Below, piece after piece: positions 1 to 64,000 of a stretch of 64,000 nucleotides of DNA. The position numbers were made by a program, and so were the translations under genes. The stretch's first letter is position 1. Every line of letters starts with the position of its first letter. The notes beneath the pieces are model-generated. The model had not been told where the DNA came from. It did not search any database and worked only from the letters and a program-made list of their open reading frames with translations. This stretch comes from Alphaproteobacteria bacterium (GTDB lineage: Bacteria > Pseudomonadota > Alphaproteobacteria > MPNO01). The stretch covers positions 576,001 to 640,000 of the forward strand of contig CBDFLJ010000001.1 in the NCBI GenBank assembly GCA_965248835.1, in the 5' to 3' direction.

Positions 1-845
1 TCCACGGTGAACTCGCGCACCGGCTGGTCGGGATGGCTCTGATAGGCGAACCTCAGCCCGATCGAGGAGAAATATTCGGCATCGCGCAGGATGCCGGCGC
101 CGACATCGGCGATCGCCTCCTGCCGGCTGTCGGCGAGGTAGACGCAGGTCGCAAGCCGCCAGTCATCGCGCGAGACGGTCGTGCCCAAGCCGGCGGCCAC
201 CCCTTCCAACCGGTCCCAGCGCTCGGCCAGCGTGCCGTAGGGGCCAACGTTCTTTCCGGTGGGCATCAACAGGCCGGTGCCGTGCCTGGCAACCAGGCCG
301 AAGCTGTCGTCGCTGCCCGATGAGGCCACCGTGATCGGCAAACGCGGCTGCTGGTAGGCGCGCAGTTGCAGGCGCATGTCTTCGAACGACCAGAAATCAC
401 CGCGATGGCTGATCGGCTCGGGCGAGTCCAGCAGCCGCACGATGATGTCCAGCGCCTCGGACATCATCGGATAGAGCTTGGCGTCGGGCAGCCGGAAGAG
501 CTTCTTGTCGGTGATCAAATTGCTGGGCCCGATGCCCAGGATCGCGCGACCCTTGGTCAGGTGGTCGAGGAAGGCGATGCGCTCGGCGACGTGGAACGGA
601 TGGTGGAACGGCAGGCTGACCACCGAGGTGCCGAGCCTGATGCGGTGCGCATTCGCCGCTGCCATCGCCAGCGCCATCTCGGGCGCCGGCATGGTCTCCC
701 AACCGCCTGAATGGTGCTCGCCGATGAAGAACTCGTCATAGTCCAGCTCGTCGGCCAGATGGATGAACGAGATGTCGCGCTGAAACGCCAGCGCCGGGTT
801 CTCCGAGGGATGATGCACCGGCATCATGAAAAACGAGAACTTCAA
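1..845 (-). CDS. LLM (luciferase-like) flavin-dependent oxidoreductase, 3' end runs off the window
   Basis: Absent from the ORF track because it has no stop in the window. Manual translation from TTG at 845 gives MKFSFFMMPVHHPSENPALAFQRDISFIHLADELDYDEFFIGEHHSGGWE...RIRLGTSVVSLPFHHPFHVAERIAFLDHLTKGRAILGIG, with the typical LLM GEHH and LDHLTKGR motifs. AGGGG RBS upstream. Confidence 0.9.
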   Translation of the reverse strand, partial: MKFSFFMMPVHHPSENPALAFQRDISFIHLADELDYDEFFIGEHHSGGWETMPAPEMALAMAAANAHRIRLGTSVVSLPFHHPFHVAERIAFLDHLTKGRAILGIGPSNLITDKKLFRLPDAKLYPMMSEALDIIVRLLDSPEPISHRGDFWSFEDMRLQLRAYQQPRLPITVASSGSDDSFGLVARHGTGLLMPTGKNVGPYGTLAERWDRLEGVAAGLGTTVSRDDWRLATCVYLADSRQEAIADVGAGILRDAEYFSSIGLRFAYQSHPDQPVREFTV

Positions 846-1025
846 GACCTGCCCCTGTTCGGGTTTCGGTTTGCCACGCGAGGGAGTCTATCGACGGGCG
901 CGCCCTGCTGCCAGTTCACCGCGGACACCATTCGCACCGGCCGCGCCGGCAGGTTATCTTGCACATCGCGCGCGGCCGGGCGCGCCGCCGTCAAGGATCG
1001 ATGCCGCTGGGGAGGCGGGGCTTGA

Positions 1026-2504
1026 ATGAGTGATTCCGGGTTCGATGTCGTCGTCGTGGGCGCCGGAAACGCGGCGCTGTGCGCGGCCCTTGCCGCGGAG
1101 GAGAACGGCGCCAAGGTGCTGGTGCTCGAGCGCGCGAACGAAGACGAGTCCGGCGGCAATTCGCGCTTCACCGCCGGCGCGATGCGGGTGGTCTATGACG
1201 GGGTCGACGACCTCAAGGCGATGATGCCCGACCTCACCAACGAAGAGATCGCGCTGACCGATTTCGGCACCTACACCCAGGACCAGTTCTACGACGACAT
1301 GGCTCGGGTCACCCAGTACCGCGCCGACCCCGACATGGTCGAGCTCCTGGTCACCCGGAGCCGCGACACGCTGCTGTGGATGCGAGACAAGGGCGTGCGG
1401 TTCGCGCCGATCTGGGGCCGCCAGGCGTTCAAGGTCGACGGCAGGTTCAAGTTCTGGGGCGGGCTGACGGTCGAGGCGTGGGGCGGCGGGCCGGGCCTGG
1501 TCGAGGCGCTGCACGACAGCGCGCGCAAGCGCGGCATCGAGATCCGCTACGGCAGCCGCGCGGTCGCGCTTCTGTTCGACGGCATCACCGTCAGCGGGGT
1601 CCGCGTCAAGCACGCCGCCAAGATCGAGGAGATCCGAGCCCGGGCCGTCGTCCTGGCCGCCGGCGGCTTCCAGGGCAACTACGAATGGCGCACACGCTAT
1701 CTGGGCCCGGGCTGGGAGCTCGCCAAGGTCCGCGGCACGCGGTTCAACACCGGCGACGGCATCCGCATGGCGCTCGACATCGGCGCTATGCCCTACGGCA
1801 ACTGGTCGGGCTGCCACGCGGTCGGCTGGGAGCGCAACGCGCCGGAATTCGGCGACCTCGCAGTGGGCGACCAGTTCCAGAAGCACAGCTATCCCTTCGC
1901 CATCATGGTCAACGCCGACGGCAAGCGCTTCGTCGATGAGGGCGCGGACTTCCGCAACTACACCTATGCCAAGTACGGCCGCGTGATCCTCGAGCAGCCG
2001 GGCCAGTTCGCCTGGCAGATCTTCGATGCCAAGGTCGCCCATCTCAAGCGCGACGAGTACAACATCCGCCAGGTCACCAAGGCCACGGCGGACACGCTGG
2101 AGGCGCTCGCCCCACAGCTCGACGGCGTCGACCCGGACGCGTTCCTGGCCACCGTGGCGGCGTACAACCGGGCCGTCCGCACCGACATCCCGTTCGATCC
2201 CAACGTCAAGGACGGCCGCTGCACCGAGGGTCTGGAGATCCCCAAGTCCAACTGGGCCAACGTGCTCGACACCCCGCCGTTCGAGGCCTATGCGGTGACT
2301 TGCGGGATCACGTTCACCTTCGGCGGCCTGCGGATCAACACCGAAGGCCAGGTGCTGGACACCGAGGAAGAGCCGATCCCGGGCCTCTATGCGGCCGGAG
2401 AACTGGTCGGCGGCATCTTCTACTTCAACTATCCCGGTGGCAGCGGCCTGACCTCGGGCTCGGTGTTCGGCAAGATCGCCGGCACCTCGGCCGGGCGCGC
2501 GTGA
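1026..2504 (+). CDS. tcuA: FAD-dependent tricarballylate dehydrogenase TcuA-like flavoprotein
   Basis: GAGNAA FAD motif, GGNSRFTAG, RFVDEGAD, GITFTFGGL and YPGGSGL motifs; GGAGG RBS. Confidence 0.8.
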   Translation: MSDSGFDVVVVGAGNAALCAALAAEENGAKVLVLERANEDESGGNSRFTAGAMRVVYDGVDDLKAMMPDLTNEEIALTDFGTYTQDQFYDDMARVTQYRADPDMVELLVTRSRDTLLWMRDKGVRFAPIWGRQAFKVDGRFKFWGGLTVEAWGGGPGLVEALHDSARKRGIEIRYGSRAVALLFDGITVSGVRVKHAAKIEEIRARAVVLAAGGFQGNYEWRTRYLGPGWELAKVRGTRFNTGDGIRMALDIGAMPYGNWSGCHAVGWERNAPEFGDLAVGDQFQKHSYPFAIMVNADGKRFVDEGADFRNYTYAKYGRVILEQPGQFAWQIFDAKVAHLKRDEYNIRQVTKATADTLEALAPQLDGVDPDAFLATVAAYNRAVRTDIPFDPNVKDGRCTEGLEIPKSNWANVLDTPPFEAYAVTCGITFTFGGLRINTEGQVLDTEEEPIPGLYAAGELVGGIFYFNYPGGSGLTSGSVFGKIAGTSAGRA

Positions 2505-2514
2505 GGAGTTGGCC

Positions 2515-3588
2515 ATGACCGTCGTCGTCGCCCAGGACGATCCGATCATCCGCAACATCCAGGTCGTCCTCGACCCCGATGCGCCGCGCGACCGCGTCGA
2601 TGCGATCGCCGACTACTTCTCCGTCGATATTCCCCGGTTCGCCCAATGGTGCGACGACCTGCGCGGCCGCGCGAGCCGGGTGTGGCCGGCCCGGTTCCGT
2701 ATGATCGAGGAGCAGGCCGATTTCGCCGGCGCTCTCGGCGATGCCGAGGGCGCCATCGTGGAGACCTTCACCGTCGGCGAGGCCGAGCTCGCGTCGGCGC
2801 CGCGTCTGAAGATCGTCCACAAGTTCGGCATCGATCTGCGCAACATCGACCTCGAGGCCTGCGCGCGCCGCGGCGTCGTGGTCAAGCCGCTCCGGCGGCG
2901 GGTCAACGGGGCGGTGGCCGAGCATGCGTTCGCGATGATGCTGGCGCTGGCCAAGCGGATCTGCGTTCTCAACGGCCGCATCGATATTGCCAGCCTGGAA
3001 GAGGCCGGATACGCCCCCAGGCTCTACGACCGGCGCCATTGCGGGGCGTCCAACTGGGGCCGGGTCGGCGGGCTCGGCACGCTGGCGGGGGCGACGCTGG
3101 GCGCGCTCGGGCTGGGCGAGATCGGCCGCGAGGTGGCAAGCCGGGCCGCGGCCTTCGGGATGGAGGTGCTGTACCACCAGCGCAACCGGCTGCCAGAGGA
3201 TGTCGAACGCGCGCATTCGGCGACCTATTGCGGCTTCGAGGCGCTGCTGGAGCGGGCCGACTACCTCACCATCCAGCTTCCGGCGACGCCCCAGACCCGC
3301 AACATGATCGACGGGGCCGCCTTTTCCCGGATGAAGCAGGGCGCGTGCCTCATCAATATCTCGCGCGCCTCGATCATCGACCGGCAAGCGCTGATCGAGG
3401 CGCTGCAGAGCGGCCGGCTGGGCGGCGCCGGGCTCGACGTGTTCTGGGAGGAGCCGGCGGCGCCGGGCGATCCCCTGATCGGGTTCCCCAACGTGATCAC
3501 CACGCCGCACACCGCGGTGGCCGCCCGCTGGAACGGCGCCGCCGACATCGAGGAGTTGGTGATGAACCTCGACGGGGCGATGCGCTGA
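2515..3588 (+). CDS. D-isomer-specific 2-hydroxyacid dehydrogenase family protein
   Basis: VAEHA, GLGEIG, LINISRA, GAGLDVF and TPHTA motifs; GAGGAG RBS before ATG 2515. Confidence 0.85.
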   Translation: MTVVVAQDDPIIRNIQVVLDPDAPRDRVDAIADYFSVDIPRFAQWCDDLRGRASRVWPARFRMIEEQADFAGALGDAEGAIVETFTVGEAELASAPRLKIVHKFGIDLRNIDLEACARRGVVVKPLRRRVNGAVAEHAFAMMLALAKRICVLNGRIDIASLEEAGYAPRLYDRRHCGASNWGRVGGLGTLAGATLGALGLGEIGREVASRAAAFGMEVLYHQRNRLPEDVERAHSATYCGFEALLERADYLTIQLPATPQTRNMIDGAAFSRMKQGACLINISRASIIDRQALIEALQSGRLGGAGLDVFWEEPAAPGDPLIGFPNVITTPHTAVAARWNGAADIEELVMNLDGAMR

Positions 3589-4958
3589 GCACCACCGCGA
3601 CCGGGCAGATCGCCGCGTTTGCCGCCGGGCTGCGCTTCGAGGACCTGCCCGAGCCGGTGCTCGAGCGCGGCCGCGCCCACATTCTGGATGCGCTCGGCCT
3701 TGCGATCGCCGGTGCCGGCTCACAGACCTGCCGGATCGCCCGCGCCCACATCGCGAGCCTCGGCATCGCGCCCGGCGGCGCATCCGTCATGGGTACCGCG
3801 GAGAAGACCGCGCCGCGGTTCGCAGCGCTGGTCAACGGCGCCGCGATGCATGCCGACAATTTCGACGACACCAACCCGCAGCCGACGCAAGCGCGCAACG
3901 GCGGCATCCATGCCACAGCCGCGATCCTGTCGGCCGCGCTGGCGCTTGCCGAAGCGGGCGCGCTATCGGGCCGGGCGTTCTCGACCGCCTTCCACGCCGG
4001 CAACGAGGTCGCCTGCCGGCTGAGCCATGCGATCGCGGCCAGGCACTACGACAGCGGCTTCCACTACACCGCGACGCTCAACGCCTTCGGTGCGGCGGTG
4101 GCCGCTTCGATGCTGGCCGGCCTGGACGAGGCTCGTATACGGCACGCGCTCGCCTTTGCCGCGAGTTCGGCCGGGGGGGTGCGGCACAATTTCGGCTCGA
4201 TGGTCGAGATCCTGCACCCCGGATTCGCAGCCGAGGCCGGGATCCTGGCGGCAGACTTCGCGGGGCGGGGCCTGACCGGCGGCCGCGACGCGCTCGGCGG
4301 GCGCGCCGGTTACTTCGAGGCCTCGGCCGGCGGCCTGGAGGGCGAGATCGTCCTGGGCGAGCCCTGGGCGTTCGTGTCGCCCGGCGTGTCGATCAAGCCC
4401 TTCCCGAGCGGCGCGCTGACCCACCCGGCGATGACCGGCCTGCTTGCGATCAGGCGGGAGCTCGGGCTTTCGGCCGATGACGTCGCGGCCATCCAGGTGC
4501 GCACCAACCCCCGCATCCACGACACGCTCGCCCACCACGACCCGAGGACCGCCATGCAGGCGCGCTTCTCGATGGAGTTCTGCCTGGCCGTCGCATTGGT
4601 CGAGGGCCAAGCGGGGCTCGGCGCGTTCACCGACGCGGCGACCGCGCGCTCCGACATCCGCGCGGTGATGGAGCGCATCACCTTCGATGTCTTCGACACG
4701 CCGGGGGCGGACTACACCAACATGACCACGCTGCTGGACGTGGTGCCGCGCAACGGTCCGGTCGTCAGCCGCCGCATCGACTGGGCGATCGGCGCGGCCC
4801 AGGCGCCGATGCCGTTCGAAGACGTGGCGGAAAAGGCCCGCGGCTGCGCCGCCCACGCCGGCTGGCCGGCCAGCCGCACCGCGGCGCTGATCGAAGCGGT
4901 CGCGGAGCTGGAGCGGCTGGACGACATCGGGACCTTGGCACGGCTGGCGGCAGCGTAA
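3585..4958 (+). CDS. MmgE/PrpD family protein, probable CTG start
   Basis: C-terminal part of ORF 2646..4958: HILDALG, NGAAMHADNFDD, GFHYT, IKPFPS, ARFSMEF. The family-like N-terminus begins at CTG 3585, which overlaps the upstream TGA. Confidence 0.85.
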   Translation: MSTTATGQIAAFAAGLRFEDLPEPVLERGRAHILDALGLAIAGAGSQTCRIARAHIASLGIAPGGASVMGTAEKTAPRFAALVNGAAMHADNFDDTNPQPTQARNGGIHATAAILSAALALAEAGALSGRAFSTAFHAGNEVACRLSHAIAARHYDSGFHYTATLNAFGAAVAASMLAGLDEARIRHALAFAASSAGGVRHNFGSMVEILHPGFAAEAGILAADFAGRGLTGGRDALGGRAGYFEASAGGLEGEIVLGEPWAFVSPGVSIKPFPSGALTHPAMTGLLAIRRELGLSADDVAAIQVRTNPRIHDTLAHHDPRTAMQARFSMEFCLAVALVEGQAGLGAFTDAATARSDIRAVMERITFDVFDTPGADYTNMTTLLDVVPRNGPVVSRRIDWAIGAAQAPMPFEDVAEKARGCAAHAGWPASRTAALIEAVAELERLDDIGTLARLAAA

Positions 4959-5047
4959 AGCCCGCAGGTTTGCCATTCCTCAGGTTTGGTGGCACGCTCG
5001 ACTTCGACCGTGCCGGCCACCACGCGCAGCACTGCGGGAGGTCTTTC

Positions 5048-6961
5048 ATCGGGTTCGAAAAGGCGTTCGCAGGGCTCGGACGGGTGGCAGCGGTCGCGAT
5101 GGCGCTGATCGCGGTCTATGTCGCGGGGATCGCGCTGTTCGACGAGGGGCTTTTGCGCGGCGGGGCGATCGGGCTCGCCGGTGTCATCGTCTTGATGATG
5201 GAACCGCTGGCGGTGCGCCACGCCAAGGCGTCGGACACCGTCAAGGCCGTGCTGTGGGCGGTCGACGTCGTCCTCCTGCTGGGATTCATCTACTGCATCT
5301 ACCTGTTCTTCACCGTCTACGAGGATCTCTGGGACGGTGTGCGGATGTTCGAGCCCTTCGAAACCGCGGTCGCCGGGTTCGGGGTGGCGGTCATCATCGA
5401 GCTCACCCGGCGGACCTTCGGCTGGGTGCTCGCGGTGATCTGCCTGCTGATGCTGGTCTATGCGATTTTCGGAGCATCGCTGCCGTGGATCTTCCGTCAC
5501 GGCGGCTACGCGGTCGATGAGATCCTGGGGACCGTCTGGTACAGCTTCGATGGGGTGTTCGGCACGCCGACCGGCATCGTGGCGACGATCGTGCTGGTCT
5601 TCATCGTCTTCGGCGCGACGCTGGAAGGCACCGGGGCGGCGGCGATCCTCCTGAAGATCGCCACGGCCGCCACCGCGGGCATCCGCGGCGGGACGGCGCA
5701 TTCGGCGATCGTCGCCAGCGCGCTGTTCGGCACGATCTCCGGCTCCACCGTCGCCAATGTCGTCGGCACCGGGGTTTTCACGATCCCGATGATCAAGCGC
5801 CAGGGCTTTCCCAACGCGTTCGCCGGTGCGGTGGAGGCCGCCGCCTCCAGCGGCGGCCAGTTTACGCCGCCGATCATGGCCGCGGTCGTCTTCCTGATGG
5901 CCGAGCTGATCGGAACGCCCTACCTGGTGATCTGCGCGGCCGCTGCTTTGCCGGCGTTGTTCTACTATATGAGCCTGTTCGCGTCGGTCTATGCCGAGGC
6001 GGTGCGGCGCGGCATCCAGCCGATGCCGGAAAGCGCGCGCCAGCGGCTCACCCGCGACGACGCCTTGCAGGCGATGCGGTTCGTCGTGCCGATCGCGGTG
6101 GTGGTTATCGTCCTGTTCGCCGGCCGCTCGCCCGCGATGGCGGGTTTCTGGGCGCTGATCTCCGCGATCGCGGTCGGGGTGCTGCTCGATACCGAGTTCC
6201 GGACCAGGCCGCGGAAGTTCCTCGGGCCGCTCGCGCGCGGCGGCCATGCCTGCGCGCGGATCATGATCGCCGTGGGTGCGATCGGCATCGTCATCGGCGT
6301 GATCAACACCACCGGGCTGGGGCTGCGCTTCGCCGCGGCCATCGTTGCGATCGGCGACGGCTCGCTGTGGCTCGCGCTGCTGCTGGCGATGGTCTCATGC
6401 CTGATCCTCGGCATGGGGCTGCCGACTCTTCCGGCCTACCTGATCATCGTCCTGGTGATGGGTCCGGCGATCACCAAGCTTGGCATCCCGGCGCTCCTGG
6501 TCCACCTGTTCGTCCTCTATTACGGCGTCTTGTCGAACATCACCCCGCCGGTGGCGATCGCGGCCTACGCCGCCGCGCCGATTGCCGGCGCAAACCCGAT
6601 GATGACCGGGCTGCAGGCGATCCGGATCGCCGCGGTCGGCTTCATCATTCCCTTCGTGATGATCTACAACCCCTCGCTCACCCTGGTTGTCGGGTTCGGC
6701 TGGGCGCCGTTCCTGTGGATCATCCTGCGCCTGCCGGTGGCGATCTGGCTGATCGCCACCGCGTTCAGCGGCCATGACAGGCACGGCCTGTCGCCGATTG
6801 AACGCGGGTTGCGGATCGTCTGCGGATTCGGAATGCTGTGGTCGGACGTGCCGATCGCAGCGGTCGGGTTCGCCGGCGGGCTTGCCCTGGTTCTGTTCGA
6901 TTGGCTGCGGAAACCGTCGCGACCTCTTGCGGCCGCGGCCTCCGGCGAAGGCGGTGAATGA
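5048..6961 (+). CDS. TRAP transporter fused 4TM/12TM permease (TAXI-type); start uncertain (ATC 5048 preferred)
   Basis: ELTRR, FGTISGSTVANVVGTGVFTIPM, EAAASSGGQFTPPIM, LGMGLPT, LSNITPPVA; highly hydrophobic. Confidence 0.9.
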   Translation: MGFEKAFAGLGRVAAVAMALIAVYVAGIALFDEGLLRGGAIGLAGVIVLMMEPLAVRHAKASDTVKAVLWAVDVVLLLGFIYCIYLFFTVYEDLWDGVRMFEPFETAVAGFGVAVIIELTRRTFGWVLAVICLLMLVYAIFGASLPWIFRHGGYAVDEILGTVWYSFDGVFGTPTGIVATIVLVFIVFGATLEGTGAAAILLKIATAATAGIRGGTAHSAIVASALFGTISGSTVANVVGTGVFTIPMIKRQGFPNAFAGAVEAAASSGGQFTPPIMAAVVFLMAELIGTPYLVICAAAALPALFYYMSLFASVYAEAVRRGIQPMPESARQRLTRDDALQAMRFVVPIAVVVIVLFAGRSPAMAGFWALISAIAVGVLLDTEFRTRPRKFLGPLARGGHACARIMIAVGAIGIVIGVINTTGLGLRFAAAIVAIGDGSLWLALLLAMVSCLILGMGLPTLPAYLIIVLVMGPAITKLGIPALLVHLFVLYYGVLSNITPPVAIAAYAAAPIAGANPMMTGLQAIRIAAVGFIIPFVMIYNPSLTLVVGFGWAPFLWIILRLPVAIWLIATAFSGHDRHGLSPIERGLRIVCGFGMLWSDVPIAAVGFAGGLALVLFDWLRKPSRPLAAAASGEGGE

Positions 6962-6983
6962 ACCGAGAAACGGGAGGACTTTC

Positions 6984-8018
6984 ATGAAACGGACCAGCAT
7001 GCGAATCGCAGCCGCGCTCGGTGCCGGTGCGATCGCGCTCGGCCTGGCGGGCGCAGCCCAGGCCAAGGACTTTTACAAGATGGGGACCTTCCCGCCCGGG
7101 ACCACGGTCTTCATCGCGATGACCGCTTTTGCCAACGCGGTCAACAAATACGTTCCCGACATGGAGATCCAGGTCTCGGCGACCGGCCCGGCGACCCAGC
7201 ACATGCTGATGGTCAGCCAGGGAAGGATGGACTTCACCCTCTATGCGCAGACCGCCTATCGGCTGATGTACAAGCAGATCGGACCGTTCAAGCGGCTGAA
7301 GGACGGCCCGGAGCGGGTCAAGAAGCTGGCCCAGGTGTTCACCTTCCCGATCGGGCTGTACCACTTCGTCACCTACGCCGATTCGGACATCCGCACGCTT
7401 GCCGACATCAAGGGCAAGAAGGTCTTCATCGGACCGCCGGGCGGGGTTGCGACCCGCAACGTGCGGCTGATCGTCGAAAGCCAGACCGGCTATCTGCCCG
7501 GGCGCGACTACAAGCAGGTCAAGATGGGCTGGGGACCGGCGGCACAGGCCTTCCAGGACCGCAAATACGACGTCTGGATCCCGACCACCAACGCGCCCAG
7601 CCCGCAGGTCCAGCAGATCGCGCTCAACAACAAGATCCGCCTGCTCGACCTCGATGAGTCGAAATTCGGCCACGCGAGCTGGCGGAAATACGATTCCCAG
7701 CCCGGGCGCATCCTGAACGCGATCGGCCCCGACGTTTACGGGCCGAACCAGGTCAACACCGAGCCGGTCGTCGCCACCGGCGCCTGGGTCGGGCTCGCCG
7801 CGCGGGCCTCGATCCCGGCGGAGAAAATGTACAGGATGGTCAAGGCTTTCTGGGAACACATCGACGAGGCCCATGAGATGGCCAAGTGGATGAAGAACGC
7901 GGTCAGCATCGAGCACGCGGCCAGGCACACCGCGGGCGCCGTCCATCCCGGCGCCGCCAAGTACTACCGCGAGCGCGGCATCGAGATCGAGATGCCCTAC
8001 ACGCTGGTGAAGAAGTAG
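6984..8018 (+). CDS. TAXI family TRAP solute-binding protein
   Basis: Signal peptide ending AQA, DIKGKKVFIGPPGG, HPGAAKYYRE; GGGAGG RBS. Confidence 0.9.
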   Translation: MKRTSMRIAAALGAGAIALGLAGAAQAKDFYKMGTFPPGTTVFIAMTAFANAVNKYVPDMEIQVSATGPATQHMLMVSQGRMDFTLYAQTAYRLMYKQIGPFKRLKDGPERVKKLAQVFTFPIGLYHFVTYADSDIRTLADIKGKKVFIGPPGGVATRNVRLIVESQTGYLPGRDYKQVKMGWGPAAQAFQDRKYDVWIPTTNAPSPQVQQIALNNKIRLLDLDESKFGHASWRKYDSQPGRILNAIGPDVYGPNQVNTEPVVATGAWVGLAARASIPAEKMYRMVKAFWEHIDEAHEMAKWMKNAVSIEHAARHTAGAVHPGAAKYYRERGIEIEMPYTLVKK

Positions 8019-8027
8019 GCGGCAACG

Positions 8028-8067
8028 GATCCGGGGCCGGAGTCCGCTCGGGCTCCGGCCCGGATCG
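8028..8067. repeat. Long GC-rich intergenic hairpin (mRNA stabiliser, REP-like or weak terminator)
   Basis: GATCCGGGGCCGGAGTCCG..CGGGCTCCGGCCCGGATC just after the TAXI stop; no U-tract. Confidence 0.5.
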
Positions 8068-8088
8068 AGACGGAAAAGGAGAGCCGCC

Positions 8089-8553
8089 ATGGCCGAGGCG
8101 CGGATCGTCCGAAACGCCGAGGGCGACATCTACCATCCCCTGTGGCTGTTCAAGCACGGCAGCCTGCGCGGCGGCCGGTTCGACTTCATGGTGGGGGACA
8201 TCGGATACCTCGCCGGCCCGCCGCTGCATGTCCATCGCGAGCAGGACGACACGTTGTTCGTGCTGGAGGGCGTGCTCGCGGTCCAGGTCGAAGACGAGGT
8301 GATCGATCTCGGGCCGGGCGATTTCGCCACCGTCCCGCCCGGCATCCGGCATACCTTCGACAATATCCGCAAGGACCAGCCGCCGGTCAGGGTGTGCAAC
8401 CTGATGACCCCCGGCGGTCTCGACCGGCAGTTCCGCGACATCGCGGCACTTGGCGATAACGGGGGCGACCCCGCAAGCCTCGCCCGGCTCCGCGAGGAAC
8501 ACGGCACCACCTTGGTCGGCCCGACGCTGGGGGCCAAGCTCGGCCTCACCTGA
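8089..8553 (+). CDS. Cupin domain protein (quercetinase-like)
   Basis: GPPLHVHREQDD..VLEG and GPGDFATVPPGIRHTF cupin motifs. Confidence 0.85.
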   Translation: MAEARIVRNAEGDIYHPLWLFKHGSLRGGRFDFMVGDIGYLAGPPLHVHREQDDTLFVLEGVLAVQVEDEVIDLGPGDFATVPPGIRHTFDNIRKDQPPVRVCNLMTPGGLDRQFRDIAALGDNGGDPASLARLREEHGTTLVGPTLGAKLGLT

Positions 8554-8559
8554 GCCCAG

Positions 8560-9393
8560 CTATTCCGGACGGTCGGGCCAGAGCGCCGCGAGGTCCGCGG
8601 CGGCCAGGTCGACATTTCGGGCGGCGACGTTCTCGCGCAGATGATCGATCCTGCTCGTGCCGGGGATCGGCAGCATGACCGGGGAGCGGTGCAGCAGCGC
8701 GGCCAGCGCGATCTGGGCCGGGCTCGCGCCGTGCTTGTCAGCCAGCCGGCGCAGGCCCGGGTCGTCCCAGGAGATGCCGCCATCGCCCAACGGCATCCAG
8801 GGGATGAAGACGATCCCGTTGGCCTCGCAATAGGACAGCACCTCGTCGTTCCACCGGTGCCGGACATTGTAGGGGTTCTGCACCGAGACGATTTGGGCTT
8901 TGGCGCGGGCGGTCTCGAGGTGATGCAGCCGGACGTTGGAGACGCCGATATGGCGGATCTTCCCCTCGGCCTGCAGGTCCGCGAGGGTGCCGATGGATTC
9001 CGCGTAGGGCACGCTCGGGTCCGGACAGTGCAGTTGGTAGAGGGTGATCGCCTCGAGCCCGAGGCGGTGCAGGCTGCCTTCCAGGACCGAGCGCAGCCGC
9101 TCCGGCCGGGCGTCGGATATCCAGGCGCCGAGCCGTTCGTGGCGGAAACCGCCCTTGGTGGCGATGATCAAGCCCTCATAGGGGTGGAGCGCCGCACGCA
9201 CCGCCTGCTCGGCCGCGCCGTTGCCGTAGGAGTCCGCGGTATCGAAGACGCGCACACCGAGCCGGGCCGCCTCGCCCAGCACCGCCGGGGCGTCGGGGCG
9301 GGCAGGTCCGAAGCCGCGCCGGTCGGTGAGATAGAGCGTGCCGAAACCGATGCGCGGGACCTCGGCCCCGCACAAGCGGAGCGTGCCGGTCAT
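8560..9393 (-). CDS. Aldo/keto reductase
   Basis: FDTADSYG, IATKGG, LYQLH, GKIRHIGVSN, PIPGTS. Confidence 0.9.
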   Translation of the reverse strand: MTGTLRLCGAEVPRIGFGTLYLTDRRGFGPARPDAPAVLGEAARLGVRVFDTADSYGNGAAEQAVRAALHPYEGLIIATKGGFRHERLGAWISDARPERLRSVLEGSLHRLGLEAITLYQLHCPDPSVPYAESIGTLADLQAEGKIRHIGVSNVRLHHLETARAKAQIVSVQNPYNVRHRWNDEVLSYCEANGIVFIPWMPLGDGGISWDDPGLRRLADKHGASPAQIALAALLHRSPVMLPIPGTSRIDHLRENVAARNVDLAAADLAALWPDRPE

Positions 9394-10466
9394 TCGGCCC
9401 GGTCAAGCCGATAGAAGTTGATCATGTTGTTGTAGAGCACGTTGCGCTTGACCTCGTCGCTGTACTCGTTGGAGGCGATGAACTCCGGCAACTCGGTCGT
9501 CAGATCCTCCTCGGTCGGCTCGTGCGGATAGTCCGAGGCATAGAGGATCTTCTCCGATCCGATGGCATCGAGGGTGTATTTGAGCCCGCGCTCGCCGAGC
9601 TCCATCGAGACCCAGAAATTCTCGCCCTCGCGGATATACTCCGACGGCCGCTTCTTCAGCCGGCTGCGCGCCGCCGTGCCGAAGATCGAATCGTATTCGT
9701 AATCCAGCCGGTCCATCATGAACGGCACCCAGGTGCAGCCGCCTTCCAGAAAGGCGATCCGCAGCCCCGGGAACTGGTCGTAGACGCCCGAAAAGATGAT
9801 GTCGGTAAGCTGGATCATCAGCGGGAACGGATGCTCCAGCGCGTGCACCTTGACGAACTCGTCGAAATGGTCGAAGCCGAGCCCGCGGCTCGGCGCGCCG
9901 TGGATGGCAAGCGGCATCTGGTGCTTTTCCGCCGCCGCGAAGATCGGCCGGAAGAACGGATCGCCGTAGGTCTTGCCGAGCCGCGTCATCGAGGGCAGCA
10001 GGCAGACCGGGAAGCGCACGCGCTCGGTCTTGCAGCGCGCGATCTCCGCGGCCGCGGCCGCGGGGTCCTGGACCGGCAGCAGGCCGGCGCCGAAGAACCG
10101 CTCGTCCTGGCTGGTATAGCGGTCTTCCAGCCAGTTGTTGTAGGCGATCGCCGTCGCGGTGGCCCATTCGACATCGGTGATCAGCCCGGCGCCGAGCCCT
10201 GCGGTGGGGTAGAGCACCGTCCCTTCGATGCCGATCAGATCGACCATCTCGCGCCAGATATCGGCGTTGGTGTGGAAGTATTTGCGGCTCGCATCCTCGG
10301 TCGAGTTGATCACCCCGCGCGCCCAGCCGTCCAGGCTCGGCCAGATCCCGAACGTGCGTTGCAGCCTGAGGTCCTTGAACCGGCCCTCGTAATATTGCAG
10401 CAGTTCTTCATCGTCCTCGAGCACGTGCCCGTCGCCGTCGAAGACTGGAAAGGGATGTTTCGCCAT
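9390..10466 (-). CDS. Amidohydrolase_2 family protein (decarboxylase/hydratase type)
   Basis: DGDGHVLE, LAIHG, AFLEGG, YASDYPH. Confidence 0.85.
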   Translation of the reverse strand: MAKHPFPVFDGDGHVLEDDEELLQYYEGRFKDLRLQRTFGIWPSLDGWARGVINSTEDASRKYFHTNADIWREMVDLIGIEGTVLYPTAGLGAGLITDVEWATATAIAYNNWLEDRYTSQDERFFGAGLLPVQDPAAAAAEIARCKTERVRFPVCLLPSMTRLGKTYGDPFFRPIFAAAEKHQMPLAIHGAPSRGLGFDHFDEFVKVHALEHPFPLMIQLTDIIFSGVYDQFPGLRIAFLEGGCTWVPFMMDRLDYEYDSIFGTAARSRLKKRPSEYIREGENFWVSMELGERGLKYTLDAIGSEKILYASDYPHEPTEEDLTTELPEFIASNEYSDEVKRNVLYNNMINFYRLDRAE

Positions 10467-10574
10467 GTCTCGTCCGCCTGCCTGTCGTGAACCCGGTCAC
10501 GGATCTTCGCCGAGACGGAGGGACAGCACAACCGTTGCCAGTCCCGACCGAAGGGATCACCATCGGGCTGCGGC

Positions 10575-12044
10575 TTGAGGGAGGGCGCTGTGCTGAGGAC
10601 GGGCGAGGACTATCTCCAGAGCATCCGCGACGGGCGGATCGTCTATGTCGGCAAGGAGCGGATCGAGGACGTCACGACACACCCCGCCTTCGCCAACGCG
10701 GCGCGCATGTACGCGGCGATGTACGATCTCAAGCGCGCGCCCGAGATGGCCGGCATCCTGTCGGTGGCCGATGGCGGCGCGGGCTACAGCGCCTATTTCC
10801 TCAAGCCCCGGGACCGCGCCGGGCTCGAACAGCGCGCCGCCGCCCACCGGGCGATCGCACGGTTCTCGCACGGGCTGTTGGGCCGCTCGCCCGATCACGT
10901 CGCAAGCTCGATCACCGGGCTATCGATGGGCTCGGAGGTGTTCGACCGCGCCGGCGCGAATTTCGCCAGGAACATCGATGCCTACTATCGCCACGCCCGC
11001 GACAACGATCTGTACCTGGCCTACGCGATCCTGCCGCCGCAGGGCGCGCGCAAGCCCGAACTCTACCAGACCGCCGACCGCGCCCCGCCGACGTTGCGGG
11101 TCACCGCCGAAGATGCCGACGGCGTGGTGCTCAACGGCATGAAGATGCTGGCGACCGGCGCCGTCTACGCCAACGAGCTGTGGATCGGCAACATCCTGCC
11201 GCTCGCCCCCAGCCAGGTGAAGGAATCGATCACCTGCGCGGTGCCGGTCAACGCGCCCGGTATCTCGCTCTGGGCGCGCAAGCCGATGACCGCCGACGGC
11301 GGGATCGAGTTCAACAACCCGCTGGCCCACCGGTTCGACGAATCCGATTCGATGATCGTCTTCGCCGACGTCCGCATCCCGTGGGAGCGCGTCTTCGTCC
11401 ACGACGACCCGGCGCTGTCGCGCGACATCTATGTCGAGACGCCGGCGCACTTCATGTCCAACCACCAGTCGAACATCCGCTTCGCCGCCAAGCTGCGGCT
11501 CCTGATCGGCCTTGCCAGCAAGATCGCCCGGTCGAACGGCGCGCGCGAGGTGCCGGCGGTGCGCGAAGTGCTGGGCGAGCTCGCCTCGATGGAGGCGGCC
11601 TATTCCGGGCTGGTCGACGGCCAGCTCCACGCCTTCGAGGCGGCGGCCAACGGTTACGTCCATGTCAACAAGCGCTACATGTACGCAGCCATCAACTACG
11701 CGGTGGAGAACTACAGCAAGATCTGCGATCAGATCCGCACGCTGATGGGCGGCGGCGTCTTCCAGATGCCTGCCAGCATCGATGTCGTCGAGGACGCCTC
11801 CCTGCGCGAGATCTTCGAGACCTACTGGTCGACCGGCGATGAGACCGCCGTGGAGCGTATGAAGCTCTTCCGGCTGGCCTGGGACATGCTGGGCTCGGAG
11901 TTCGCGATGCGCCACGACCAGTACGAAAAGTTCTATGTCGGCCAGCGCTTCATCGTGCGCAACTACAACATGCAGCACACCCCGTGGGAGGAGTTCGAGG
12001 GCCTGGCCGAGGGCATCATGGCGGCCTACGACGCGCCTGACTGA
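10575..12044 (+). CDS. 4-hydroxyphenylacetate 3-hydroxylase (HpaB-like) flavin monooxygenase, oxygenase component; start may be GTG 10590
   Basis: RTGEDYLQSIRDGR, VTTHPAF, GRSPDH, GMKMLATGA, RFDESD, IPWERVF, RHDQYEKFY. Confidence 0.85.
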   Translation: MREGAVLRTGEDYLQSIRDGRIVYVGKERIEDVTTHPAFANAARMYAAMYDLKRAPEMAGILSVADGGAGYSAYFLKPRDRAGLEQRAAAHRAIARFSHGLLGRSPDHVASSITGLSMGSEVFDRAGANFARNIDAYYRHARDNDLYLAYAILPPQGARKPELYQTADRAPPTLRVTAEDADGVVLNGMKMLATGAVYANELWIGNILPLAPSQVKESITCAVPVNAPGISLWARKPMTADGGIEFNNPLAHRFDESDSMIVFADVRIPWERVFVHDDPALSRDIYVETPAHFMSNHQSNIRFAAKLRLLIGLASKIARSNGAREVPAVREVLGELASMEAAYSGLVDGQLHAFEAAANGYVHVNKRYMYAAINYAVENYSKICDQIRTLMGGGVFQMPASIDVVEDASLREIFETYWSTGDETAVERMKLFRLAWDMLGSEFAMRHDQYEKFYVGQRFIVRNYNMQHTPWEEFEGLAEGIMAAYDAPD

Positions 12045-12082
12045 ACGGCTCGGCCGCAATCAGGCCGATTACCCGCCGGCCG

Positions 12083-13261
12083 TCAGCCCCAGAGCGCCTC
12101 GGAGGCCAGGCGTGCGCCTTCGGCCAGGCTCGCCAGCTTGGCGTAGACCACCGAGGGGACGAGGTACTCGCCGCCCGCGAAGGTGCCGAATCCGCAATCG
12201 ACGCCGGCGATGACGCGCTCGCGCCCGACGATGTCGGCATAGCGGCGGATGCGCTGCGCGATCAGGCGCGGATGCTCGACGAACGGCGTCGTCGAATCGA
12301 GGACGCCGGGCACCAGGATCTTGTCGTCGGGGATGCGGGCCGCTCCCCAGTCCTCCCATTCGTGCTCGTGGCGCGGGTTGGCGCCTTCGAACAGGATCGC
12401 CCGAGGCCGCGCCTTGGCCGCCCGCTCGGCGATCTTGGCCGCAGCGATGTCCAGCGTATGCGGGCCCGGGTAGTTGCCCCAGCACAGATGCATGCGCATC
12501 GCCTCGGGCGGGATGTTGCGGGTCGCGGAATTGATCGCCTCGACATTGCGCTCGACGATCCTGAGGAAGCCCTCTTCCGGGAGGTCGCGGTAGGCCATGT
12601 GGCGCACCATCGCGAGGTCCGGACAGTCGATCTGGAGGATCAGGCCGGCCGCGTGGATGGCCTCGTACTCGGTCTGCATCGCATCGGCGAGGTCGGCGAC
12701 ATAGGCGTCCTCGTCGCCGTAATGGGCATCGGGGATGAAATATGGCAGCACGCCGGGCGAAGCCGCGTTCATGAACCCTTCCACCCCCGGCGCCGCTTCG
12801 AGCGCCGCGGTGAAACGGGCGATGTCTTCATCGAGCGGCCCGCGGTCGCGGTAGGCCACCGGCCCCTCGCAGCGCAGCGCTGCGACCCGCGTCGGGCCGG
12901 TGCCCTGGAGCGCACGCGCTTCGACCAGTTCCGGATGCAGCGCCAAATCGGCCGGCGGGGCGTGCGGCGGCAACCCCTTTGCGGCGGCTTCGGCGGCATC
13001 GGCGGCGGCGATGCCCGACAGGCGATGGCGGACGTAGAAGGTATAGCCCATCTTGGACATCTCGCCGTCGCTGAGCACGTCGATGCCGGCTTCGATCTGG
13101 CGCGCGACGGCCTCGCCGACCGCCGTGCTGACCTGAGCCTCGAGATCCGCGGCGTCGAATTCGCCGCCCTTGTCCTGGGCGTCGAGCAGCGCCAGCAGCG
13201 CCTTCGGCCGCGGCAGGCTGCCGACATGGGTGGTCAGGATGCGCTCGGTGCTGGTTCTCAT
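12083..13261 (-). CDS. Cobalamin-independent methionine synthase II family (MetE C-terminal-like / epoxyalkane:CoM-transferase-like) protein
   Basis: TTHVGSLPRP, SDGEMSK, Zn ligands HLCWGN, E and VDCGF. Confidence 0.85.
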   Translation of the reverse strand: MRTSTERILTTHVGSLPRPKALLALLDAQDKGGEFDAADLEAQVSTAVGEAVARQIEAGIDVLSDGEMSKMGYTFYVRHRLSGIAAADAAEAAAKGLPPHAPPADLALHPELVEARALQGTGPTRVAALRCEGPVAYRDRGPLDEDIARFTAALEAAPGVEGFMNAASPGVLPYFIPDAHYGDEDAYVADLADAMQTEYEAIHAAGLILQIDCPDLAMVRHMAYRDLPEEGFLRIVERNVEAINSATRNIPPEAMRMHLCWGNYPGPHTLDIAAAKIAERAAKARPRAILFEGANPRHEHEWEDWGAARIPDDKILVPGVLDSTTPFVEHPRLIAQRIRRYADIVGRERVIAGVDCGFGTFAGGEYLVPSVVYAKLASLAEGARLASEALWG

Positions 13262-13379
13262 GACACCCTCGGGTTCCAGGATCGGCGGCAACTATCGCCC
13301 GCAGGCGAGCAGGCAGGCAAGCGGCGATGCCGATCGGTTCCATCGACCCGCCTCACCGTTCACGGGCGTCGACCAGCAT

Positions 13380-14138
13380 TCAGGGATCGACATATTCGAT
13401 GCCGTAGACGAAATCCATCACATCGGCGGTGATCGGACTGGTCTTCTCCTCGTAGACATGGGCGACCAGCCCGGCGGCCCGGCCGATCACCGAGCACGCG
13501 CGCATCACCTCGACCGGGAAGGCGATCTCGCTCAGGACCGCGGCGAGCCCGCCGGTGACGTTCAGCGTCAGGTGCTTGCCCATCGCCTTGTCGACCTCCT
13601 CGCCCAGCACGTGGACCAGGTCGATGAAGTCGCCCTTCGCGCCGTTCGCGCGCGCGATCTCGAACAACCGGGTCGCGCGGGGGTCCTCGGGCTTGTAGTA
13701 GGGATGTCCGAACCCGGGGACGAAACGGTTCTGGGCACGGAGCTCGGCGACCTTGTCGGCGAGCCAGGCGCGCCTGTCGCCGTCCTGCGCCATGCAGTCG
13801 TTCAGGATCTGGCCGCAGCCGGCCATGGTGCCGGCGAACCGGTTGCCGACCAGCAGCAGCCCGGCTGCGACCGGGACCTGAATGTCCGTCGGCACCGCGT
13901 TTTCGACCAGGCGCGAGACCAGGGCGTGCGGCGTAATCCCGTGATCGATCAGGATGATCAACGCCGAATCGAAGATCCTGACTTCGCCCGGGCTCGGTTC
14001 GCGCCCGGTGACGATGAAGAAGAACGTCTCGGTAAAGGTCATCTTGCCCATGATCTCGCCAAGCACGTCCTTGCCGCGCATCAGAAAGCGGGTGTTGTCG
14101 GGCAGCGGGGTGCCGATGCGGGTGGTGGGCCTGGTCAT
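13380..14138 (-). CDS. Citryl-CoA lyase / citrate-synthase-fold protein
   Basis: RGKDV, LIDHG, VPGFGHP..DPRA, LNVTG, RAAGLVAHVYEE; GGAGG RBS. Confidence 0.8.
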   Translation of the reverse strand: MTRPTTRIGTPLPDNTRFLMRGKDVLGEIMGKMTFTETFFFIVTGREPSPGEVRIFDSALIILIDHGITPHALVSRLVENAVPTDIQVPVAAGLLLVGNRFAGTMAGCGQILNDCMAQDGDRRAWLADKVAELRAQNRFVPGFGHPYYKPEDPRATRLFEIARANGAKGDFIDLVHVLGEEVDKAMGKHLTLNVTGGLAAVLSEIAFPVEVMRACSVIGRAAGLVAHVYEEKTSPITADVMDFVYGIEYVDP

Positions 14139-14245
14139 CTCGTCGCCTCCTTCGGGATCGCGGGCTCCAATCGCCCGGCCAAGGATATCTTGCAGGTTTG
14201 CCGCGCCGGTACCACCTAAGGGCAAGGATTGCGGGAGGTGAGAGG

Positions 14246-14887
14246 ATGGCAAACCGTGTCTTCGGCGCTCGGCTGTTCGCGGCAATCGTGATCGGCGGCA
14301 TCACCGCCGGCGCGGCCGGTGCAATCGCCCGGGAGGCCGGGACCGCGATTGCGACCTTTGCCGGGGGTTGTTTCTGGTGCGTCGAATCGGACTTCGACCA
14401 CGTGCCGGGGGTCCTGAAGACCGTCTCGGGCTATACCGGCGGGCAGCCCGTGAACCCGACCTACAGGCAGGTCACCGCCGGCGGCACCGGACATCGCGAG
14501 GCCGTGCAAATCACCTTCGATCCGTCCAAGGTCTCCTATGCCGCGCTGCTGGAGATCTTCTGGCGCAGCGTCGATCCGACCGACGCCGGCGGCCAGTTCT
14601 GCGACCGGGGCCAATCCTACGAGACCGCGATCTTCGCCAACTCGGCCGACCAGCGCCGCCTTGCCGCCCTTTCCAAGCGGCAGATCGACGAGTCGGGCAT
14701 CCTCAAGAAGAAGATCGTCACCCCGATCGAGGACGCCGGTCCGTTCTACGCCGCCGAGGACTATCACCAGGACTATTACAAGAAGAGCCCGCTGCGCTAC
14801 CGGTTCTACCGCTTCCGCTGCGGCCGCGACGCACAGGTGGAGGACGTCTGGGGCGATCAGGCCCACCGCGGCATCGCCGAACACTGA
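14246..14887 (+). CDS. msrA: Peptide-methionine (S)-S-oxide reductase MsrA with N-terminal signal peptide
   Basis: FAGGCFWCVESDF, SGYTGG, GHREAV, GGQFCDRG, AEDYHQDYY. Confidence 0.93.
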   Translation: MANRVFGARLFAAIVIGGITAGAAGAIAREAGTAIATFAGGCFWCVESDFDHVPGVLKTVSGYTGGQPVNPTYRQVTAGGTGHREAVQITFDPSKVSYAALLEIFWRSVDPTDAGGQFCDRGQSYETAIFANSADQRRLAALSKRQIDESGILKKKIVTPIEDAGPFYAAEDYHQDYYKKSPLRYRFYRFRCGRDAQVEDVWGDQAHRGIAEH

Positions 14888-14899
14888 ACCGTCGCCCGA

Positions 14900-14928
14900 T
14901 TGGCCGCGCGCGCCAAAGCCGCTAGCGT
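14900..14928 (+). promoter_or_regulatory. Putative sigma70 promoter for a leaderless transcript
   Basis: TTGGCC (14900-14905), 17-nt spacer, TAGCGT (14923-14928); ATG 14937 follows 8 nt later with no SD. Confidence 0.5.
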
Positions 14929-14936
14929 GCGGCGGC

Positions 14937-15998
14937 ATGTTCGTGCGCAATTCGTGGTATGTGGCGGCCTTCTCGAGCGAGATCGGCCGCGCGCCGTTCG
15001 CCCGCACGATCCTCGGTGAGCCGTTGGTGCTATACCGCCGGGGCGACGGGTCGGTCGCGGCGTTGGAAGACCGGTGCTGCCACCGCGCCCTGCCGCTGTC
15101 GATGGGTCGGGTGGAGGGCGATGCGCTGCGCTGCGGCTATCACGGCCTGCTCTTCGATGCCGCCGGGACCTGCATCGAGGTGCCGGGTCAGACTCACGTC
15201 CCGCCAGGCGCGGCGGTCGGCGCCTATCCGGTCCACGAGCGCTGGGGCTGGGTGTGGATCTGGATGGGCCTATCCGAACGCGCCGATCCGGCGCAGATCC
15301 CCGACTGGTGGTGGATGGACCACCCCGACTGGCGGGTGGTCGAGGGCAACGGCGCGACGCCGCTGCACATGGAGTGCAACTACGAGCTGATCACCGACAA
15401 CCTGATGGACGTCTCGCACCTGACCTACGTCCATTCGTCCTCGATCGGGGCGGAGTCGATCCCGGACTTCCCGATCAGGACCGAGCGGCGCGGGCGGCTC
15501 GTGCGCATGACCCGATGGGTGCTCGACCGCCCGGCAGCGCCGTTCTACCAGGCCGCCGGCAAATTTCCCGGCAATGTCGACCGCTGGATGATCACCGACA
15601 CCGAGCTTCCCTGCCACACGGTCAACGATGTCGGTTGTGCGCCGGCGGGAGCGGGCGCCGCCGACGGCGACCGCACCCGGGCGGTCGAGTTCCGGGTCCT
15701 GAACGCCCCGACGCCGGAAACCGCGACGTCCACCCACTACTTCTATGCCCGCCCCCGCCGCTTCGCCCAGGACAGCGCCGAGATGGACGAGGTCTTCCGC
15801 ACCCGGTTCGATGCGGTCTTCATCGAGGACAAGGCGGTGCTGGAGGCCCAGCAGCGGCGGCTCGGCGCCGCGCCCCGTGCCGCGCGGATCGACATCAATG
15901 CCGACATCCCGGGACTCGCCGTCCGGCGCATGCTGCGGGCGATGATCGAAGAGGAGCGCGCCGCGGTGCAGGGGCGATTGTCGTCCGGCCGGAATTGA
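14937..15998 (+). CDS. Rieske oxygenase, vanillate O-demethylase (VanA)-like alpha3 type
   Basis: MFVRNSWYVAA, DRCCHR..CGYHG Rieske motif, DNLMDVSHLTYVH, FIEDKAVLEAQQ. Confidence 0.88.
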   Translation: MFVRNSWYVAAFSSEIGRAPFARTILGEPLVLYRRGDGSVAALEDRCCHRALPLSMGRVEGDALRCGYHGLLFDAAGTCIEVPGQTHVPPGAAVGAYPVHERWGWVWIWMGLSERADPAQIPDWWWMDHPDWRVVEGNGATPLHMECNYELITDNLMDVSHLTYVHSSSIGAESIPDFPIRTERRGRLVRMTRWVLDRPAAPFYQAAGKFPGNVDRWMITDTELPCHTVNDVGCAPAGAGAADGDRTRAVEFRVLNAPTPETATSTHYFYARPRRFAQDSAEMDEVFRTRFDAVFIEDKAVLEAQQRRLGAAPRAARIDINADIPGLAVRRMLRAMIEEERAAVQGRLSSGRN

Positions 15999-16039
15999 AC
16001 CATTGTCTTGGCGATAAGGACCGATGGCAGGAGAGGATC

Positions 16040-16831
16040 ATGACCGCCCACGCGCACGACGAATTCCAGCTTGCACCGCCTTCAACCGGGTTCGGCGAGG
16101 TCCTCAACGAGGAGCTTGCGCATCTCGGCAACCGCATGCGCAACCACGCGATCGTCGAGGATGTCGAGGCCGGCAAGGCCTCGATGGCGCTGATCCGCGG
16201 ATTCACCAAGGAATTCCTGCCAATCGTGCGCGGCACATACCGCCGGATGGCGATGCGCCTGCAGCACGCGGCCTTCCACGACTACCACTTGCAGATGAAG
16301 CTGCTGCAGGAATGCGAGGAAGAGGTCTTCCACACGCCAATGTACCTGCGCTGGTGCGAGGCGATCGGGATGAGGATCCCCGAAGACCTGGTCGATGAAA
16401 TGTTCATCCCCGAGACCTATGCCTTCGTGCTGCTGCTGGATGCGGCATCGGCCGGCCGGGCCACCCTGGAGGAGACTTGCGGCCGGGTGTTCGAGCCCGA
16501 CGTCGCCTGGGACGGGTTCAACAACTATTCCCAGCAGTCCTCGCTGGTGCAGACGATCGCGATCAGCGGCTTCGCGCTGCGCGGCTTCCCGGTTGCCTCG
16601 GATCGGCTGCGCGACGGCTTCAAGGAGCATTACGGCTATAGCGACGAAGAGGTCGAGTTCTGGACCGAGCACGGCACCGTCGACATGGAGCACGCCGAGA
16701 TGGGCGTGGACATCATCGACCGCTACGCGACCACCCCGGGCTTGCAGAAGCGCGCGCGCGAGGCCGCGACCCTGAGCCTCGAGCTGTGGCTCCGCCAGTG
16801 GGATGCGGTCTACGCCAAATACCAGCACTGA
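16040..16831 (+). CDS. Heme-oxygenase-like (TenA/PqqC/CADD, iron-containing redox enzyme) family protein
   Basis: C-terminal part of ORF 15074..16831, GGAGAGG RBS; EEEVFH and FWTEHGTVDMEH motifs, helical character. Confidence 0.75.
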   Translation: MTAHAHDEFQLAPPSTGFGEVLNEELAHLGNRMRNHAIVEDVEAGKASMALIRGFTKEFLPIVRGTYRRMAMRLQHAAFHDYHLQMKLLQECEEEVFHTPMYLRWCEAIGMRIPEDLVDEMFIPETYAFVLLLDAASAGRATLEETCGRVFEPDVAWDGFNNYSQQSSLVQTIAISGFALRGFPVASDRLRDGFKEHYGYSDEEVEFWTEHGTVDMEHAEMGVDIIDRYATTPGLQKRAREAATLSLELWLRQWDAVYAKYQH

Positions 16832-16840
16832 GGCAACGCG

Positions 16841-19174
16841 ATGGGCGATCGGGGGATCGGGGCGAGCGTCCCGCGCAACGAGGACGCGCGCTTCCTGCAC
16901 GGCCGCGGCCAGTATGTCGGCGACATCGCGCTGCCGCGGACGCTGAACGCGGCGTTCCTGCGCTCTCCGGTAGCGCACGCCCGGGTCCGCGCGATCCGCA
17001 TCCCCGATGCGATCCGCGAGCATGTCTTCGTTGCGGCCGATCTTGAAGACGTCAAGCCGATCCGGGCAATCGCCTCGCTCGCCGGCTACAAGGCGTCCGA
17101 CTATCCGGTGCTGGCGACCGAAAAGGTGCGCTTCGTGGGCGAACCGGTGGCGGTCGCGGTTGCGGCCGAGCGCGGCGAGGCCGAGGACCTGATCGAACAG
17201 GTGGTCTTCGACTACGAGGCGCTGCCGGCGGCGGTCGAATCCCTGGAGGCGCGGGGGCCCGGCGCACCCCTGGTCCACGAGCACTGGGGCGACAACATCG
17301 TCCATTCCGGCGTCTTCCAGGCCGGCGAGATCGACCGTATCGCCGGCGAGGCGGCGCACGCGGTCACCCGATCCTTCAAGATCGGCCGTCAGGTCCACAT
17401 GCCCATGGAAAGCCGCGCGGCGCTCGCCCATTACGACACGCGGCTGGATGAGATCGTCATCTACAACTCCAACCAGATGCCGCATCTGATCCAGTCCGGC
17501 CTCGCCGACGTGCTCGGGATCGAGCAGCGCCGCGTCCGGGTGGTCTCGCCCGATGTCGGCGGCGGGTTCGGCTTGAAGATCTATGTCGAGCCCGAATGCG
17601 TCGTGGCGGCCTGGCTCGCCAGAAAGCTCGGCCGGCCGGTGCGCTGGATCGAGGACAATTTCGAGCACCTGACCGCCGATGCCAACTGCCGCGAGCACCG
17701 CTACACCATCACCGCCCACACCGACGGCGGCGGCAGGATCCTGGGCGTGGAGTTCGACGTCACCGTCGATGCCGGGGCCTATTCGATCTGGCCGTGGACT
17801 TCGGCGGTCGAGGCCGCCCAGGCCGGCGGCATCCTGACCTCGGCCTACGATTTCCGCCACTTTCGCGCCAAGGTCTCCACGGTCGCGACCAACAAGCCGC
17901 CGATCGTGGTCTACCGCGGCGTCGCGCGGCCCGGCGTGTGCTTCGCCGAGGAGCTGCTGATCGATGCGATCGCGCGCACCGTGGGGCGCGAACCGCACGA
18001 GGTCCGGATCGACAACATGGTCCGCGCCGAACAGATGCCGTATACCACCGTCACCAACAAGGTCTACGACAGCGGCGACTACCCGGCCTGCATCGGCAAA
18101 GCCGCCGAGATGATCGACGTCGCGGCCGTCCGCGCCCGCCAGAAGGCCGGCGCGGATGACGGGCGGCTGATCGGCGTCGGCTTCGGCTGCTATACCGAAC
18201 AGACCGCCCACGGCACCTCGGTGCTGTCGAAATGGGGGGTCGAGTTGGTCCCGGGCTTCGAGCCGGCGCGCGCCCGGCTGACGCCCGACGGCGAACTGGT
18301 GCTCGAAGTCGCGATCCATTCCCACGGTCAGGGCTTACAGACCACGCTGGCCCAGGTCGCAAGCGAGGTCCTGGGGCTCGACCCGAGTCGGATCGCGGTG
18401 CGGTTCGGCGACACCTCGGTCTCGCCCTACGGGACCGGGACCTACGCATCGCGCAGCATCGTGATGGCGGGCGGTGCGGTCGCGCTGGCAAGCCGCTCGC
18501 TTGCCGAGCGTATCGGCCATATCGGAGCGCACCTGCTGCAATGCGACCGCGCCGAGGTCAGGGTCGAGAACGCCGAGGTCCACGGTCCCGGCGGCAGCGT
18601 CGACTTCAAGGCCGTGGCCCGGGCCTGGTACGCCCATCCCGAGGAGCTGCCGCCCGACATCGACCGCGAGGGGTTGACGGTAACCAGCGGCTACCGCCCC
18701 GAGCCCGATTCGGGGGTCTTCTCATACGCCACCCACGCCGCGGTGATCGCGTTGGATCCCGAGCTCGGCGCGGTCGAGATCCTCGACTACGTCGTGGTCG
18801 AGGATTGCGGCCAGGTGGTCAACCCGATGATCGTCGACGGCCAGGTGATCGGCGGCACCGTGCAGGGGATCGGCACCGCGCTCTACGAGGAGGCGGTCTT
18901 CGATGCCGACGGCCAGCCGCTCAACGGCACGCTCGCCGACTACCAGATCCCCGGCGCGACCGAGGTTCCCGATATCCGCCTGTCGCACATGTCCACCCCA
19001 TCGCCGTGGACCGAGTTCGGCATCAAGGGGATGGGCGAGGGCGGGGCGATCGCGCCGCCGGCCGCGATCGGCAATGCGATCAACGACGCGCTGTCGGTCC
19101 TCGGCGTGGAGATCACCCAGTCGCCGATGACGCCGCGGCGGATCATGGCGGCGCTCGAGGAGGCGGGCCGATGA
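16841..19174 (+). CDS. Xanthine dehydrogenase family molybdopterin-binding large subunit (CoxL-like, not form I CODH)
   Basis: EDARFLHGRGQY, DVGGGFGLK, active-site loop VYRGVAR, GTYASRS, GIKGMGEGG. Confidence 0.92.
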   Translation: MGDRGIGASVPRNEDARFLHGRGQYVGDIALPRTLNAAFLRSPVAHARVRAIRIPDAIREHVFVAADLEDVKPIRAIASLAGYKASDYPVLATEKVRFVGEPVAVAVAAERGEAEDLIEQVVFDYEALPAAVESLEARGPGAPLVHEHWGDNIVHSGVFQAGEIDRIAGEAAHAVTRSFKIGRQVHMPMESRAALAHYDTRLDEIVIYNSNQMPHLIQSGLADVLGIEQRRVRVVSPDVGGGFGLKIYVEPECVVAAWLARKLGRPVRWIEDNFEHLTADANCREHRYTITAHTDGGGRILGVEFDVTVDAGAYSIWPWTSAVEAAQAGGILTSAYDFRHFRAKVSTVATNKPPIVVYRGVARPGVCFAEELLIDAIARTVGREPHEVRIDNMVRAEQMPYTTVTNKVYDSGDYPACIGKAAEMIDVAAVRARQKAGADDGRLIGVGFGCYTEQTAHGTSVLSKWGVELVPGFEPARARLTPDGELVLEVAIHSHGQGLQTTLAQVASEVLGLDPSRIAVRFGDTSVSPYGTGTYASRSIVMAGGAVALASRSLAERIGHIGAHLLQCDRAEVRVENAEVHGPGGSVDFKAVARAWYAHPEELPPDIDREGLTVTSGYRPEPDSGVFSYATHAAVIALDPELGAVEILDYVVVEDCGQVVNPMIVDGQVIGGTVQGIGTALYEEAVFDADGQPLNGTLADYQIPGATEVPDIRLSHMSTPSPWTEFGIKGMGEGGAIAPPAAIGNAINDALSVLGVEITQSPMTPRRIMAALEEAGR

Positions 19175-20019
19175 AGGCGCCCGCGCTCGACTACACCAGG
19201 CCCGAAACGTTGGCAGCCGCGATCGCGGCGATGGCCGGTGCGGGCGACAGCGCCAAGCTGTTGGGCGGCGGCCAGTCACTGGGGCCGATGCTGAACCTGC
19301 GCCTGCTGCGTCCGGCGCTTCTGGTCGACATCTCGCGGCTCGCGGAGCTGTCGACGGTCGAGCAGACCGCCGAGGGCTTGCGTATCGGCGCCGCGGTCAC
19401 CCATTCGGCGATCGAGGACGGCGCGGTGCCGGATGCCACCAACGGGCTGATGGACTTCGTCGCCGGCCAGATCGCCTATCGCGCGGTGCGCAATTGCGGG
19501 ACCATCGGCGGCAGCCTGGCGCATGCCGATCCGGCCGGCGACTGGGCGCCGGTGATGATGGCGCTGGGCGCCTCGGTCGGGATCGAAGGCCCGGCCGGCC
19601 GGCGCGAGGTTGCGGTAAACGATCTGATCACCGATGTGATGACGGCCGCGCTTGCGCCCGAGGAGGTGCTGGTCGATATCCGCGTCCCGCATCTGTCGCC
19701 CGGCGCGCGCTGGGGCCATTACAAGCTGACGCGAAAGCCCGGCAAGTTCGCCGATGCGATTGCGGTGGTGGTCGCCGATGACGCGCGCGGCCATCACCGG
19801 GTCACCGTCGCCCGCCCGTCCGCGCCGCCCCGGCTGATGGCGCGGGCCGGCGCGGCGGTTGCAGCCGCCGCCGGCTGGTCGCAAGCGCTGGACCGTGGCA
19901 TCCGCGAGGCCGTGGCGGCCGACCTTGCAGCCGAGCCCAACCCCGACCCGGACCCGGTGCAGCAGCGATATCATATGGTGACCGTGGCCCGCGCCGCGCA
20001 CCGGGCGCTGACGTCATGA
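19171..20019 (+). CDS. Molybdenum hydroxylase FAD-binding medium subunit (CoxM-like)
   Basis: MKAPALDY, GGGQSLGPMLNLR, RNCGTIGGSLAHADP; ATGA overlap with the large subunit. Confidence 0.9.
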   Translation: MKAPALDYTRPETLAAAIAAMAGAGDSAKLLGGGQSLGPMLNLRLLRPALLVDISRLAELSTVEQTAEGLRIGAAVTHSAIEDGAVPDATNGLMDFVAGQIAYRAVRNCGTIGGSLAHADPAGDWAPVMMALGASVGIEGPAGRREVAVNDLITDVMTAALAPEEVLVDIRVPHLSPGARWGHYKLTRKPGKFADAIAVVVADDARGHHRVTVARPSAPPRLMARAGAAVAAAAGWSQALDRGIREAVAADLAAEPNPDPDPVQQRYHMVTVARAAHRALTS

Positions 20020-20483
20020 GCGCGGTCCGGATGACGCTGAACGGCCGCGCGGTGGAGGCCGACATCCCGGCGCGGCGATCACTGGCCGATTACGTGCGCG
20101 ACCACGAGGGGCTGACCGGCACCCACCTGACCTGCGAGCTGGGGGTGTGCGGGGCGTGCACGGTGATGGTCGACGGTGCGCCGCGGCGTTCGTGCATCAC
20201 GCTTGCGGTGGCCTGCGACGGCCGCGAAATCCGCACCGTGGAAGGCTTCGAGGACGATCCGGTCATGGCGGTCATCCGGCGCTGCTTCTCGGCGGCCCAC
20301 GCGCTGCAGTGCGGCTATTGCACGCCCGGCATGCTGATCACCGCGCACGACATCGCAACACGGCTGCCGGACGCGGACCGCGATCGCATCCGGCTCGAGC
20401 TCAGCGGCAATCTATGCCGCTGCACCGGCTATATCGGCATCATAAACGCCATCGAAATGGCCTTGGCGGAGCTGCGCAAATGA
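20016..20483 (+). CDS. Molybdenum hydroxylase 2Fe-2S small subunit (CoxS-like)
   Basis: CELGVCGAC, QCGYCTPG, NLCRCTGY. Confidence 0.92.
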   Translation: MSAVRMTLNGRAVEADIPARRSLADYVRDHEGLTGTHLTCELGVCGACTVMVDGAPRRSCITLAVACDGREIRTVEGFEDDPVMAVIRRCFSAAHALQCGYCTPGMLITAHDIATRLPDADRDRIRLELSGNLCRCTGYIGIINAIEMALAELRK

Positions 20484-21430
20484 CCATCCCCCGGCCCAGG
20501 CGGCTGACCCATGCCAACCTGTTCGTCGCCGACATGGAACGCTCGATGGATTTCTATCAATCGGTGATCGGGCTCGGCGAGTCCTATCGCCGGGTCAACA
20601 TCGGCGCGGGTTTCCTCACCAACGGCAACTCTCATCACGATATCGCGGTGATGGAGTTCGGCCGGGTCTATGCGGGAAAGCGCGATCCGGGCCGCACGAT
20701 CGGGCTCAACCATCTCGCCTTCGAGATGGAGAACGGCCTCGAGCTTGACCGTTGGTACCGCTCGGCGGCCGCCGCCGGTGCCGATATCCACCGCACCGTC
20801 GATCACGGCAACACTCATTCCTGCTACATGCTCGACCCCGACGGCAACCAGATCGAGGTCTATTGCGACACGATCAAGGAATGGTGGCACCTCAAGACCG
20901 GGGTGATGACGACGCCGTTGGACGATTGGGTGCCGGGCGAGGGCGAACCGTCGACGGAGCCGAAATATCTCCGGGACCCGGACATCGGCCGCCGCGAGGA
21001 CGCCCCGCTGCACCCCGTCAAGACGACCCATGCGGTTCTGGTGGCCGGCGATTTCGAGGCGTGCCTGGATTTCTATACCGGGATCGTCGGGCTTGCGCCG
21101 CTCAACGGCGGACGCGGCGAGCGGTGCTGCGTCCTGGCCGGCGGGTTGGGCACGCCGTGTCTCGCGCTGTTCCGCGCCGCGCAAGGCCTCGATCCCGGCT
21201 TCCACCACGTCGCGCTTTCGGCCTGGAGCGTCGAGGAGCTGATCGACTCGCGCGCCCGGCTCGCCGAGGCGGGCATCGCGATCGAGGCCGAGACCGACCA
21301 TCCGAGCCGTTACGCGCTCTGTGTGCGGGACCCGGACGGCTTTCGGGTTCAGGTCTATGCCGACCGGCCCGGCGGTTCCGCCGTCGACTGGACCGCCGAG
21401 GACGCAGCGCGGTCGGTCTATCTGGCATAG
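20480..21430 (+). CDS. Two-domain VOC family protein (glyoxalase/extradiol-dioxygenase-like)
   Basis: HANL, HHDIAV, LNHLAF, DPDGNQIEVY; second domain HAVL, HHVAL, DPDGFRVQVY. Confidence 0.85.
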   Translation: MTIPRPRRLTHANLFVADMERSMDFYQSVIGLGESYRRVNIGAGFLTNGNSHHDIAVMEFGRVYAGKRDPGRTIGLNHLAFEMENGLELDRWYRSAAAAGADIHRTVDHGNTHSCYMLDPDGNQIEVYCDTIKEWWHLKTGVMTTPLDDWVPGEGEPSTEPKYLRDPDIGRREDAPLHPVKTTHAVLVAGDFEACLDFYTGIVGLAPLNGGRGERCCVLAGGLGTPCLALFRAAQGLDPGFHHVALSAWSVEELIDSRARLAEAGIAIEAETDHPSRYALCVRDPDGFRVQVYADRPGGSAVDWTAEDAARSVYLA

Positions 21431-21442
21431 GACGAGGGCAGG

Positions 21443-22894
21443 ATGACCGATATCGCCTTTTTGCCGGCCAAGTCGCTGGCACGCATGATCCGGCGACGCA
21501 AGATCGGCTGCGTGGAGCTGCTGGACCACTATCTGGAACGGGTCGATCGGTACAACCCGGCGCTGAACGCGATCGTGGTCTTCGACATCGACAGGGCGCG
21601 CCGCCGTGCGCGCGACGCCGACCGCGCACTCGCCAAGGACGAGGTCTGGGGACCGTTGCACGGCGTGCCGATGACGGTGAAGGATTCCTTCGATGTGACC
21701 GGGTTGCCGACGACCTGGGGCGTGCCTGCCCACAAGGACAATATCGCGACCTCGAACGCGGTCTCGGTCGAGCGCTGGCTGGGCGCGGGGGCGGTGATCT
21801 TCGGCAAGACCAACATCCCGATCTGGCTCGCCGATGCGCAGAGCTTCAACGACTTCTACGGCCGCACCAACAGCCCATGGAACCTGGATTTGACGCCCGG
21901 CGGCTCCTCGGGCGGCGCGGCCGCCGCGCTTGCCGCGGGCATGACCGCAATCGAGATGGGCAGCGATATCGCGTCCTCGGTTCGAACACCTTCGGCGCTG
22001 TGCGGCCTGTTCGGCCACAAGCCGACCTTCGGGATCTGCCCCACCCGCGGCCATACGCTGAACGAGAACCTGCGGGCGCTCGACATCCTGGCGATCGGGC
22101 CGATGGGGCGTTCGGCGGACGACGTCGCGCTGGGCTTGTCGATCATTGCCGGCCCCGACGAGATCGAAGCCCCGGGCACGCGGCTTGCCCTGCCGGCGCC
22201 GCGTGAGAAGCGGCTCGGCGACTACAAGGTCGGGATCATCATCGATCACCCGACATCGAAGGTCGAAAATGCCGTGGCCGCGCTGCTGCAAAAGCTCGCC
22301 GATTTCCTGGCGCGGCAGAAGACCAGGATCAGCGACACCGCGCGGCCCGATTTCGACATCGAGGACGCCCACCGGACCTTCGATATCCTGCTGCGCTCGG
22401 CGACCTCGGGCCGGCTGAGCGATGACGAACAGGCGGATTTGCGCGGCCGACTCGCCGCCTTGCCGGCCGACGCCGACACCAAGCAGGCGCGCATGATGCG
22501 CGGCTGCACGCTGTCCCATCGCGACTGGATCCATCTCGACGAGAAGCGCCAACGGATGCGCTGGAAGTGGCACGCCTTCTTCAAGGACTACGACCTGATG
22601 CTGGCACCGGTGCTGTGCACCGCGGCCTTCCCGCACGTGACTACGCCGCCCTACGACCGCTCGATCACGATCGACGGCGAGGAGCGGGTCTTCATGGAGC
22701 AGATCTTCTGGTCGGGGTATTCCGGGATGTCCTACCTGCCGGCAAGTGCGGCGCCGATCGGGGTTACCGATGACGGACGGCCGGTCGGCGTGCAGATCAT
22801 CGGACCGCAAAACGGCGACCGGACGTGCCTGCATTTCGCGCGTCTGTTGGAGAAGGCGTATCAGGGCTTCGTCGTCCCGCCCGGATACGAATGA
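21443..22894 (+). CDS. Amidase signature family protein
   Basis: GPLHGVPMTVKD, PGGSSGG, GSDIASSVR. Confidence 0.92.
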   Translation: MTDIAFLPAKSLARMIRRRKIGCVELLDHYLERVDRYNPALNAIVVFDIDRARRRARDADRALAKDEVWGPLHGVPMTVKDSFDVTGLPTTWGVPAHKDNIATSNAVSVERWLGAGAVIFGKTNIPIWLADAQSFNDFYGRTNSPWNLDLTPGGSSGGAAAALAAGMTAIEMGSDIASSVRTPSALCGLFGHKPTFGICPTRGHTLNENLRALDILAIGPMGRSADDVALGLSIIAGPDEIEAPGTRLALPAPREKRLGDYKVGIIIDHPTSKVENAVAALLQKLADFLARQKTRISDTARPDFDIEDAHRTFDILLRSATSGRLSDDEQADLRGRLAALPADADTKQARMMRGCTLSHRDWIHLDEKRQRMRWKWHAFFKDYDLMLAPVLCTAAFPHVTTPPYDRSITIDGEERVFMEQIFWSGYSGMSYLPASAAPIGVTDDGRPVGVQIIGPQNGDRTCLHFARLLEKAYQGFVVPPGYE

Positions 22895-22909
22895 TCCGCC
22901 GCGGATGCT

Positions 22910-22938
22910 TTGACGGGCCGGCGCGCAGGCAATATCCT
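22910..22938 (+). promoter_or_regulatory. Putative sigma70 promoter of the GST gene
   Basis: TTGACG (22910-22915), 17-nt spacer, TATCCT (22933-22938). Confidence 0.65.
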
Positions 22939-22979
22939 TGTCGGACCGCCTACCGACACCGCTACTATCGAGGAAACAG

Positions 22980-23678
22980 ATGACCAAGAAGCACCACCTG
23001 ATCAGCTCGTTCACCTGACCCTGGGTCCAGCGCGCCGTGATCCTTTTGCGCGCAAAAGATGTCGATTTCGAGGTCACTTACATCAACCTGAGAGACAAGC
23101 CGGACTGGTTTCTCGAGATCTCGCCGCACGGCAAGGTCCCGGTCCTGGTCGTCGACGACCAGCCGCTGTTCGAATCCAACGCGATCGCCGAATATCTCGA
23201 CGAGATGGTCGCGCCCAGGCTCCACCCCGAGGACCCGATCAAGCGGGCGCGGAACCGGGCCTGGACCGACTTCGTACCGGATTTCTCCCGCGCGTTGATG
23301 GGCATCTACTACACCAAGACCAGGGAGGCGATGGAAGAAGGCCTGGCCGCCGCGCCCACGCGGGTCGCCAGGCTGGAAGAGGCCATCGCCAAGGAACGCG
23401 GCAATGACGGCCCCTATTTCAACGGCGCCCAACCGTGCCTCGTCGATGCCGCCTATGCGCCGTTCTTCCAGCGCTTCGACCTCGTCGAGCGCTATTTGAA
23501 GACCGGCCTCCTGGACGGGTTTCCGCTGGTCAAGGCATGGTCGGATACCTTGCTCGGGACCGAGCTGGTAACCGGTTCGGTGGTTTCGCATTTCGAGGAC
23601 GAGTTCATCGGCAACTTGCGGCGCAACGAACACTATGTCGCAACGCTGATCGATGCGGAGACGGTCGCGGCGGAATAG
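22980..23678 (+). CDS. Glutathione S-transferase (omega/Cys-GST-like), probable selenoprotein with Sec13 encoded by TGA 23016-23018
   Basis: GAGGA RBS, then ATG 22980: MTKKHHLISSFT*PWVQRAVILL..., in frame with ORF 23037..23678 (KPDWFLEISPHGKVPVL, LFESNAIAEYLDE). The TGA sits where Cys-GSTs have the C of CP(W/Y/F)VQR. Confidence 0.85.
23040..23060 (+). promoter_or_regulatory. Candidate bacterial SECIS hairpin within the GST coding sequence
   Basis: ATC-CTTTTG-CGCG-CAAAAG-AT; loop about 30 nt after the UGA with G at loop position 2; built from AT-rich codons (CTT TTG .. GCA AAA) unusual for this DNA. Confidence 0.55.
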
Positions 23679-23711
23679 CCGGCGGCCTTCCGCAAACGAT
23701 CGAACGAGACG

Positions 23712-23744
23712 CGGCGGCCCGTTCCTTCCCGGAACGGGCCGCCG
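23712..23744 (+). terminator. 14-bp perfect hairpin downstream of the GST (possible terminator)
   Basis: CGGCGGCCCGTTCC-TTCCC-GGAACGGGCCGCCG followed by TTCCAATT; weak U-tract. Confidence 0.5.
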
Positions 23745-23766
23745 TTCCAATTCGGATACCGCGATC

Positions 23767-24963
23767 ATGAGCACATCGCAGTCCGCCGCGAATGAGCTCC
23801 TCGAGCGCGCCCAGGCGCTGGCCCCGATGTTGCGCGCGCGCCAGGACGAGATCGAGCGGCTCCGCCGGATCCCGACCGACATCATCGAGCGCCTCAAAGA
23901 GGACGGGCTCTACCGCGCGATGATGCCGCGCAGCCGCGGCGGCTACGAGATCGGGTTGGACGACTTCGTGCGAATCGGCGTGGAAATCGGCACCGGCTGC
24001 GCCTCGACCGGCTGGGTCTTTTGCACCGGCGCACAGCATCTGTGGCAGATCGGCATGTTCGACGCCGCCGCGCAGGACGAGGTCTGGGGGCGGGCGCGCT
24101 TGCCGCTGGCCGGGTCGTCCTACGCGCCCAGCGGCACCGCGGTCGCGGTCGAGGGCGGCTACCGCCTGAGCGGGCGCTGGATGTTCTGCAGCGGCATCGA
24201 CGCTTGCGACTGGATGATCCTTGGCGTACGGATCCTGCCCGCACCCGATGCCGAGCCGGTCGATCAGGGTTTCGCGCTGGTGCCGGCCGCGGACTACGCG
24301 ATCGAGGACAACTGGCATGTCGTCGGGCTCGAAGGCACCGGCAGCAAGAACGCGGTGCTCGATGAGGTCTTCGTGCCCCGCCACCGGGTCATGGGCCTGG
24401 AGGAGGCGACGATGGGCCGCCCGCCCGGCACGGCGGTCAACGACGGCGCGCTGTTCCGGATCCCGTTCTTTGCCGCGATCTCGATCGGGCTATGTGCGCC
24501 GGCGCTGGGCGCGGCGATGGGCGCGCTGGCCGACTACCGCGAGTCGATCGGCGTGCGCGTGACCCGCGGCCCGGCGACCAGCGCAGGCCGGGCGATGGCC
24601 GAGTTCCAGGCAATCCAGCTGCGCGTGGGCGAGGCGGCCGCACGCCTGGATTCGGCCCTGCTGCTGGTGCTGCGCGACTGCCGCGAGATCATGCAGACGA
24701 TCGGCGCGGGCGGCGCGCTCAGCCAGGCCAGCCGCGCGCGCAACAAGGGCGATCTGAGCTATGCGGTCAGATCGGCCGCGGGCGCGGTCGACTTGCTGTT
24801 CGAATCCGTCGGCGGCCAGGGGCTGTTCGACGACAACCGCATCCAGCGGGCGTGGCGCGACGTCCACGCCGCGGCCAAGCACATAAGCCTCGCCTGGGAT
24901 TCGACCGGGGCGATCTACGGCCGGACGCTTCTCGGCCTGTCGGCGGGCACGATCCAGATCTGA
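23767..24963 (+). CDS. Acyl-CoA-dehydrogenase-fold flavin-dependent monooxygenase (HsaA/C2-HpaH-like)
   Basis: CASTGWV, GRWMFCSGID, WHVVGLEGTGS, IQRAWRDVHAAAKH. Confidence 0.85.
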   Translation: MSTSQSAANELLERAQALAPMLRARQDEIERLRRIPTDIIERLKEDGLYRAMMPRSRGGYEIGLDDFVRIGVEIGTGCASTGWVFCTGAQHLWQIGMFDAAAQDEVWGRARLPLAGSSYAPSGTAVAVEGGYRLSGRWMFCSGIDACDWMILGVRILPAPDAEPVDQGFALVPAADYAIEDNWHVVGLEGTGSKNAVLDEVFVPRHRVMGLEEATMGRPPGTAVNDGALFRIPFFAAISIGLCAPALGAAMGALADYRESIGVRVTRGPATSAGRAMAEFQAIQLRVGEAAARLDSALLLVLRDCREIMQTIGAGGALSQASRARNKGDLSYAVRSAAGAVDLLFESVGGQGLFDDNRIQRAWRDVHAAAKHISLAWDSTGAIYGRTLLGLSAGTIQI

Positions 24964-24965
24964 GG

Positions 24966-26156
24966 TCAAACGACGCGGTCTGCCCGCAAGGCGCCGATCT
25001 CCGCCCCGCTGAACCCGAACTCGGCAAGAACGGCGTCGGTATCGGCGCCGTACTCGGGTGCCGGAGCCGGCCGATCGATGCTGGGCGTCCGGCTCAGCCG
25101 GACGGCCTGCCCGACGATTTCGATCCCGCCCAGCACGGGCGAGTCGACCGGCCGAGCAATGCCACTGTGCCGCACCTGGGGGTCGGCGAAAGTCTCATCG
25201 AGGGTGTAGATCGGCCCGGCCGGGATGCCCTGGGTATTGAGGTCGGCGATCCAGTCCGCGCCGGGGCGGGCGAGCGTGACCGCCTCGATCGCGGCGTTGA
25301 CCGCCTCGCGGTTGCGGTAGCGCGCCTCGAACGTGGCGAACTTCGGATCGTCGATCATCGCATCCAGCCCGAGCGCCCGGCAGAACCGCGCCCACATCGC
25401 CGGCATCGGCGCGATGTTGATATGGCCGTCGGCGGTCCGGAAGGCGCCGGTCGGCACGATGTTCGGGTGGTCGTTGCCGGCCTGGGGCGGCACTTCATGC
25501 GCGACCAGCCAGCGGGCGGCCTGGAAGTCCATCAGGAAGATCTGCGCCTCCAGCAGCGAGGTCTGGACCCACTGACCCCGTCCGGACGCCGTGCGCTCGA
25601 GCAACGCCAGCAGGATCCCGTTGGCAGCAAGCAGCCCTGCCGAGACGTCGGCGATCGCCGCGCCCGAGCGCATCGGCCCCTCGCCTGCCCGGCCGGTCGA
25701 GGCCATGTGCCCGCCCATTCCTTGCGCGATCTGGTCCAGGCACGGCCGGTCGCGGTAGGGGCCGTCCTGACCGAAGCCGGAAATACTGGCATAGACGATG
25801 CGCGCATTGCGCGCAGCCACGGTCTCGTAGTCGATCCCCAGCCGGTGCTTGACCGCCGGGCGGTAGTTCTCGATGACCACATCGGCCTCGGCGGCCATGC
25901 GGAGGAACGCGTCCCGCCCCGCCGGCGCTTTCAGGTCAAGTGTCATCGACCGCTTGTTGCGGTGGAGGTTCTGGAAGTCCGCGGCGTGGCGCCGGCCGAC
26001 ATCGCCGCCGTCCTGGCCGGGTGCTTCGATCTTGATCACATCGGCACCCCAATCGGCCATCTGGCGCGCCGCCGTCGGCCCGGCCCGCGCGCGGGTAAGA
26101 TCGAGCACCACCGTGCCCGCCAGGACCGAAACCCCGCCGCCGCCACGTTCCGCCAT
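24966..26156 (-). CDS. CoA transferase family III (CaiB/BaiF)
   Basis: RAGP, GADVIKIE, RNKRSMTLDLK, ENYRP, ISGFGQDGPY, IADVSAG. Confidence 0.92.
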   Translation of the reverse strand: MAERGGGGVSVLAGTVVLDLTRARAGPTAARQMADWGADVIKIEAPGQDGGDVGRRHAADFQNLHRNKRSMTLDLKAPAGRDAFLRMAAEADVVIENYRPAVKHRLGIDYETVAARNARIVYASISGFGQDGPYRDRPCLDQIAQGMGGHMASTGRAGEGPMRSGAAIADVSAGLLAANGILLALLERTASGRGQWVQTSLLEAQIFLMDFQAARWLVAHEVPPQAGNDHPNIVPTGAFRTADGHINIAPMPAMWARFCRALGLDAMIDDPKFATFEARYRNREAVNAAIEAVTLARPGADWIADLNTQGIPAGPIYTLDETFADPQVRHSGIARPVDSPVLGGIEIVGQAVRLSRTPSIDRPAPAPEYGADTDAVLAEFGFSGAEIGALRADRVV

Positions 26157-26247
26157 CGCCTGAGCCCTCCTTGCCGACCCGGCGATGATAGCGCAGACTT
26201 TCGCCGCTTGGCCTCACCAGGTCTCCGGAAAGGCGTCAGGGGGGAAG

Positions 26248-27492
26248 ATGGACCTGATCATTCGCAACGCGCGGCGGCTCGACCAGGACGGGCAGTGGGA
26301 TATCGGGATCGAGGGCGACCGGATCGCCGAGATTTCCCGGCGGATCGAGACCGCCGCGGCCGAAGAGATCGACGCCGCCGGCCGGCTTGCCGCACCGACC
26401 TATGTCAACGGCCATGTGCACCTGGACAAGTGCAATCTGGGCGACATCATGCGCCCCAACGAGACCAACAGCTTCCAGGAATGCCTGGAGATCACCTGGG
26501 AGCACAAGCGCAGCTACACGGTCGAGGACATTCTCGAGCGCGCCGGCCGGGCCATCGAAGAGGGCATCCTCAACGGAACGACCATCTTCCGGGTCTTCGC
26601 CGATGTCGATTCCATCGGCGGCCTGCGCCCGCTCGAGGGGATCATCGCGCTGCGCGAAAAATGGGCCGGCATCGTCACGATCCAGGCGGTGGATTTCCCG
26701 CAGGAAGCGATCCTCCGCGATCCCGGCACCTACGAGCTCATGGAGGAAGGGCTCCGGATGGGCGCCGACGTGGTCGGCGGCCTGCCGTGGCACGAGCATC
26801 TGGACGAGGATGCCAGGAGCCATATCGACCTGTGCTTCGATCTCGCCGGGAAGTACGACAAAGACATCCACATGCTGGTCGACGACACCGACAATCCCAA
26901 CAGCCGGTCGCTCGAATACCTCGCCGTGAAGACCATCCGCGAGGGTTTCCAGGGCCGTGTCTCGGCGAGCCATTGCGGGGCGCTCGCCGCCTATGACGAG
27001 GTGCATGCCCACAAGGTGATGAACCTGGTCCGCGATGCGGGCGTTTCGATCTCGTCGAACCCGCAGATCAGCCTGGTGGCGCAGGGCCGCTACGATCAGG
27101 CCAACATGCGCCGCGGCATCACGCGGACCAAGGATTTGTGGCGCATCGGCGTCAACGTGTTCACCTCCCAGGACGACGTCAACGATCCCTATTATCCCTT
27201 CGGCCGCAACGATCAGCAGGAGGTGGCCGCCCATGTCTGCCACGCCTGCCACATGACCTATCCGGACGAGATCCGCGCGGTGTTCGATTTCATCACCGCC
27301 AATCCGGCCAAGGCGCTGCGGCTGGAGGATTACGGTTTGGAAACCGGCCGCAAAGCCGACCTCAACGTGCTCTGCGCACCCACCATCCAGCACGTCTTCC
27401 GGCTGCAGCAGCCGCCGGCCTGGGTGATCAAGGACGGCAAGGTCCTGGCCAGGACCGAGATGACGCGCGCTCTCGACCGTGCGCCGTCGTGA
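26248..27492 (+). CDS. Cytosine-deaminase-like metal-dependent amidohydrolase
   Basis: NGHVHLDK, FPQEA, VVGGLP, SASHC, SQDDVNDPYYPFG. Confidence 0.85.
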   Translation: MDLIIRNARRLDQDGQWDIGIEGDRIAEISRRIETAAAEEIDAAGRLAAPTYVNGHVHLDKCNLGDIMRPNETNSFQECLEITWEHKRSYTVEDILERAGRAIEEGILNGTTIFRVFADVDSIGGLRPLEGIIALREKWAGIVTIQAVDFPQEAILRDPGTYELMEEGLRMGADVVGGLPWHEHLDEDARSHIDLCFDLAGKYDKDIHMLVDDTDNPNSRSLEYLAVKTIREGFQGRVSASHCGALAAYDEVHAHKVMNLVRDAGVSISSNPQISLVAQGRYDQANMRRGITRTKDLWRIGVNVFTSQDDVNDPYYPFGRNDQQEVAAHVCHACHMTYPDEIRAVFDFITANPAKALRLEDYGLETGRKADLNVLCAPTIQHVFRLQQPPAWVIKDGKVLARTEMTRALDRAPS

Positions 27493-27504
27493 CGCGCCCG
27501 CGCC

Positions 27505-28263
27505 TCAGATCGCGGTGTAGGCCGCATCGACGAAGTGGTCGGCGCCCGAGGTGAACGAGGACTCGTCGCTGGCGAGGAACAAGGCGGTCCGCGCGACTTC
27601 CTCGGGCCGGCCCAGCCGGTTCTGCAGCAAGCGCTCGCCGTGGCGCGCGATCACGCCTTCGATCGAGGGATTGCGCACCAGGAGCCGCGGCGTCTCGATC
27701 GGACCGGGCAGGATCGCGTTGGCGCGGATGTTGTCGACGGCATAATCGACCGCGATCGACTTGGCCAGCATCCGCACACCGCCCTTGGAGGCGTTGTAGG
27801 CCGGCCGCTCGTAAGCGCCGATATGGCCGTAGATCGAAGACACCAGCACCAGCGAGCCGCCGCGGTTCCTTTGCATGTGCGGGATGGCGTGCTTGGCGAC
27901 GATGAACATGCCGGTCAGGTTGACGTCGATCACCGCCTTCCAGGTCTCGACCGGCATATCGGCCAGGCGGTGGCGGGGTTCGGAATAGGCCGCGGCGTTG
28001 AAGACGGTGTCGAGCTTGCCGTAAGTTGCGACCGTCTCGGCCAGTGCCGCGGCCACCGCATCGGAATCGGTGACGTCGCAGACCCGGGCGAAGGCGCGCC
28101 CGCCGGCCGCCTCGATATCGGCCGCGGTCTGTATCACCTTGTCCTCGACGATGTCGATGCAGCAGACCGCCGCCCCTTCGGCCCCATAAAGCCGCGCCGT
28201 GGCGCCGGCGATCGCCCCGCCCGCCGCCGTCACGAAGGCGACCTTGCCGTCGAGCCGTCCCAT
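27505..28263 (-). CDS. SDR family oxidoreductase
   Basis: MGRLDGKVAFVTAAGGAIA (variant Gly motif), YNASK, IRANAILPG; TGATG coupling to the upstream gene. Confidence 0.88.
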   Translation of the reverse strand: MGRLDGKVAFVTAAGGAIAGATARLYGAEGAAVCCIDIVEDKVIQTAADIEAAGGRAFARVCDVTDSDAVAAALAETVATYGKLDTVFNAAAYSEPRHRLADMPVETWKAVIDVNLTGMFIVAKHAIPHMQRNRGGSLVLVSSIYGHIGAYERPAYNASKGGVRMLAKSIAVDYAVDNIRANAILPGPIETPRLLVRNPSIEGVIARHGERLLQNRLGRPEEVARTALFLASDESSFTSGADHFVDAAYTAI

Positions 28264-30545
28264 CAGTGTCCCCCTTCGGTGCCATGCAGGATCGCCAGAA
28301 GCCGGGCGGGCGTCACCGGAAGGCGCGTGATCGCGCCGGGCCGGCCGATCGCATCGTCGATCGCCGAGGCGATCGCCGCGCCGGCGGCGTTGATGCCGGC
28401 CTCGCCGGCGCCCTTGAGCCCCAACGGGTTGGTCCCCGACGGCGCATCCTCGCGGATCAGCGAATCGATCCGCGGCGTCTCCTCGACGCCGGGCAGCAGG
28501 TAGTCGGCGAAGTTCGTCGACAGGGGCTGGCCGGCGGAATCGTACAGGAACTCCTCGTAGAGCGCGCCGCCGACCCCCTGGGCGACGCCGCCGGTGATCT
28601 GGCCTTCGATCAGCATCGGGTTCACCGCCCGGCCGATGTCGAAGGCGACCGCGAAGCGCTCCAGCTCGACCCCGCCTGTCTCGACATCGACGGCGAGCAC
28701 GACCAGGTGGATGCCATAGGGGTAGGTCATGTGCTCGACCTCGAAGGTCGCTTCGGCGCCGGCCTTTGCCGTGCCCTTGTCCTGGGCGAGCGCCGCGGCG
28801 ATCGCGCCGATCGGGGCCGACGGCCCGTCGCGGCCCGCCCGGACCGTGCCGTCGGCCAACTCCAGGGTCTCGGCGGGGGATTGCAGCAGCCGTGCCGCGA
28901 CGCCGATCAGGTCGTCCTTCAGCGTGTTCGCGGCCATGTGGGTGGCGGTGCCGGTCATCACCGTGACCCGCGATGCGAATGCGCCCATCCCGCGATCGAT
29001 CCGGTCGGTCTGGCCGTGGGTGACGGTGATCGTCGCGTAGTCGATCCCCAGCACGTCGGCACAGATCTGGGCGATGACGGTCTCCACGCCCTGGCCGACG
29101 GATGCCACGCCGGTGATCACCTCGGCCCGGCCGTCCCCGTCGAGCTCGATGCGGACGTCGTCCCACGGCCCGAGCCCGCTTTTCTCGACGAAGCAGCCGA
29201 AACCGATGCCGACATGCTCGCCGGCCGCGCGCCGCGCCGCGACCCGGGCGCTCAGCCGGTCGTAGCCGACCTCTTCCAGCAACCGGTCGAAGAGGTCTTC
29301 GTAGAGCCCGGAATCGATCAGCACCGGGGTCTCCATCGCCTGGAAGTAGCGCGAATAGGGCATCGCCTCGGCCGGGATGAAGTTGCGCCGGCGCACCTCG
29401 ATGCGATCGATGCCGACCCGGTGGGCGATCGCGTCGAGCAGCCGCTCGCGCGCGAAGGTCGACTCGTAGCGCCCGGGAGCCCGGTATGTGCCGGCCGGCG
29501 TCTTGTTGGTCAGGCGGACATGGGCGCCGGCATGGAAGGCCGGGACCAGATAGGGCCCGGCGAGCATCGCGGTCGCGAGGTCGGTCACCGTCACCCCGTG
29601 GCTGCGAACGTAAGCGCCCTGGTCCGAATAGATGTCGTCCTCGAGACCCAGGATGAAGCCCCGCGGGTCGATGGCCGCGCGGATGCGGTGCACCTGGTCG
29701 CGTGAATGGTTCATGCTCAGGAGGTTTTCGCGCCGGTCCTCGATCCACTTGACCGGCCGGCCGAGGCGTCGGGCCGCGATGCAGACCAGCACGTCCTCGG
29801 GGTAGAGCTCGCCGCGCACGCCGAACCCGCCGCCGACATGGCCCTCGAACAGCTCCAGGTCGTGGCGGCCGAGCCCCAGCATGGCGGCGATCGCGCCGCG
29901 GTTGTAGTGCGGCACCTTGGCCGCGCCATGGAGCTCGATGCGGTCGCGGTCCGGGTCGTATCGGGCGATGGCGCCGCGGGTCTCCAGCGGCACGCCCGAA
30001 TGACGCCCGACGGCGAACTCGACCTCGATGATGTCGGAGGCCGCGGCGAAGGCGGCCTCGCGGTCGCCGTAATACTTCTCCACCAGCGCCGCTTCGGTGT
30101 CGAGGCCGGGGGCGAAGGCGGCGGGCGGCCCGGTGGCGCTCAAGCAGGGCGTGTCCTCGGCCACCGCGACCGTTACCGCTTCGGCGGCGTCTTCTGCCCG
30201 GTAGCGTTCCTCCGCGAAGACCAGCGCCACCGGCTCGCCGACATAGCGCACCACACCCTGGGCGAGGATCGGCTGGCGGTAGGGTTCGAGCCCGGCGAGA
30301 CGGGACAGGCGGAAATCGATCGGCGGGATGTCGGCGACTTCCGCGCCGGTCCACACTGCGACAACGCCCGGCATCGCCGCGGCCCGGCCGGTTTCGATCG
30401 CGGTGATGCGCCCGAACGCCACCGGGGCGCGCACCACTCGCATATGGACTTGATCGGCAAAGTTCACGTCATCGGCAAAGCGTCCCCGTCCGGTGAGCAA
30501 TGCACGGTCTTCGATGCGGGGAACGCTCCGGCCGATGACGCTCAT
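28263..30545 (-). CDS. Xanthine dehydrogenase family molybdopterin-binding large subunit (orphan)
   Basis: MSVIGRSVPRIEDRALLTGRG, VGGGFGVRGE, TYRAPGR, GAFASR, GLKGAGEAG. Confidence 0.92.
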   Translation of the reverse strand: MSVIGRSVPRIEDRALLTGRGRFADDVNFADQVHMRVVRAPVAFGRITAIETGRAAAMPGVVAVWTGAEVADIPPIDFRLSRLAGLEPYRQPILAQGVVRYVGEPVALVFAEERYRAEDAAEAVTVAVAEDTPCLSATGPPAAFAPGLDTEAALVEKYYGDREAAFAAASDIIEVEFAVGRHSGVPLETRGAIARYDPDRDRIELHGAAKVPHYNRGAIAAMLGLGRHDLELFEGHVGGGFGVRGELYPEDVLVCIAARRLGRPVKWIEDRRENLLSMNHSRDQVHRIRAAIDPRGFILGLEDDIYSDQGAYVRSHGVTVTDLATAMLAGPYLVPAFHAGAHVRLTNKTPAGTYRAPGRYESTFARERLLDAIAHRVGIDRIEVRRRNFIPAEAMPYSRYFQAMETPVLIDSGLYEDLFDRLLEEVGYDRLSARVAARRAAGEHVGIGFGCFVEKSGLGPWDDVRIELDGDGRAEVITGVASVGQGVETVIAQICADVLGIDYATITVTHGQTDRIDRGMGAFASRVTVMTGTATHMAANTLKDDLIGVAARLLQSPAETLELADGTVRAGRDGPSAPIGAIAAALAQDKGTAKAGAEATFEVEHMTYPYGIHLVVLAVDVETGGVELERFAVAFDIGRAVNPMLIEGQITGGVAQGVGGALYEEFLYDSAGQPLSTNFADYLLPGVEETPRIDSLIREDAPSGTNPLGLKGAGEAGINAAGAAIASAIDDAIGRPGAITRLPVTPARLLAILHGTEGGH

Positions 30546-30673
30546 CGGCGCGGCAGTGGTTGCGCCGGGGGATAAAAACCGGTTCTCATGGCCGCTACGA
30601 TACCAAGCGGGCAACCGGCTGGCCAATCGAGCAAAGGGCAACGGGCCGGCGACAGCGACAGGAGGGGCACGCC

Positions 30674-31519
30674 ATGAAGATGGTCGATCTATCGCACATG
30701 ATGAACCTGCACACGCCGGGCTGGGTCGGCTATGCCGGCAACAAGATGTATTACGCCCAGAACCTGCAGACCAAAGCGATCGTGGCGCAGCGGATCGACA
30801 CCGCCCTTCATGTCGGCACCCACCTCGACGGCGCAATGCACGCCACCGATGCCAAGGGCGACATGGGCTCCTACGCGCTCGACTATCTGGTTGGCCAGGG
30901 CGCGGTGGTCGACGTCTCCGCCCATATGGAGGACTGGGCGGTCATCACGCCGGAGATGATGGAATCCGCCCCGGTCGAGATCAGGAACGGCGACATCCTG
31001 ATCATCCACACCGGCTATCACCGCTATTACGAAGGTCGGCCGCAGCAGGATCTGGTGCGCTATTTCTGCCTGCACCCCGGCGGCAGTCTCGCCCTGCTCC
31101 ATTGGATGCTGGACAAGAAGATCAAGTGGTTCGGCATCGACTGCGGCTCGGGCGATCATGCGATGAACACCTCGATCCGCCACATGCGCCCCGACCTCGC
31201 CGCCGAATTCGAGGCCCAGGTCGGCAAGACCTGCGGGGCGTTCTTCGGCGAATACACCTACACCCACAGCCTGTCGGGCCGGAAGGTCAAGTCCGACATC
31301 TTCCCCTTCCACTCCTACGCCTTCCAGGAGGGGCTGATCCACGCCGAAAACGTCGGCGGCGATATCGAGCTGATGCTCAACCAGCGCTGCGTGATCGGCG
31401 CCTTCCCGTGGCGCTACGAAGGGCTGGAGGCCTGCCCGTGCCGCATCGTCTGCTTCACCGATGTCGGCGAGGACATCGAAGCGATCGGCGGTGTCGCCCG
31501 GGCCGTCAAGGGCGCATAG
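30674..31519 (+). CDS. Cyclase / kynurenine formamidase family metal-dependent hydrolase
   Basis: VDLSH, HVGTHLDG, GDILIIHTG, GIDCGS, IHAEN; GGAGG RBS. Confidence 0.85.
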   Translation: MKMVDLSHMMNLHTPGWVGYAGNKMYYAQNLQTKAIVAQRIDTALHVGTHLDGAMHATDAKGDMGSYALDYLVGQGAVVDVSAHMEDWAVITPEMMESAPVEIRNGDILIIHTGYHRYYEGRPQQDLVRYFCLHPGGSLALLHWMLDKKIKWFGIDCGSGDHAMNTSIRHMRPDLAAEFEAQVGKTCGAFFGEYTYTHSLSGRKVKSDIFPFHSYAFQEGLIHAENVGGDIELMLNQRCVIGAFPWRYEGLEACPCRIVCFTDVGEDIEAIGGVARAVKGA

Positions 31520-31577
31520 CACGACATCGGAGCCCCGGCCACCGCGACGCTGATCGGCTCGCCGGAAACCCGCCGGG

Positions 31578-32273
31578 CTATTCCGCCGCGGAGCGCAGCC
31601 CGCCGCCTTCGAGATGGGCGAGAACTTCTTCCAGGACCATCACGTCGGCATATTTGTGATGCATGTCGAACAGGTTGATCTTGTGCGACAGCTCGCTGCG
31701 GTCGAAGACGCATTCCTCGACGACGGTGACGTGATAGCCGGCCGAATAGGCATCGACGACCGAGGCCCGCACGCAGCCCGACGTGCTCTCGCCGCACACG
31801 ATCAGGCTGTTGACGTCGAGTTCGTTGAGACAGGCGGCCGTCGGCGTGCTGGCAAAGGCGCTCGCACGTTCCTTGCGGATGACGATATCGTCGTCCTCCG
31901 GGGCAAAGGCCTCGAAAATGTCATAGGCGGCCTCGTCGAGGTCGGCGATACCTTGGCGCTTGGTCGAGGCGACGCGCGCCTTCCTGAGCGAACTGGTCAC
32001 GTAGATGACCGGGATCCCCGCCTTGCGCGCCGCGGCGAGAAGCTGCTTGGTCGGCTCGATCGCCTCCCAGGCATACTTGCCGCAGGTGTTGGGGTAGTCC
32101 AGGAGCTCGTGGGGCGGATGGTTGCCGCCGCGATAGACCAGGTTGTAGAGGTCGATCGCCAGCAGTGCGGGGCGGGTGCCGATCCGCAGCGCGCGGCGGT
32201 ACGGCGCGTAGATATCGAGAACCTCCTGCGGGACCAGGTCCTTCCAGCAGTGATCTTCGAAATCGCGGGCCAT
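31578..32273 (-). CDS. Isochorismatase family cysteine hydrolase (maleamate amidohydrolase-like)
   Basis: ALLAID, KERASAF, GESTSGCVRASVVDA, LFDMHHKYAD. Confidence 0.88.
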   Translation of the reverse strand: MARDFEDHCWKDLVPQEVLDIYAPYRRALRIGTRPALLAIDLYNLVYRGGNHPPHELLDYPNTCGKYAWEAIEPTKQLLAAARKAGIPVIYVTSSLRKARVASTKRQGIADLDEAAYDIFEAFAPEDDDIVIRKERASAFASTPTAACLNELDVNSLIVCGESTSGCVRASVVDAYSAGYHVTVVEECVFDRSELSHKINLFDMHHKYADVMVLEEVLAHLEGGGLRSAAE

Positions 32274-32392
32274 GCTCGCCTCCTGATATTGGATCGCCCG
32301 CCAGTCTACCCGGCTGGTCGGCGCTGACAATCGGCATCGGGCACGCCGCATGTTAGGCTGCACCCGGCGAGACCGTGCAATTGGAGGCAAGG

Positions 32393-32818
32393 ATGGCTGA
32401 GACCGCACCCGCGCTGCGCCTGACCAGCGAAGGCGCGATGAAGATGCTCCAAGCCGCGATGGCCAAGGCCGAGGCGATGGGCGTGCCGCAATGCATCTCG
32501 ATCGTGGATACCGGCGGCCATCTGCTCGCGTTCTCCCGGATGGACGGGGCTTACGTGCTTTCCATCGATTCCTCGATGGTCAAGGCGATGACCGCGGCGT
32601 CCTACGGCGAGCCCACCGGCCATATCCCCGAAGGGGTCGATATCAAGCTCGCGATCGCGACCGGAGGCAAGCGGGTCAACCTGCCCGGCGGCCTGCCCAT
32701 CGTCGTGGACGGCCACGTCCTGGGCGGAATCGGCGTCGGGTCGGGCCAGGGCCATGAGGACCTCGAGGTCGCCAAAGCCGCGCTTGCCGTCGTTCCCGGC
32801 GCCAGGAATTTCGACTGA
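32393..32818 (+). CDS. GlcG/HbpS family heme-binding protein
   Basis: IVDTGGHL...RMDGA, KAMTA, GGLPI, GGIGVGSG. Confidence 0.88.
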   Translation: MAETAPALRLTSEGAMKMLQAAMAKAEAMGVPQCISIVDTGGHLLAFSRMDGAYVLSIDSSMVKAMTAASYGEPTGHIPEGVDIKLAIATGGKRVNLPGGLPIVVDGHVLGGIGVGSGQGHEDLEVAKAALAVVPGARNFD

Positions 32819-32832
32819 GCCGCCGCGGGCGT

Positions 32833-33561
32833 CTATCTGGCGGCAGCCAGCGTCCGGGTCGGCCGGCGGCGGGCGATCTCGAGAATCAGCTTCTTGCGGA
32901 TCCCGTCGGCGAAGTCCGCGAAGTCGTCGATGGTGATCATGAACGCGCCCGGGCCGCCGATGACGCTGCTGCTGTAGTGGACATCGACCGCCTCTTCCGG
33001 CCAGGGCGGACGGCTGGGCCGGTCGTTGAGAATCGCAAGCCCGTTGATGGTGATCCCCTTGGCGAGCGCGTCGTCGCGGGCGGCGGCGCTGGGCCGGCCG
33101 CGGTTGTTCGGGCCGTCGCCCGAGACGTCGATCACCCGGCGGGTCCCGTCGATCCCGTTGTCCTCGAACAGGCCGGCGGCGAAGTCGATCGCCGCGCTGA
33201 TCCCGGTACCGTCGGAATAGCGCCGCGGCAGGCCCATCAGCATCTCGGCGAAAGACGCCGCGGCGGCCGGGCCGTCGATCACGGTCCAGTCGACCAGGGT
33301 GGCCTGCTCGACCTCGCCCGACCATTCGACATAGGCAACCGCGATCCTGCGCAGGAGGCCCGAGGTGATCGCGCGGATCACCTCGGGGTGGGTGAGCGCT
33401 TTGGCATAGCCTTCACGCTGCAAGGCGTATTCGTAGCCGTCAATGCTGCGCGAGGCATCGACGGCGAGCACGAGCTCAAGGTCGACCGCGGTCTCGCCCG
33501 CCGCCGACCCCGCCAGGAAAAGCCCCGCGACTGTCGCGGCCAAGCGGGCGAGCCGGTTCAC
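32833..33561 (-). CDS. DUF1194 (vWA-like) exported protein
   Basis: Signal peptide, VDLELVLAVDASRSID, RRVIDVSGDGPNN, VIGGPGAF, IRKKLILEI. Confidence 0.88.
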   Translation of the reverse strand: MNRLARLAATVAGLFLAGSAAGETAVDLELVLAVDASRSIDGYEYALQREGYAKALTHPEVIRAITSGLLRRIAVAYVEWSGEVEQATLVDWTVIDGPAAAASFAEMLMGLPRRYSDGTGISAAIDFAAGLFEDNGIDGTRRVIDVSGDGPNNRGRPSAAARDDALAKGITINGLAILNDRPSRPPWPEEAVDVHYSSSVIGGPGAFMITIDDFADFADGIRKKLILEIARRRPTRTLAAAR

Positions 33562-33589
33562 CTTACCGGCTCTGCCCGGCCGGATGCGA

Positions 33590-34828
33590 TCAGCCCGCCG
33601 CAGGTGCCGGCACCAGGCCGCCGCCCCGCGTCTCGGGAATGAACAGCGACATGAACGCCGCCATCAGCGCGAGCACGAAGGACAGCAGCCACATCCAGTC
33701 GTATTGGGCGAAGCTGTCGAACAGCCAGCCGCCCATGAACGACCCCAACGCGCCGCCGATGGAATGGAAGGCGAACAGCAGCCCCATCGTCAGCCCCATG
33801 ATGCGCAGCCCGATATGGGTCGAGACGATGTTGGCGACGATCGGGAAGGTCGAGAAGTCGAAGATTCCGAATATGGTGGCAAAGAGAAACAGTAACGGCA
33901 CGTCGCCGGCGATATACATCAAGAGCAGAAAGCAGAACGCGCGCAGGAAATAGACGCTGGCCAGCAGCAACGGCCGGTGAAACCGGTCCGACAGCGCACC
34001 GTAGCCGATCATGCCGATCGCCGAGAACGTCGCCAGCACCCCGAACGCGGTCGCGCTCTGGATCGGCGGGAAGCCGCAGGACGCGGCATAGGGCAGGAAA
34101 TGGATGCGGATCGCGCCGATGGTTGTGAACCCGCACACGATATAGCCCAGCCCCATCAGCCAGAACGACCGCGACCGGGCGAGATAGCCGAGCTGGGCCC
34201 AGACGGTGGACCCGGCCGCGGTGTGGCTAGACTCCAGGCTGACGGTGCCCCGGCGCTTGATCAGCATCCAGGTCAGCACCGTCGTCGCGGCGAGCAGCGC
34301 GGCAAGAATGACGAAGCTCGGCCGCCAGCCGATCGCCGAGACCGAGACCGCCAACAGGGGCATCAGGACCAACTGCCCGCCGGTCGCGCCCGAGGAGGCA
34401 ACCCCGGTCGCCAAGCCCCGGCGGTCTTCGAAATACATCGATACCACGGTGCCGACCAGCGGCGCGGAAATCGCCGAGAACCCGATCCCGCCGATGACCC
34501 CGAAGACCAGGATATAGTGCCAGCCCGCACTCATCCCGGCGGTGAGCAGCATCGCGAGCGCGACCACCAGGAGCCCGGCGACATTGACCGTGCGCGCGCC
34601 GATCCGGTCGAGCGCAAGGCCCGCCAACGGCGAACAGACCGCCATCATGACCAGCATGACCGCCCCGCCGGTGGAGATGAAGGTCCGGCCCCAGCCGAGC
34701 TCCTCTTCCCACGTCGGGATCAACAGCCCGATCGTCGTCCGCGAGACCATGACCAGGCTGAGCACCAGGAACAGGACGGCGACGACGATCCAGCCGTAGG
34801 GATTGGAACGAAAGAGCTGCAAAAACAT
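33590..34828 (-). CDS. MFS transporter
   Basis: About 12 hydrophobic segments, GLALDRIGAR, RRGLATG, GALSDRF. Confidence 0.9.
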   Translation of the reverse strand: MFLQLFRSNPYGWIVVAVLFLVLSLVMVSRTTIGLLIPTWEEELGWGRTFISTGGAVMLVMMAVCSPLAGLALDRIGARTVNVAGLLVVALAMLLTAGMSAGWHYILVFGVIGGIGFSAISAPLVGTVVSMYFEDRRGLATGVASSGATGGQLVLMPLLAVSVSAIGWRPSFVILAALLAATTVLTWMLIKRRGTVSLESSHTAAGSTVWAQLGYLARSRSFWLMGLGYIVCGFTTIGAIRIHFLPYAASCGFPPIQSATAFGVLATFSAIGMIGYGALSDRFHRPLLLASVYFLRAFCFLLLMYIAGDVPLLFLFATIFGIFDFSTFPIVANIVSTHIGLRIMGLTMGLLFAFHSIGGALGSFMGGWLFDSFAQYDWMWLLSFVLALMAAFMSLFIPETRGGGLVPAPAAG

Positions 34829-35007
34829 CGACGCGCCGGGGGCTGGCCCTCCTGGTCACCGGTTGCAGCATCCTAGCACGCCGCCCGACGCGGCCGGCAA
34901 TCGCGTCTCGGCATGGGAGAAATGCATTTGCGTGGGTGATTCGGCCAACCGTTCTAGGATGGCGGACGGGGCTTGCCGATGTGCGATGACCTTCAGGGAA
35001 CCGCTTC

Positions 35008-36636
35008 ATGCCGCTCGCCGGCCACTTAGGCGACGTGATCATCATCCTGGCGGCGGCGGTCGTCGCGCTGGTCGCGCTGCAGCGGGTGAAAATCTCGCCG
35101 GTGCTGGGGTATCTGGTGGCCGGTGCGGCGCTGGGGCCTTACGGGCTGCACTTGGTCGGCGATGTCGACAGCGCGCGCGCACTGGCCGAGTTCGGCGTGG
35201 TGTTCCTGCTGTTCTCCATCGGGCTCGAGCTGCCTCTCGAACGGCTGAGGGTCCTTTCGCCGATGGTGTTCGGCATGGGTGTCGCGCAGGTCGTGATAAC
35301 GGCGCTGGCGATCGGCGGGCTTGCCCATGCCTTCGGCCTGCCGGCCGATGCCGCGATCGTGGTCGGCGCCGCGCTGGCCCTGTCCTCGACGGTCTACGTC
35401 ATCCAGCTCCTGATCGAAAGCCGGCGCCTGGCCACCCGATTTGGCCGCTCGGCCTTCACCGTGCTGTTGACGCAGGACATTGCCATCGGCCCGATCCTGG
35501 TGATCACCATCGTGCTGATCGAGCGTGAAGCCGGGCTCGGTCTGTCGCTCGCCATCGGGGCGCTCAAGGCCTGCGTCGCGATCGTCGTGATTTTCGCGCT
35601 CGGCCGTTATGTGCTGCGCCCGCTGTTCAGCGTGGTCGCGGTCGCGCGGACCGACGAGACCTTTGCCGCGACGACGCTGTTGGTGGTGCTGTGCACCGCC
35701 GGGCTCACCGAGCTGGCCGGGCTCTCGCTCGCGCTCGGCGGGCTGCTGTCGGGGATGTTGCTGGCCGAGACCCAGTACCGTCATCAGGTCGCGGCCGAGA
35801 TCCAGCCGTTCCGCGGCATCCTTCTGGGCCTGTTCTTCATGACCATCGGCATGGCGACCGATCTTGGCCACGCGGTCTCGGAGATCGGCCAGATCCTGGT
35901 CATCACGATCGTTCTGATCGCCGTGAAGGCGCTGATCCTGGCCGCCCTGTCGCTGCTGTTCGGCTTGCCGGTGGGCTATGCCCTGCCGCTCGGCCTGCTG
36001 CTCGCCCAGGGCGGCGAATTCGCCTTCGTGGTCTTCAGCCTCGCGGCGGGTGGCGGGCTGCTCGGCGAGCCGGTCGTCCGGACGCTGACCGTCGCGGTCG
36101 CGCTGTCGATGCTGCTCACCCCGGCGCTTTCCTGGGCGAGCACGCGCGTCGCGCGGCGGACCGCGGCCCGATCGGTCGCCCATGCCGACATCCTGGACCA
36201 GGGTGGGCCGGAGATCAGCGACCATGTGATCATCGCCGGCTACGGCCGGGTCGGGCAGACCGTCGCCAAGCGGCTGTCGGCGCACGGCATCGGACATATC
36301 GCGGTCGACCGTGATCCCTATTCGGTCGCGCGCGCCCGCGCCCGGGGCGAGCCCGTCTTCTTCGGCGATGCGACCCGCCCGGACGTTCTGGAGGCGCTCC
36401 ATGTCAGCAGGGCGCGCGCGGTCGTCGTTGCGCTGTCCGATCCGGCCGCCGCCACAAGGCTGGTCGGGCTGCTGCATTACATCCTGCCCGACCGACCGGT
36501 CATGGCGCGCGCGGAAACCGAGGACCACGCCCGCGAGCTCATCAAGGCGGGCGCCCGGGCGGTTATCCCAGAGCTCGTCGCGACCGGTGACCGGCTGGCG
36601 GCGCTGGTCCTCGGCGATGACGCCCCGCAGGCGTGA
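35008..36636 (+). CDS. CPA2 cation:proton antiporter with TrkA-N domain (KefB/KefC-like)
   Basis: LAEFGVVFLLFSIGLE, ALSST, PFRGILLGLFF, QGGEFAFV, GYGRVG, GDATR. Confidence 0.9.
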   Translation: MPLAGHLGDVIIILAAAVVALVALQRVKISPVLGYLVAGAALGPYGLHLVGDVDSARALAEFGVVFLLFSIGLELPLERLRVLSPMVFGMGVAQVVITALAIGGLAHAFGLPADAAIVVGAALALSSTVYVIQLLIESRRLATRFGRSAFTVLLTQDIAIGPILVITIVLIEREAGLGLSLAIGALKACVAIVVIFALGRYVLRPLFSVVAVARTDETFAATTLLVVLCTAGLTELAGLSLALGGLLSGMLLAETQYRHQVAAEIQPFRGILLGLFFMTIGMATDLGHAVSEIGQILVITIVLIAVKALILAALSLLFGLPVGYALPLGLLLAQGGEFAFVVFSLAAGGGLLGEPVVRTLTVAVALSMLLTPALSWASTRVARRTAARSVAHADILDQGGPEISDHVIIAGYGRVGQTVAKRLSAHGIGHIAVDRDPYSVARARARGEPVFFGDATRPDVLEALHVSRARAVVVALSDPAAATRLVGLLHYILPDRPVMARAETEDHARELIKAGARAVIPELVATGDRLAALVLGDDAPQA

Positions 36637-36695
36637 CATCGCCGGCCATTCGCGTAAACATGCCCGGCCGGAGCGCGCAACGGAGAGGCGCAAGC

Positions 36696-37475
36696 GTGAA
36701 CTATCAGACGATCCTCTACAAGGAGGACGGGCCGGTCGGGACGATCACCCTGAACCGGCCCGATGACGGCAACATGTTCACGATCCAGACCTGTCACGAG
36801 GTCCGCGACTGCATCAACGAGATCCGGCGCGAGACCAGGACGCGGGTGATCGTGCTGACCGGCGCAGGGGAAAAGTTCTTCTGCATCGGCGGGCGCAAGG
36901 ACGGGGCGGAGCCGACGACGCTCTACGCCGGCATGCTGCCGACGCTGGAGATGTACGAATCGATCGACCGGCTGCAGAAGCCGGTGATCGCCTCGGTCAA
37001 CGGCTTCGCGGTCGGCGGCGGCAACGTCCTGCAGATGGTCTGCGATCTGACCATCGCCAAGCAGAGCGCGGTCTTCCGCCAGGTCGGCCCGATCATGGGC
37101 TCCTTCGATGCGGGCTACGGCACCTGGTACCTGGAAGATCTGGTCGGGAAGAAGCGGGCCAAGGAGATCTGGTACACCAACCCGAGGATCACCGCGGCCG
37201 AGGCGCTGGCGATGGGGCTGATCAACCGCGTGGTCGCCGATGACGCGCTGGCGGCGGAGACCCGCGCCTATGCGCTCGACGTCGCCGAGCGCGGCAGCTT
37301 CGCGCTGGCTTCGATCAAGGCCGCTTTCAATGCCCGCCACGGCGGCGTTTCCGGACTGGCGCGGCTGGCCCACGACCTGCTGTTGGGCGGCTATCTGAGC
37401 AGCGAGGAGTCCAAGGAGCTGGGGGCCGCGTTCGCCGAGCGCCGGACGCCGGACCCGGGCCGCTTCGGGCACTGA
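36696..37475 (+). CDS. Crotonase-family ring-opening hydrolase (BadI/MenB-like)
   Basis: VNGFAVGGGNVL, QVGPIMGSFDAGYGT, VGKKRAKEIWY; GTG start after GGAGAGG. Confidence 0.8.
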   Translation: MNYQTILYKEDGPVGTITLNRPDDGNMFTIQTCHEVRDCINEIRRETRTRVIVLTGAGEKFFCIGGRKDGAEPTTLYAGMLPTLEMYESIDRLQKPVIASVNGFAVGGGNVLQMVCDLTIAKQSAVFRQVGPIMGSFDAGYGTWYLEDLVGKKRAKEIWYTNPRITAAEALAMGLINRVVADDALAAETRAYALDVAERGSFALASIKAAFNARHGGVSGLARLAHDLLLGGYLSSEESKELGAAFAERRTPDPGRFGH

Positions 37476-37481
37476 TCGGCG

Positions 37482-39107
37482 ATGCGGGCGTTCCTGACCC
37501 TTCACAGCCCGGCCGAGACACGCCGCTACTACGAGACCGGCGTCTGGCAGGAACAGACCTTCTACGGTCTGCTCGCAAAGCACGCCGCCGAGCGCGGCGC
37601 GGCGTTCGCGCTGCGCGATGCGGCCCGCCGGCTGACTTGGGCGGAGGTCAAGGCCTGGGCCGACGGGCTTGCCGCCGACCTGCGGTCGCACGGGCTGGTG
37701 GCCGGCGACCGGGTCTCGATCTGGCGCGGCAACGCGATCGACTCGGTGATCGTCCTGCTCGCCTGCTCGCGCGAGGGCATGGCCTGCAACCCGACGCTCC
37801 ACCGCACCAACACCTGCGCGGAGGTCGCAACGCTGTTGCGCCGGCTGCGCAGCGCGGCGTTCTTCACCGAGCCCGGCTGGGGTGCGGACCGCGCCGATGT
37901 CGACTTCGATGCCATGCTGTCGGAGATCGGCCACCTGCGCATCGTCCACACGCCGGACAGCTTCCCCGGCCCCGGCGCGGCGCCCCGGACCGCGCCCAAC
38001 GCCGACCCGGACAAGGTCGCCTATCTCGCCTTCACCTCGGGCACGACCGGGACGCCCAAATGCGTCATGCATTCGGACAACACCCTGTTCGCCAATGCGC
38101 GCGACATGGTCGACACCTGGGGGATCGGCCCCGACACGCGGCTGCTGTCGCTGAGCCCGCTGTCGCACCACATCGCCTGGGTCGCCGCCGCCCAATGGGT
38201 GTTGAGCGGCTGCGAGTTCATCACCGACGACCGTCCTGCCGGGGTGGAAAAGATCGACTGGATAAGCGAGACCGGGGCGAGCTACGTGATGGGCGTGCCG
38301 ACCCACGCAATGGACGTGCTGGCCGAGCAGAAGGCCGCCGGCGCCCCGCGGATCGGCGCGGTCGAGATCTTCTACATGGCCGGCGCGCCGATCCCGCCGG
38401 TAGTCTGCGAGGCCTTCCTCGCCCAGGGCATCAAGCCGCAGAACATCTACGGCATGACCGAGAATTCCTCCCATCATTTCACCCACCCCTCGGACTCCGC
38501 GGAGACCATCACCCGGACCTGCGGGCGGGGCGGCAAGGCCTACGAGGTCGCGATCTTCGACATGGAGGATCCCGACAAGCGCGTCGGGCCCGGTGTCACC
38601 GGCCAGATCGGCGGCCGCGGCGGTGCGCTGACCTTGGGCTATTTCGGCAACCAGGAGGCCACCGAGGACAGCTTCAACCGCGACGGCTGGTTCCTTTCCG
38701 GCGATCTGGGTGCGCTGGATGCGGACGGCAACCTGTCGATCGAGGGCCGGCTCAAGGACCTGATCATCCGCGGCGGGCACAACATCTACCCTTCCCAGGT
38801 CGAGGCGCTGGCGATCCGCCACCCGGACATCGAGCGGGTTGCGGTCTTCCCGGTCCCCGACGACCGCCTGGGCGAGAAGGGCTGCATCGCGGTCATCGGC
38901 ACGCCCGAGCCCGAGGCGTTGCTCGACCATCTGTACCGCGAGGGCCTGTCGCGCTACGACATGCCGGAATACTTCATCCGCATGGAGGCGTTCCCCTTGA
39001 CCGCAAGCGGCAAGATCCTCAAGCGCGCGCTGGTCGATCAGGCGAAGTCCGGCGAGATCGTACCGGTCCCGGTGCGATTCACCGCCAAGCCGGAGGCCGC
39101 GCAATGA
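37482..39107 (+). CDS. Acyl-CoA synthetase (cyclohexanecarboxylate-CoA ligase AliA-like)
   Basis: FTSGTTGTPKCVMH, YGMTE, GWFLSGD, GRLKDLIIRGG, TASGK. Confidence 0.85.
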   Translation: MRAFLTLHSPAETRRYYETGVWQEQTFYGLLAKHAAERGAAFALRDAARRLTWAEVKAWADGLAADLRSHGLVAGDRVSIWRGNAIDSVIVLLACSREGMACNPTLHRTNTCAEVATLLRRLRSAAFFTEPGWGADRADVDFDAMLSEIGHLRIVHTPDSFPGPGAAPRTAPNADPDKVAYLAFTSGTTGTPKCVMHSDNTLFANARDMVDTWGIGPDTRLLSLSPLSHHIAWVAAAQWVLSGCEFITDDRPAGVEKIDWISETGASYVMGVPTHAMDVLAEQKAAGAPRIGAVEIFYMAGAPIPPVVCEAFLAQGIKPQNIYGMTENSSHHFTHPSDSAETITRTCGRGGKAYEVAIFDMEDPDKRVGPGVTGQIGGRGGALTLGYFGNQEATEDSFNRDGWFLSGDLGALDADGNLSIEGRLKDLIIRGGHNIYPSQVEALAIRHPDIERVAVFPVPDDRLGEKGCIAVIGTPEPEALLDHLYREGLSRYDMPEYFIRMEAFPLTASGKILKRALVDQAKSGEIVPVPVRFTAKPEAAQ

Positions 39108-39871
39108 CCGTCGCGCTTTCCCGCGACGGCGAGGCGGCGCTAGTCACGCTGTCCCGCCCCGAGGCGCTGAACGCGCTGTCCTTCGGGGTCCTGCGGGACC
39201 TCGGGGCAGCCTTCGATGCGGTCGCGGAGACCGATGCGCGGGTGCTCTTGATCACCGGCGCGGGCGATCGTGCGTTCTGCGCCGGCGCCGACATCAAGGA
39301 GCTCAAGGGGCGCACGGTGATCGAGGAGAAACAAGACACCCGGCTCGGCCAGTCGGTCTTCGCCAAGCTCGATGTCCTGCCGATCCCCTCGGTCGCGCTG
39401 ATCAACGGCTACGCCTTCGGCGGCGGGCTGGAGCTCGCCCTGGCCTCGACCTTCCGCCTCGCTTCGCCGGACGCCAGGCTCGGCATGCCCGAGGTCAAGC
39501 TCGGCCTGATTCCGGGCTATGGCGGGACCCAGCGGCTGCCGCGGCTGATCGGCGAGGCGCGCGCGCTGGAGATGATCCTGACCGGCCGCACGGTCGGGGC
39601 CGAGGAAGCCGGGCGCATCGGGCTGGTCAACCGGGTCGTCGAAGGCGACCTGATCGCCGCCGGGCGCGACTTCGCCGCTCAGTTCACCGGCTACAGCCTG
39701 CCGGTGCTCGCGATGGCCCGCGAAGCGGTGCAGCGCGCGCTGGACAACCCGATCACCGAAGGGCTGAAGATCGAGGCCGACCTGTCGACGCTCGCCTACC
39801 GGACCGAAGACGCGGCCGAGGGCATGGCGGCATTCGAGGAGAAGCGCAAGCCGGACTTCAAGGATGCCTGA
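39104..39871 (+). CDS. Enoyl-CoA hydratase/isomerase
   Basis: AFCAGADIKE, GGGLELALA, PEVKLGLIPGYGGTQRL. Confidence 0.92.
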   Translation: MTVALSRDGEAALVTLSRPEALNALSFGVLRDLGAAFDAVAETDARVLLITGAGDRAFCAGADIKELKGRTVIEEKQDTRLGQSVFAKLDVLPIPSVALINGYAFGGGLELALASTFRLASPDARLGMPEVKLGLIPGYGGTQRLPRLIGEARALEMILTGRTVGAEEAGRIGLVNRVVEGDLIAAGRDFAAQFTGYSLPVLAMAREAVQRALDNPITEGLKIEADLSTLAYRTEDAAEGMAAFEEKRKPDFKDA

Positions 39872-40580
39872 ACCGGGCCGGCGGGTGGTGGTCAGCGGCG
39901 CGAGCCGCGGCATCGGCGCCGCGATCGCGCTCGGCCTGGCGGATGCCGGTTATGACGTGATCGGCCTGTCCCGCACCGGTGCCAGCGCGGCCGGACGCGG
40001 CATCGCCTGCGACATGACCGACGAGGCGGCCGTCAAGGCCGTCTTCGCCGGGCTTGCCGTCGATCCGGCGCCGCTCGCCGGGCTGGTCAACAACGCCGGC
40101 GCCCACGGCCAGGCACCGATTGCGGATATGGCGACCGAGGATTACGAGCGGGTGATGGCGTTGAACGCCACCGCGGTGATGGTCGCCGCGCGCGAGGCCT
40201 ATCCGTTGCTCAAGCGCGACGGCGGCGGGCTGATCGTCAACATGGGCTCGTTCTTCGACAAGCTCGGCGTGCGCGAGCACCTCGCCTACTGCGCCTCCAA
40301 GGCCGCGGTGGGCGCGATGACGCGGTGCATGGCCGTCGAGTGGGCCGAGGACGGGATCGCCGTGGTCAACCTCGCCCCGGGCTATGTCGAGACCGACTTC
40401 AACCGCGCGTTCCTGAACCGCGAGTCGGTCAAGACGTGGATCGGCCGCCGGGTGCCCGTCGGGCGCACCGGGACGCCGGACGAGGTCGCCCGGCTGGTGG
40501 TCGCGCTCTATGTGGCGGACATCGCCTACCTTACCGGCGAGACCATCTATCTCGACGGCGGGCACGGGATGAACCACTGA
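39864..40580 (+). CDS. SDR family oxidoreductase
   Basis: SGASRGIG, NNAG, YCASK. Confidence 0.9.
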   Translation: MPEPGRRVVVSGASRGIGAAIALGLADAGYDVIGLSRTGASAAGRGIACDMTDEAAVKAVFAGLAVDPAPLAGLVNNAGAHGQAPIADMATEDYERVMALNATAVMVAAREAYPLLKRDGGGLIVNMGSFFDKLGVREHLAYCASKAAVGAMTRCMAVEWAEDGIAVVNLAPGYVETDFNRAFLNRESVKTWIGRRVPVGRTGTPDEVARLVVALYVADIAYLTGETIYLDGGHGMNH

Positions 40581-41746
40581 TGACGGTGTTCGACCGCCTG
40601 GCGGCGTCCCGTCCGTGGACCGAGGATGAGCGCATCCTCATCGACCAGGTCCGGCGCGTCGTCGATCAGGTGCTGGCGCCGAACGCCGCAGATTTCGACC
40701 GGACCGGCGCGTTTCCCTGGACCAATGTCCAGGCGCTGAACGCGCTGGGGCTGAATGCGCTCTTCGTGCCCGAGCCCTATGGCGGCGCTCCGGCGCGCTA
40801 CCGGCTCTATATCGAGTGCGTGCGCCTGATCTCGGAGGCGTGCGCGGCGACCGGCATCATCTATGCGACCAACTTCCATGCCATGAAGCCGGTGATCGAC
40901 TTCGCCGACGAAGCGCTGAAGGCCCGAGTGTTGCCCCGGATCGCGGGCGGCGGCCTGGCCGCGATCGCCATCACCGAGACCTCCGCCGGATCCGATGCCA
41001 CGGGGATGAAGACCCGCTTCACCCCGGACGCCGAAGACGTGGTGGTCGACGGCGGCAAGCTGTTCATCACCAACGGCGATGTCGCCGATCTGATCCTGTT
41101 GTTCGGCAAATGGTCGGAGATCGAAGACGACCGGGAGGCGATCACCGCGCTGGTCTTCGAAAAAGGCACGCCGGGCTTCGAGGTCCTGCGCACCGAGACC
41201 AAGATGGGTCTGCGCGCGTCTTCGACCGCGGCGATCGCCTTCGACGGCTGCCGCGTGCCGCGCGCGAACCTCGTGGGCGCGCCGGGCCGGGGGCTGGAGA
41301 TCCTGCTCGCCTCGCTCAACCTCTCCCGCCCCTCGGTCGCCGCCCACGCGCTGGGCATCGCGACCGCCGCCTTCAACGACATGACGGGCTACATCAACCA
41401 GCGCAGCCAGTCGGGACAGCGGATCATCGACTTCCAGGGCAACCAGTTCCTGCTGGCCGACCTCGCCAGCGAGATGGCGCTGGTCGGGTGCTGGATCGAC
41501 CATGTCGCCGGCATGATCGATGCGGGCGCCGCCGACTTCGGCATCGAGGCTTCGATCGCCAAGCTGCGCGCTTCGGACCTCGCCATGCGCATGACCACCG
41601 AGGCGGTCCAGATGCACGGCGGCTACGGATATTGCAGCGATTACCGGGTGGAGCGCCTGATGCGCGATGCCAAGATCACCCAGATCTGGGAGGGTACCAA
41701 CCAGATCCACCGCCAGCTCATCGGCCGGAGCTTCCGGCAGCGATGA
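40580..41746 (+). CDS. Acyl-CoA dehydrogenase
   Basis: ITETSAGSD, KMGLRAS, QMHGGYGY, RDAKITQIWEGTNQI. Confidence 0.93.
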   Translation: MTVFDRLAASRPWTEDERILIDQVRRVVDQVLAPNAADFDRTGAFPWTNVQALNALGLNALFVPEPYGGAPARYRLYIECVRLISEACAATGIIYATNFHAMKPVIDFADEALKARVLPRIAGGGLAAIAITETSAGSDATGMKTRFTPDAEDVVVDGGKLFITNGDVADLILLFGKWSEIEDDREAITALVFEKGTPGFEVLRTETKMGLRASSTAAIAFDGCRVPRANLVGAPGRGLEILLASLNLSRPSVAAHALGIATAAFNDMTGYINQRSQSGQRIIDFQGNQFLLADLASEMALVGCWIDHVAGMIDAGAADFGIEASIAKLRASDLAMRMTTEAVQMHGGYGYCSDYRVERLMRDAKITQIWEGTNQIHRQLIGRSFRQR

Positions 41747-42624
41747 GCACCGCCATCACGACCGTCGGCGTGTGCGGGGCGGCCGGCACGATGGGAGCCG
41801 GGATCGCGATCGTCGCCGCGCGCGCCGGCTTCGAGACGGTGTGCTACGACGTCTCGGCCGAGGGGCTGGAGAAGGCCGGTGCCCAGACCGAGGCGTTCTT
41901 CGAGCGCTCGGTCGAGCGCGGCCGGATGTCGGGGCACGACCGGGATGCGGCGCTGGCCCGGATCCGCGCGGCCGACGGGCTCGAGGCGCTCGCCGGCTGC
42001 GATCTTGTGATCGAGGCGGTCTTCGAGGAGCTTGCGGTCAAGCAGGCGCTGTTCCGCGCGCTCGATCCGATCTGCGGCAAGCACACCATTTTCGCCTCCA
42101 ACACCTCGACCTTGTCGATCACCGAGATCGCCTCGGGCTGCGGGCGGGAGGACCGGGTCGTCGGCATGCATTTTTGCCTGCCTGCCCAGCTCATGAAGCT
42201 GATCGAGATGTCGCCGGGGGTGAACACCTCCGATGCGGCCTTCGCCGCGGCCTGGGCCTGGACGGAGGCCGCCGGCCAGCAACCGGTGAGGACCCAGGAC
42301 AAGCCCGGCTTCGTCCTCAATGCGCTGCTGGTTCCGTTCAACAACGACGCCATCCGGGCGGTCGAGGCCGGGGTCGCCGGCGCCGCGGATATCGACAAGG
42401 CGATCAAGGCCGCGCTCGGCTACAAGATGGGGCCGTTGGAGCTGGTCGACCTGATCGGGCTCGATACCCAGATCCGCCTGTCCGAAGCGTTCTACCCGAT
42501 CACGCTGGACCCCCGCGCGGCCGCTCCGCCGCTGCTGCGCCGGATGGTCGCCGCCGGGCGTCTTGGCCGCAAGTCGGGCCGCGGCTTCCACGACTATGAG
42601 GGCAGCACGATGTTCGGAGCCTGA
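41743..42624 (+). CDS. 3-hydroxyacyl-CoA dehydrogenase
   Basis: GAAGTMGAGIA, IEAVFE, ASNTSTL, GMHFCLP, PGFVLN, MGPLELVDLIGLD, LGRKSGRGF. Confidence 0.9.
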   Translation: MSTAITTVGVCGAAGTMGAGIAIVAARAGFETVCYDVSAEGLEKAGAQTEAFFERSVERGRMSGHDRDAALARIRAADGLEALAGCDLVIEAVFEELAVKQALFRALDPICGKHTIFASNTSTLSITEIASGCGREDRVVGMHFCLPAQLMKLIEMSPGVNTSDAAFAAAWAWTEAAGQQPVRTQDKPGFVLNALLVPFNNDAIRAVEAGVAGAADIDKAIKAALGYKMGPLELVDLIGLDTQIRLSEAFYPITLDPRAAAPPLLRRMVAAGRLGRKSGRGFHDYEGSTMFGA

Positions 42625-42627
42625 ACG

Positions 42628-43253
42628 GTGGCTTACGCGATCCGCAGCGCCGGCGAAAGCCGCTCGTTCCCGCCGGGCGATCCGTTTCTTGCCGGTGCCG
42701 AATCCGATGCCGACATCCTGGTGCTGCTCGGCGTGCCGTATGCACCCGACCCGGCGCGGACGGCGATCCTGATCGAGCTCGGGACCGAGTGCCTGGGGGT
42801 GCACACCGGGGAGAAGGCCGGCGCGGAAGGCTCGAATGCGGTCGGCTTCGCACGCTACCGCAACGGTTCCGATCCGCCGTCGAACCTGGTCGAGCTGGTG
42901 CGCCAGCCGGCGAGCGCGGACTCCGCGATCGCGGCAGCGCGGGCGGTCTTCGAGGGCGCCGGCCTCGACGTGGTGGTCTCCGCCGACCAGGTCGGGCGCA
43001 TCATCGACCGTCTGGTGCGCCCGAAATACAACGCCGCGCTCCGGTTGCTCGACGAGGGGCTTGCAGCCGCGGCCGACATGGACCTCACCTGCCGGCTCGG
43101 GCTCGGCTACCCCGACGGCCCCATCGAGCGGGTCGAACGCGGCGGGCTGGTCCACCACTACGAGGTCTGCCGGGCGCTGTTCGCGGTCAACGGGACGCCT
43201 GGCTACGCGCCCGCCCGCCGTGCCGTGGTCGCCAAGGCGAGGATGGGGGGCTG

Positions 43254-43254
<1 letters not shown>
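42628..43254 (+). CDS. 3-hydroxyacyl-CoA dehydrogenase C-terminal-domain protein with degenerate N-terminus
   Basis: LVELVR, GRIIDRL, DMDLTCRLGLGYPDGP; no GxGxxG motif. Confidence 0.75.
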
Positions 43255-44374
<1,120 letters not shown>

Positions 44375-44378
<4 letters not shown>

Positions 44379-45106
44379 GCCCCTGCGCGCCGGGGCTGGT
44401 GCGAAAGCGGATCTATCTCCTGCGCCACGGCGAGGTCTCGTATTTCGACGCCCGGGGCCGGCCGGTTGACCCCCGCGCCGTCCGGCTCACCGAGACCGGC
44501 ATCGCCCAGATCGAGGCGGTCGGCGCGCTGCTCGCCGAAGCGGCGATCGACCGGGCGGTCTGCAGCGGCCTGCCGCGGACCCGCCAGACCGCCGAGATCG
44601 CGCTGGCCGGCCGGCCGGTCCCGATCGAGGATGAGCCCGACCTGCGCGAGATCAAGGGCGGGCGCTTCGCCGACGTCCCGCCCGAGCGCGCACGCGCGCT
44701 GATCGCCAATGCCTTTCGCGGCGCCGGGGACGATGCGGCGCGGTTCTTCCACGGCGGCGAGAGCTTCGGCGCCTTCGGTGCGCGGGTGACCGCGGCCTTC
44801 GAGCGCGCGCTGCGCCGGCCCGCATGGGACCGGCTGCTCGTCTCCGGCCATGACGGGGTCAACCGGGTGATCCTGTGCTGGGCCGCCGGCGCGGGCCGAG
44901 GCGCGATGGCGGCCTTCGAGCAGGATCACGGCGGGCTCAGCATCATCGACATCGATGTCGAGGCCGAAAGCGGCGCGATCGCCCACCGGATGCTGCGCTG
45001 CGTCAACCTCACGCCGGCCGATCCGGCCAAGCACCGGACGTGGGCGACTTCGATGGAACCGATCCATGCCCGCTATCTCGAGGCGCGCGAAAAGGGGCAT
45101 CTGTGA
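44375..45106 (+). CDS. Histidine phosphatase family protein
   Basis: LLRHGE, RTRQTA, LREI, SGHDGVNR. Confidence 0.88.
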
Positions 45107-45125
45107 GCCGGCCTGTCCGGAACTG

Positions 45126-46874
45126 TCAGGCCCTTTCAAGCTGTTCGGCGTCGAGCGCGTAGAGATGGTCGGCGCCGTTGCAGGCGCTTGCGGCCAGGGC
45201 ATCGGCGGTCGGCATGATCTCCAGGGCGTAGAAGCGCGCCAGCGCACGCATCTCGGCGCCGTGGCGGTCGTTTCCGGCCGCCTCGGCCATGCGGTGCCAC
45301 ATCCAGGCAACGGCAACGGTCGCAACCAGGCGCAGATAGGGCGTGGCGCCGGCCAAGGCGTCGGGCGTGGCCGCGGCCGCCAGGCGGTCGAGGAGATGGG
45401 TGGTGGTCGCCCGCAGCGTTGCCAGCCCGTCGGCCAGAGCGGCTTGGATCTCGGGAACCGCCGGGCCGGAGGCACTGCCGGCGAGCTGTGCCTCGATGCG
45501 CCGGGCCAGGATCTCGAAGGTCGCGCCTTCGTCGCGGCCGAGCTTGCGCAGCACCAGATCGATCGCCTGGATGCCGTTGGTGCCCTCGTAAATCGGCGTG
45601 ATGCGGGCATCGCGCATGAGCTGCTCGACGCCGTGCTCGGCGATGTAGCCGTGGCCGCCGTGGACCTGGACAGCGAGGCTTGCGACCTCGACCGCAAGGT
45701 CGGTGCAGTGGGCCTTGCAGACCGGCAGCAGGAAGGAAGCGAGCGCCGCGGCATCGGCATCCTCCGCGCCGCGGGCGAGGTCGAGCTGACAGGCGGCCTC
45801 ATAGGCCAGCGCCCGGGCGCCGCAGGTCTGCGCTTTCATGGTCAGCAGCATGCGCCGGACATCGGCATGCGCGATGATCGGCGTGCCGTCCGCGGCGCTG
45901 TTGCCGCCCTGGACACGCTCCGCCGCGTAGGCCAGCGCCTTGTCCAGCGCGGCCCCGGCGATGCCGACGCCTTCCAGGACGACCTCCAGCCGCATGGTAT
46001 TGATCATCGTGAACATGTTCTGGATGCCGCGGCCGGGCGCGCCGAGCAGGAAGCCGGTCGCGCCGTCGAGCTGCATCTCGCAGGTCGGCGAGCCGTGGAT
46101 GCCCATCTTCTCCTCGATGCGGGCGGCACGGATGTTGTTGCGGCTGCCGAGCGCGCCGTCGCTGCCGGGGAGGAACTTCGGGACCAGGAACAGGCTGAGC
46201 CCGCGCACGCCGGCCGGCGCACCGTCGATCCGCGCCAGCACGATATGGCAGATCTGCTCGGTCGCGTCGTGCTCGCCGAACGAAATGAAGATCTTGGTCC
46301 CGGTCAGCGCGTAGGAGCCGTCGCCGTCGGCGACGGCCCTGGTGCGCGCCTGGCCGATATCGGAGCCCGCATGGGGCTCGGTCATCACGATGGTGCCGGC
46401 CCATTCGCCGCTTACCAGACGCGGGACGTAGAGCGCCCGGGTCGCCTCGTCGGCATGGGCCAGCAGCACCCGCGCGGCGGCGCGGCTGGTCACCGTCAGC
46501 ATCGTGAAGGCGAGGCTCGCGCCGTTGGACATCTCCGAGACCGCGGCCTGGGCGATCTCCGGCATCGCCTGCCCGCCGAACGAGTCGGGCAGCGCGAGCG
46601 AAGGCCAGCCGCCGTCGCAGAACGCCCGATAGGCGGCATCGAAGCCGGGTGACAGGCGGACCACGCCGTTGTCGAACGTTGCGCCGATCCGGTCGGCGTC
46701 CCGATTGATCGGCGCGATTGCCTCGGCGGCCAACCGGCCCGCCTGGCGGACCACCGCCTCCAGCGTCTCGCCGTCGAGGTGGGCGTAGGCCGGCAGGGAA
46801 AGCACCCGCCCGGTGTCGATCACCCGGCGCAGCACGAACGCGATGTCCTCGACCGGCGGTCTGTAGCCTGCCAT
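45126..46874 (-). CDS. Acyl-CoA dehydrogenase (long, DmdC/FadE5-like)
   Basis: MTEPHAGSD, GTKIFISFGEHD, EEKMGIHGSPTC, QVHGGHGYI, IYEGTNGIQAIDL. Confidence 0.9.
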   Translation of the reverse strand: MAGYRPPVEDIAFVLRRVIDTGRVLSLPAYAHLDGETLEAVVRQAGRLAAEAIAPINRDADRIGATFDNGVVRLSPGFDAAYRAFCDGGWPSLALPDSFGGQAMPEIAQAAVSEMSNGASLAFTMLTVTSRAAARVLLAHADEATRALYVPRLVSGEWAGTIVMTEPHAGSDIGQARTRAVADGDGSYALTGTKIFISFGEHDATEQICHIVLARIDGAPAGVRGLSLFLVPKFLPGSDGALGSRNNIRAARIEEKMGIHGSPTCEMQLDGATGFLLGAPGRGIQNMFTMINTMRLEVVLEGVGIAGAALDKALAYAAERVQGGNSAADGTPIIAHADVRRMLLTMKAQTCGARALAYEAACQLDLARGAEDADAAALASFLLPVCKAHCTDLAVEVASLAVQVHGGHGYIAEHGVEQLMRDARITPIYEGTNGIQAIDLVLRKLGRDEGATFEILARRIEAQLAGSASGPAVPEIQAALADGLATLRATTTHLLDRLAAAATPDALAGATPYLRLVATVAVAWMWHRMAEAAGNDRHGAEMRALARFYALEIMPTADALAASACNGADHLYALDAEQLERA

Positions 46875-46961
46875 CCGGTAGTCCCTCCCCTGCCCCGCTT
46901 CCGGCGCCACGTTGCTGCGCGGGCGGCGGCGTGTAAACGCCCGACTGGATCGGAACGAGCG

Positions 46962-47432
46962 CTATATCGGCTTGGCCAGAAGCGTTGGGATGGAATAGGT
47001 GTCCAGGACGACGATCCGTTCCAGGAACTTGAGCTCGTCGCCGAACGCGGCGACGGTGTCGCGATAGCACCCGACGCTGAACAGATGGGAGCTGCCCTCG
47101 ACATTGGTCTGGTAGAGCGCGTAGCCGGTCTCGGCCTCGATCCGGCCTTGGTGCGTAGAAACCACCCGCGGCAGGCCGATGACGTGGCGCGTGGTGTGCG
47201 GGTTGTAGGTGTTGGCCTTCAGGAGCGAGACGATCCGATCGCTCAGCGCCTTCTTGGTCTCGCACAGCATGACGCTGCCCGGCAGCCCCTGCTGGATGTT
47301 CTCCAGCGGCACGATCCGATAGCTGCACTCATCGTGAAACAGGTCGAGCCAAGCCTGATAGGTCTCGTTGTCGAGATGGGCGCCGGCGCGCGCCATCAAA
47401 TCCTGAAGCTTGACGAAAACGGCGGCTTCCAT
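46962..47432 (-). CDS. Aromatic ring-hydroxylating oxygenase beta subunit
   Basis: 156 aa directly downstream of the alpha subunit; WLDLF...YRI, DRI, RHVI, IPTLL..PI (NagH/AndAd-like). Confidence 0.85.
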   Translation of the reverse strand: MEAAVFVKLQDLMARAGAHLDNETYQAWLDLFHDECSYRIVPLENIQQGLPGSVMLCETKKALSDRIVSLLKANTYNPHTTRHVIGLPRVVSTHQGRIEAETGYALYQTNVEGSSHLFSVGCYRDTVAAFGDELKFLERIVVLDTYSIPTLLAKPI

Positions 47433-47435
47433 CTC

Positions 47436-48701
47436 TCACCCTGCGGGCGGGTCTTTCAGATTCATGATCTCGTAGTAGTAGGACCAGAAACCCCGGATCA
47501 TCACGTCGTCGAGCTTCTCGTCGCCGTCCCGGATCGGACCGCGCCCGCCCATCTCGACCACCGCGCTGTCCGCGCGCGCGGAGCGGTGGCCGTTCTGGCA
47601 CGCCTCCAGCGCTTCGGCATCCTCCAGCGAGACGAAGCCGGCCGGCCCGGCGAAGTTGGCCTGGCGCAGCCGGTGCCGGGTCATGTCCTCCCCGTCCTCG
47701 GCGTAGCCGAAGATGGTGAAGACGAGCTCGAACGCGCCGGGGCCCTTGGGCCGGACCTGGCGCGCGGCAAGCGCGTTGCGGATCTGCTGGAAGACGCTGT
47801 TGGGAAACACCGAGCACATGGTGGTCGAGTGGTCGTCGTCGAATTCCGGCACGAAGCGCAGCAGAGCGGGGTCCTGCAGCGCGAGCCTCGCGCCCGCGCT
47901 TGCCTCGGCTAGCGGCAGAAGCGGCGCGGCCGGGTCGGTCCGCGGCGGTTCGTCGTCCTCGTACTCCTGGCGCGGCTGGCGGACGAACAGGATGCTGTGC
48001 CTGTGTCTGGCGTCCATCCTGGAGCCGCAATCGTGGCTCGCGCGGTTGATCCCGAACGTGTTCTGGAAGCCGTGCAGCAGGGCGCCGTGATAGTGATCGC
48101 GCACGTTCTCCAGATAGGCCTTCCAGTTGCTCCGGACGTATTGGCGCTGGTAGCCGAGGACCCGGACCGGCTTGTGGAACAGCCGGTCGAGATGGGCGAG
48201 ATGGCTCGGTCCGAGATAGTCCCGCAGCGGCTCGACGGTTTCGGAGAAGCTCGCGAACAACACGCCGTTGACGCCGTCGACGCGGAGCCTGCGCAGCCCG
48301 TGGCACGCCATGTCGAAGTCCGCCGGCATGCCAGGGCTGCCGCCGATCCCGTGCCGGTGGGGCACGCCGATGAGCGCGCCGGTGAGGTCGTAGGCCCAGC
48401 TATGGTAGAGGCAGACATGGGCGGGCGTGTTGCCGAAGTTCTCGCGCGCGATCAGCGCGCCGCGGTGAGAGCAGCGGTTGACGAAGGCATGCACCCGGCC
48501 GTCCTGATCCCGGTTGTATATGACGGGCGTCTCGCCGATGAAGGTCGTGCGGAAATCGCCCGGGTTCGGGATCTCGGCCTCCAGCCCGAGATAGGACCAC
48601 GTCTCGCCCTCGAAGATGCGCACCAGCTCCTCGGCATAGAGGTCCCGGTCGTGGTAGAGCGCATAGGGGATACGATCGAAGCCGGCGTCCGCGTGAACCA
48701 T
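47436..48701 (-). CDS. Rieske ring-hydroxylating oxygenase alpha subunit (salicylate 5-hydroxylase / anthranilate AndAc / terephthalate group)
   Basis: NRCSHRG..CLYHSW, NWKAYLENVRDHYHGALLH, GPAGFVSLED. Confidence 0.88.
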   Translation of the reverse strand: MVHADAGFDRIPYALYHDRDLYAEELVRIFEGETWSYLGLEAEIPNPGDFRTTFIGETPVIYNRDQDGRVHAFVNRCSHRGALIARENFGNTPAHVCLYHSWAYDLTGALIGVPHRHGIGGSPGMPADFDMACHGLRRLRVDGVNGVLFASFSETVEPLRDYLGPSHLAHLDRLFHKPVRVLGYQRQYVRSNWKAYLENVRDHYHGALLHGFQNTFGINRASHDCGSRMDARHRHSILFVRQPRQEYEDDEPPRTDPAAPLLPLAEASAGARLALQDPALLRFVPEFDDDHSTTMCSVFPNSVFQQIRNALAARQVRPKGPGAFELVFTIFGYAEDGEDMTRHRLRQANFAGPAGFVSLEDAEALEACQNGHRSARADSAVVEMGGRGPIRDGDEKLDDVMIRGFWSYYYEIMNLKDPPAG

Positions 48702-48798
48702 CGCAGATAATCCCTCGCCCGTTGAGTCCGCCCGCCAATCCTATCCCCCGCCTCGCCCGCGCGCCAACGCCGCAGCCGCCGGTCGATATCCTCGCCCG

Positions 48799-50274
48799 TC
48801 AGCCGCCGCGCGGTGTCAGGAGGTGGCCGAATTTCTGGCGCGCGCGCCTTGCCTGGTCGGGGCTGGGCGCGTTGACCTTGGGGAACTGATCGCGCCAGTG
48901 GAACGGCCGGCAGGCGTCGATCACCGCGCGGCCCATGCTGAGGTCCTGGCGGGCGCGTTTTTCGGCCGACAGCAGCGGGTCGGCGGGCGAGGTGCGCGCG
49001 CCGTTGATGATGTCCATCGAGCTTGCCGGGTCCGACCGGGTGAGCAGCGCCCACCACAGCTCCTCGAGGTTGGTCACGTCGACGTCCTCGTCGACGACCA
49101 CCACATAGCGGTTGGCGTAGTTCGCGGCATGGCAGTGTGCGGCCACATGGCCGGCCTGTTTGGCATGGCCGGGGTAGCGCTGTTTGATCGCCACGCCGTG
49201 CAGCAGGCGGGAGGAGCCGATCTCGTAGCACCACACACCGGCGACGTCGGGCACCCCGGCGGAGGCAAGCGCCTCCTTGACCATCGCCGAGCGCAGCACG
49301 GCGCGGTAGCGGCCCATCTCGTCCGAGCCGCCGCCCATCGGCGGCACACCCAGCAGGATCGGGTCGTTGCGGTGATAGAGCGCCTCGATCTCCAGCACCG
49401 GCTCGGGGTGCTCGCCGCTGGCATAGTAGCCGGTCCATTCGCCGAACGGGCCCTCCATCTTCTCGTGGCCGGCGCTGAGATAGCCCTCGATCACCACCTC
49501 GGCGTTGGCCGGGAACGGCAGGCCAGTGACCTTGCCCGCCACGCAGTCCAGCGGCGCGCCCCTGATGCCGCCGACGACGTCGAACTCGCAGGTGCCGGCC
49601 GGCACCTCGGTGCAGGCGGTGTAGAACGACATCGGCTCGGAGCCCAGCACCATCACGATCGGGAACCGCTCGCCCCGCGCGAAATGCTTCTCGCGGTGGA
49701 TGTGGCCGTGCTTGCCCGGCACCATCAGGACGCCGACCGACTTGCGGTCGTGCACCATCGCGCGGTAGGTCCCGACATTGAGCCAGCCGTCGTCGGGATC
49801 GCGGGTGACCGAATAGCATCCGGTCCCGATATAGCGGCCGCCGTCCTCGACATGCCAGACCGGCGTCGGGAACTTCATCAGGTCGATGTCGTCGCCGGTC
49901 AGCACGTTCTCGAACACCGGGCCGTCCTCGACGATCCGGTGCGGGATCAGCGGCCGGTCCTTGACGAAGCCGGCGTAGCAGGCATCGCTGAGCTCGACCT
50001 TGGAGAGGTCGTCCGGGAAGCCGAGCGTCATGTTGCGCCGCTTGCCGGCGAAGACGTTCATGATCAGCCGGTGTCCCGGCGCGCAGCCCGGCACGTCCTC
50101 GAACAGCACCGCCGGGCCGTCGTCGTGCTTGATCACGGCCTCGGCGGCAAGACCGATATCCTCCTGCCAGGACGCGCCGCGGACCACGCGCAGCTCGCCC
50201 AGCCGGTCGGCCTCGGCGATCCACTCCCGGAGGTCGCGATAGGCTAGAACGCAGCGAAGATTGTCACCTGTCAT
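48799..50274 (-). CDS. UbiD family (prFMN-dependent) decarboxylase
   Basis: DGGRYIGT, NVGTYR, EGPFGEWTGYY, VVVDEDVD, AVIDACRP. Confidence 0.92.
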   Translation of the reverse strand: MTGDNLRCVLAYRDLREWIAEADRLGELRVVRGASWQEDIGLAAEAVIKHDDGPAVLFEDVPGCAPGHRLIMNVFAGKRRNMTLGFPDDLSKVELSDACYAGFVKDRPLIPHRIVEDGPVFENVLTGDDIDLMKFPTPVWHVEDGGRYIGTGCYSVTRDPDDGWLNVGTYRAMVHDRKSVGVLMVPGKHGHIHREKHFARGERFPIVMVLGSEPMSFYTACTEVPAGTCEFDVVGGIRGAPLDCVAGKVTGLPFPANAEVVIEGYLSAGHEKMEGPFGEWTGYYASGEHPEPVLEIEALYHRNDPILLGVPPMGGGSDEMGRYRAVLRSAMVKEALASAGVPDVAGVWCYEIGSSRLLHGVAIKQRYPGHAKQAGHVAAHCHAANYANRYVVVVDEDVDVTNLEELWWALLTRSDPASSMDIINGARTSPADPLLSAEKRARQDLSMGRAVIDACRPFHWRDQFPKVNAPSPDQARRARQKFGHLLTPRGG

Positions 50275-50369
50275 CCGCACTCTCCCTCGGATGCGTTTAT
50301 AGCCCATCTCGTCGCCGTGGACAGGCCGGCGCGGCTGGTCCAGACTCGTCGCCCCGTTGGGAGGACGCG

Positions 50370-51713
50370 ATGACCCATCCAGGATTCGATGCCGCCCGCT
50401 ATATCGACGACCGGCCGGACGAGCACATGTTCCGCGTCGACCGGCGCGCGTTCCACGACGCCGATCTCCACGAGGCCGAGATGGCGCTGATCTTCGAGCG
50501 CCAATGGAACTATCTGTGCCACGAAAGCCAGATCGCCGCGCCGGGCGATTACCACGCCACCCATATCGGCCGCCAGCCGGTCTATGCGATCCGGCGCGCC
50601 GACGGCGGCATCGGCGCCTATCTGAACGCCTGCGCCCACCGCGGCGCGGTGCTGACGCCGTGCCGGGCGGGCAACGCGCGGGTCCTGACCTGCCGGTTCC
50701 ACGGCTGGGCCTATGACACGGCCGGAAAGTGCATAAAGATCAAGAACCAGCAGAGCGGTTTCCCCGATCCGGGGTTCGATCGGGCGCGCTTCGACCTCAA
50801 GCCGGTGCCGCAGGTGGCCGCCTATCGCGGCTTCGTCTTCGGCTGCCTGGACGCCGCGGCCGGGACGCTGGAGGACCATCTCGGCGAGGCGCGGTTCTTC
50901 ATCGACATGTTCGCCGACCAGTCGCCGGACGGGCTGGAGATCCTGGCCGGCTCGCAGACCTATGTCTGCGACCACAATTGGAAGTACCAGGCCGAGAACG
51001 TCACCGACGGCTACCATGTCGGCACCGTGCACCGGAATTTCGCCGCCACGATCGCCGCACGCGAGGCGCGCGAGGGAACCGAAGGGCTGCTGAAGACCGA
51101 GACCGGGCGGATCAGCGGCAACGTCGCCAACGGCTGCTACGATCTGGGCGGCGGCCACATCGCGCTGTGGGCCGACCGCGCGAGCCCCGAGGCGGCCCCG
51201 CTGGCCCCGGCGACCGCCGCAATCGAGCGCACGCCCGGCGGCGCGATGGCCGATTGGATGCTGCGCCGCGGCCGCAACGTTCTGGTCTTCCCCAACATGG
51301 TGCTCAACGACCTCGCCTCGACCCATCTCCGCACCCACCGCCCGCTCGGGCCGGAGCGCACCGAGGTAACGATCTGGTGCATCGCCCCGAAGGGCGAGCC
51401 GGCCGAAGCACGGTTCGCGCGGCTCAGGAAGTTCGAAGACTTCTTCCTGGTCACCGGGCTTGCGACGTCCGACGACGTGATCTCGCTCGATACCGCCCAG
51501 GCGGGCTGCCACGGCTCGGAAGCGGGCTGGAACGAATACACCAGGGGCCTCGCGCAGGCCATCGACGGCCCCGACGAGCGCGCCCGCGCATTGGGGATGC
51601 ACCCGGTCCGATCGTGCCCGAGCTGGGACCACGAGGCGGAGCATGTCGGCTTCTACCGCCACTGGCGGGACTTGCTGGCCGCTCGCGTGCCGCAGGCCGT
51701 GGCCGCGGAGTAG
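50370..51713 (+). CDS. Rieske ring-hydroxylating dioxygenase alpha subunit (benzoate/anthranilate type), no adjacent beta subunit
   Basis: NACAHRG..CRFHGW, NWKYQAENVTDGYHVGTVH, FEDFF...GLATSDD. Confidence 0.88.
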   Translation: MTHPGFDAARYIDDRPDEHMFRVDRRAFHDADLHEAEMALIFERQWNYLCHESQIAAPGDYHATHIGRQPVYAIRRADGGIGAYLNACAHRGAVLTPCRAGNARVLTCRFHGWAYDTAGKCIKIKNQQSGFPDPGFDRARFDLKPVPQVAAYRGFVFGCLDAAAGTLEDHLGEARFFIDMFADQSPDGLEILAGSQTYVCDHNWKYQAENVTDGYHVGTVHRNFAATIAAREAREGTEGLLKTETGRISGNVANGCYDLGGGHIALWADRASPEAAPLAPATAAIERTPGGAMADWMLRRGRNVLVFPNMVLNDLASTHLRTHRPLGPERTEVTIWCIAPKGEPAEARFARLRKFEDFFLVTGLATSDDVISLDTAQAGCHGSEAGWNEYTRGLAQAIDGPDERARALGMHPVRSCPSWDHEAEHVGFYRHWRDLLAARVPQAVAAE

Positions 51714-51751
51714 CGCCAGCGCCGATCGGGCCGCCCCGGGCCGGCGGCCCG

Positions 51752-53155
51752 CTAATCCAGGAAGTCGGCCAGATCGACCGTCTCGTGGTTGAACGGCATC
51801 GCCGGGCGGAAGCGCTCGCGCGCCGGCAGGTCGCTGGCCGCCGGCATGGTCGCATCGATGATCGTCTTGGTGCCGATCCGGTACATCGCGCTCATCCCCG
51901 GCACGATGTCCGAGACGTTGTCGAGCGACCAGATCCGGGTGTTGGGGATCCGGATCACGTCGCGCTCGGCATGGACGCGGGTGGTCAGCGACCAGAAGAT
52001 CTGGCGCAAATCGCCGGCATCGATATCCTCGTCGACCGCGATGGCGAGCTTGGGATGGAGATAGGGGCTCGATAGCGCGGCCATCAGCGCGGTCTTGGCC
52101 TGGCCTTCGACCCGCGGGCGGAGCTTGAGTACGATCGCCATCAGCCCGGAGATGCCGAGAAGCCGGATGTCGCGCAGATCGAGCCCGCCCTCGACCGAGC
52201 GCAGGTGCTCGCTCACCACGGTCTCGATGCAGGTGGCGGTGATCGACTGGGTGTCGGTCATCGGGATGCCGCACTGCATCGAATAGAAGATCGGATCGGC
52301 CCGTCGGGTGATCGCCTTGACCCGGAAGATCTGGGTCGAGCCCTCCATCGCGTACGTCCCGCTGGCTTCGCCGAACGGCCCCTCGGGGGTCATTTGGTCG
52401 GTCGGCACCTCGCCCTCGATGACCATCTCGGCCTCCGCCGGCACTTCGAGGTCGATGGTCTCGCACTTGACCATGCGGATCGGGTCCTCGAGCAGGGCGC
52501 CGGCGATCGTCAGCTCGTCGAGCCCGTAGCTCGAGGTGAAGCCGGCGGCGTAGTAGAGCGCCGGATGGGCGCCGACGACCATCGCCACGGGCATCGGCTC
52601 GCCGCGGGCCTGATAGATCTGGAAGATCCTCAGCGCATGGCGCGGGCAGATCAGGAACCCGGTGCTGTCGGGCCCCAGGATCTGCTGGCGGTGGATCGAC
52701 ATGTTGCGGATGCCGGTCTCCGGGTCCTTGATGATCGCCATGCCCGAGGCGATGTAGGGCGCAGGGTCGTTCTCGGAATGCCACACGGCGGGGACCTTGG
52801 TCAGGTCCACATCGGCGCCGGTCAGCACGACCTCTTTCACCGGCGCCTGGGCGCGATCGACCGTCACCGGCGCGACCGGGCTGCGGACCCGCGCGCGAAG
52901 GGTCGGGATCAGCTCGTCGGGCGTGACGCCGAGCGCGATCGACCACTTCCTGCGGTCGGCGATCACCTGGCTGCACACCCGCCATCCGGGGTAGTCGGGA
53001 AGGTTCGCAAACAGCGCCGCCTTGCCCAGCGTGTCGTAGGTCTTCCACGACAGCGCGGAGACGTTCTCGTGGGGGTCGACCGGCTTGTTGAAGCGGATCA
53101 GCTCGCCCTGTTGCTCGAGGTTGCCGACATGGACCCGAATCGATTGTTCGCGCAT
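51752..53155 (-). CDS. UbiD family (prFMN-dependent) decarboxylase
   Basis: NMSIHR, AEMVIEG, EGPFGEASG, AVDEDID, KTIIDAT. Confidence 0.92.
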   Translation of the reverse strand: MREQSIRVHVGNLEQQGELIRFNKPVDPHENVSALSWKTYDTLGKAALFANLPDYPGWRVCSQVIADRRKWSIALGVTPDELIPTLRARVRSPVAPVTVDRAQAPVKEVVLTGADVDLTKVPAVWHSENDPAPYIASGMAIIKDPETGIRNMSIHRQQILGPDSTGFLICPRHALRIFQIYQARGEPMPVAMVVGAHPALYYAAGFTSSYGLDELTIAGALLEDPIRMVKCETIDLEVPAEAEMVIEGEVPTDQMTPEGPFGEASGTYAMEGSTQIFRVKAITRRADPIFYSMQCGIPMTDTQSITATCIETVVSEHLRSVEGGLDLRDIRLLGISGLMAIVLKLRPRVEGQAKTALMAALSSPYLHPKLAIAVDEDIDAGDLRQIFWSLTTRVHAERDVIRIPNTRIWSLDNVSDIVPGMSAMYRIGTKTIIDATMPAASDLPARERFRPAMPFNHETVDLADFLD

Positions 53156-53682
53156 CTTCCGATCATCCTGCCGCCGGTCTGCACCGGCAGACACTGTCGG
53201 GCAGAGTAGCCGCCGGATCGCCGGGCCCGCAACCGCGGAGACCGAGATTTGCTCGTGGTCTCGATCCGAGCCCGGCGGCATTCGGCGTTCCGCCGCGCCT
53301 CAAGGCGTCCTTGGCGCACGTGTTCGAGCGCGCACTTCCGGACGCTCTCGAAGGACGCCTGATGATGCGTTCCATTGGGGTCGGCCACCGCGGGGAACCG
53401 AATGCGACGCATCACATCAGGCGCGTTTCAACCGCCTTCGGGTGCGTCCGGGACGAGGCGTTCAAACCGCCGCCGGCGCTGCCCGACGCCGGGATCGTGG
53501 CGATCCGCCAAACCAAGCCGCCGGGCGATCCCGCACCGGCCCATGGCCTGCGGGCGGCCGGACGGTCGCGGCAGGCGCGGGGAAGCTGCAGCAAAACATA
53601 TCCAGCAGCGCCGCCGTCGTGATTGCCAACCCGATTTCAGCACCGGAACGAATAATCCGGGCGAACAGAACGAAAATGGATC

Positions 53683-53710
53683 GAATTGGCCGATGTCAGA
53701 CCAATTCTGA
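53683..53710. promoter_or_regulatory. Palindromic operator-like site (GntR/FadR-type)
   Basis: GAATTGG-N11-CCAATTC with overlapping TCAGA-CCAAT-TCTGA; contains GTCAGACCAATT. A TATAGT -10-like hexamer lies about 40 nt downstream. Confidence 0.4.
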
Positions 53711-53781
53711 CTCGGTTGCGCGCCCCCGTGACCGGCGGATTTCGATGTATAGTCGCGCCGATCGGATGAAGGGGGAGCGTG

Positions 53782-54822
53782 ATGGTGGAGACCTTGCTGC
53801 CGACGACCGTGGTGGGAAGCTATGTCCAGCCCGACTGGCTGGTCGATCGCGACAACCTCAAGGGCCGGCTGCCGCCGCGGGTGCGCGCCCGCGAGATGTG
53901 GAAGGTCGCCGGTTCCGACCTGGAAGAGGCCCAGGACACCGCCACGCTGGCCGCCATCCACGACATGGAGCAAGCCGGGGTCGACATCATCAGCGACGGC
54001 GAGATCCGGCGCGAGAGCTATTCCAACCGTTTCGCAACCGCGCTCGGCGGCATCGACATCCAGACCCCGGGAACCGCGATCGACCGGACCGGCCATGCCA
54101 ATCCGGTGCCGCGGATCGCCGGTCCCATCGTGCGGGCACGCCCGGTCGAGCTGCGCGACGCCGAATTCCTGGTCGCCAACACCGCCCGGATGACCAAGAT
54201 CACCATCCCGGGCCCGTTCACCATGACCCAGCAGGCCCAGAACGACCACTATTCCGACGACGAGGCGGCGGCGATGGACTATGCCGCGGCCGTCAACCAG
54301 GAGATCAAGGCGCTGTTCGCCGCCGGCATCGACGTCGTCCAGCTCGACGAGCCGTACATGCAGGCGCGCCCGGAGATCGCCAAGTCCTATGCCGTCAAGG
54401 CGATCAACCGCGCCCTGGAGGGCGTCGGGGGCACGACTGCGGTGCATCTGTGCTTCGGCTATGCGCACATCGTCCACGACCGGCCGAGCGGATACTCGTT
54501 CCTGCCCGAGCTCGAAGGCGCGGCGGTCGATCAGGTCTCGATCGAGGCGGCTCAGCCGGGCCTCGACCTCGCCATCCTGGAGCAGATGCCGACCAAGACC
54601 ATCATCCTGGGCGTCCTCAGCCTCGGCGATCCGCAGATCGAGACCGCCGAGACCGTCGCCGCCCGCATCCGCCGCGCGCTCGAGGTCCTGCCGCCGGAGC
54701 GCGTCGTGGTGGCGCCGGACTGCGGTATGAAATACATCAGCCGCGAGACCGCCTTCGGCAAGCTCAAGGCATTGGTCGAGGGCGCGAAGATCGTGCGCAG
54801 GGAGCTCGGCGGTAACGCTTGA
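53782..54822 (+). CDS. Cobalamin-independent methionine synthase II family (MetE C-terminal-like) protein
   Basis: TTVVGSY, SDGEIRRESY, PGPFT, QLDEP, HLCFG, SIE, APDCG. Confidence 0.88.
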   Translation: MVETLLPTTVVGSYVQPDWLVDRDNLKGRLPPRVRAREMWKVAGSDLEEAQDTATLAAIHDMEQAGVDIISDGEIRRESYSNRFATALGGIDIQTPGTAIDRTGHANPVPRIAGPIVRARPVELRDAEFLVANTARMTKITIPGPFTMTQQAQNDHYSDDEAAAMDYAAAVNQEIKALFAAGIDVVQLDEPYMQARPEIAKSYAVKAINRALEGVGGTTAVHLCFGYAHIVHDRPSGYSFLPELEGAAVDQVSIEAAQPGLDLAILEQMPTKTIILGVLSLGDPQIETAETVAARIRRALEVLPPERVVVAPDCGMKYISRETAFGKLKALVEGAKIVRRELGGNA

Positions 54823-54838
54823 CCTGTTCCGGCCGCGG

Positions 54839-55180
54839 ATGGAAGATCGCAGCAACGCAAGAGCGGGATTCGACATGCAGAGGCAACACGACCTCGGCGG
54901 ACTGCCGGGCGGGTCGATCGAGACGAACTCGCCGCCGACCGCGCCCTGGGCGAAGCTGATCACGGCCACGGTCGGAGCGCTGCGCGAGCACAAGCTGATG
55001 ACCGTCGACGAGATGCGCCGCGCCTTGGAGGACCTGCCCAAGGAGCAGTACGACAGGGAATATTTCGAGCGCTGGGCCGAGGCGCTGTGCGACCTGTTGG
55101 AAGAAAAGGGTTTGCTGAGCCATGACGAGGTCAGCGAGCGCATGGCCGCGCTGCGCGGCACGCTGGCGGACGGGACATGA
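54839..55180 (+). CDS. Thiocyanate hydrolase beta subunit-like (nitrile hydratase beta N-terminal domain); start may be ATG 54875
   Basis: HDLGG, PW, VDEMRRALEDL, YFERW, LLEEKG. Confidence 0.8.
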   Translation: MEDRSNARAGFDMQRQHDLGGLPGGSIETNSPPTAPWAKLITATVGALREHKLMTVDEMRRALEDLPKEQYDREYFERWAEALCDLLEEKGLLSHDEVSERMAALRGTLADGT

Positions 55181-55479
55181 GTGAAGCCGCCACGGAGGCG
55201 CGCCGCTTCGCGGCCGGCGACCGGGTCAAGGTGGCGGTCACCCATCCGCCGGGTCATCGGCGCACCCCCTATTACATCCGCGGCAAGACCGGGGTGGTCG
55301 AGCGGTATTGCGGCGCCTTCCGCAACCCGGAGGAGCTCGCCTACGGCTTCAGCGGCGAGCCGCGGCGCCACCTCTACCGCGTCCGGTTTCCGCAAAGCGA
55401 GATCTGGCAGAATTACGACGGTCCGGCGCAGGACACGCTGGACCTGGAGGTCTTTCAACACTGGCTGGAAGAAGCCTAG
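55177..55479 (+). CDS. Thiocyanate hydrolase alpha subunit-like (nitrile hydratase beta C-terminal SH3-like domain)
   Basis: FAAGDRV, GHRRTPYYIRGKTG, NPEELAYG, LYRVRF, EVFQHWLE; ATGA overlap. Confidence 0.85.
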   Translation: MSEAATEARRFAAGDRVKVAVTHPPGHRRTPYYIRGKTGVVERYCGAFRNPEELAYGFSGEPRRHLYRVRFPQSEIWQNYDGPAQDTLDLEVFQHWLEEA

Positions 55480-55489
55480 GAGAACCGGC

Positions 55490-56161
55490 ATGGCCGAAGA
55501 GGAACGCGGCGCAGGCGCGCACGCCCACGATCACGGTCACCCCCATACCCACGACCATGAGGTCGCACCGGAGAACCGCGACGTCGACGAGATCGGTCAT
55601 TACGAGCTCATGGCACGCGCCATCCGCGAACTGCTGATCGAAAAGGGCGTGGTGAGTGCGGGGGAAGTCCGCGCCCAGCTCGAGTTCATGGATTCGCGGG
55701 GCGAAGAGCTCGGCGCACAGATCGTTGCCCGGGCCTGGACCGATCCGGCCTATCGCGAGCGCCTGCTGGACGACGGGACCGCCGCGGCCGGCGAGTTCGG
55801 AATCGATATGGCCGGTGCCGAGCTGATCGTGGTCGAGAACACGCCCGCGGTCCACAACATGATCGTCTGCACCCTGTGCTCGTGCTATCCGCGCACGGTG
55901 CTGGGGCTGCCGCCGGACTGGTACAAATCGAAGTCCTACCGCTCGCGCGCGGTCATAGAGCCCCGCGCGGTGCTCGAGGAGTTCGGCACCACTGTCGATC
56001 AGGATGTCAGCGTCCGGGTGCACGACAGCAATGCCGACATGCGCTATCTGGTGCTGCCGATGCGGCCCGAGGGCACCGAAGGCTGGAGCGAGGATCGGCT
56101 GGCCACGCTGGTGAGCCGCGATTCCATGGTCGGCGTCACGCGCGCCAACAGCCCGGGCTGA
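55490..56161 (+). CDS. Cobalt-binding catalytic subunit, thiocyanate hydrolase gamma / nitrile hydratase alpha family
   Basis: VARAWTDP, VCTLCSCYPR Co-type motif, WYKS..YRSR, VHDSNADMRYLVLP; His-rich N-terminus; AGGAG RBS. Confidence 0.9.
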   Translation: MAEEERGAGAHAHDHGHPHTHDHEVAPENRDVDEIGHYELMARAIRELLIEKGVVSAGEVRAQLEFMDSRGEELGAQIVARAWTDPAYRERLLDDGTAAAGEFGIDMAGAELIVVENTPAVHNMIVCTLCSCYPRTVLGLPPDWYKSKSYRSRAVIEPRAVLEEFGTTVDQDVSVRVHDSNADMRYLVLPMRPEGTEGWSEDRLATLVSRDSMVGVTRANSPG

Positions 56162-57064
56162 TCAAGCCCCGCTGCCGGCCGCGCGGCCGGCGGTCGCCAG
56201 CCAGATGCCGGTGAAGATCGCCGCCACGCCGGCCAGGTGATACCAGCCGGTCGTCTCTCCGAGGACGGTGACGGCGATCGCCGCGCCGAAGGCCGGCGTG
56301 AGATAGATGAAGTAGCCCGCCCGCGTCGCGCCCACCCGGGCGACGCCCGCCGCCCAGAAGAGCTGGGCCAGGACCGATGCGAACAGCGCGACATAGACGA
56401 TTGCGGCCAGCGCCGTCCAGGTCAGCGGCATCCCATCGCCGTTGGCGATTTCCCAGAGGTGCAGCGGGAAGGTCGTCACCGTGCCGACGAAGAACATCAC
56501 GGTGAGGAAGGCCGGCAGGCTCAGCGTCATCGGCCGGCGCGGCAGCAAGATCGAGAACAGGGCGTGGCAGAAGACGCCGAACCAGATCATCGCGTCGCCG
56601 ATATTGAGGCTGAAGCCGGACAAACCGGTGACCTCGCCCCGCAGCACGATCAGCACGAAGCCGAGCCCGCCGGCGATCAGCCCGAGGATCTGGCGCGCGC
56701 TGGCTGCGGTGCCGAGCACGATCATCGCGGCGATGATGATGTTCAGCGGCAGGGTGCCCTGGATCAGCGAGCCGTTGATCGCCTCGGTATGGTGCAGGCC
56801 GACGAAGATCAGCGCGCTGAAGGCGGTCATTCCCAGGAGGCCCAGCAGCAGCAGCATCCGCCAGGCCGCCAGCACCTCGCGGCGCAGCGCCCAGACCTCG
56901 CGCAGGCCGAACGGCAGCAGGATCAGCAGCGCGCCGAACGAGCGCCAGAAGGCGAGCGCCATCGGCGGCAGTAGATCGGCGACGGCGCGTCCGACGACGG
57001 TGTTGCCGGCGAAGAACAGCGCCGTTCCGGTCAGCGCCAGATAGGCGATCCAGTCGCGCCTCAT
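56162..57064 (-). CDS. DMT/EamA family transporter
   Basis: About 10 TM segments, LAFWR, GVARVGATRAG..YLTP.FG, VLGE. Confidence 0.88.
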   Translation of the reverse strand: MRRDWIAYLALTGTALFFAGNTVVGRAVADLLPPMALAFWRSFGALLILLPFGLREVWALRREVLAAWRMLLLLGLLGMTAFSALIFVGLHHTEAINGSLIQGTLPLNIIIAAMIVLGTAASARQILGLIAGGLGFVLIVLRGEVTGLSGFSLNIGDAMIWFGVFCHALFSILLPRRPMTLSLPAFLTVMFFVGTVTTFPLHLWEIANGDGMPLTWTALAAIVYVALFASVLAQLFWAAGVARVGATRAGYFIYLTPAFGAAIAVTVLGETTGWYHLAGVAAIFTGIWLATAGRAAGSGA

Positions 57065-57116
57065 CGCCCGATCGGCGGCCGCGGCGGATCCGCGTCCCCG
57101 GCGGTCCGGCAGCGGC

Positions 57117-58298
57117 TCATTCAGCGGCTGTCGTCGCGTCCGCCGGCACCGGCTCGCCCAGGGGCCGCAGCGCCGGCATCACCTCGTCGGCGAACAGCCT
57201 GAGGTTCTTCTCGGTCAGCGCGCGCGGCAGGGTGCCGAACTGCAGCATGGTCACCAAATTGCCGTAGCCCATCTCGTCGAACCGCTGGGCCAGGATCTCC
57301 TTTACGGTCTGCGGGCTGCCGCAGACGAACATGCCGTTGCCGGTCAGCGTCCGGTAGGACAGGAACTGCTCGCGGACCTTGAACTTGGTCTCCATGACAT
57401 AGCGGTAGGACGCCATCGAGGAGTAGCCCGGCGGCAGCTTGTACTCGGCCGGGGAGCGGACGAACTTGTTGAAGAACGCTTCGATATGGGGCGCGGCCTC
57501 CCGCGCGGCGATTTCGTCGGTCTCGGCGACATAGACCGGCAGCGCCCAGCCAAGCTGGCCGGGCTCGGCCTCGTAGCCGTATTCCCCGGCCTGACGGACA
57601 TAGGCATCGAGGTTGCGCTTGACCGCCTCGGCCGGGTTGAAGGTGATCAGGTAGGTGTAGCGCCGGTCGGGATGGGCGGCCCATTCGTAGGTCTCGCGCG
57701 AGCCCTGGGAGGGGATCCAGATCGGCGGGTGCGGCTCCTGGTAGGGCCTGGGCCACAGGTTGACGTAGTTGAACCGGTAGTGCTTGCCGTCGAAGGCGAA
57801 CGGCCCGGTCTCGGTCCAGGCGCGCACGATCAGGTCGTGCGCCTCGTGGAAGCGGGCGTGGCTGAAGGACGGGTTGGCCATCGAGGCGTGATACTCGGTC
57901 CCCAGCCCGCGCACGAAGCCGGCGATGAACCGGCCCCCGGTCAGGTTGTCGAGCATCGCGAACTCTTCGGCGATGGTCAGCGGGTTGTCGGTGATCGGCA
58001 GCGCGCGCCCCAACACGCAGACCTTGCCGTTCTTGATGCTGCGTGACAGCGCGCCCGCCAGGACGTTGGGCGCGGGCATCATGCCGTAGGCGGTCTGGTG
58101 GTGCTCGTTCACGCACACCCCGTCGAAGCCCAGCGCATCGGCGAGCTCGAGCTCGTCGAGATAGCGGTGATAGAGGCCGTGGCCGAGCCTGGGGTCGTAG
58201 TAGCTGTTGGGCAGTGTCAGGTAGGCCGCCTCGTAGTCCGCGTCGTAGTCGAGGTCGAGATGCGCGTACGGCATCAGGTGGAAGAAAAAGAACTTCAT
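57117..58298 (-). CDS. LLM class flavin-dependent oxidoreductase
   Basis: MKFFFFHLMPY, VNEHHQT, AEEFAMLDNLTGGR, PRPYQEPHPPIW, LFADEVMPAL. Confidence 0.9.
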   Translation of the reverse strand: MKFFFFHLMPYAHLDLDYDADYEAAYLTLPNSYYDPRLGHGLYHRYLDELELADALGFDGVCVNEHHQTAYGMMPAPNVLAGALSRSIKNGKVCVLGRALPITDNPLTIAEEFAMLDNLTGGRFIAGFVRGLGTEYHASMANPSFSHARFHEAHDLIVRAWTETGPFAFDGKHYRFNYVNLWPRPYQEPHPPIWIPSQGSRETYEWAAHPDRRYTYLITFNPAEAVKRNLDAYVRQAGEYGYEAEPGQLGWALPVYVAETDEIAAREAAPHIEAFFNKFVRSPAEYKLPPGYSSMASYRYVMETKFKVREQFLSYRTLTGNGMFVCGSPQTVKEILAQRFDEMGYGNLVTMLQFGTLPRALTEKNLRLFADEVMPALRPLGEPVPADATTAAE

Positions 58299-59080
58299 GA
58301 CGGGTTGCTTTCCACGATTTCCAGCACGCCGTCCAGGAACGCCTCGGTCTTCTCCTGGTGGGGCAGGTGGCCGCATTCCTCGATCACGCGCAGCCGGGCG
58401 CCGGGGATCAGGTCCTGGAACGCCTTGGCATAGGGCAGCGGGATGATCCTGTCCTCGGCCCCCCACAGGATCATCGTGGGGACGGCGATCCGGTGCAGCC
58501 ACTTGGGCAGGTCCGGATTGCAAAACCGCGGGTTCCAGGCGAGCCTGGCCGTCGTGAACAGGTTCTTGAGCGCGATGTCGGCCTCTTCCTCGCTCGGCGG
58601 CGCCGCCAGGCGCCGCTCCGCGATGGCCTGATCGAAGAACGTGTTGCGCACCCGCGCATCGGGCTTCCACAGGAAGATATCGCCCTTGGGAACCCCGGCG
58701 ACCTCGATCCCGGCAGGCGAGACCAGGGTGAGCGTGCGGAACCGCTTGGCATCGCGGACCGCGATCTCGCAGGCGAGCCAGCCGCCGAGCGAATTGCCGA
58801 CCACATGGACCTCGCCGGGGTCGAGCGCATCCAGCAGGTCGAGATAGAAATAGACCAGATCCGACATCGAATCGAGCCAATCGGGGGTGTCGGAGCGGCC
58901 GAACCCGGGGTGGCTCGGGACGATCACCGAGAAGCGCGTGGCCAGCCGGTCCATGAACGGCGCCCACGCCGCGGCCCCGCCGGCGCCGTGGAGGAACATG
59001 AGAGGCGGTCCCGCGCCGCCGCGCAGCAGTTCGATCCGGCAGCCGCGGATGTCGATCATCTCCGATATGTGCTCGCTCAT
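58295..59080 (-). CDS. Alpha/beta fold hydrolase
   Basis: FLHGAGG, HPGFGRS, GNSLGG nucleophile elbow, WGAEDRII, CGHLPH. Confidence 0.9.
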   Translation of the reverse strand: MSEHISEMIDIRGCRIELLRGGAGPPLMFLHGAGGAAAWAPFMDRLATRFSVIVPSHPGFGRSDTPDWLDSMSDLVYFYLDLLDALDPGEVHVVGNSLGGWLACEIAVRDAKRFRTLTLVSPAGIEVAGVPKGDIFLWKPDARVRNTFFDQAIAERRLAAPPSEEEADIALKNLFTTARLAWNPRFCNPDLPKWLHRIAVPTMILWGAEDRIIPLPYAKAFQDLIPGARLRVIEECGHLPHQEKTEAFLDGVLEIVESNPS

Positions 59081-59117
59081 GACGGACGATTGTTCGTCCC
59101 GCACGCGGCCGCGTCAA

Positions 59118-59987
59118 TCAGGCCGCGTCCGCGCCGTCATCGGGCAGCGCCGCTGCCTCGGCGAAGAACAGCCAGCGCTCGATCACCACGCCGGCGCTGG
59201 CGCTGAGCGCGGCGCCCACGCTCGCCGGGACCGCGATCGACGACGACGCCTCCATCGCCGCAAGCGCGCAGACCAGCGGCAGGGCGAACAGCAGAACGAA
59301 GGCATAGCGCCTGTGCTTCGCCGCATCCTTGCGCGCGATGCCAAATCCCGTCTCGCCGGCCGCGGACATCGCCGGGCCGGCGGTGGAGTCGATGAACCGC
59401 CAGTATTTGCGCTTCAGGTAGAAGGCAAGGAACAGCGCCAGCACGAGGACCATCGAGACGTCCGGGCTCGGCCGGCCGAACAGATTGACCAGCGCGTTCA
59501 GCCACAGCGTCCCGGTGAGCAGCGCCAGCGCCAGGAAGTTGGGCACGACCCAGCGGTTGCACCAGGCGGGTACCGGCGTGCACGCGGCGTAGATCATGCC
59601 GGTGGCATGGACCGTCAGCCCGCAGAACACGGTGGTGGCCAGTCCGAACAGCCGAAAGACGCCGTCGGTCTGGCCGTAGAAGACCCAACCGACGGCGAAG
59701 CCGACGGCGGGCACGTAGGCCGCGCCGGCCAGCACGCCCACGCGCGCCGGCCACCGCGTGGGCCATTGCGACCCGGCCATGACCGCGCGTCCGGTCCGGC
59801 CGGGGCGGAAGGGCGCGCACAACAGGCCGAAGCTCACCGCGCCCAGCGCCAGCACGACGGCGGTGCCCGCGAACCCGCGCCCGGCGGGCAGGATGCCGGC
59901 CGATGCGAGCAGGCCCAGCATGGCCAGCAGGCCGTAGCCGGCGCCCGACGCGATGGTGAAGAAGATCACCGGATAGGCCGGATGCAC
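59118..59987 (-). CDS. DmsC/YnfH/SoeC-like molybdoenzyme membrane anchor, divergent orphan
   Basis: GTG start after GGAG; HPAYPVIFFTIASGAGYG, TGMIYA, GFGIARK, ERWLFFAEA; internal conserved motifs altered. Confidence 0.75.
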   Translation of the reverse strand: MHPAYPVIFFTIASGAGYGLLAMLGLLASAGILPAGRGFAGTAVVLALGAVSFGLLCAPFRPGRTGRAVMAGSQWPTRWPARVGVLAGAAYVPAVGFAVGWVFYGQTDGVFRLFGLATTVFCGLTVHATGMIYAACTPVPAWCNRWVVPNFLALALLTGTLWLNALVNLFGRPSPDVSMVLVLALFLAFYLKRKYWRFIDSTAGPAMSAAGETGFGIARKDAAKHRRYAFVLLFALPLVCALAAMEASSSIAVPASVGAALSASAGVVIERWLFFAEAAALPDDGADAA

Positions 59988-60137
59988 CGATCCGCTCCCA
60001 TGGCTTGTCCGGGACATGCTCTAGGCTGCCGGCCGCACGAGGTCAATTCGGCACAAGGTTGCGAATTGCGAATCCAACGAGCCGATCGTTTACAGTAATA
60101 TTTTCCCGCTGGAGACCGTTTTGGCCGAGGAAATTCC

Positions 60138-61001
60138 ATGAACCCGCGCGTCGATGCATTCTTCGACCCGGCGACCAGCACGGTCTCCTATGTCGTGGCC
60201 GACCGGGGCGCGGGCCGCGCGGCGGTCATCGATCCGGTTCTGGACTTCGATCCGGCTTCCGGACGGACCGGCACCGATTCGGCCGACCGGCTGATCGCGG
60301 CGATCGAACGGGCGGGCCTCGCGCTGGAGTGGATCATCGAAACCCACGTTCATGCCGATCACATCACCGCCGCGCCGTATGTGCAACAAAGGCTCGGCGG
60401 GCGCATCGGCATCAGCGCAGGCGTGATCGCCGTGCAACGCCATTTCGGCGCGCTGTTCAATTTCGAAGACGGGTTTTCGGCCGACGGATCGCAGTTCGAC
60501 CACCTGTTCGCCGACGGCGAAACCTTCCCCCTGGGCGGAATCGAAGTCCGGGTGATGCACACCCCGGGTCATACCCCGGCGTGCGCCTGCTACGTCTTCG
60601 GCGATGCGGGCTTTGTCGGCGATACCCTGTTCATGCCCGACTCGGGCACCGCGCGGTGCGATTTCCCGGGCGGCTGCGCCGAACGGCTGTACGGATCGTT
60701 GCGCCGGATCCTGTCGCTGCCGCCGGACACCCGGTTGTTCATGTGCCACGACTACGGCGCGGGCGGGACGCGCGAATATGCCTGGCAAAGCACGGTGGCA
60801 GAACAGCGCAGCGCCAATATCCACTGCCGCGATGGCATCAGCCGCGAGGACTATGTCGCCATGCGCCGGGCGCGCGATGCGCGGCTCGCGATGCCGCGCC
60901 TGATCGTCCCCGCGGTCCAGGTCAACATCCGCGGCGGCCGCTTCCCGCCGGCCGAGGCCAACGGCACAAGCTATCTGAAGATCCCGCTCGACGTCCTGTA
61001 G
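60138..61001 (+). CDS. MBL-fold persulfide dioxygenase (Blh/ETHE1/Sdo-like)
   Basis: IDPVLDF, ETHVHADH, TPGHTPAC, GDTLFMPD.GTARCDFPGG, MCHDY, YLKIPL. Confidence 0.88.
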   Translation: MNPRVDAFFDPATSTVSYVVADRGAGRAAVIDPVLDFDPASGRTGTDSADRLIAAIERAGLALEWIIETHVHADHITAAPYVQQRLGGRIGISAGVIAVQRHFGALFNFEDGFSADGSQFDHLFADGETFPLGGIEVRVMHTPGHTPACACYVFGDAGFVGDTLFMPDSGTARCDFPGGCAERLYGSLRRILSLPPDTRLFMCHDYGAGGTREYAWQSTVAEQRSANIHCRDGISREDYVAMRRARDARLAMPRLIVPAVQVNIRGGRFPPAEANGTSYLKIPLDVL

Positions 61002-61084
61002 CATTGGCCCGGAACACGCGCCGGCCGGCGACGTTTCGCTTTGCGCCGGCTATAGTGGGCGGGTCCGACTGGGAGTTGACGGCG

Positions 61085-62014
61085 ATGACCACGCTTCTTC
61101 TGCATCACGAGAGCTCGGCCAGGCACGACACCGGTCGGGGCCATCCTGAGCGGCCGGGGCGAATCGAGGCGGTGATGCGCGCCCTTGCCGAGGAGCCGTT
61201 CGCGGCGCTCGTCCGCCGCGAGGCGCCCGCGGCGAGCCCCGACCAGCTTGCCCGCGCCCATCCGGCCGCCTTCGTCGAGGCGCTGCTGGATGCGATCCCC
61301 GAAGAAGGGCTTGCCCGGATCGACGCCGACACGGTCGTCTCGCCGGATTCGGGCGAGGCCTCGATCCGGGCCGCCGGTGCGATCGTGGCCGCGATCGATG
61401 CGGTCTTCGCGGGCGAGGCGCACAACGCCTTCTGCGCCGTCCGCCCGCCGGGTCACCATGCCGAGCCCATGCGCAGCATGGGTTTCTGCCTGTTCAACAA
61501 CGTCGCCGTGGGCGCTTTCCACGCGCGCGCCGCCCACGGCGCGGAACGGATCGCGGTGGTCGATTTCGACGTCCACCACGGCAACGGCACCCAGGCGATG
61601 TTCGAGGCCGACCCCAACCTGTTCTTCGCCTCCACCCACGAGTTCCCGCTCTACCCCGGGACCGGGCGGGCGGAGGAAACCGGGCTCGGCAACATCGTCA
61701 ACGTGCCGCTGCGCGGCGGCTCGGGCTCGGCGGAATTCCGCGCCGGGATGGAGCGGGCGATCCTGCCGGCGCTCGCCGCCTTCAAGCCCGACCTGATTCT
61801 CGTCTCCGCCGGCTTCGATGCCCACGCCGAGGATCCGCTGGCGTCCTTGCAGCTCCGTGAGGCGGACTATGCCTGGGTCACGCGGCGGCTTTGCGGGCTG
61901 GCCGAGGAGCTGTGTGCCGGACGCATCGTCGCCACGCTCGAAGGCGGCTACGACCTCGACGCGCTGGCCGCAAGCGTCAGCGCCCATGTCGCGGAATTGA
62001 TGGAGGCGGCGTGA
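61085..62014 (+). CDS. Histone deacetylase family (acetoin utilisation / acetylpolyamine amidohydrolase-like) protein
   Basis: HPERPGR, RPPGHHA, GFCLFNN, DFDVHHGNGTQ, SAGFDAH..DPL, LEGGY. Confidence 0.93.
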   Translation: MTTLLLHHESSARHDTGRGHPERPGRIEAVMRALAEEPFAALVRREAPAASPDQLARAHPAAFVEALLDAIPEEGLARIDADTVVSPDSGEASIRAAGAIVAAIDAVFAGEAHNAFCAVRPPGHHAEPMRSMGFCLFNNVAVGAFHARAAHGAERIAVVDFDVHHGNGTQAMFEADPNLFFASTHEFPLYPGTGRAEETGLGNIVNVPLRGGSGSAEFRAGMERAILPALAAFKPDLILVSAGFDAHAEDPLASLQLREADYAWVTRRLCGLAEELCAGRIVATLEGGYDLDALAASVSAHVAELMEAA

Positions 62015-62026
62015 CACGCCGCCGAG

Positions 62027-62455
62027 TGTCGCCAGCAACCGGAATTGTCGGTTTTGTAGCACATCGATTGTCCGCTTCCGTCGAGGTTGCCGGCCCTGCG
62101 GGGCTCGGCCGGAAGTACCGCCTCATCCATCGTGACCGCCGCGAGCGGCCGCTTGGCGTCGTCCCTGCGCCGCGCCGCTTCAGCGGCCCCGCAAGGGTTA
62201 CGCCATGCTTTACGCGGCGAAAGCCGTGCGCGGCCGGTTTTTGGGGAGTTCTTGCGCATAATCGCTTATATGCCGGCGGCGCCGCGAACGCCCGCCGACG
62301 GCCTGTGTCACGGCGATGCCCCGGCACATAGGGAAACTTCTGCATCCTGCGTTCCGCCAGCCATGCCGTCCGGGTCATCACTGCGCTTCTCTCTGAGACA
62401 TCTAACCGGACAACGCGTGTGCTCGCTGAACCGGACAGATCACGTGTTGGCGGCA
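62027..62455 (-). mobile_element. 429-bp internally deleted insertion sequence / MITE (IS481/ISNCY-like)
   Basis: About 50-bp imperfect terminal inverted repeats starting TGT/TGC with internal TGTCCG repeats; residual transposase-like N-terminus MTRTAWLAERRMQKF at 62378-62334. Confidence 0.7.
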
Positions 62456-62472
62456 CGTGTGCCGCCGCCCGG

Positions 62473-62501
62473 TTGCCGAGCCCAAACAGTCCCTCTAGTG
62501 T
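62473..62501 (+). promoter_or_regulatory. Putative sigma70 promoter of xseB
   Basis: TTGCCG (62473-62478), 17-nt spacer, TAGTGT (62496-62501). Confidence 0.5.
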
Positions 62502-62524
62502 CTCGGGACAGCGGGAAAGATGGA

Positions 62525-62779
62525 ATGGCGGAAGCCGACACGAGCGCGCCCGAGATTTCGGGCCTTTCATTCGAAGACGCCCTGGCGGAGCTCGAAACGA
62601 TCGTCCGCCGGTTGGAGGAAGGCGGCGGCAAGCTCGACGACGCGATCGGCGCCTATGAACGCGGCATCGCGCTGAAAAAGCATTGCGAGGCCAAGCTGAG
62701 CGAGGCAAAGGCAAAGGTCGACAAGATCGCTTTCGACGACACCGGTGCGGTCGGCCTGGAGCCCGCCGGCCTCGAGTGA
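62525..62779 (+). CDS. xseB: Exodeoxyribonuclease VII small subunit
   Basis: LSFEDALAELETIVRRLE.G...LDDAI.AYERG..LKKHCEAKL.EA. Confidence 0.95.
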   Translation: MAEADTSAPEISGLSFEDALAELETIVRRLEEGGGKLDDAIGAYERGIALKKHCEAKLSEAKAKVDKIAFDDTGAVGLEPAGLE

Positions 62780-62817
62780 GGTCCTGATCGAACCCCGCCT
62801 GGCCGAATCGATCGCCG

Positions 62818-63594
62818 ATGACGCCGCAGCAAAGCCGAAACGGGCCTAGCCGGCCGGGCGCCAAACAGCGCCTGGATTGGCTTGTCGAGGCCCGCGGGCT
62901 CGCGCCGAGCCGGACCCGGGCCCAGGCACTGATCCGCGCGGGCAAGGTGTTCTCCGCCGGCATGCGGCTCGACAAGCCCGGCCACCTGGTGCCCGCCGAT
63001 ATCGCGCTCGAAGTGCGCGGGCCGGCCCATCGGTGGGCGTCCCGCGGCGGGGTGAAGCTTGCCCACGCGCTCGATCACTTCGCAATCGCGGTCACCGGCT
63101 GCACCGCGCTCGATATCGGCGCCTCGACCGGCGGGTTCACCGACGTCCTGCTGGCGCGCGGCGCGGCCAAAGTCTACGCGGTCGATGTCGGCCGCGGCCA
63201 GCTCGACTGGCGGCTGCGCCAGGATCCGCGGGTGGTGGTGCTGGAACGCCTCAACGCGCGCCGTCTGAGCACCGCCCACATCCCCGAACCACCCGGGATC
63301 ATCACCTGCGACGTCAGCTTCATCGGGCTCGAGCTCGCCCTGCCGCCGGCGCTGACGCTCGCCGCACCCGGCGCCCGGCTGATCGCCCTGATCAAGCCCC
63401 AGTTCGAGGTCGGCAGGTCCGAGGTCGGCAAGGGCGGCATCGTCCGCGACGAAGCCGCGCGCGCGGCGGCGTGCGCCCGCATCGCGGCCTGGCTCGACAG
63501 CCGGCCGGGCTGGCGGACGGTGGGGCTGACCGAAAGCCCGATCACCGGCGCGGACGGCAACCGCGAGTACCTGATCGCCGGCTGCAAGGCATGA
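62818..63594 (+). CDS. tlyA: TlyA family rRNA (cytidine-2'-O)-methyltransferase
   Basis: S4-like RLD...GL..SR..A, SRGGVKL, LDIGASTGGFTDVLL, DVSFI, LIKPQFE, SPITGADGNREYL. Confidence 0.95.
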   Translation: MTPQQSRNGPSRPGAKQRLDWLVEARGLAPSRTRAQALIRAGKVFSAGMRLDKPGHLVPADIALEVRGPAHRWASRGGVKLAHALDHFAIAVTGCTALDIGASTGGFTDVLLARGAAKVYAVDVGRGQLDWRLRQDPRVVVLERLNARRLSTAHIPEPPGIITCDVSFIGLELALPPALTLAAPGARLIALIKPQFEVGRSEVGKGGIVRDEAARAAACARIAAWLDSRPGWRTVGLTESPITGADGNREYLIAGCKA

Positions 63595-63635
63595 CGCCGA
63601 AGACCCCTTGCGGACCGGCGCGCCCCGAACACGGC

Positions 63636-64000
63636 CTATCCGCATTGGGCACGGTGCAGGAGCAGGTGATCGGCAAGGACGCAGGCCATCATCGCCTCGC
63701 CCACCGGCACGGCGCGGATGCCGACGCAGGGATCATGCCGGCCGCGGGTCGCGATCTCGGTGTTCTCGCCCCCGGTGGTGATCGTCCGCCGCTTGGTGAG
63801 AATCGAGCTCGTCGGCTTGACCGCAAAGCGGACCAGGATCTCCTGGCCGGTCGAGATCCCGCCCAGGATCCCGCCGGCATTGTTGGACAGGAACGCAGGC
63901 TTGCCGCCGCGCATCCGCATCTCGTCGGCATTCGCCTCGCCCGACAGCCCGGCCGCGGCGAAGCCGGCGCCGATCTCCACGCCCTTGACCGCGTTGATGC
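63636..64000 (-). CDS. aroC: Chorismate synthase, 3' part only
   Basis: [40 protein letters not shown]. Confidence 0.95.

What the first reader, a model, noticed from the sequence alone, without database searches (positions are those of the whole stretch)
22910..23678. Hidden selenoprotein: glutathione S-transferase with UGA at the catalytic cysteine and a SECIS-like hairpin
Seen in sequence: the ORF caller starts this GST at GTG 23037, which has no SD and omits the first beta-strand and the active site. An in-frame ATG at 22980 has a GAGGA SD and a well-spaced promoter (TTGACG-17-TATCCT). It reads MTKKHHLISSFT-TGA-PWVQRAVILLRAK. The single TGA (23016-23018) is followed by a perfect palindrome CTTTTGCGCGCAAAAG (23043-23058) built from AT-rich codons atypical of this DNA. 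The rest of the gene shows no decay. Established knowledge: omega-like Cys-GSTs carry the catalytic Cys in a CP(W/Y/F)xxR motif at this position; bacterial SECIS elements lie just 3' of the UGA with a G at the start of the apical loop; Sec-containing GST-like proteins have been predicted in marine metagenomes. Inference: this is a UPWV seleno-GST (deglutathionylase or thiol transferase) that standard pipelines truncate. It implies selABCD elsewhere in the genome and could serve to detoxify quinone or electrophile products of the surrounding oxygenases.
Basis: partly seen in the sequence, partly recalled or inferred. Interest (0 to 1): 0.9.

Follow-up and report, generated by a model that had tools for sequence, protein, structure and literature searches.

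The report
Unannotated selenocysteine glutathione transferase gene
This is a real glutathione-transferase gene whose catalytic cysteine is replaced by selenocysteine encoded by UGA, a known but uncharacterised kind of bacterial selenoprotein that gene callers cut short.

Summary
ATG 22980 to TAG 23678 is one GST gene with an in-frame TGA at 23016-23018. The same TGA sits at the same column in 33 of 33 close orthologues among 61 related genomes. It is also present in 78 of the 80 best loci from a one-genome-per-species collection. More distant homologues carry TGC or TGT there (17 of 17). The 12 codons upstream are conserved as protein while their synonymous sites vary. The genome has selA, selB, selD and tRNA-Sec. 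The codon aligns with the catalytic Cys of Omega-class GSTs.

It is a GCGCGC/GCGYGC hairpin at 23030-23053, starting 11 nt after the UGA. It is 99.1% paired and its loop begins [C/G]GU in 79 of 79 sequences, with frozen synonymous sites.

Gene neighbours are not conserved, so a link to nearby oxygenases has no support. GST-like selenoproteins have been catalogued since 2005, so this is a new, mis-annotated member of a known kind.

The parts
22910..22938 (+). Sigma-70-like promoter candidate, TTGACG-17-TATCCT.
   Evidence: 9 of 12 matches to the consensus; 1 site found against 0.2 expected in shuffles. This is a consensus match only; function is not shown.
22970..22974 (+). Shine-Dalgarno-like GAGGA, five bases before the ATG.
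   Evidence: Read directly from the sequence.
22980..23678 (+). Full coding sequence of the seleno-GST: 232 residues with Sec at residue 13, stop TAG at 23676-23678.
   Evidence: Translation. Pfam GST_N_2, GST_N_3, GST_N and GST_C_2 are above their cut-offs. Full-length orthologues were found. The AF2 model has pLDDT 92 and a GST fold.
23016..23018 (+). Sec codon UGA (residue 13), at the catalytic position before helix alpha-1.
   Evidence: The same column holds TGA in 33 of 33 close relatives and in 78 of 80 species loci. It holds TGC or TGT in 17 of 17 other homologues. It aligns with the CPF cysteine of GSTO1 and TDR1.
23030..23053 (+). Conserved SECIS hairpin. 5' arm GCGCGC 23030-23035, loop CGUGAUCCUUUU 23036-23047, 3' arm GCGCGC 23048-23053. 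The stem begins 11 nt after the UGA and the loop 17 nt after it.
   Evidence: 99.1% of cells are paired in 75 distinct sequences, and RNAalifold finds the same helix. Codon entropy is 0-0.17 bits at CAG CGC GCC GUG, against about 1-1.9 bits elsewhere. Energy is -10.6 kcal/mol here and the loop starts [C/G]GU in 79 of 79. The pairs are mostly lost in Cys forms.
23043..23058 (+). It is real in this genome but is not a conserved element.
   Evidence: 63.8% of cells paired, equal to the shuffles and slides. Energy -3.9 kcal/mol. It competes with the conserved hairpin for 23048-23053.
23037..23039 (+). GTG used by ORF callers as a false start. It is the GUG of the SECIS loop.
   Evidence: 213-aa public product. 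Two Sec-form species have GTC here and keep a GGU loop start.
23711..23745 (+). Strong 15-bp hairpin 33 nt after the stop codon. It looks like a terminator but has no clear U tract.
   Evidence: the 82-nt stretch folds at -43.3 kcal/mol, z = -3.89, and 0 of 200 shuffles fold as well. The consensus terminator scan did not list it.

Best explanation
Window 22980-23678 encodes a stand-alone, 232-residue, Omega-like glutathione transferase. Its catalytic residue (position 13, motif T-U-P-W-V-Q-R) is selenocysteine.

Proposed mechanism of insertion: the ribosome reaches UGA 23016-18. SelB carrying Sec-tRNA(Sec) is recruited by a 6-bp GC hairpin that starts 11 nt downstream (23030-23053) and whose loop begins CGUG. 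Sec is inserted and translation continues. Shown here are the conserved UGA, the conserved hairpin, the Sec machinery and the GST fold. Inferred are SelB binding to this hairpin and actual Se incorporation.

Proposed chemistry, by analogy with Cys-GSTs (Omega, Lambda, DHAR, TDR1): the selenolate attacks a glutathionylated or oxidised substrate. This forms a Se-S adduct with glutathione held in an intact G-site (conserved V-P and E-S motifs), and a second GSH resolves it. That would make the enzyme a thiol transferase, deglutathionylase or reductase rather than a conjugating GST.
For: 1. The TGA is conserved at one column in 33 of 33 orthologues of 65-100% identity among 61 related genomes. It is also present in 78 of the 80 best loci of a one-genome-per-species collection and in 10 of 25 matching genomes (own genome included) in an even sample of 401 genomes of the class.
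2. Homologues carry Cys at that column: 15 of 15 fetched distant relatives, plus L076 and L108. Full-length 231-232-aa database proteins of 62-73% identity also read T-C-P-W-V-Q-R.
3. The codons upstream of the TGA keep the peptide YHLISS-T while their third positions vary, for example TAT 39 / TAC 36 and four Thr codons. That is purifying selection on a frame that runs through the TGA.
4. The RNA is constrained right after the UGA. CGC is used in 79 of 79 sequences, and CAG, GCC and GUG in 77 of 79 each. The second Arg uses only CGY, which keeps a G-C or G-U pair, while other Arg codons in the gene use CGG freely. The helix is 99.1% paired.
5. The hairpin energy averages -8.95 kcal/mol in 79 Sec forms, against -3.18 for the same pairs in 17 Cys forms. 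Val (GUG) becomes Ala (GCN) in the Cys forms.
6. The Sec machinery is present: selA 559 bits, selB 444 bits, selD 309 bits (all above their cut-offs) and tRNA-Sec (aragorn, and RF01852 at 74.7 bits). selA is found in 61 of 61 relatives, 60 of them above the cut-off.
7. The same genome has at least 10 other family matches with a TGA at CxxU, UxxC or TPGU positions. Five of those 10 have a hairpin whose loop starts CGUG 20-24 nt after the UGA, against 0.8% of all 109,127 TGA trinucleotides.
8. The GST identity is clear. Pfam hits are above cut-off. The best PDB hits are TDR1 (1.4e-24) and GSTO1 (6e-21), with residue 13 aligned on their CPF cysteine. The AF2 model (pLDDT 92) places residue 13 between strand 5-9 and helix 14-25, and Foldseek gives TM 0.75-0.81 to Tau and Omega GSTs.
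9. No other letter is listed at 23016-18 in contigs of 4 runs. Three of these runs come from one sample that may be the source of the assembly, so this is not independent support.
Against: - There is no direct evidence of Se incorporation or expression. No RNA run was available.
- The hairpin shows no compensatory double changes, because it hardly varies (0 pairs with changes on both sides). The case for it rests on conservation, on G-C/G-U alternation at one pair, and on its loss in Cys forms.
- As drawn, the apical loop is 12 nt. That is longer than the 3-9 nt of the published consensus bSECIS model (passages of PMC13188914).
- Folding energy of the 60 nt after the UGA is not unusual on its own (z = -1.2).
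- The CGUG-loop motif of item 7 was formalised after I had seen the other candidates, so that enrichment is partly post hoc.
- A few Cys forms (L131, L134, L135) still have a GC-rich hairpin there.
Confidence: 0.93

Rival explanations
1. UGA 23016 is a true stop. The functional product is the annotated 213-aa protein started at GTG 23037, and the conserved GTG is a start codon rather than a SECIS loop.
For: The GTG is conserved in 77 of 79 Sec forms, and gene callers choose it or nearby starts.
Against: The truncated product would lack strand beta-1 (residues 5-9), the catalytic residue and half of helix alpha-1. The upstream 12 codons are under protein-level selection in the same frame. Different callers pick different starts, giving 213, 217 and 210 aa, so no single downstream start is supported. 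Two Sec-form species have GTC instead of GTG. No SD-like sequence precedes 23037. A start codon would not explain the frozen CGC and GCC codons or the CGY restriction on the 3' arm.
Confidence: 0.03
2. The UGA is decoded, but not as Sec. For example, near-cognate read-through could insert Trp or Cys, helped by downstream structure.
For: Sequence alone cannot identify the inserted residue. The 12-nt loop falls outside the consensus bSECIS model.
Against: A complete Sec system is present. The position is a catalytic Cys in homologues, the classic Sec/Cys pair. The loop begins with the G-U expected of bSECIS and shares CGUG with other candidate Sec genes of this genome. All 33 genomes with the TGA form have selA.
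Confidence: 0.03
3. The TGA is a nonsense mutation (pseudogene) or an assembly error.
For: None beyond the bare presence of a stop codon.
Against: The same TGA occurs in 78 of 80 species-level loci and in 33 of 33 close relatives, with an otherwise intact frame. Contigs from public runs agree.
Confidence: 0.005
4. The reader's palindrome at 23043-23058 is the SECIS.
For: It is a perfect 16-nt palindrome whose CGCG loop lies 30 nt after the UGA.
Against: It is not conserved: 63.8% of cells pair, no better than shuffled or slid controls. It is weaker than the conserved hairpin (-3.9 against -10.6 kcal/mol) and mutually exclusive with it. The MFE fold of the region chooses the conserved hairpin.
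Confidence: 0.02

Closest known systems
GST-like selenoprotein family of marine metagenomes. Sources seen as passages and table rows only: Zhang, Fomenko and Gladyshev 2005, PMC1088965; GOS 2008, PMC2398784; reviews PMC9312934 and PMC13188914.
   Same: It is a bacterial protein of COG0625 / PF13409 with one Sec, and Cys homologues are widespread. PF13409 is the top Pfam hit here. The loci found here are mostly marine or engineered-system Alphaproteobacteria MAGs.
   Different: I could not confirm that the published members carry Sec at this same column. The papers list 4 and 12 Sec sequences. Here the Sec form is the rule among the 80 closest species (78 of 80), and its SECIS is described.
Omega-class GSTs and relatives with a catalytic Cys (human GSTO1/2, Leishmania TDR1, plant DHAR and Lambda GSTs).
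   Same: GST fold; catalytic residue in a C/U-P-aromatic motif at the start of helix alpha-1; conserved V-P and E-S glutathione-binding motifs.
   Different: Sec replaces Cys. There is no Omega-type N-terminal extension: query residue 9 aligns with GSTO1 residue 34. Identity is only about 25-30%. Tau-class (Ser) GSTs match the fold equally well.
Consensus bacterial SECIS model behind bSECISearch, as given in PMC13188914 section 5 and the Fig. 2 legend (passages).
   Same: A hairpin inside the coding sequence just after the UGA; 6-bp stem (model 4-16); G then U at loop positions 2-3; 17 nt from the UGA to the loop (model 16-37); -10.6 kcal/mol (model <= -7.5).
   Different: The loop as drawn is 12 nt, against 3-9 in the model. 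The 11-nt gap between the UGA and the stem equals the spacing I recall for the minimal E. coli fdhF SECIS. That figure is recalled and was not checked in any call.

Membership tests
Bacterial selenoprotein gene | An in-frame UGA aligned with Cys in homologues (a Sec/Cys pair), with conservation on both sides of it. | tested here: met
Bacterial selenoprotein gene | selA, selB, selC (tRNA-Sec) and selD in the same genome. | tested here: met
   All three proteins are above the NCBIfam cut-offs. tRNA-Sec was found by aragorn and by RF01852 (74.7 bits).
Bacterial selenoprotein gene | Selenium actually incorporated at the UGA. | not testable with these tools
   Needs 75Se labelling or mass spectrometry.
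Consensus bSECIS model (PMC13188914 Fig. 2 legend) | Upper stem of 4-16 bp. | tested here: met
   6 bp, 99.1% of cells paired.
Consensus bSECIS model (PMC13188914 Fig. 2 legend) | Apical loop of 3-9 nt. | tested here: not met
   The loop is 12 nt as drawn. No conserved inner pairs were found.
Consensus bSECIS model (PMC13188914 Fig. 2 legend) | G in the first two loop positions, usually followed by G or U. | tested here: met
   The loop starts CGU or GGU in 79 of 79 sequences.
Consensus bSECIS model (PMC13188914 Fig. 2 legend) | 16-37 nt between the UGA and the apical loop; MFE <= -7.5 kcal/mol. | tested here: met
   17 nt. Energy is -10.6 kcal/mol in the window. The mean over 79 Sec forms is -8.95, and the weakest is -4.6.
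Cytosolic GST superfamily | Thioredoxin-like N-domain plus helical C-domain. | tested here: met
   Pfam hits; AF2 model; Foldseek TM 0.75-0.81.
Cys-type (Omega-like) GST | Catalytic Cys in a C-P-(F/Y/W) motif before helix alpha-1, with an intact G-site (cis-Pro V-P, and E-S). | tested here: met
   U-P-W aligns on C-P-F of GSTO1 and TDR1. V53, P54, E65 and S66 are invariant in 26 sequences. Sec stands in place of Cys.
Omega class proper | The N-terminal extension characteristic of Omega GSTs. | tested here: not met
   Query residue 9 aligns with GSTO1 residue 34 and Sec is residue 13, so no extension is present.
Published GST-like selenoprotein family | COG0625 / PF13409 protein with a single Sec. 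| tested here: met
Published GST-like selenoprotein family | Sec at the same alignment column as the published members. | not testable with these tools
   The papers' tables give no motif. Supplements are closed.

The most novel reading that the evidence does not exclude
This GST subfamily may be ancestrally and predominantly a selenoenzyme in several alphaproteobacterial lineages and some gammaproteobacterial ones, with repeated Sec-to-Cys conversions. Its invariant SECIS has a 12-nt loop outside the consensus model but shares a CGUG loop start with other Sec genes of the same genome. That would reveal a lineage-specific SelB recognition signature, which could be used to mine a large hidden selenoproteome (12 or more genes) in Defluviicoccus-like bacteria.
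Probability: 0.35. Interest if true: 0.5.

Novelty: new member of a known kind. Interest (0 to 1): 0.4.

Why it matters
The gene shows that a whole orthologous group is systematically mis-annotated. Public gene calls are 210-217-aa stumps that lack the active site. It supplies a well-defined, very strongly conserved SECIS for a selenoprotein family whose function has never been tested. It also places that family in complete genomes of Defluviicoccus-like Alphaproteobacteria, which appear to have rich selenoproteomes. A natural Sec/Cys series at 62-73% identity is a convenient system for asking what selenium gives a Cys-type GST. It does not change what is known about how Sec is encoded.

Tried and rejected
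Rejected.

**Functional link to neighbouring genes.** The window's amidase, acyl-CoA-dehydrogenase-like and CoA-transferase neighbours recur in 1, 2 and 4 of 80 orthologous loci. The largest true neighbour cluster covers 12 of 81 loci; the 70- and 32-locus clusters are out-of-frame ORFs overlapping the GST itself. I conclude there is no conserved operon.

**Energy alone as evidence.** z = -1.2 for the 60 nt after the UGA, so this is not informative.

**Co-occurrence of the Sec form with selA.** Not discriminating, because 61 of 61 relatives have selA.

**Sec-containing formate dehydrogenase.** The TIGR01553 matches are all below the cut-off and contain no stops. Other FDH models were not searched.

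**Exact GST-type SECIS string elsewhere in the genome.** Only the GST itself matched in a coding context.

**Region around selA and selB.** Listed; nothing usable came out of the high-GC ORF noise.

**Tree of Sec and Cys forms.**
- The careful search did not finish, so the quick tree was used.
- Two rows (L120_Cys, L123_Cys) are unrelated ORFs caught by my regex and should be ignored.
- The tree needs 7 Sec/Cys changes, of which starred branches force only 2. The root is unknown, so no direction of change is claimed.

**RNA evidence.** No RNA holder was listed.

**Laid contigs.** Runs X1-X3 are one sample that may be the assembly's source. 26 further difference rows were not shown, so 'no variant at 23016-18' rests on the rows listed and on zero-difference contigs spanning the site.

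**Genome-wide CGUG-hairpin screen.** It gave 31 hits, most of which look like out-of-frame noise. Only the CxxU, UxxC and TPGU cases are credible.

Full report
**Observation.** The window holds an ATG at 22980, preceded by GAGGA (22970-22974) and by a promoter-like TTGACG-17-TATCCT (22910-22938). The promoter scan found 1 site against 0.2 expected. The frame runs 12 codons to TGA 23016-23018 and then stays open for 219 codons to TAG 23676-23678. Mechanical ORF finding starts at GTG 23037 and gives 213 aa. The public protein collection holds exactly that stump, P0002. For orthologues it holds stumps of 213, 217 or 210 aa. The 16-nt palindrome at 23043-23058 is present.

**Is the TGA decoded?** I searched 61 related genomes with the read-through protein. 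Thirty-three genomes, the own one included, have an orthologue of 65-100% identity, and every one has a single TGA inside the match. Eighteen genomes have only weaker matches of 59% identity or less without a TGA, and 10 have no match at E <= 1e-20.

- Reading the DNA, all 33 orthologues place the TGA at the same column, in ...HLISSFT-TGA-PWVQRAVI... (30, 3).
- In a collection with one genome per species, 317 stretches encode a relative. Of the 80 best, 78 have TGA at this column, one has TGT and one has TGC. L083 was missed by my first regex and was recovered.
- In an even sample of 401 genomes of the class, 25 have a match at E <= 1e-40, and 10 of these (own included, 55-100% identity) carry the TGA. 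They come from six other families.
- The 15 distant relatives I fetched (of the 18 genomes with only weaker matches; those of G051, G033 and G036 were not fetched) all read TGC or TGT there.
- Full-length 231-232-aa database proteins of 62-73% identity read T-C-P-W-V-Q-R.
- The eight codons before the TGA keep their amino acids while their third positions vary freely (TAT 39 / TAC 36, CAT 46 / CAC 28, four Thr codons). The frame upstream of the TGA is therefore translated together with the frame downstream.

**Sec machinery.** The genome (2 contigs, 4.89 Mb, completeness 100) has:

| Component | Location | Score |
|---|---|---|
| selA | C1:1178871-1180211 | 559 bits |
| selB | C1:1180244-1182127 | 444 bits |
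| selD | C1:494681-495598 | 309 bits |
| tRNA-Sec (anticodon TCA) | C1:1184331 | aragorn and RF01852, 74.7 bits |

selA is found in 61 of 61 relatives (60 above the cut-off), so all 33 TGA-form genomes have it.

**The SECIS.** In 75 distinct 78-nt sequences around the TGA, RNAalifold predicts a helix between columns 27-32 and 45-50, which is window 23030-23035 with 23048-23053.

- 99.1% of its cells pair. One pair alternates G-C (27 sequences) and G-U (48 sequences). No pair shows a double change, because the arms hardly vary.
- Codon usage shows the constraint. After U-P-W-V, the codons CAG, CGC, GCC and GUG have entropies of 0.17, 0.00, 0.17 and 0.17 bits. The 4- and 6-fold codons elsewhere in the gene mostly have 1.0-1.9 bits.
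- The Arg on the 3' arm uses only CGC or CGT, while Arg codons later in the gene are mostly CGG or mixed.
- The hairpin energy is -10.6 kcal/mol in the window, against -3.9 for the palindrome. It averages -8.95 in 79 Sec forms and -3.18 for the same pairs in 17 Cys forms. Seventy-five of 79 Sec-form 24-mers fold to it as their MFE. The loop begins CGU or GGU in 79 of 79.
- In Cys forms the loop Val (GUG) is Ala (GCN), and the 3' arm is usually broken.

Compared with the consensus bSECIS model quoted in PMC13188914 (passages), the stem length, the G-U loop start, the 17-nt distance and the energy all fit. The 12-nt loop exceeds the model's 3-9 nt. The review notes that a subset of elements falls outside the model. 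The stem starts 11 nt after the UGA; I recall the same spacing for the minimal E. coli fdhF element, but I did not check this in any call.

**Support from the same genome.** Searches with three Pfam families found 10 further matches that contain one TGA. In each, the TGA falls at a redox-motif position:

- five CMD/AhpD-like genes with C-x-x-U
- one SelW-like (Rdx) gene with C-x-x-U
- four AhpC/TSA-like genes, with T-P-G-U, U-P-F-C, U-P-H-C and Y-T-U-P

Five of these 10 have a hairpin of at least 4 bp whose loop starts CGUG, 20-24 nt after the UGA, as the GST has at 17 nt. The same rule hits 870 of 109,127 TGA trinucleotides genome-wide, or 0.8%. I wrote the rule after seeing these sequences, so the enrichment is indicative rather than a clean test. 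A screen with that rule added one more C-x-x-U candidate, at C1:746915.

**What the protein is.**

- Pfam GST_N_2 (PF13409, 72.5 bits), GST_N_3, GST_N and GST_C_2 are above their cut-offs. No NCBIfam model reaches its cut-off.
- The best solved relatives are Leishmania TDR1 (4ags, 1.4e-24), GSTO1 (8qll, 6e-21), pyrimidodiazepine synthase, SspA, DHAR and Lambda GSTs.
- The printed alignments put residue 13 on the C of the C-P-F motif, and they match the V-P and E-S glutathione-site motifs. Those residues are invariant in 26 family members.
- An AF2 model (pLDDT 92.0, pTM 0.90) has strand 5-9 and helix 14-25 flanking residue 13. Foldseek finds Tau and Omega GSTs at TM 0.75-0.81.
- The protein lacks the Omega N-terminal extension, so it is Omega-like but is not shown to be Omega class.

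A thiol-transferase, deglutathionylase or reductase chemistry through a Se-S glutathione adduct is inferred from these relatives. It was not tested.

**Context.** The gene looks monocistronic: it has its own promoter-like site and a 15-bp hairpin 33 nt after the stop. Its neighbours (amidase, acyl-CoA-dehydrogenase-like, family-III CoA-transferase) are not conserved beside orthologues.

**Evolution.** A quick ML tree of 113 rows, two of which are spurious, intersperses Cys forms among Sec forms. It needs 7 changes, of which well-supported branches force 2. Direction and root are open.

**Reads.** Four runs hold the stretch as contigs. Zero-difference contigs span 23016-18, and no other letter is listed there. 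Depth peaks at 23008-23034 because many community members share this conserved segment. Three of the runs are one sample, possibly the source, so this is weak support.

**Known or new.** I saw these papers only as search listings and found passages or table rows.

- 'Glutathione S-transferase' (COG0625) is among the new selenoprotein families of the Sargasso Sea study, with 4 sequences (PMC1088965, tables).
- It appears again in GOS, with 12 Sec sequences and 1,036 Cys homologues (PMC2398784, table row).
- It is listed in reviews of 2022 (PPR62222.1) and 2026 (PF13409, MEK9676863.1). The 2026 review says the functions of nearly all such families are uncharacterised.
- A search for selenocysteine + 'glutathione transferase' + Alphaproteobacteria + selenoproteome returned 0 papers.

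The kind is therefore known. I could not verify that the published members share this column.

Three things are added here. First, this gene is a member in a complete genome, and Sec is the majority state among its 80 closest species-level orthologues. Third, public gene calls for this group are truncated.

**Verdict.** This is a genuine, mis-annotated seleno-GST and a new member of a known kind, of moderate interest.

Noticed in passing
G000 outside the window: C2:185526-185771(-), C2:2091171-2091395(-), C2:2106016-2106150(-), C2:1306197-1306421(-), C2:2479778-2479915(+), C1:746915(+), C1:1326342-1326539(+), C2:289008-289370(-), C1:454940-455308(+), C1:758331-758714(-), C1:1772426-1772875(+): Eleven further candidate selenoprotein genes have a TGA at a redox-motif position. 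Six are CMD/AhpD-like (C-x-x-U), one is SelW-like (C-x-x-U) and four are AhpC/TSA-like (T-P-G-U, U-P-x-C, Y-T-U-P). Several share a hairpin whose loop starts CGUG 20-24 nt after the UGA. The genome seems rich in selenoproteins.
   Followed up: partly
L010:1390-3654 (-) = G000:C1 about 494570-496834: selD is fused to an N-terminal pyridine-nucleotide-disulphide oxidoreductase domain, giving 754 aa with Pyr_redox_2 + AIRS + AIRS_C.
   Followed up: partly
Relatives G059, G028, G045, G051 (Cys forms) and G037, G039 (Sec forms): In these genomes the GST homologue lies on the same contig as selA, within about 7-18 kb of it (coordinates). In the window's genome the two genes are about 580 kb apart.
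   Followed up: no
window 23008-23034: Summed contig depth in the metagenome runs peaks 10- to 40-fold over the flanks exactly at the TGA plus the 5' arm of the SECIS, and contigs break there. This suggests that many co-occurring organisms share this invariant segment.
   Followed up: no
L131, L134, L135 (Cys-form relatives): Some Cys forms keep a GC-rich hairpin at the SECIS position, but with GCG instead of GUG in the loop. Energies for the same pairs are -10.1 and -7.9 kcal/mol. This may be a relic of a former Sec state.
   Followed up: no
window 23711-23745: A 15-bp perfect hairpin follows the GST stop codon (z = -3.89 for the 82-nt stretch). The next gene's mechanical ORF start (ATG 23653) would overlap it. 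A start near 23767 fits the Pfam match better.
   Followed up: partly
G000 whole genome: No formate dehydrogenase match contains an in-frame stop, and none reaches the TIGR01553 cut-off. The Sec system here may therefore serve mainly thiol-redox proteins.
   Followed up: partly
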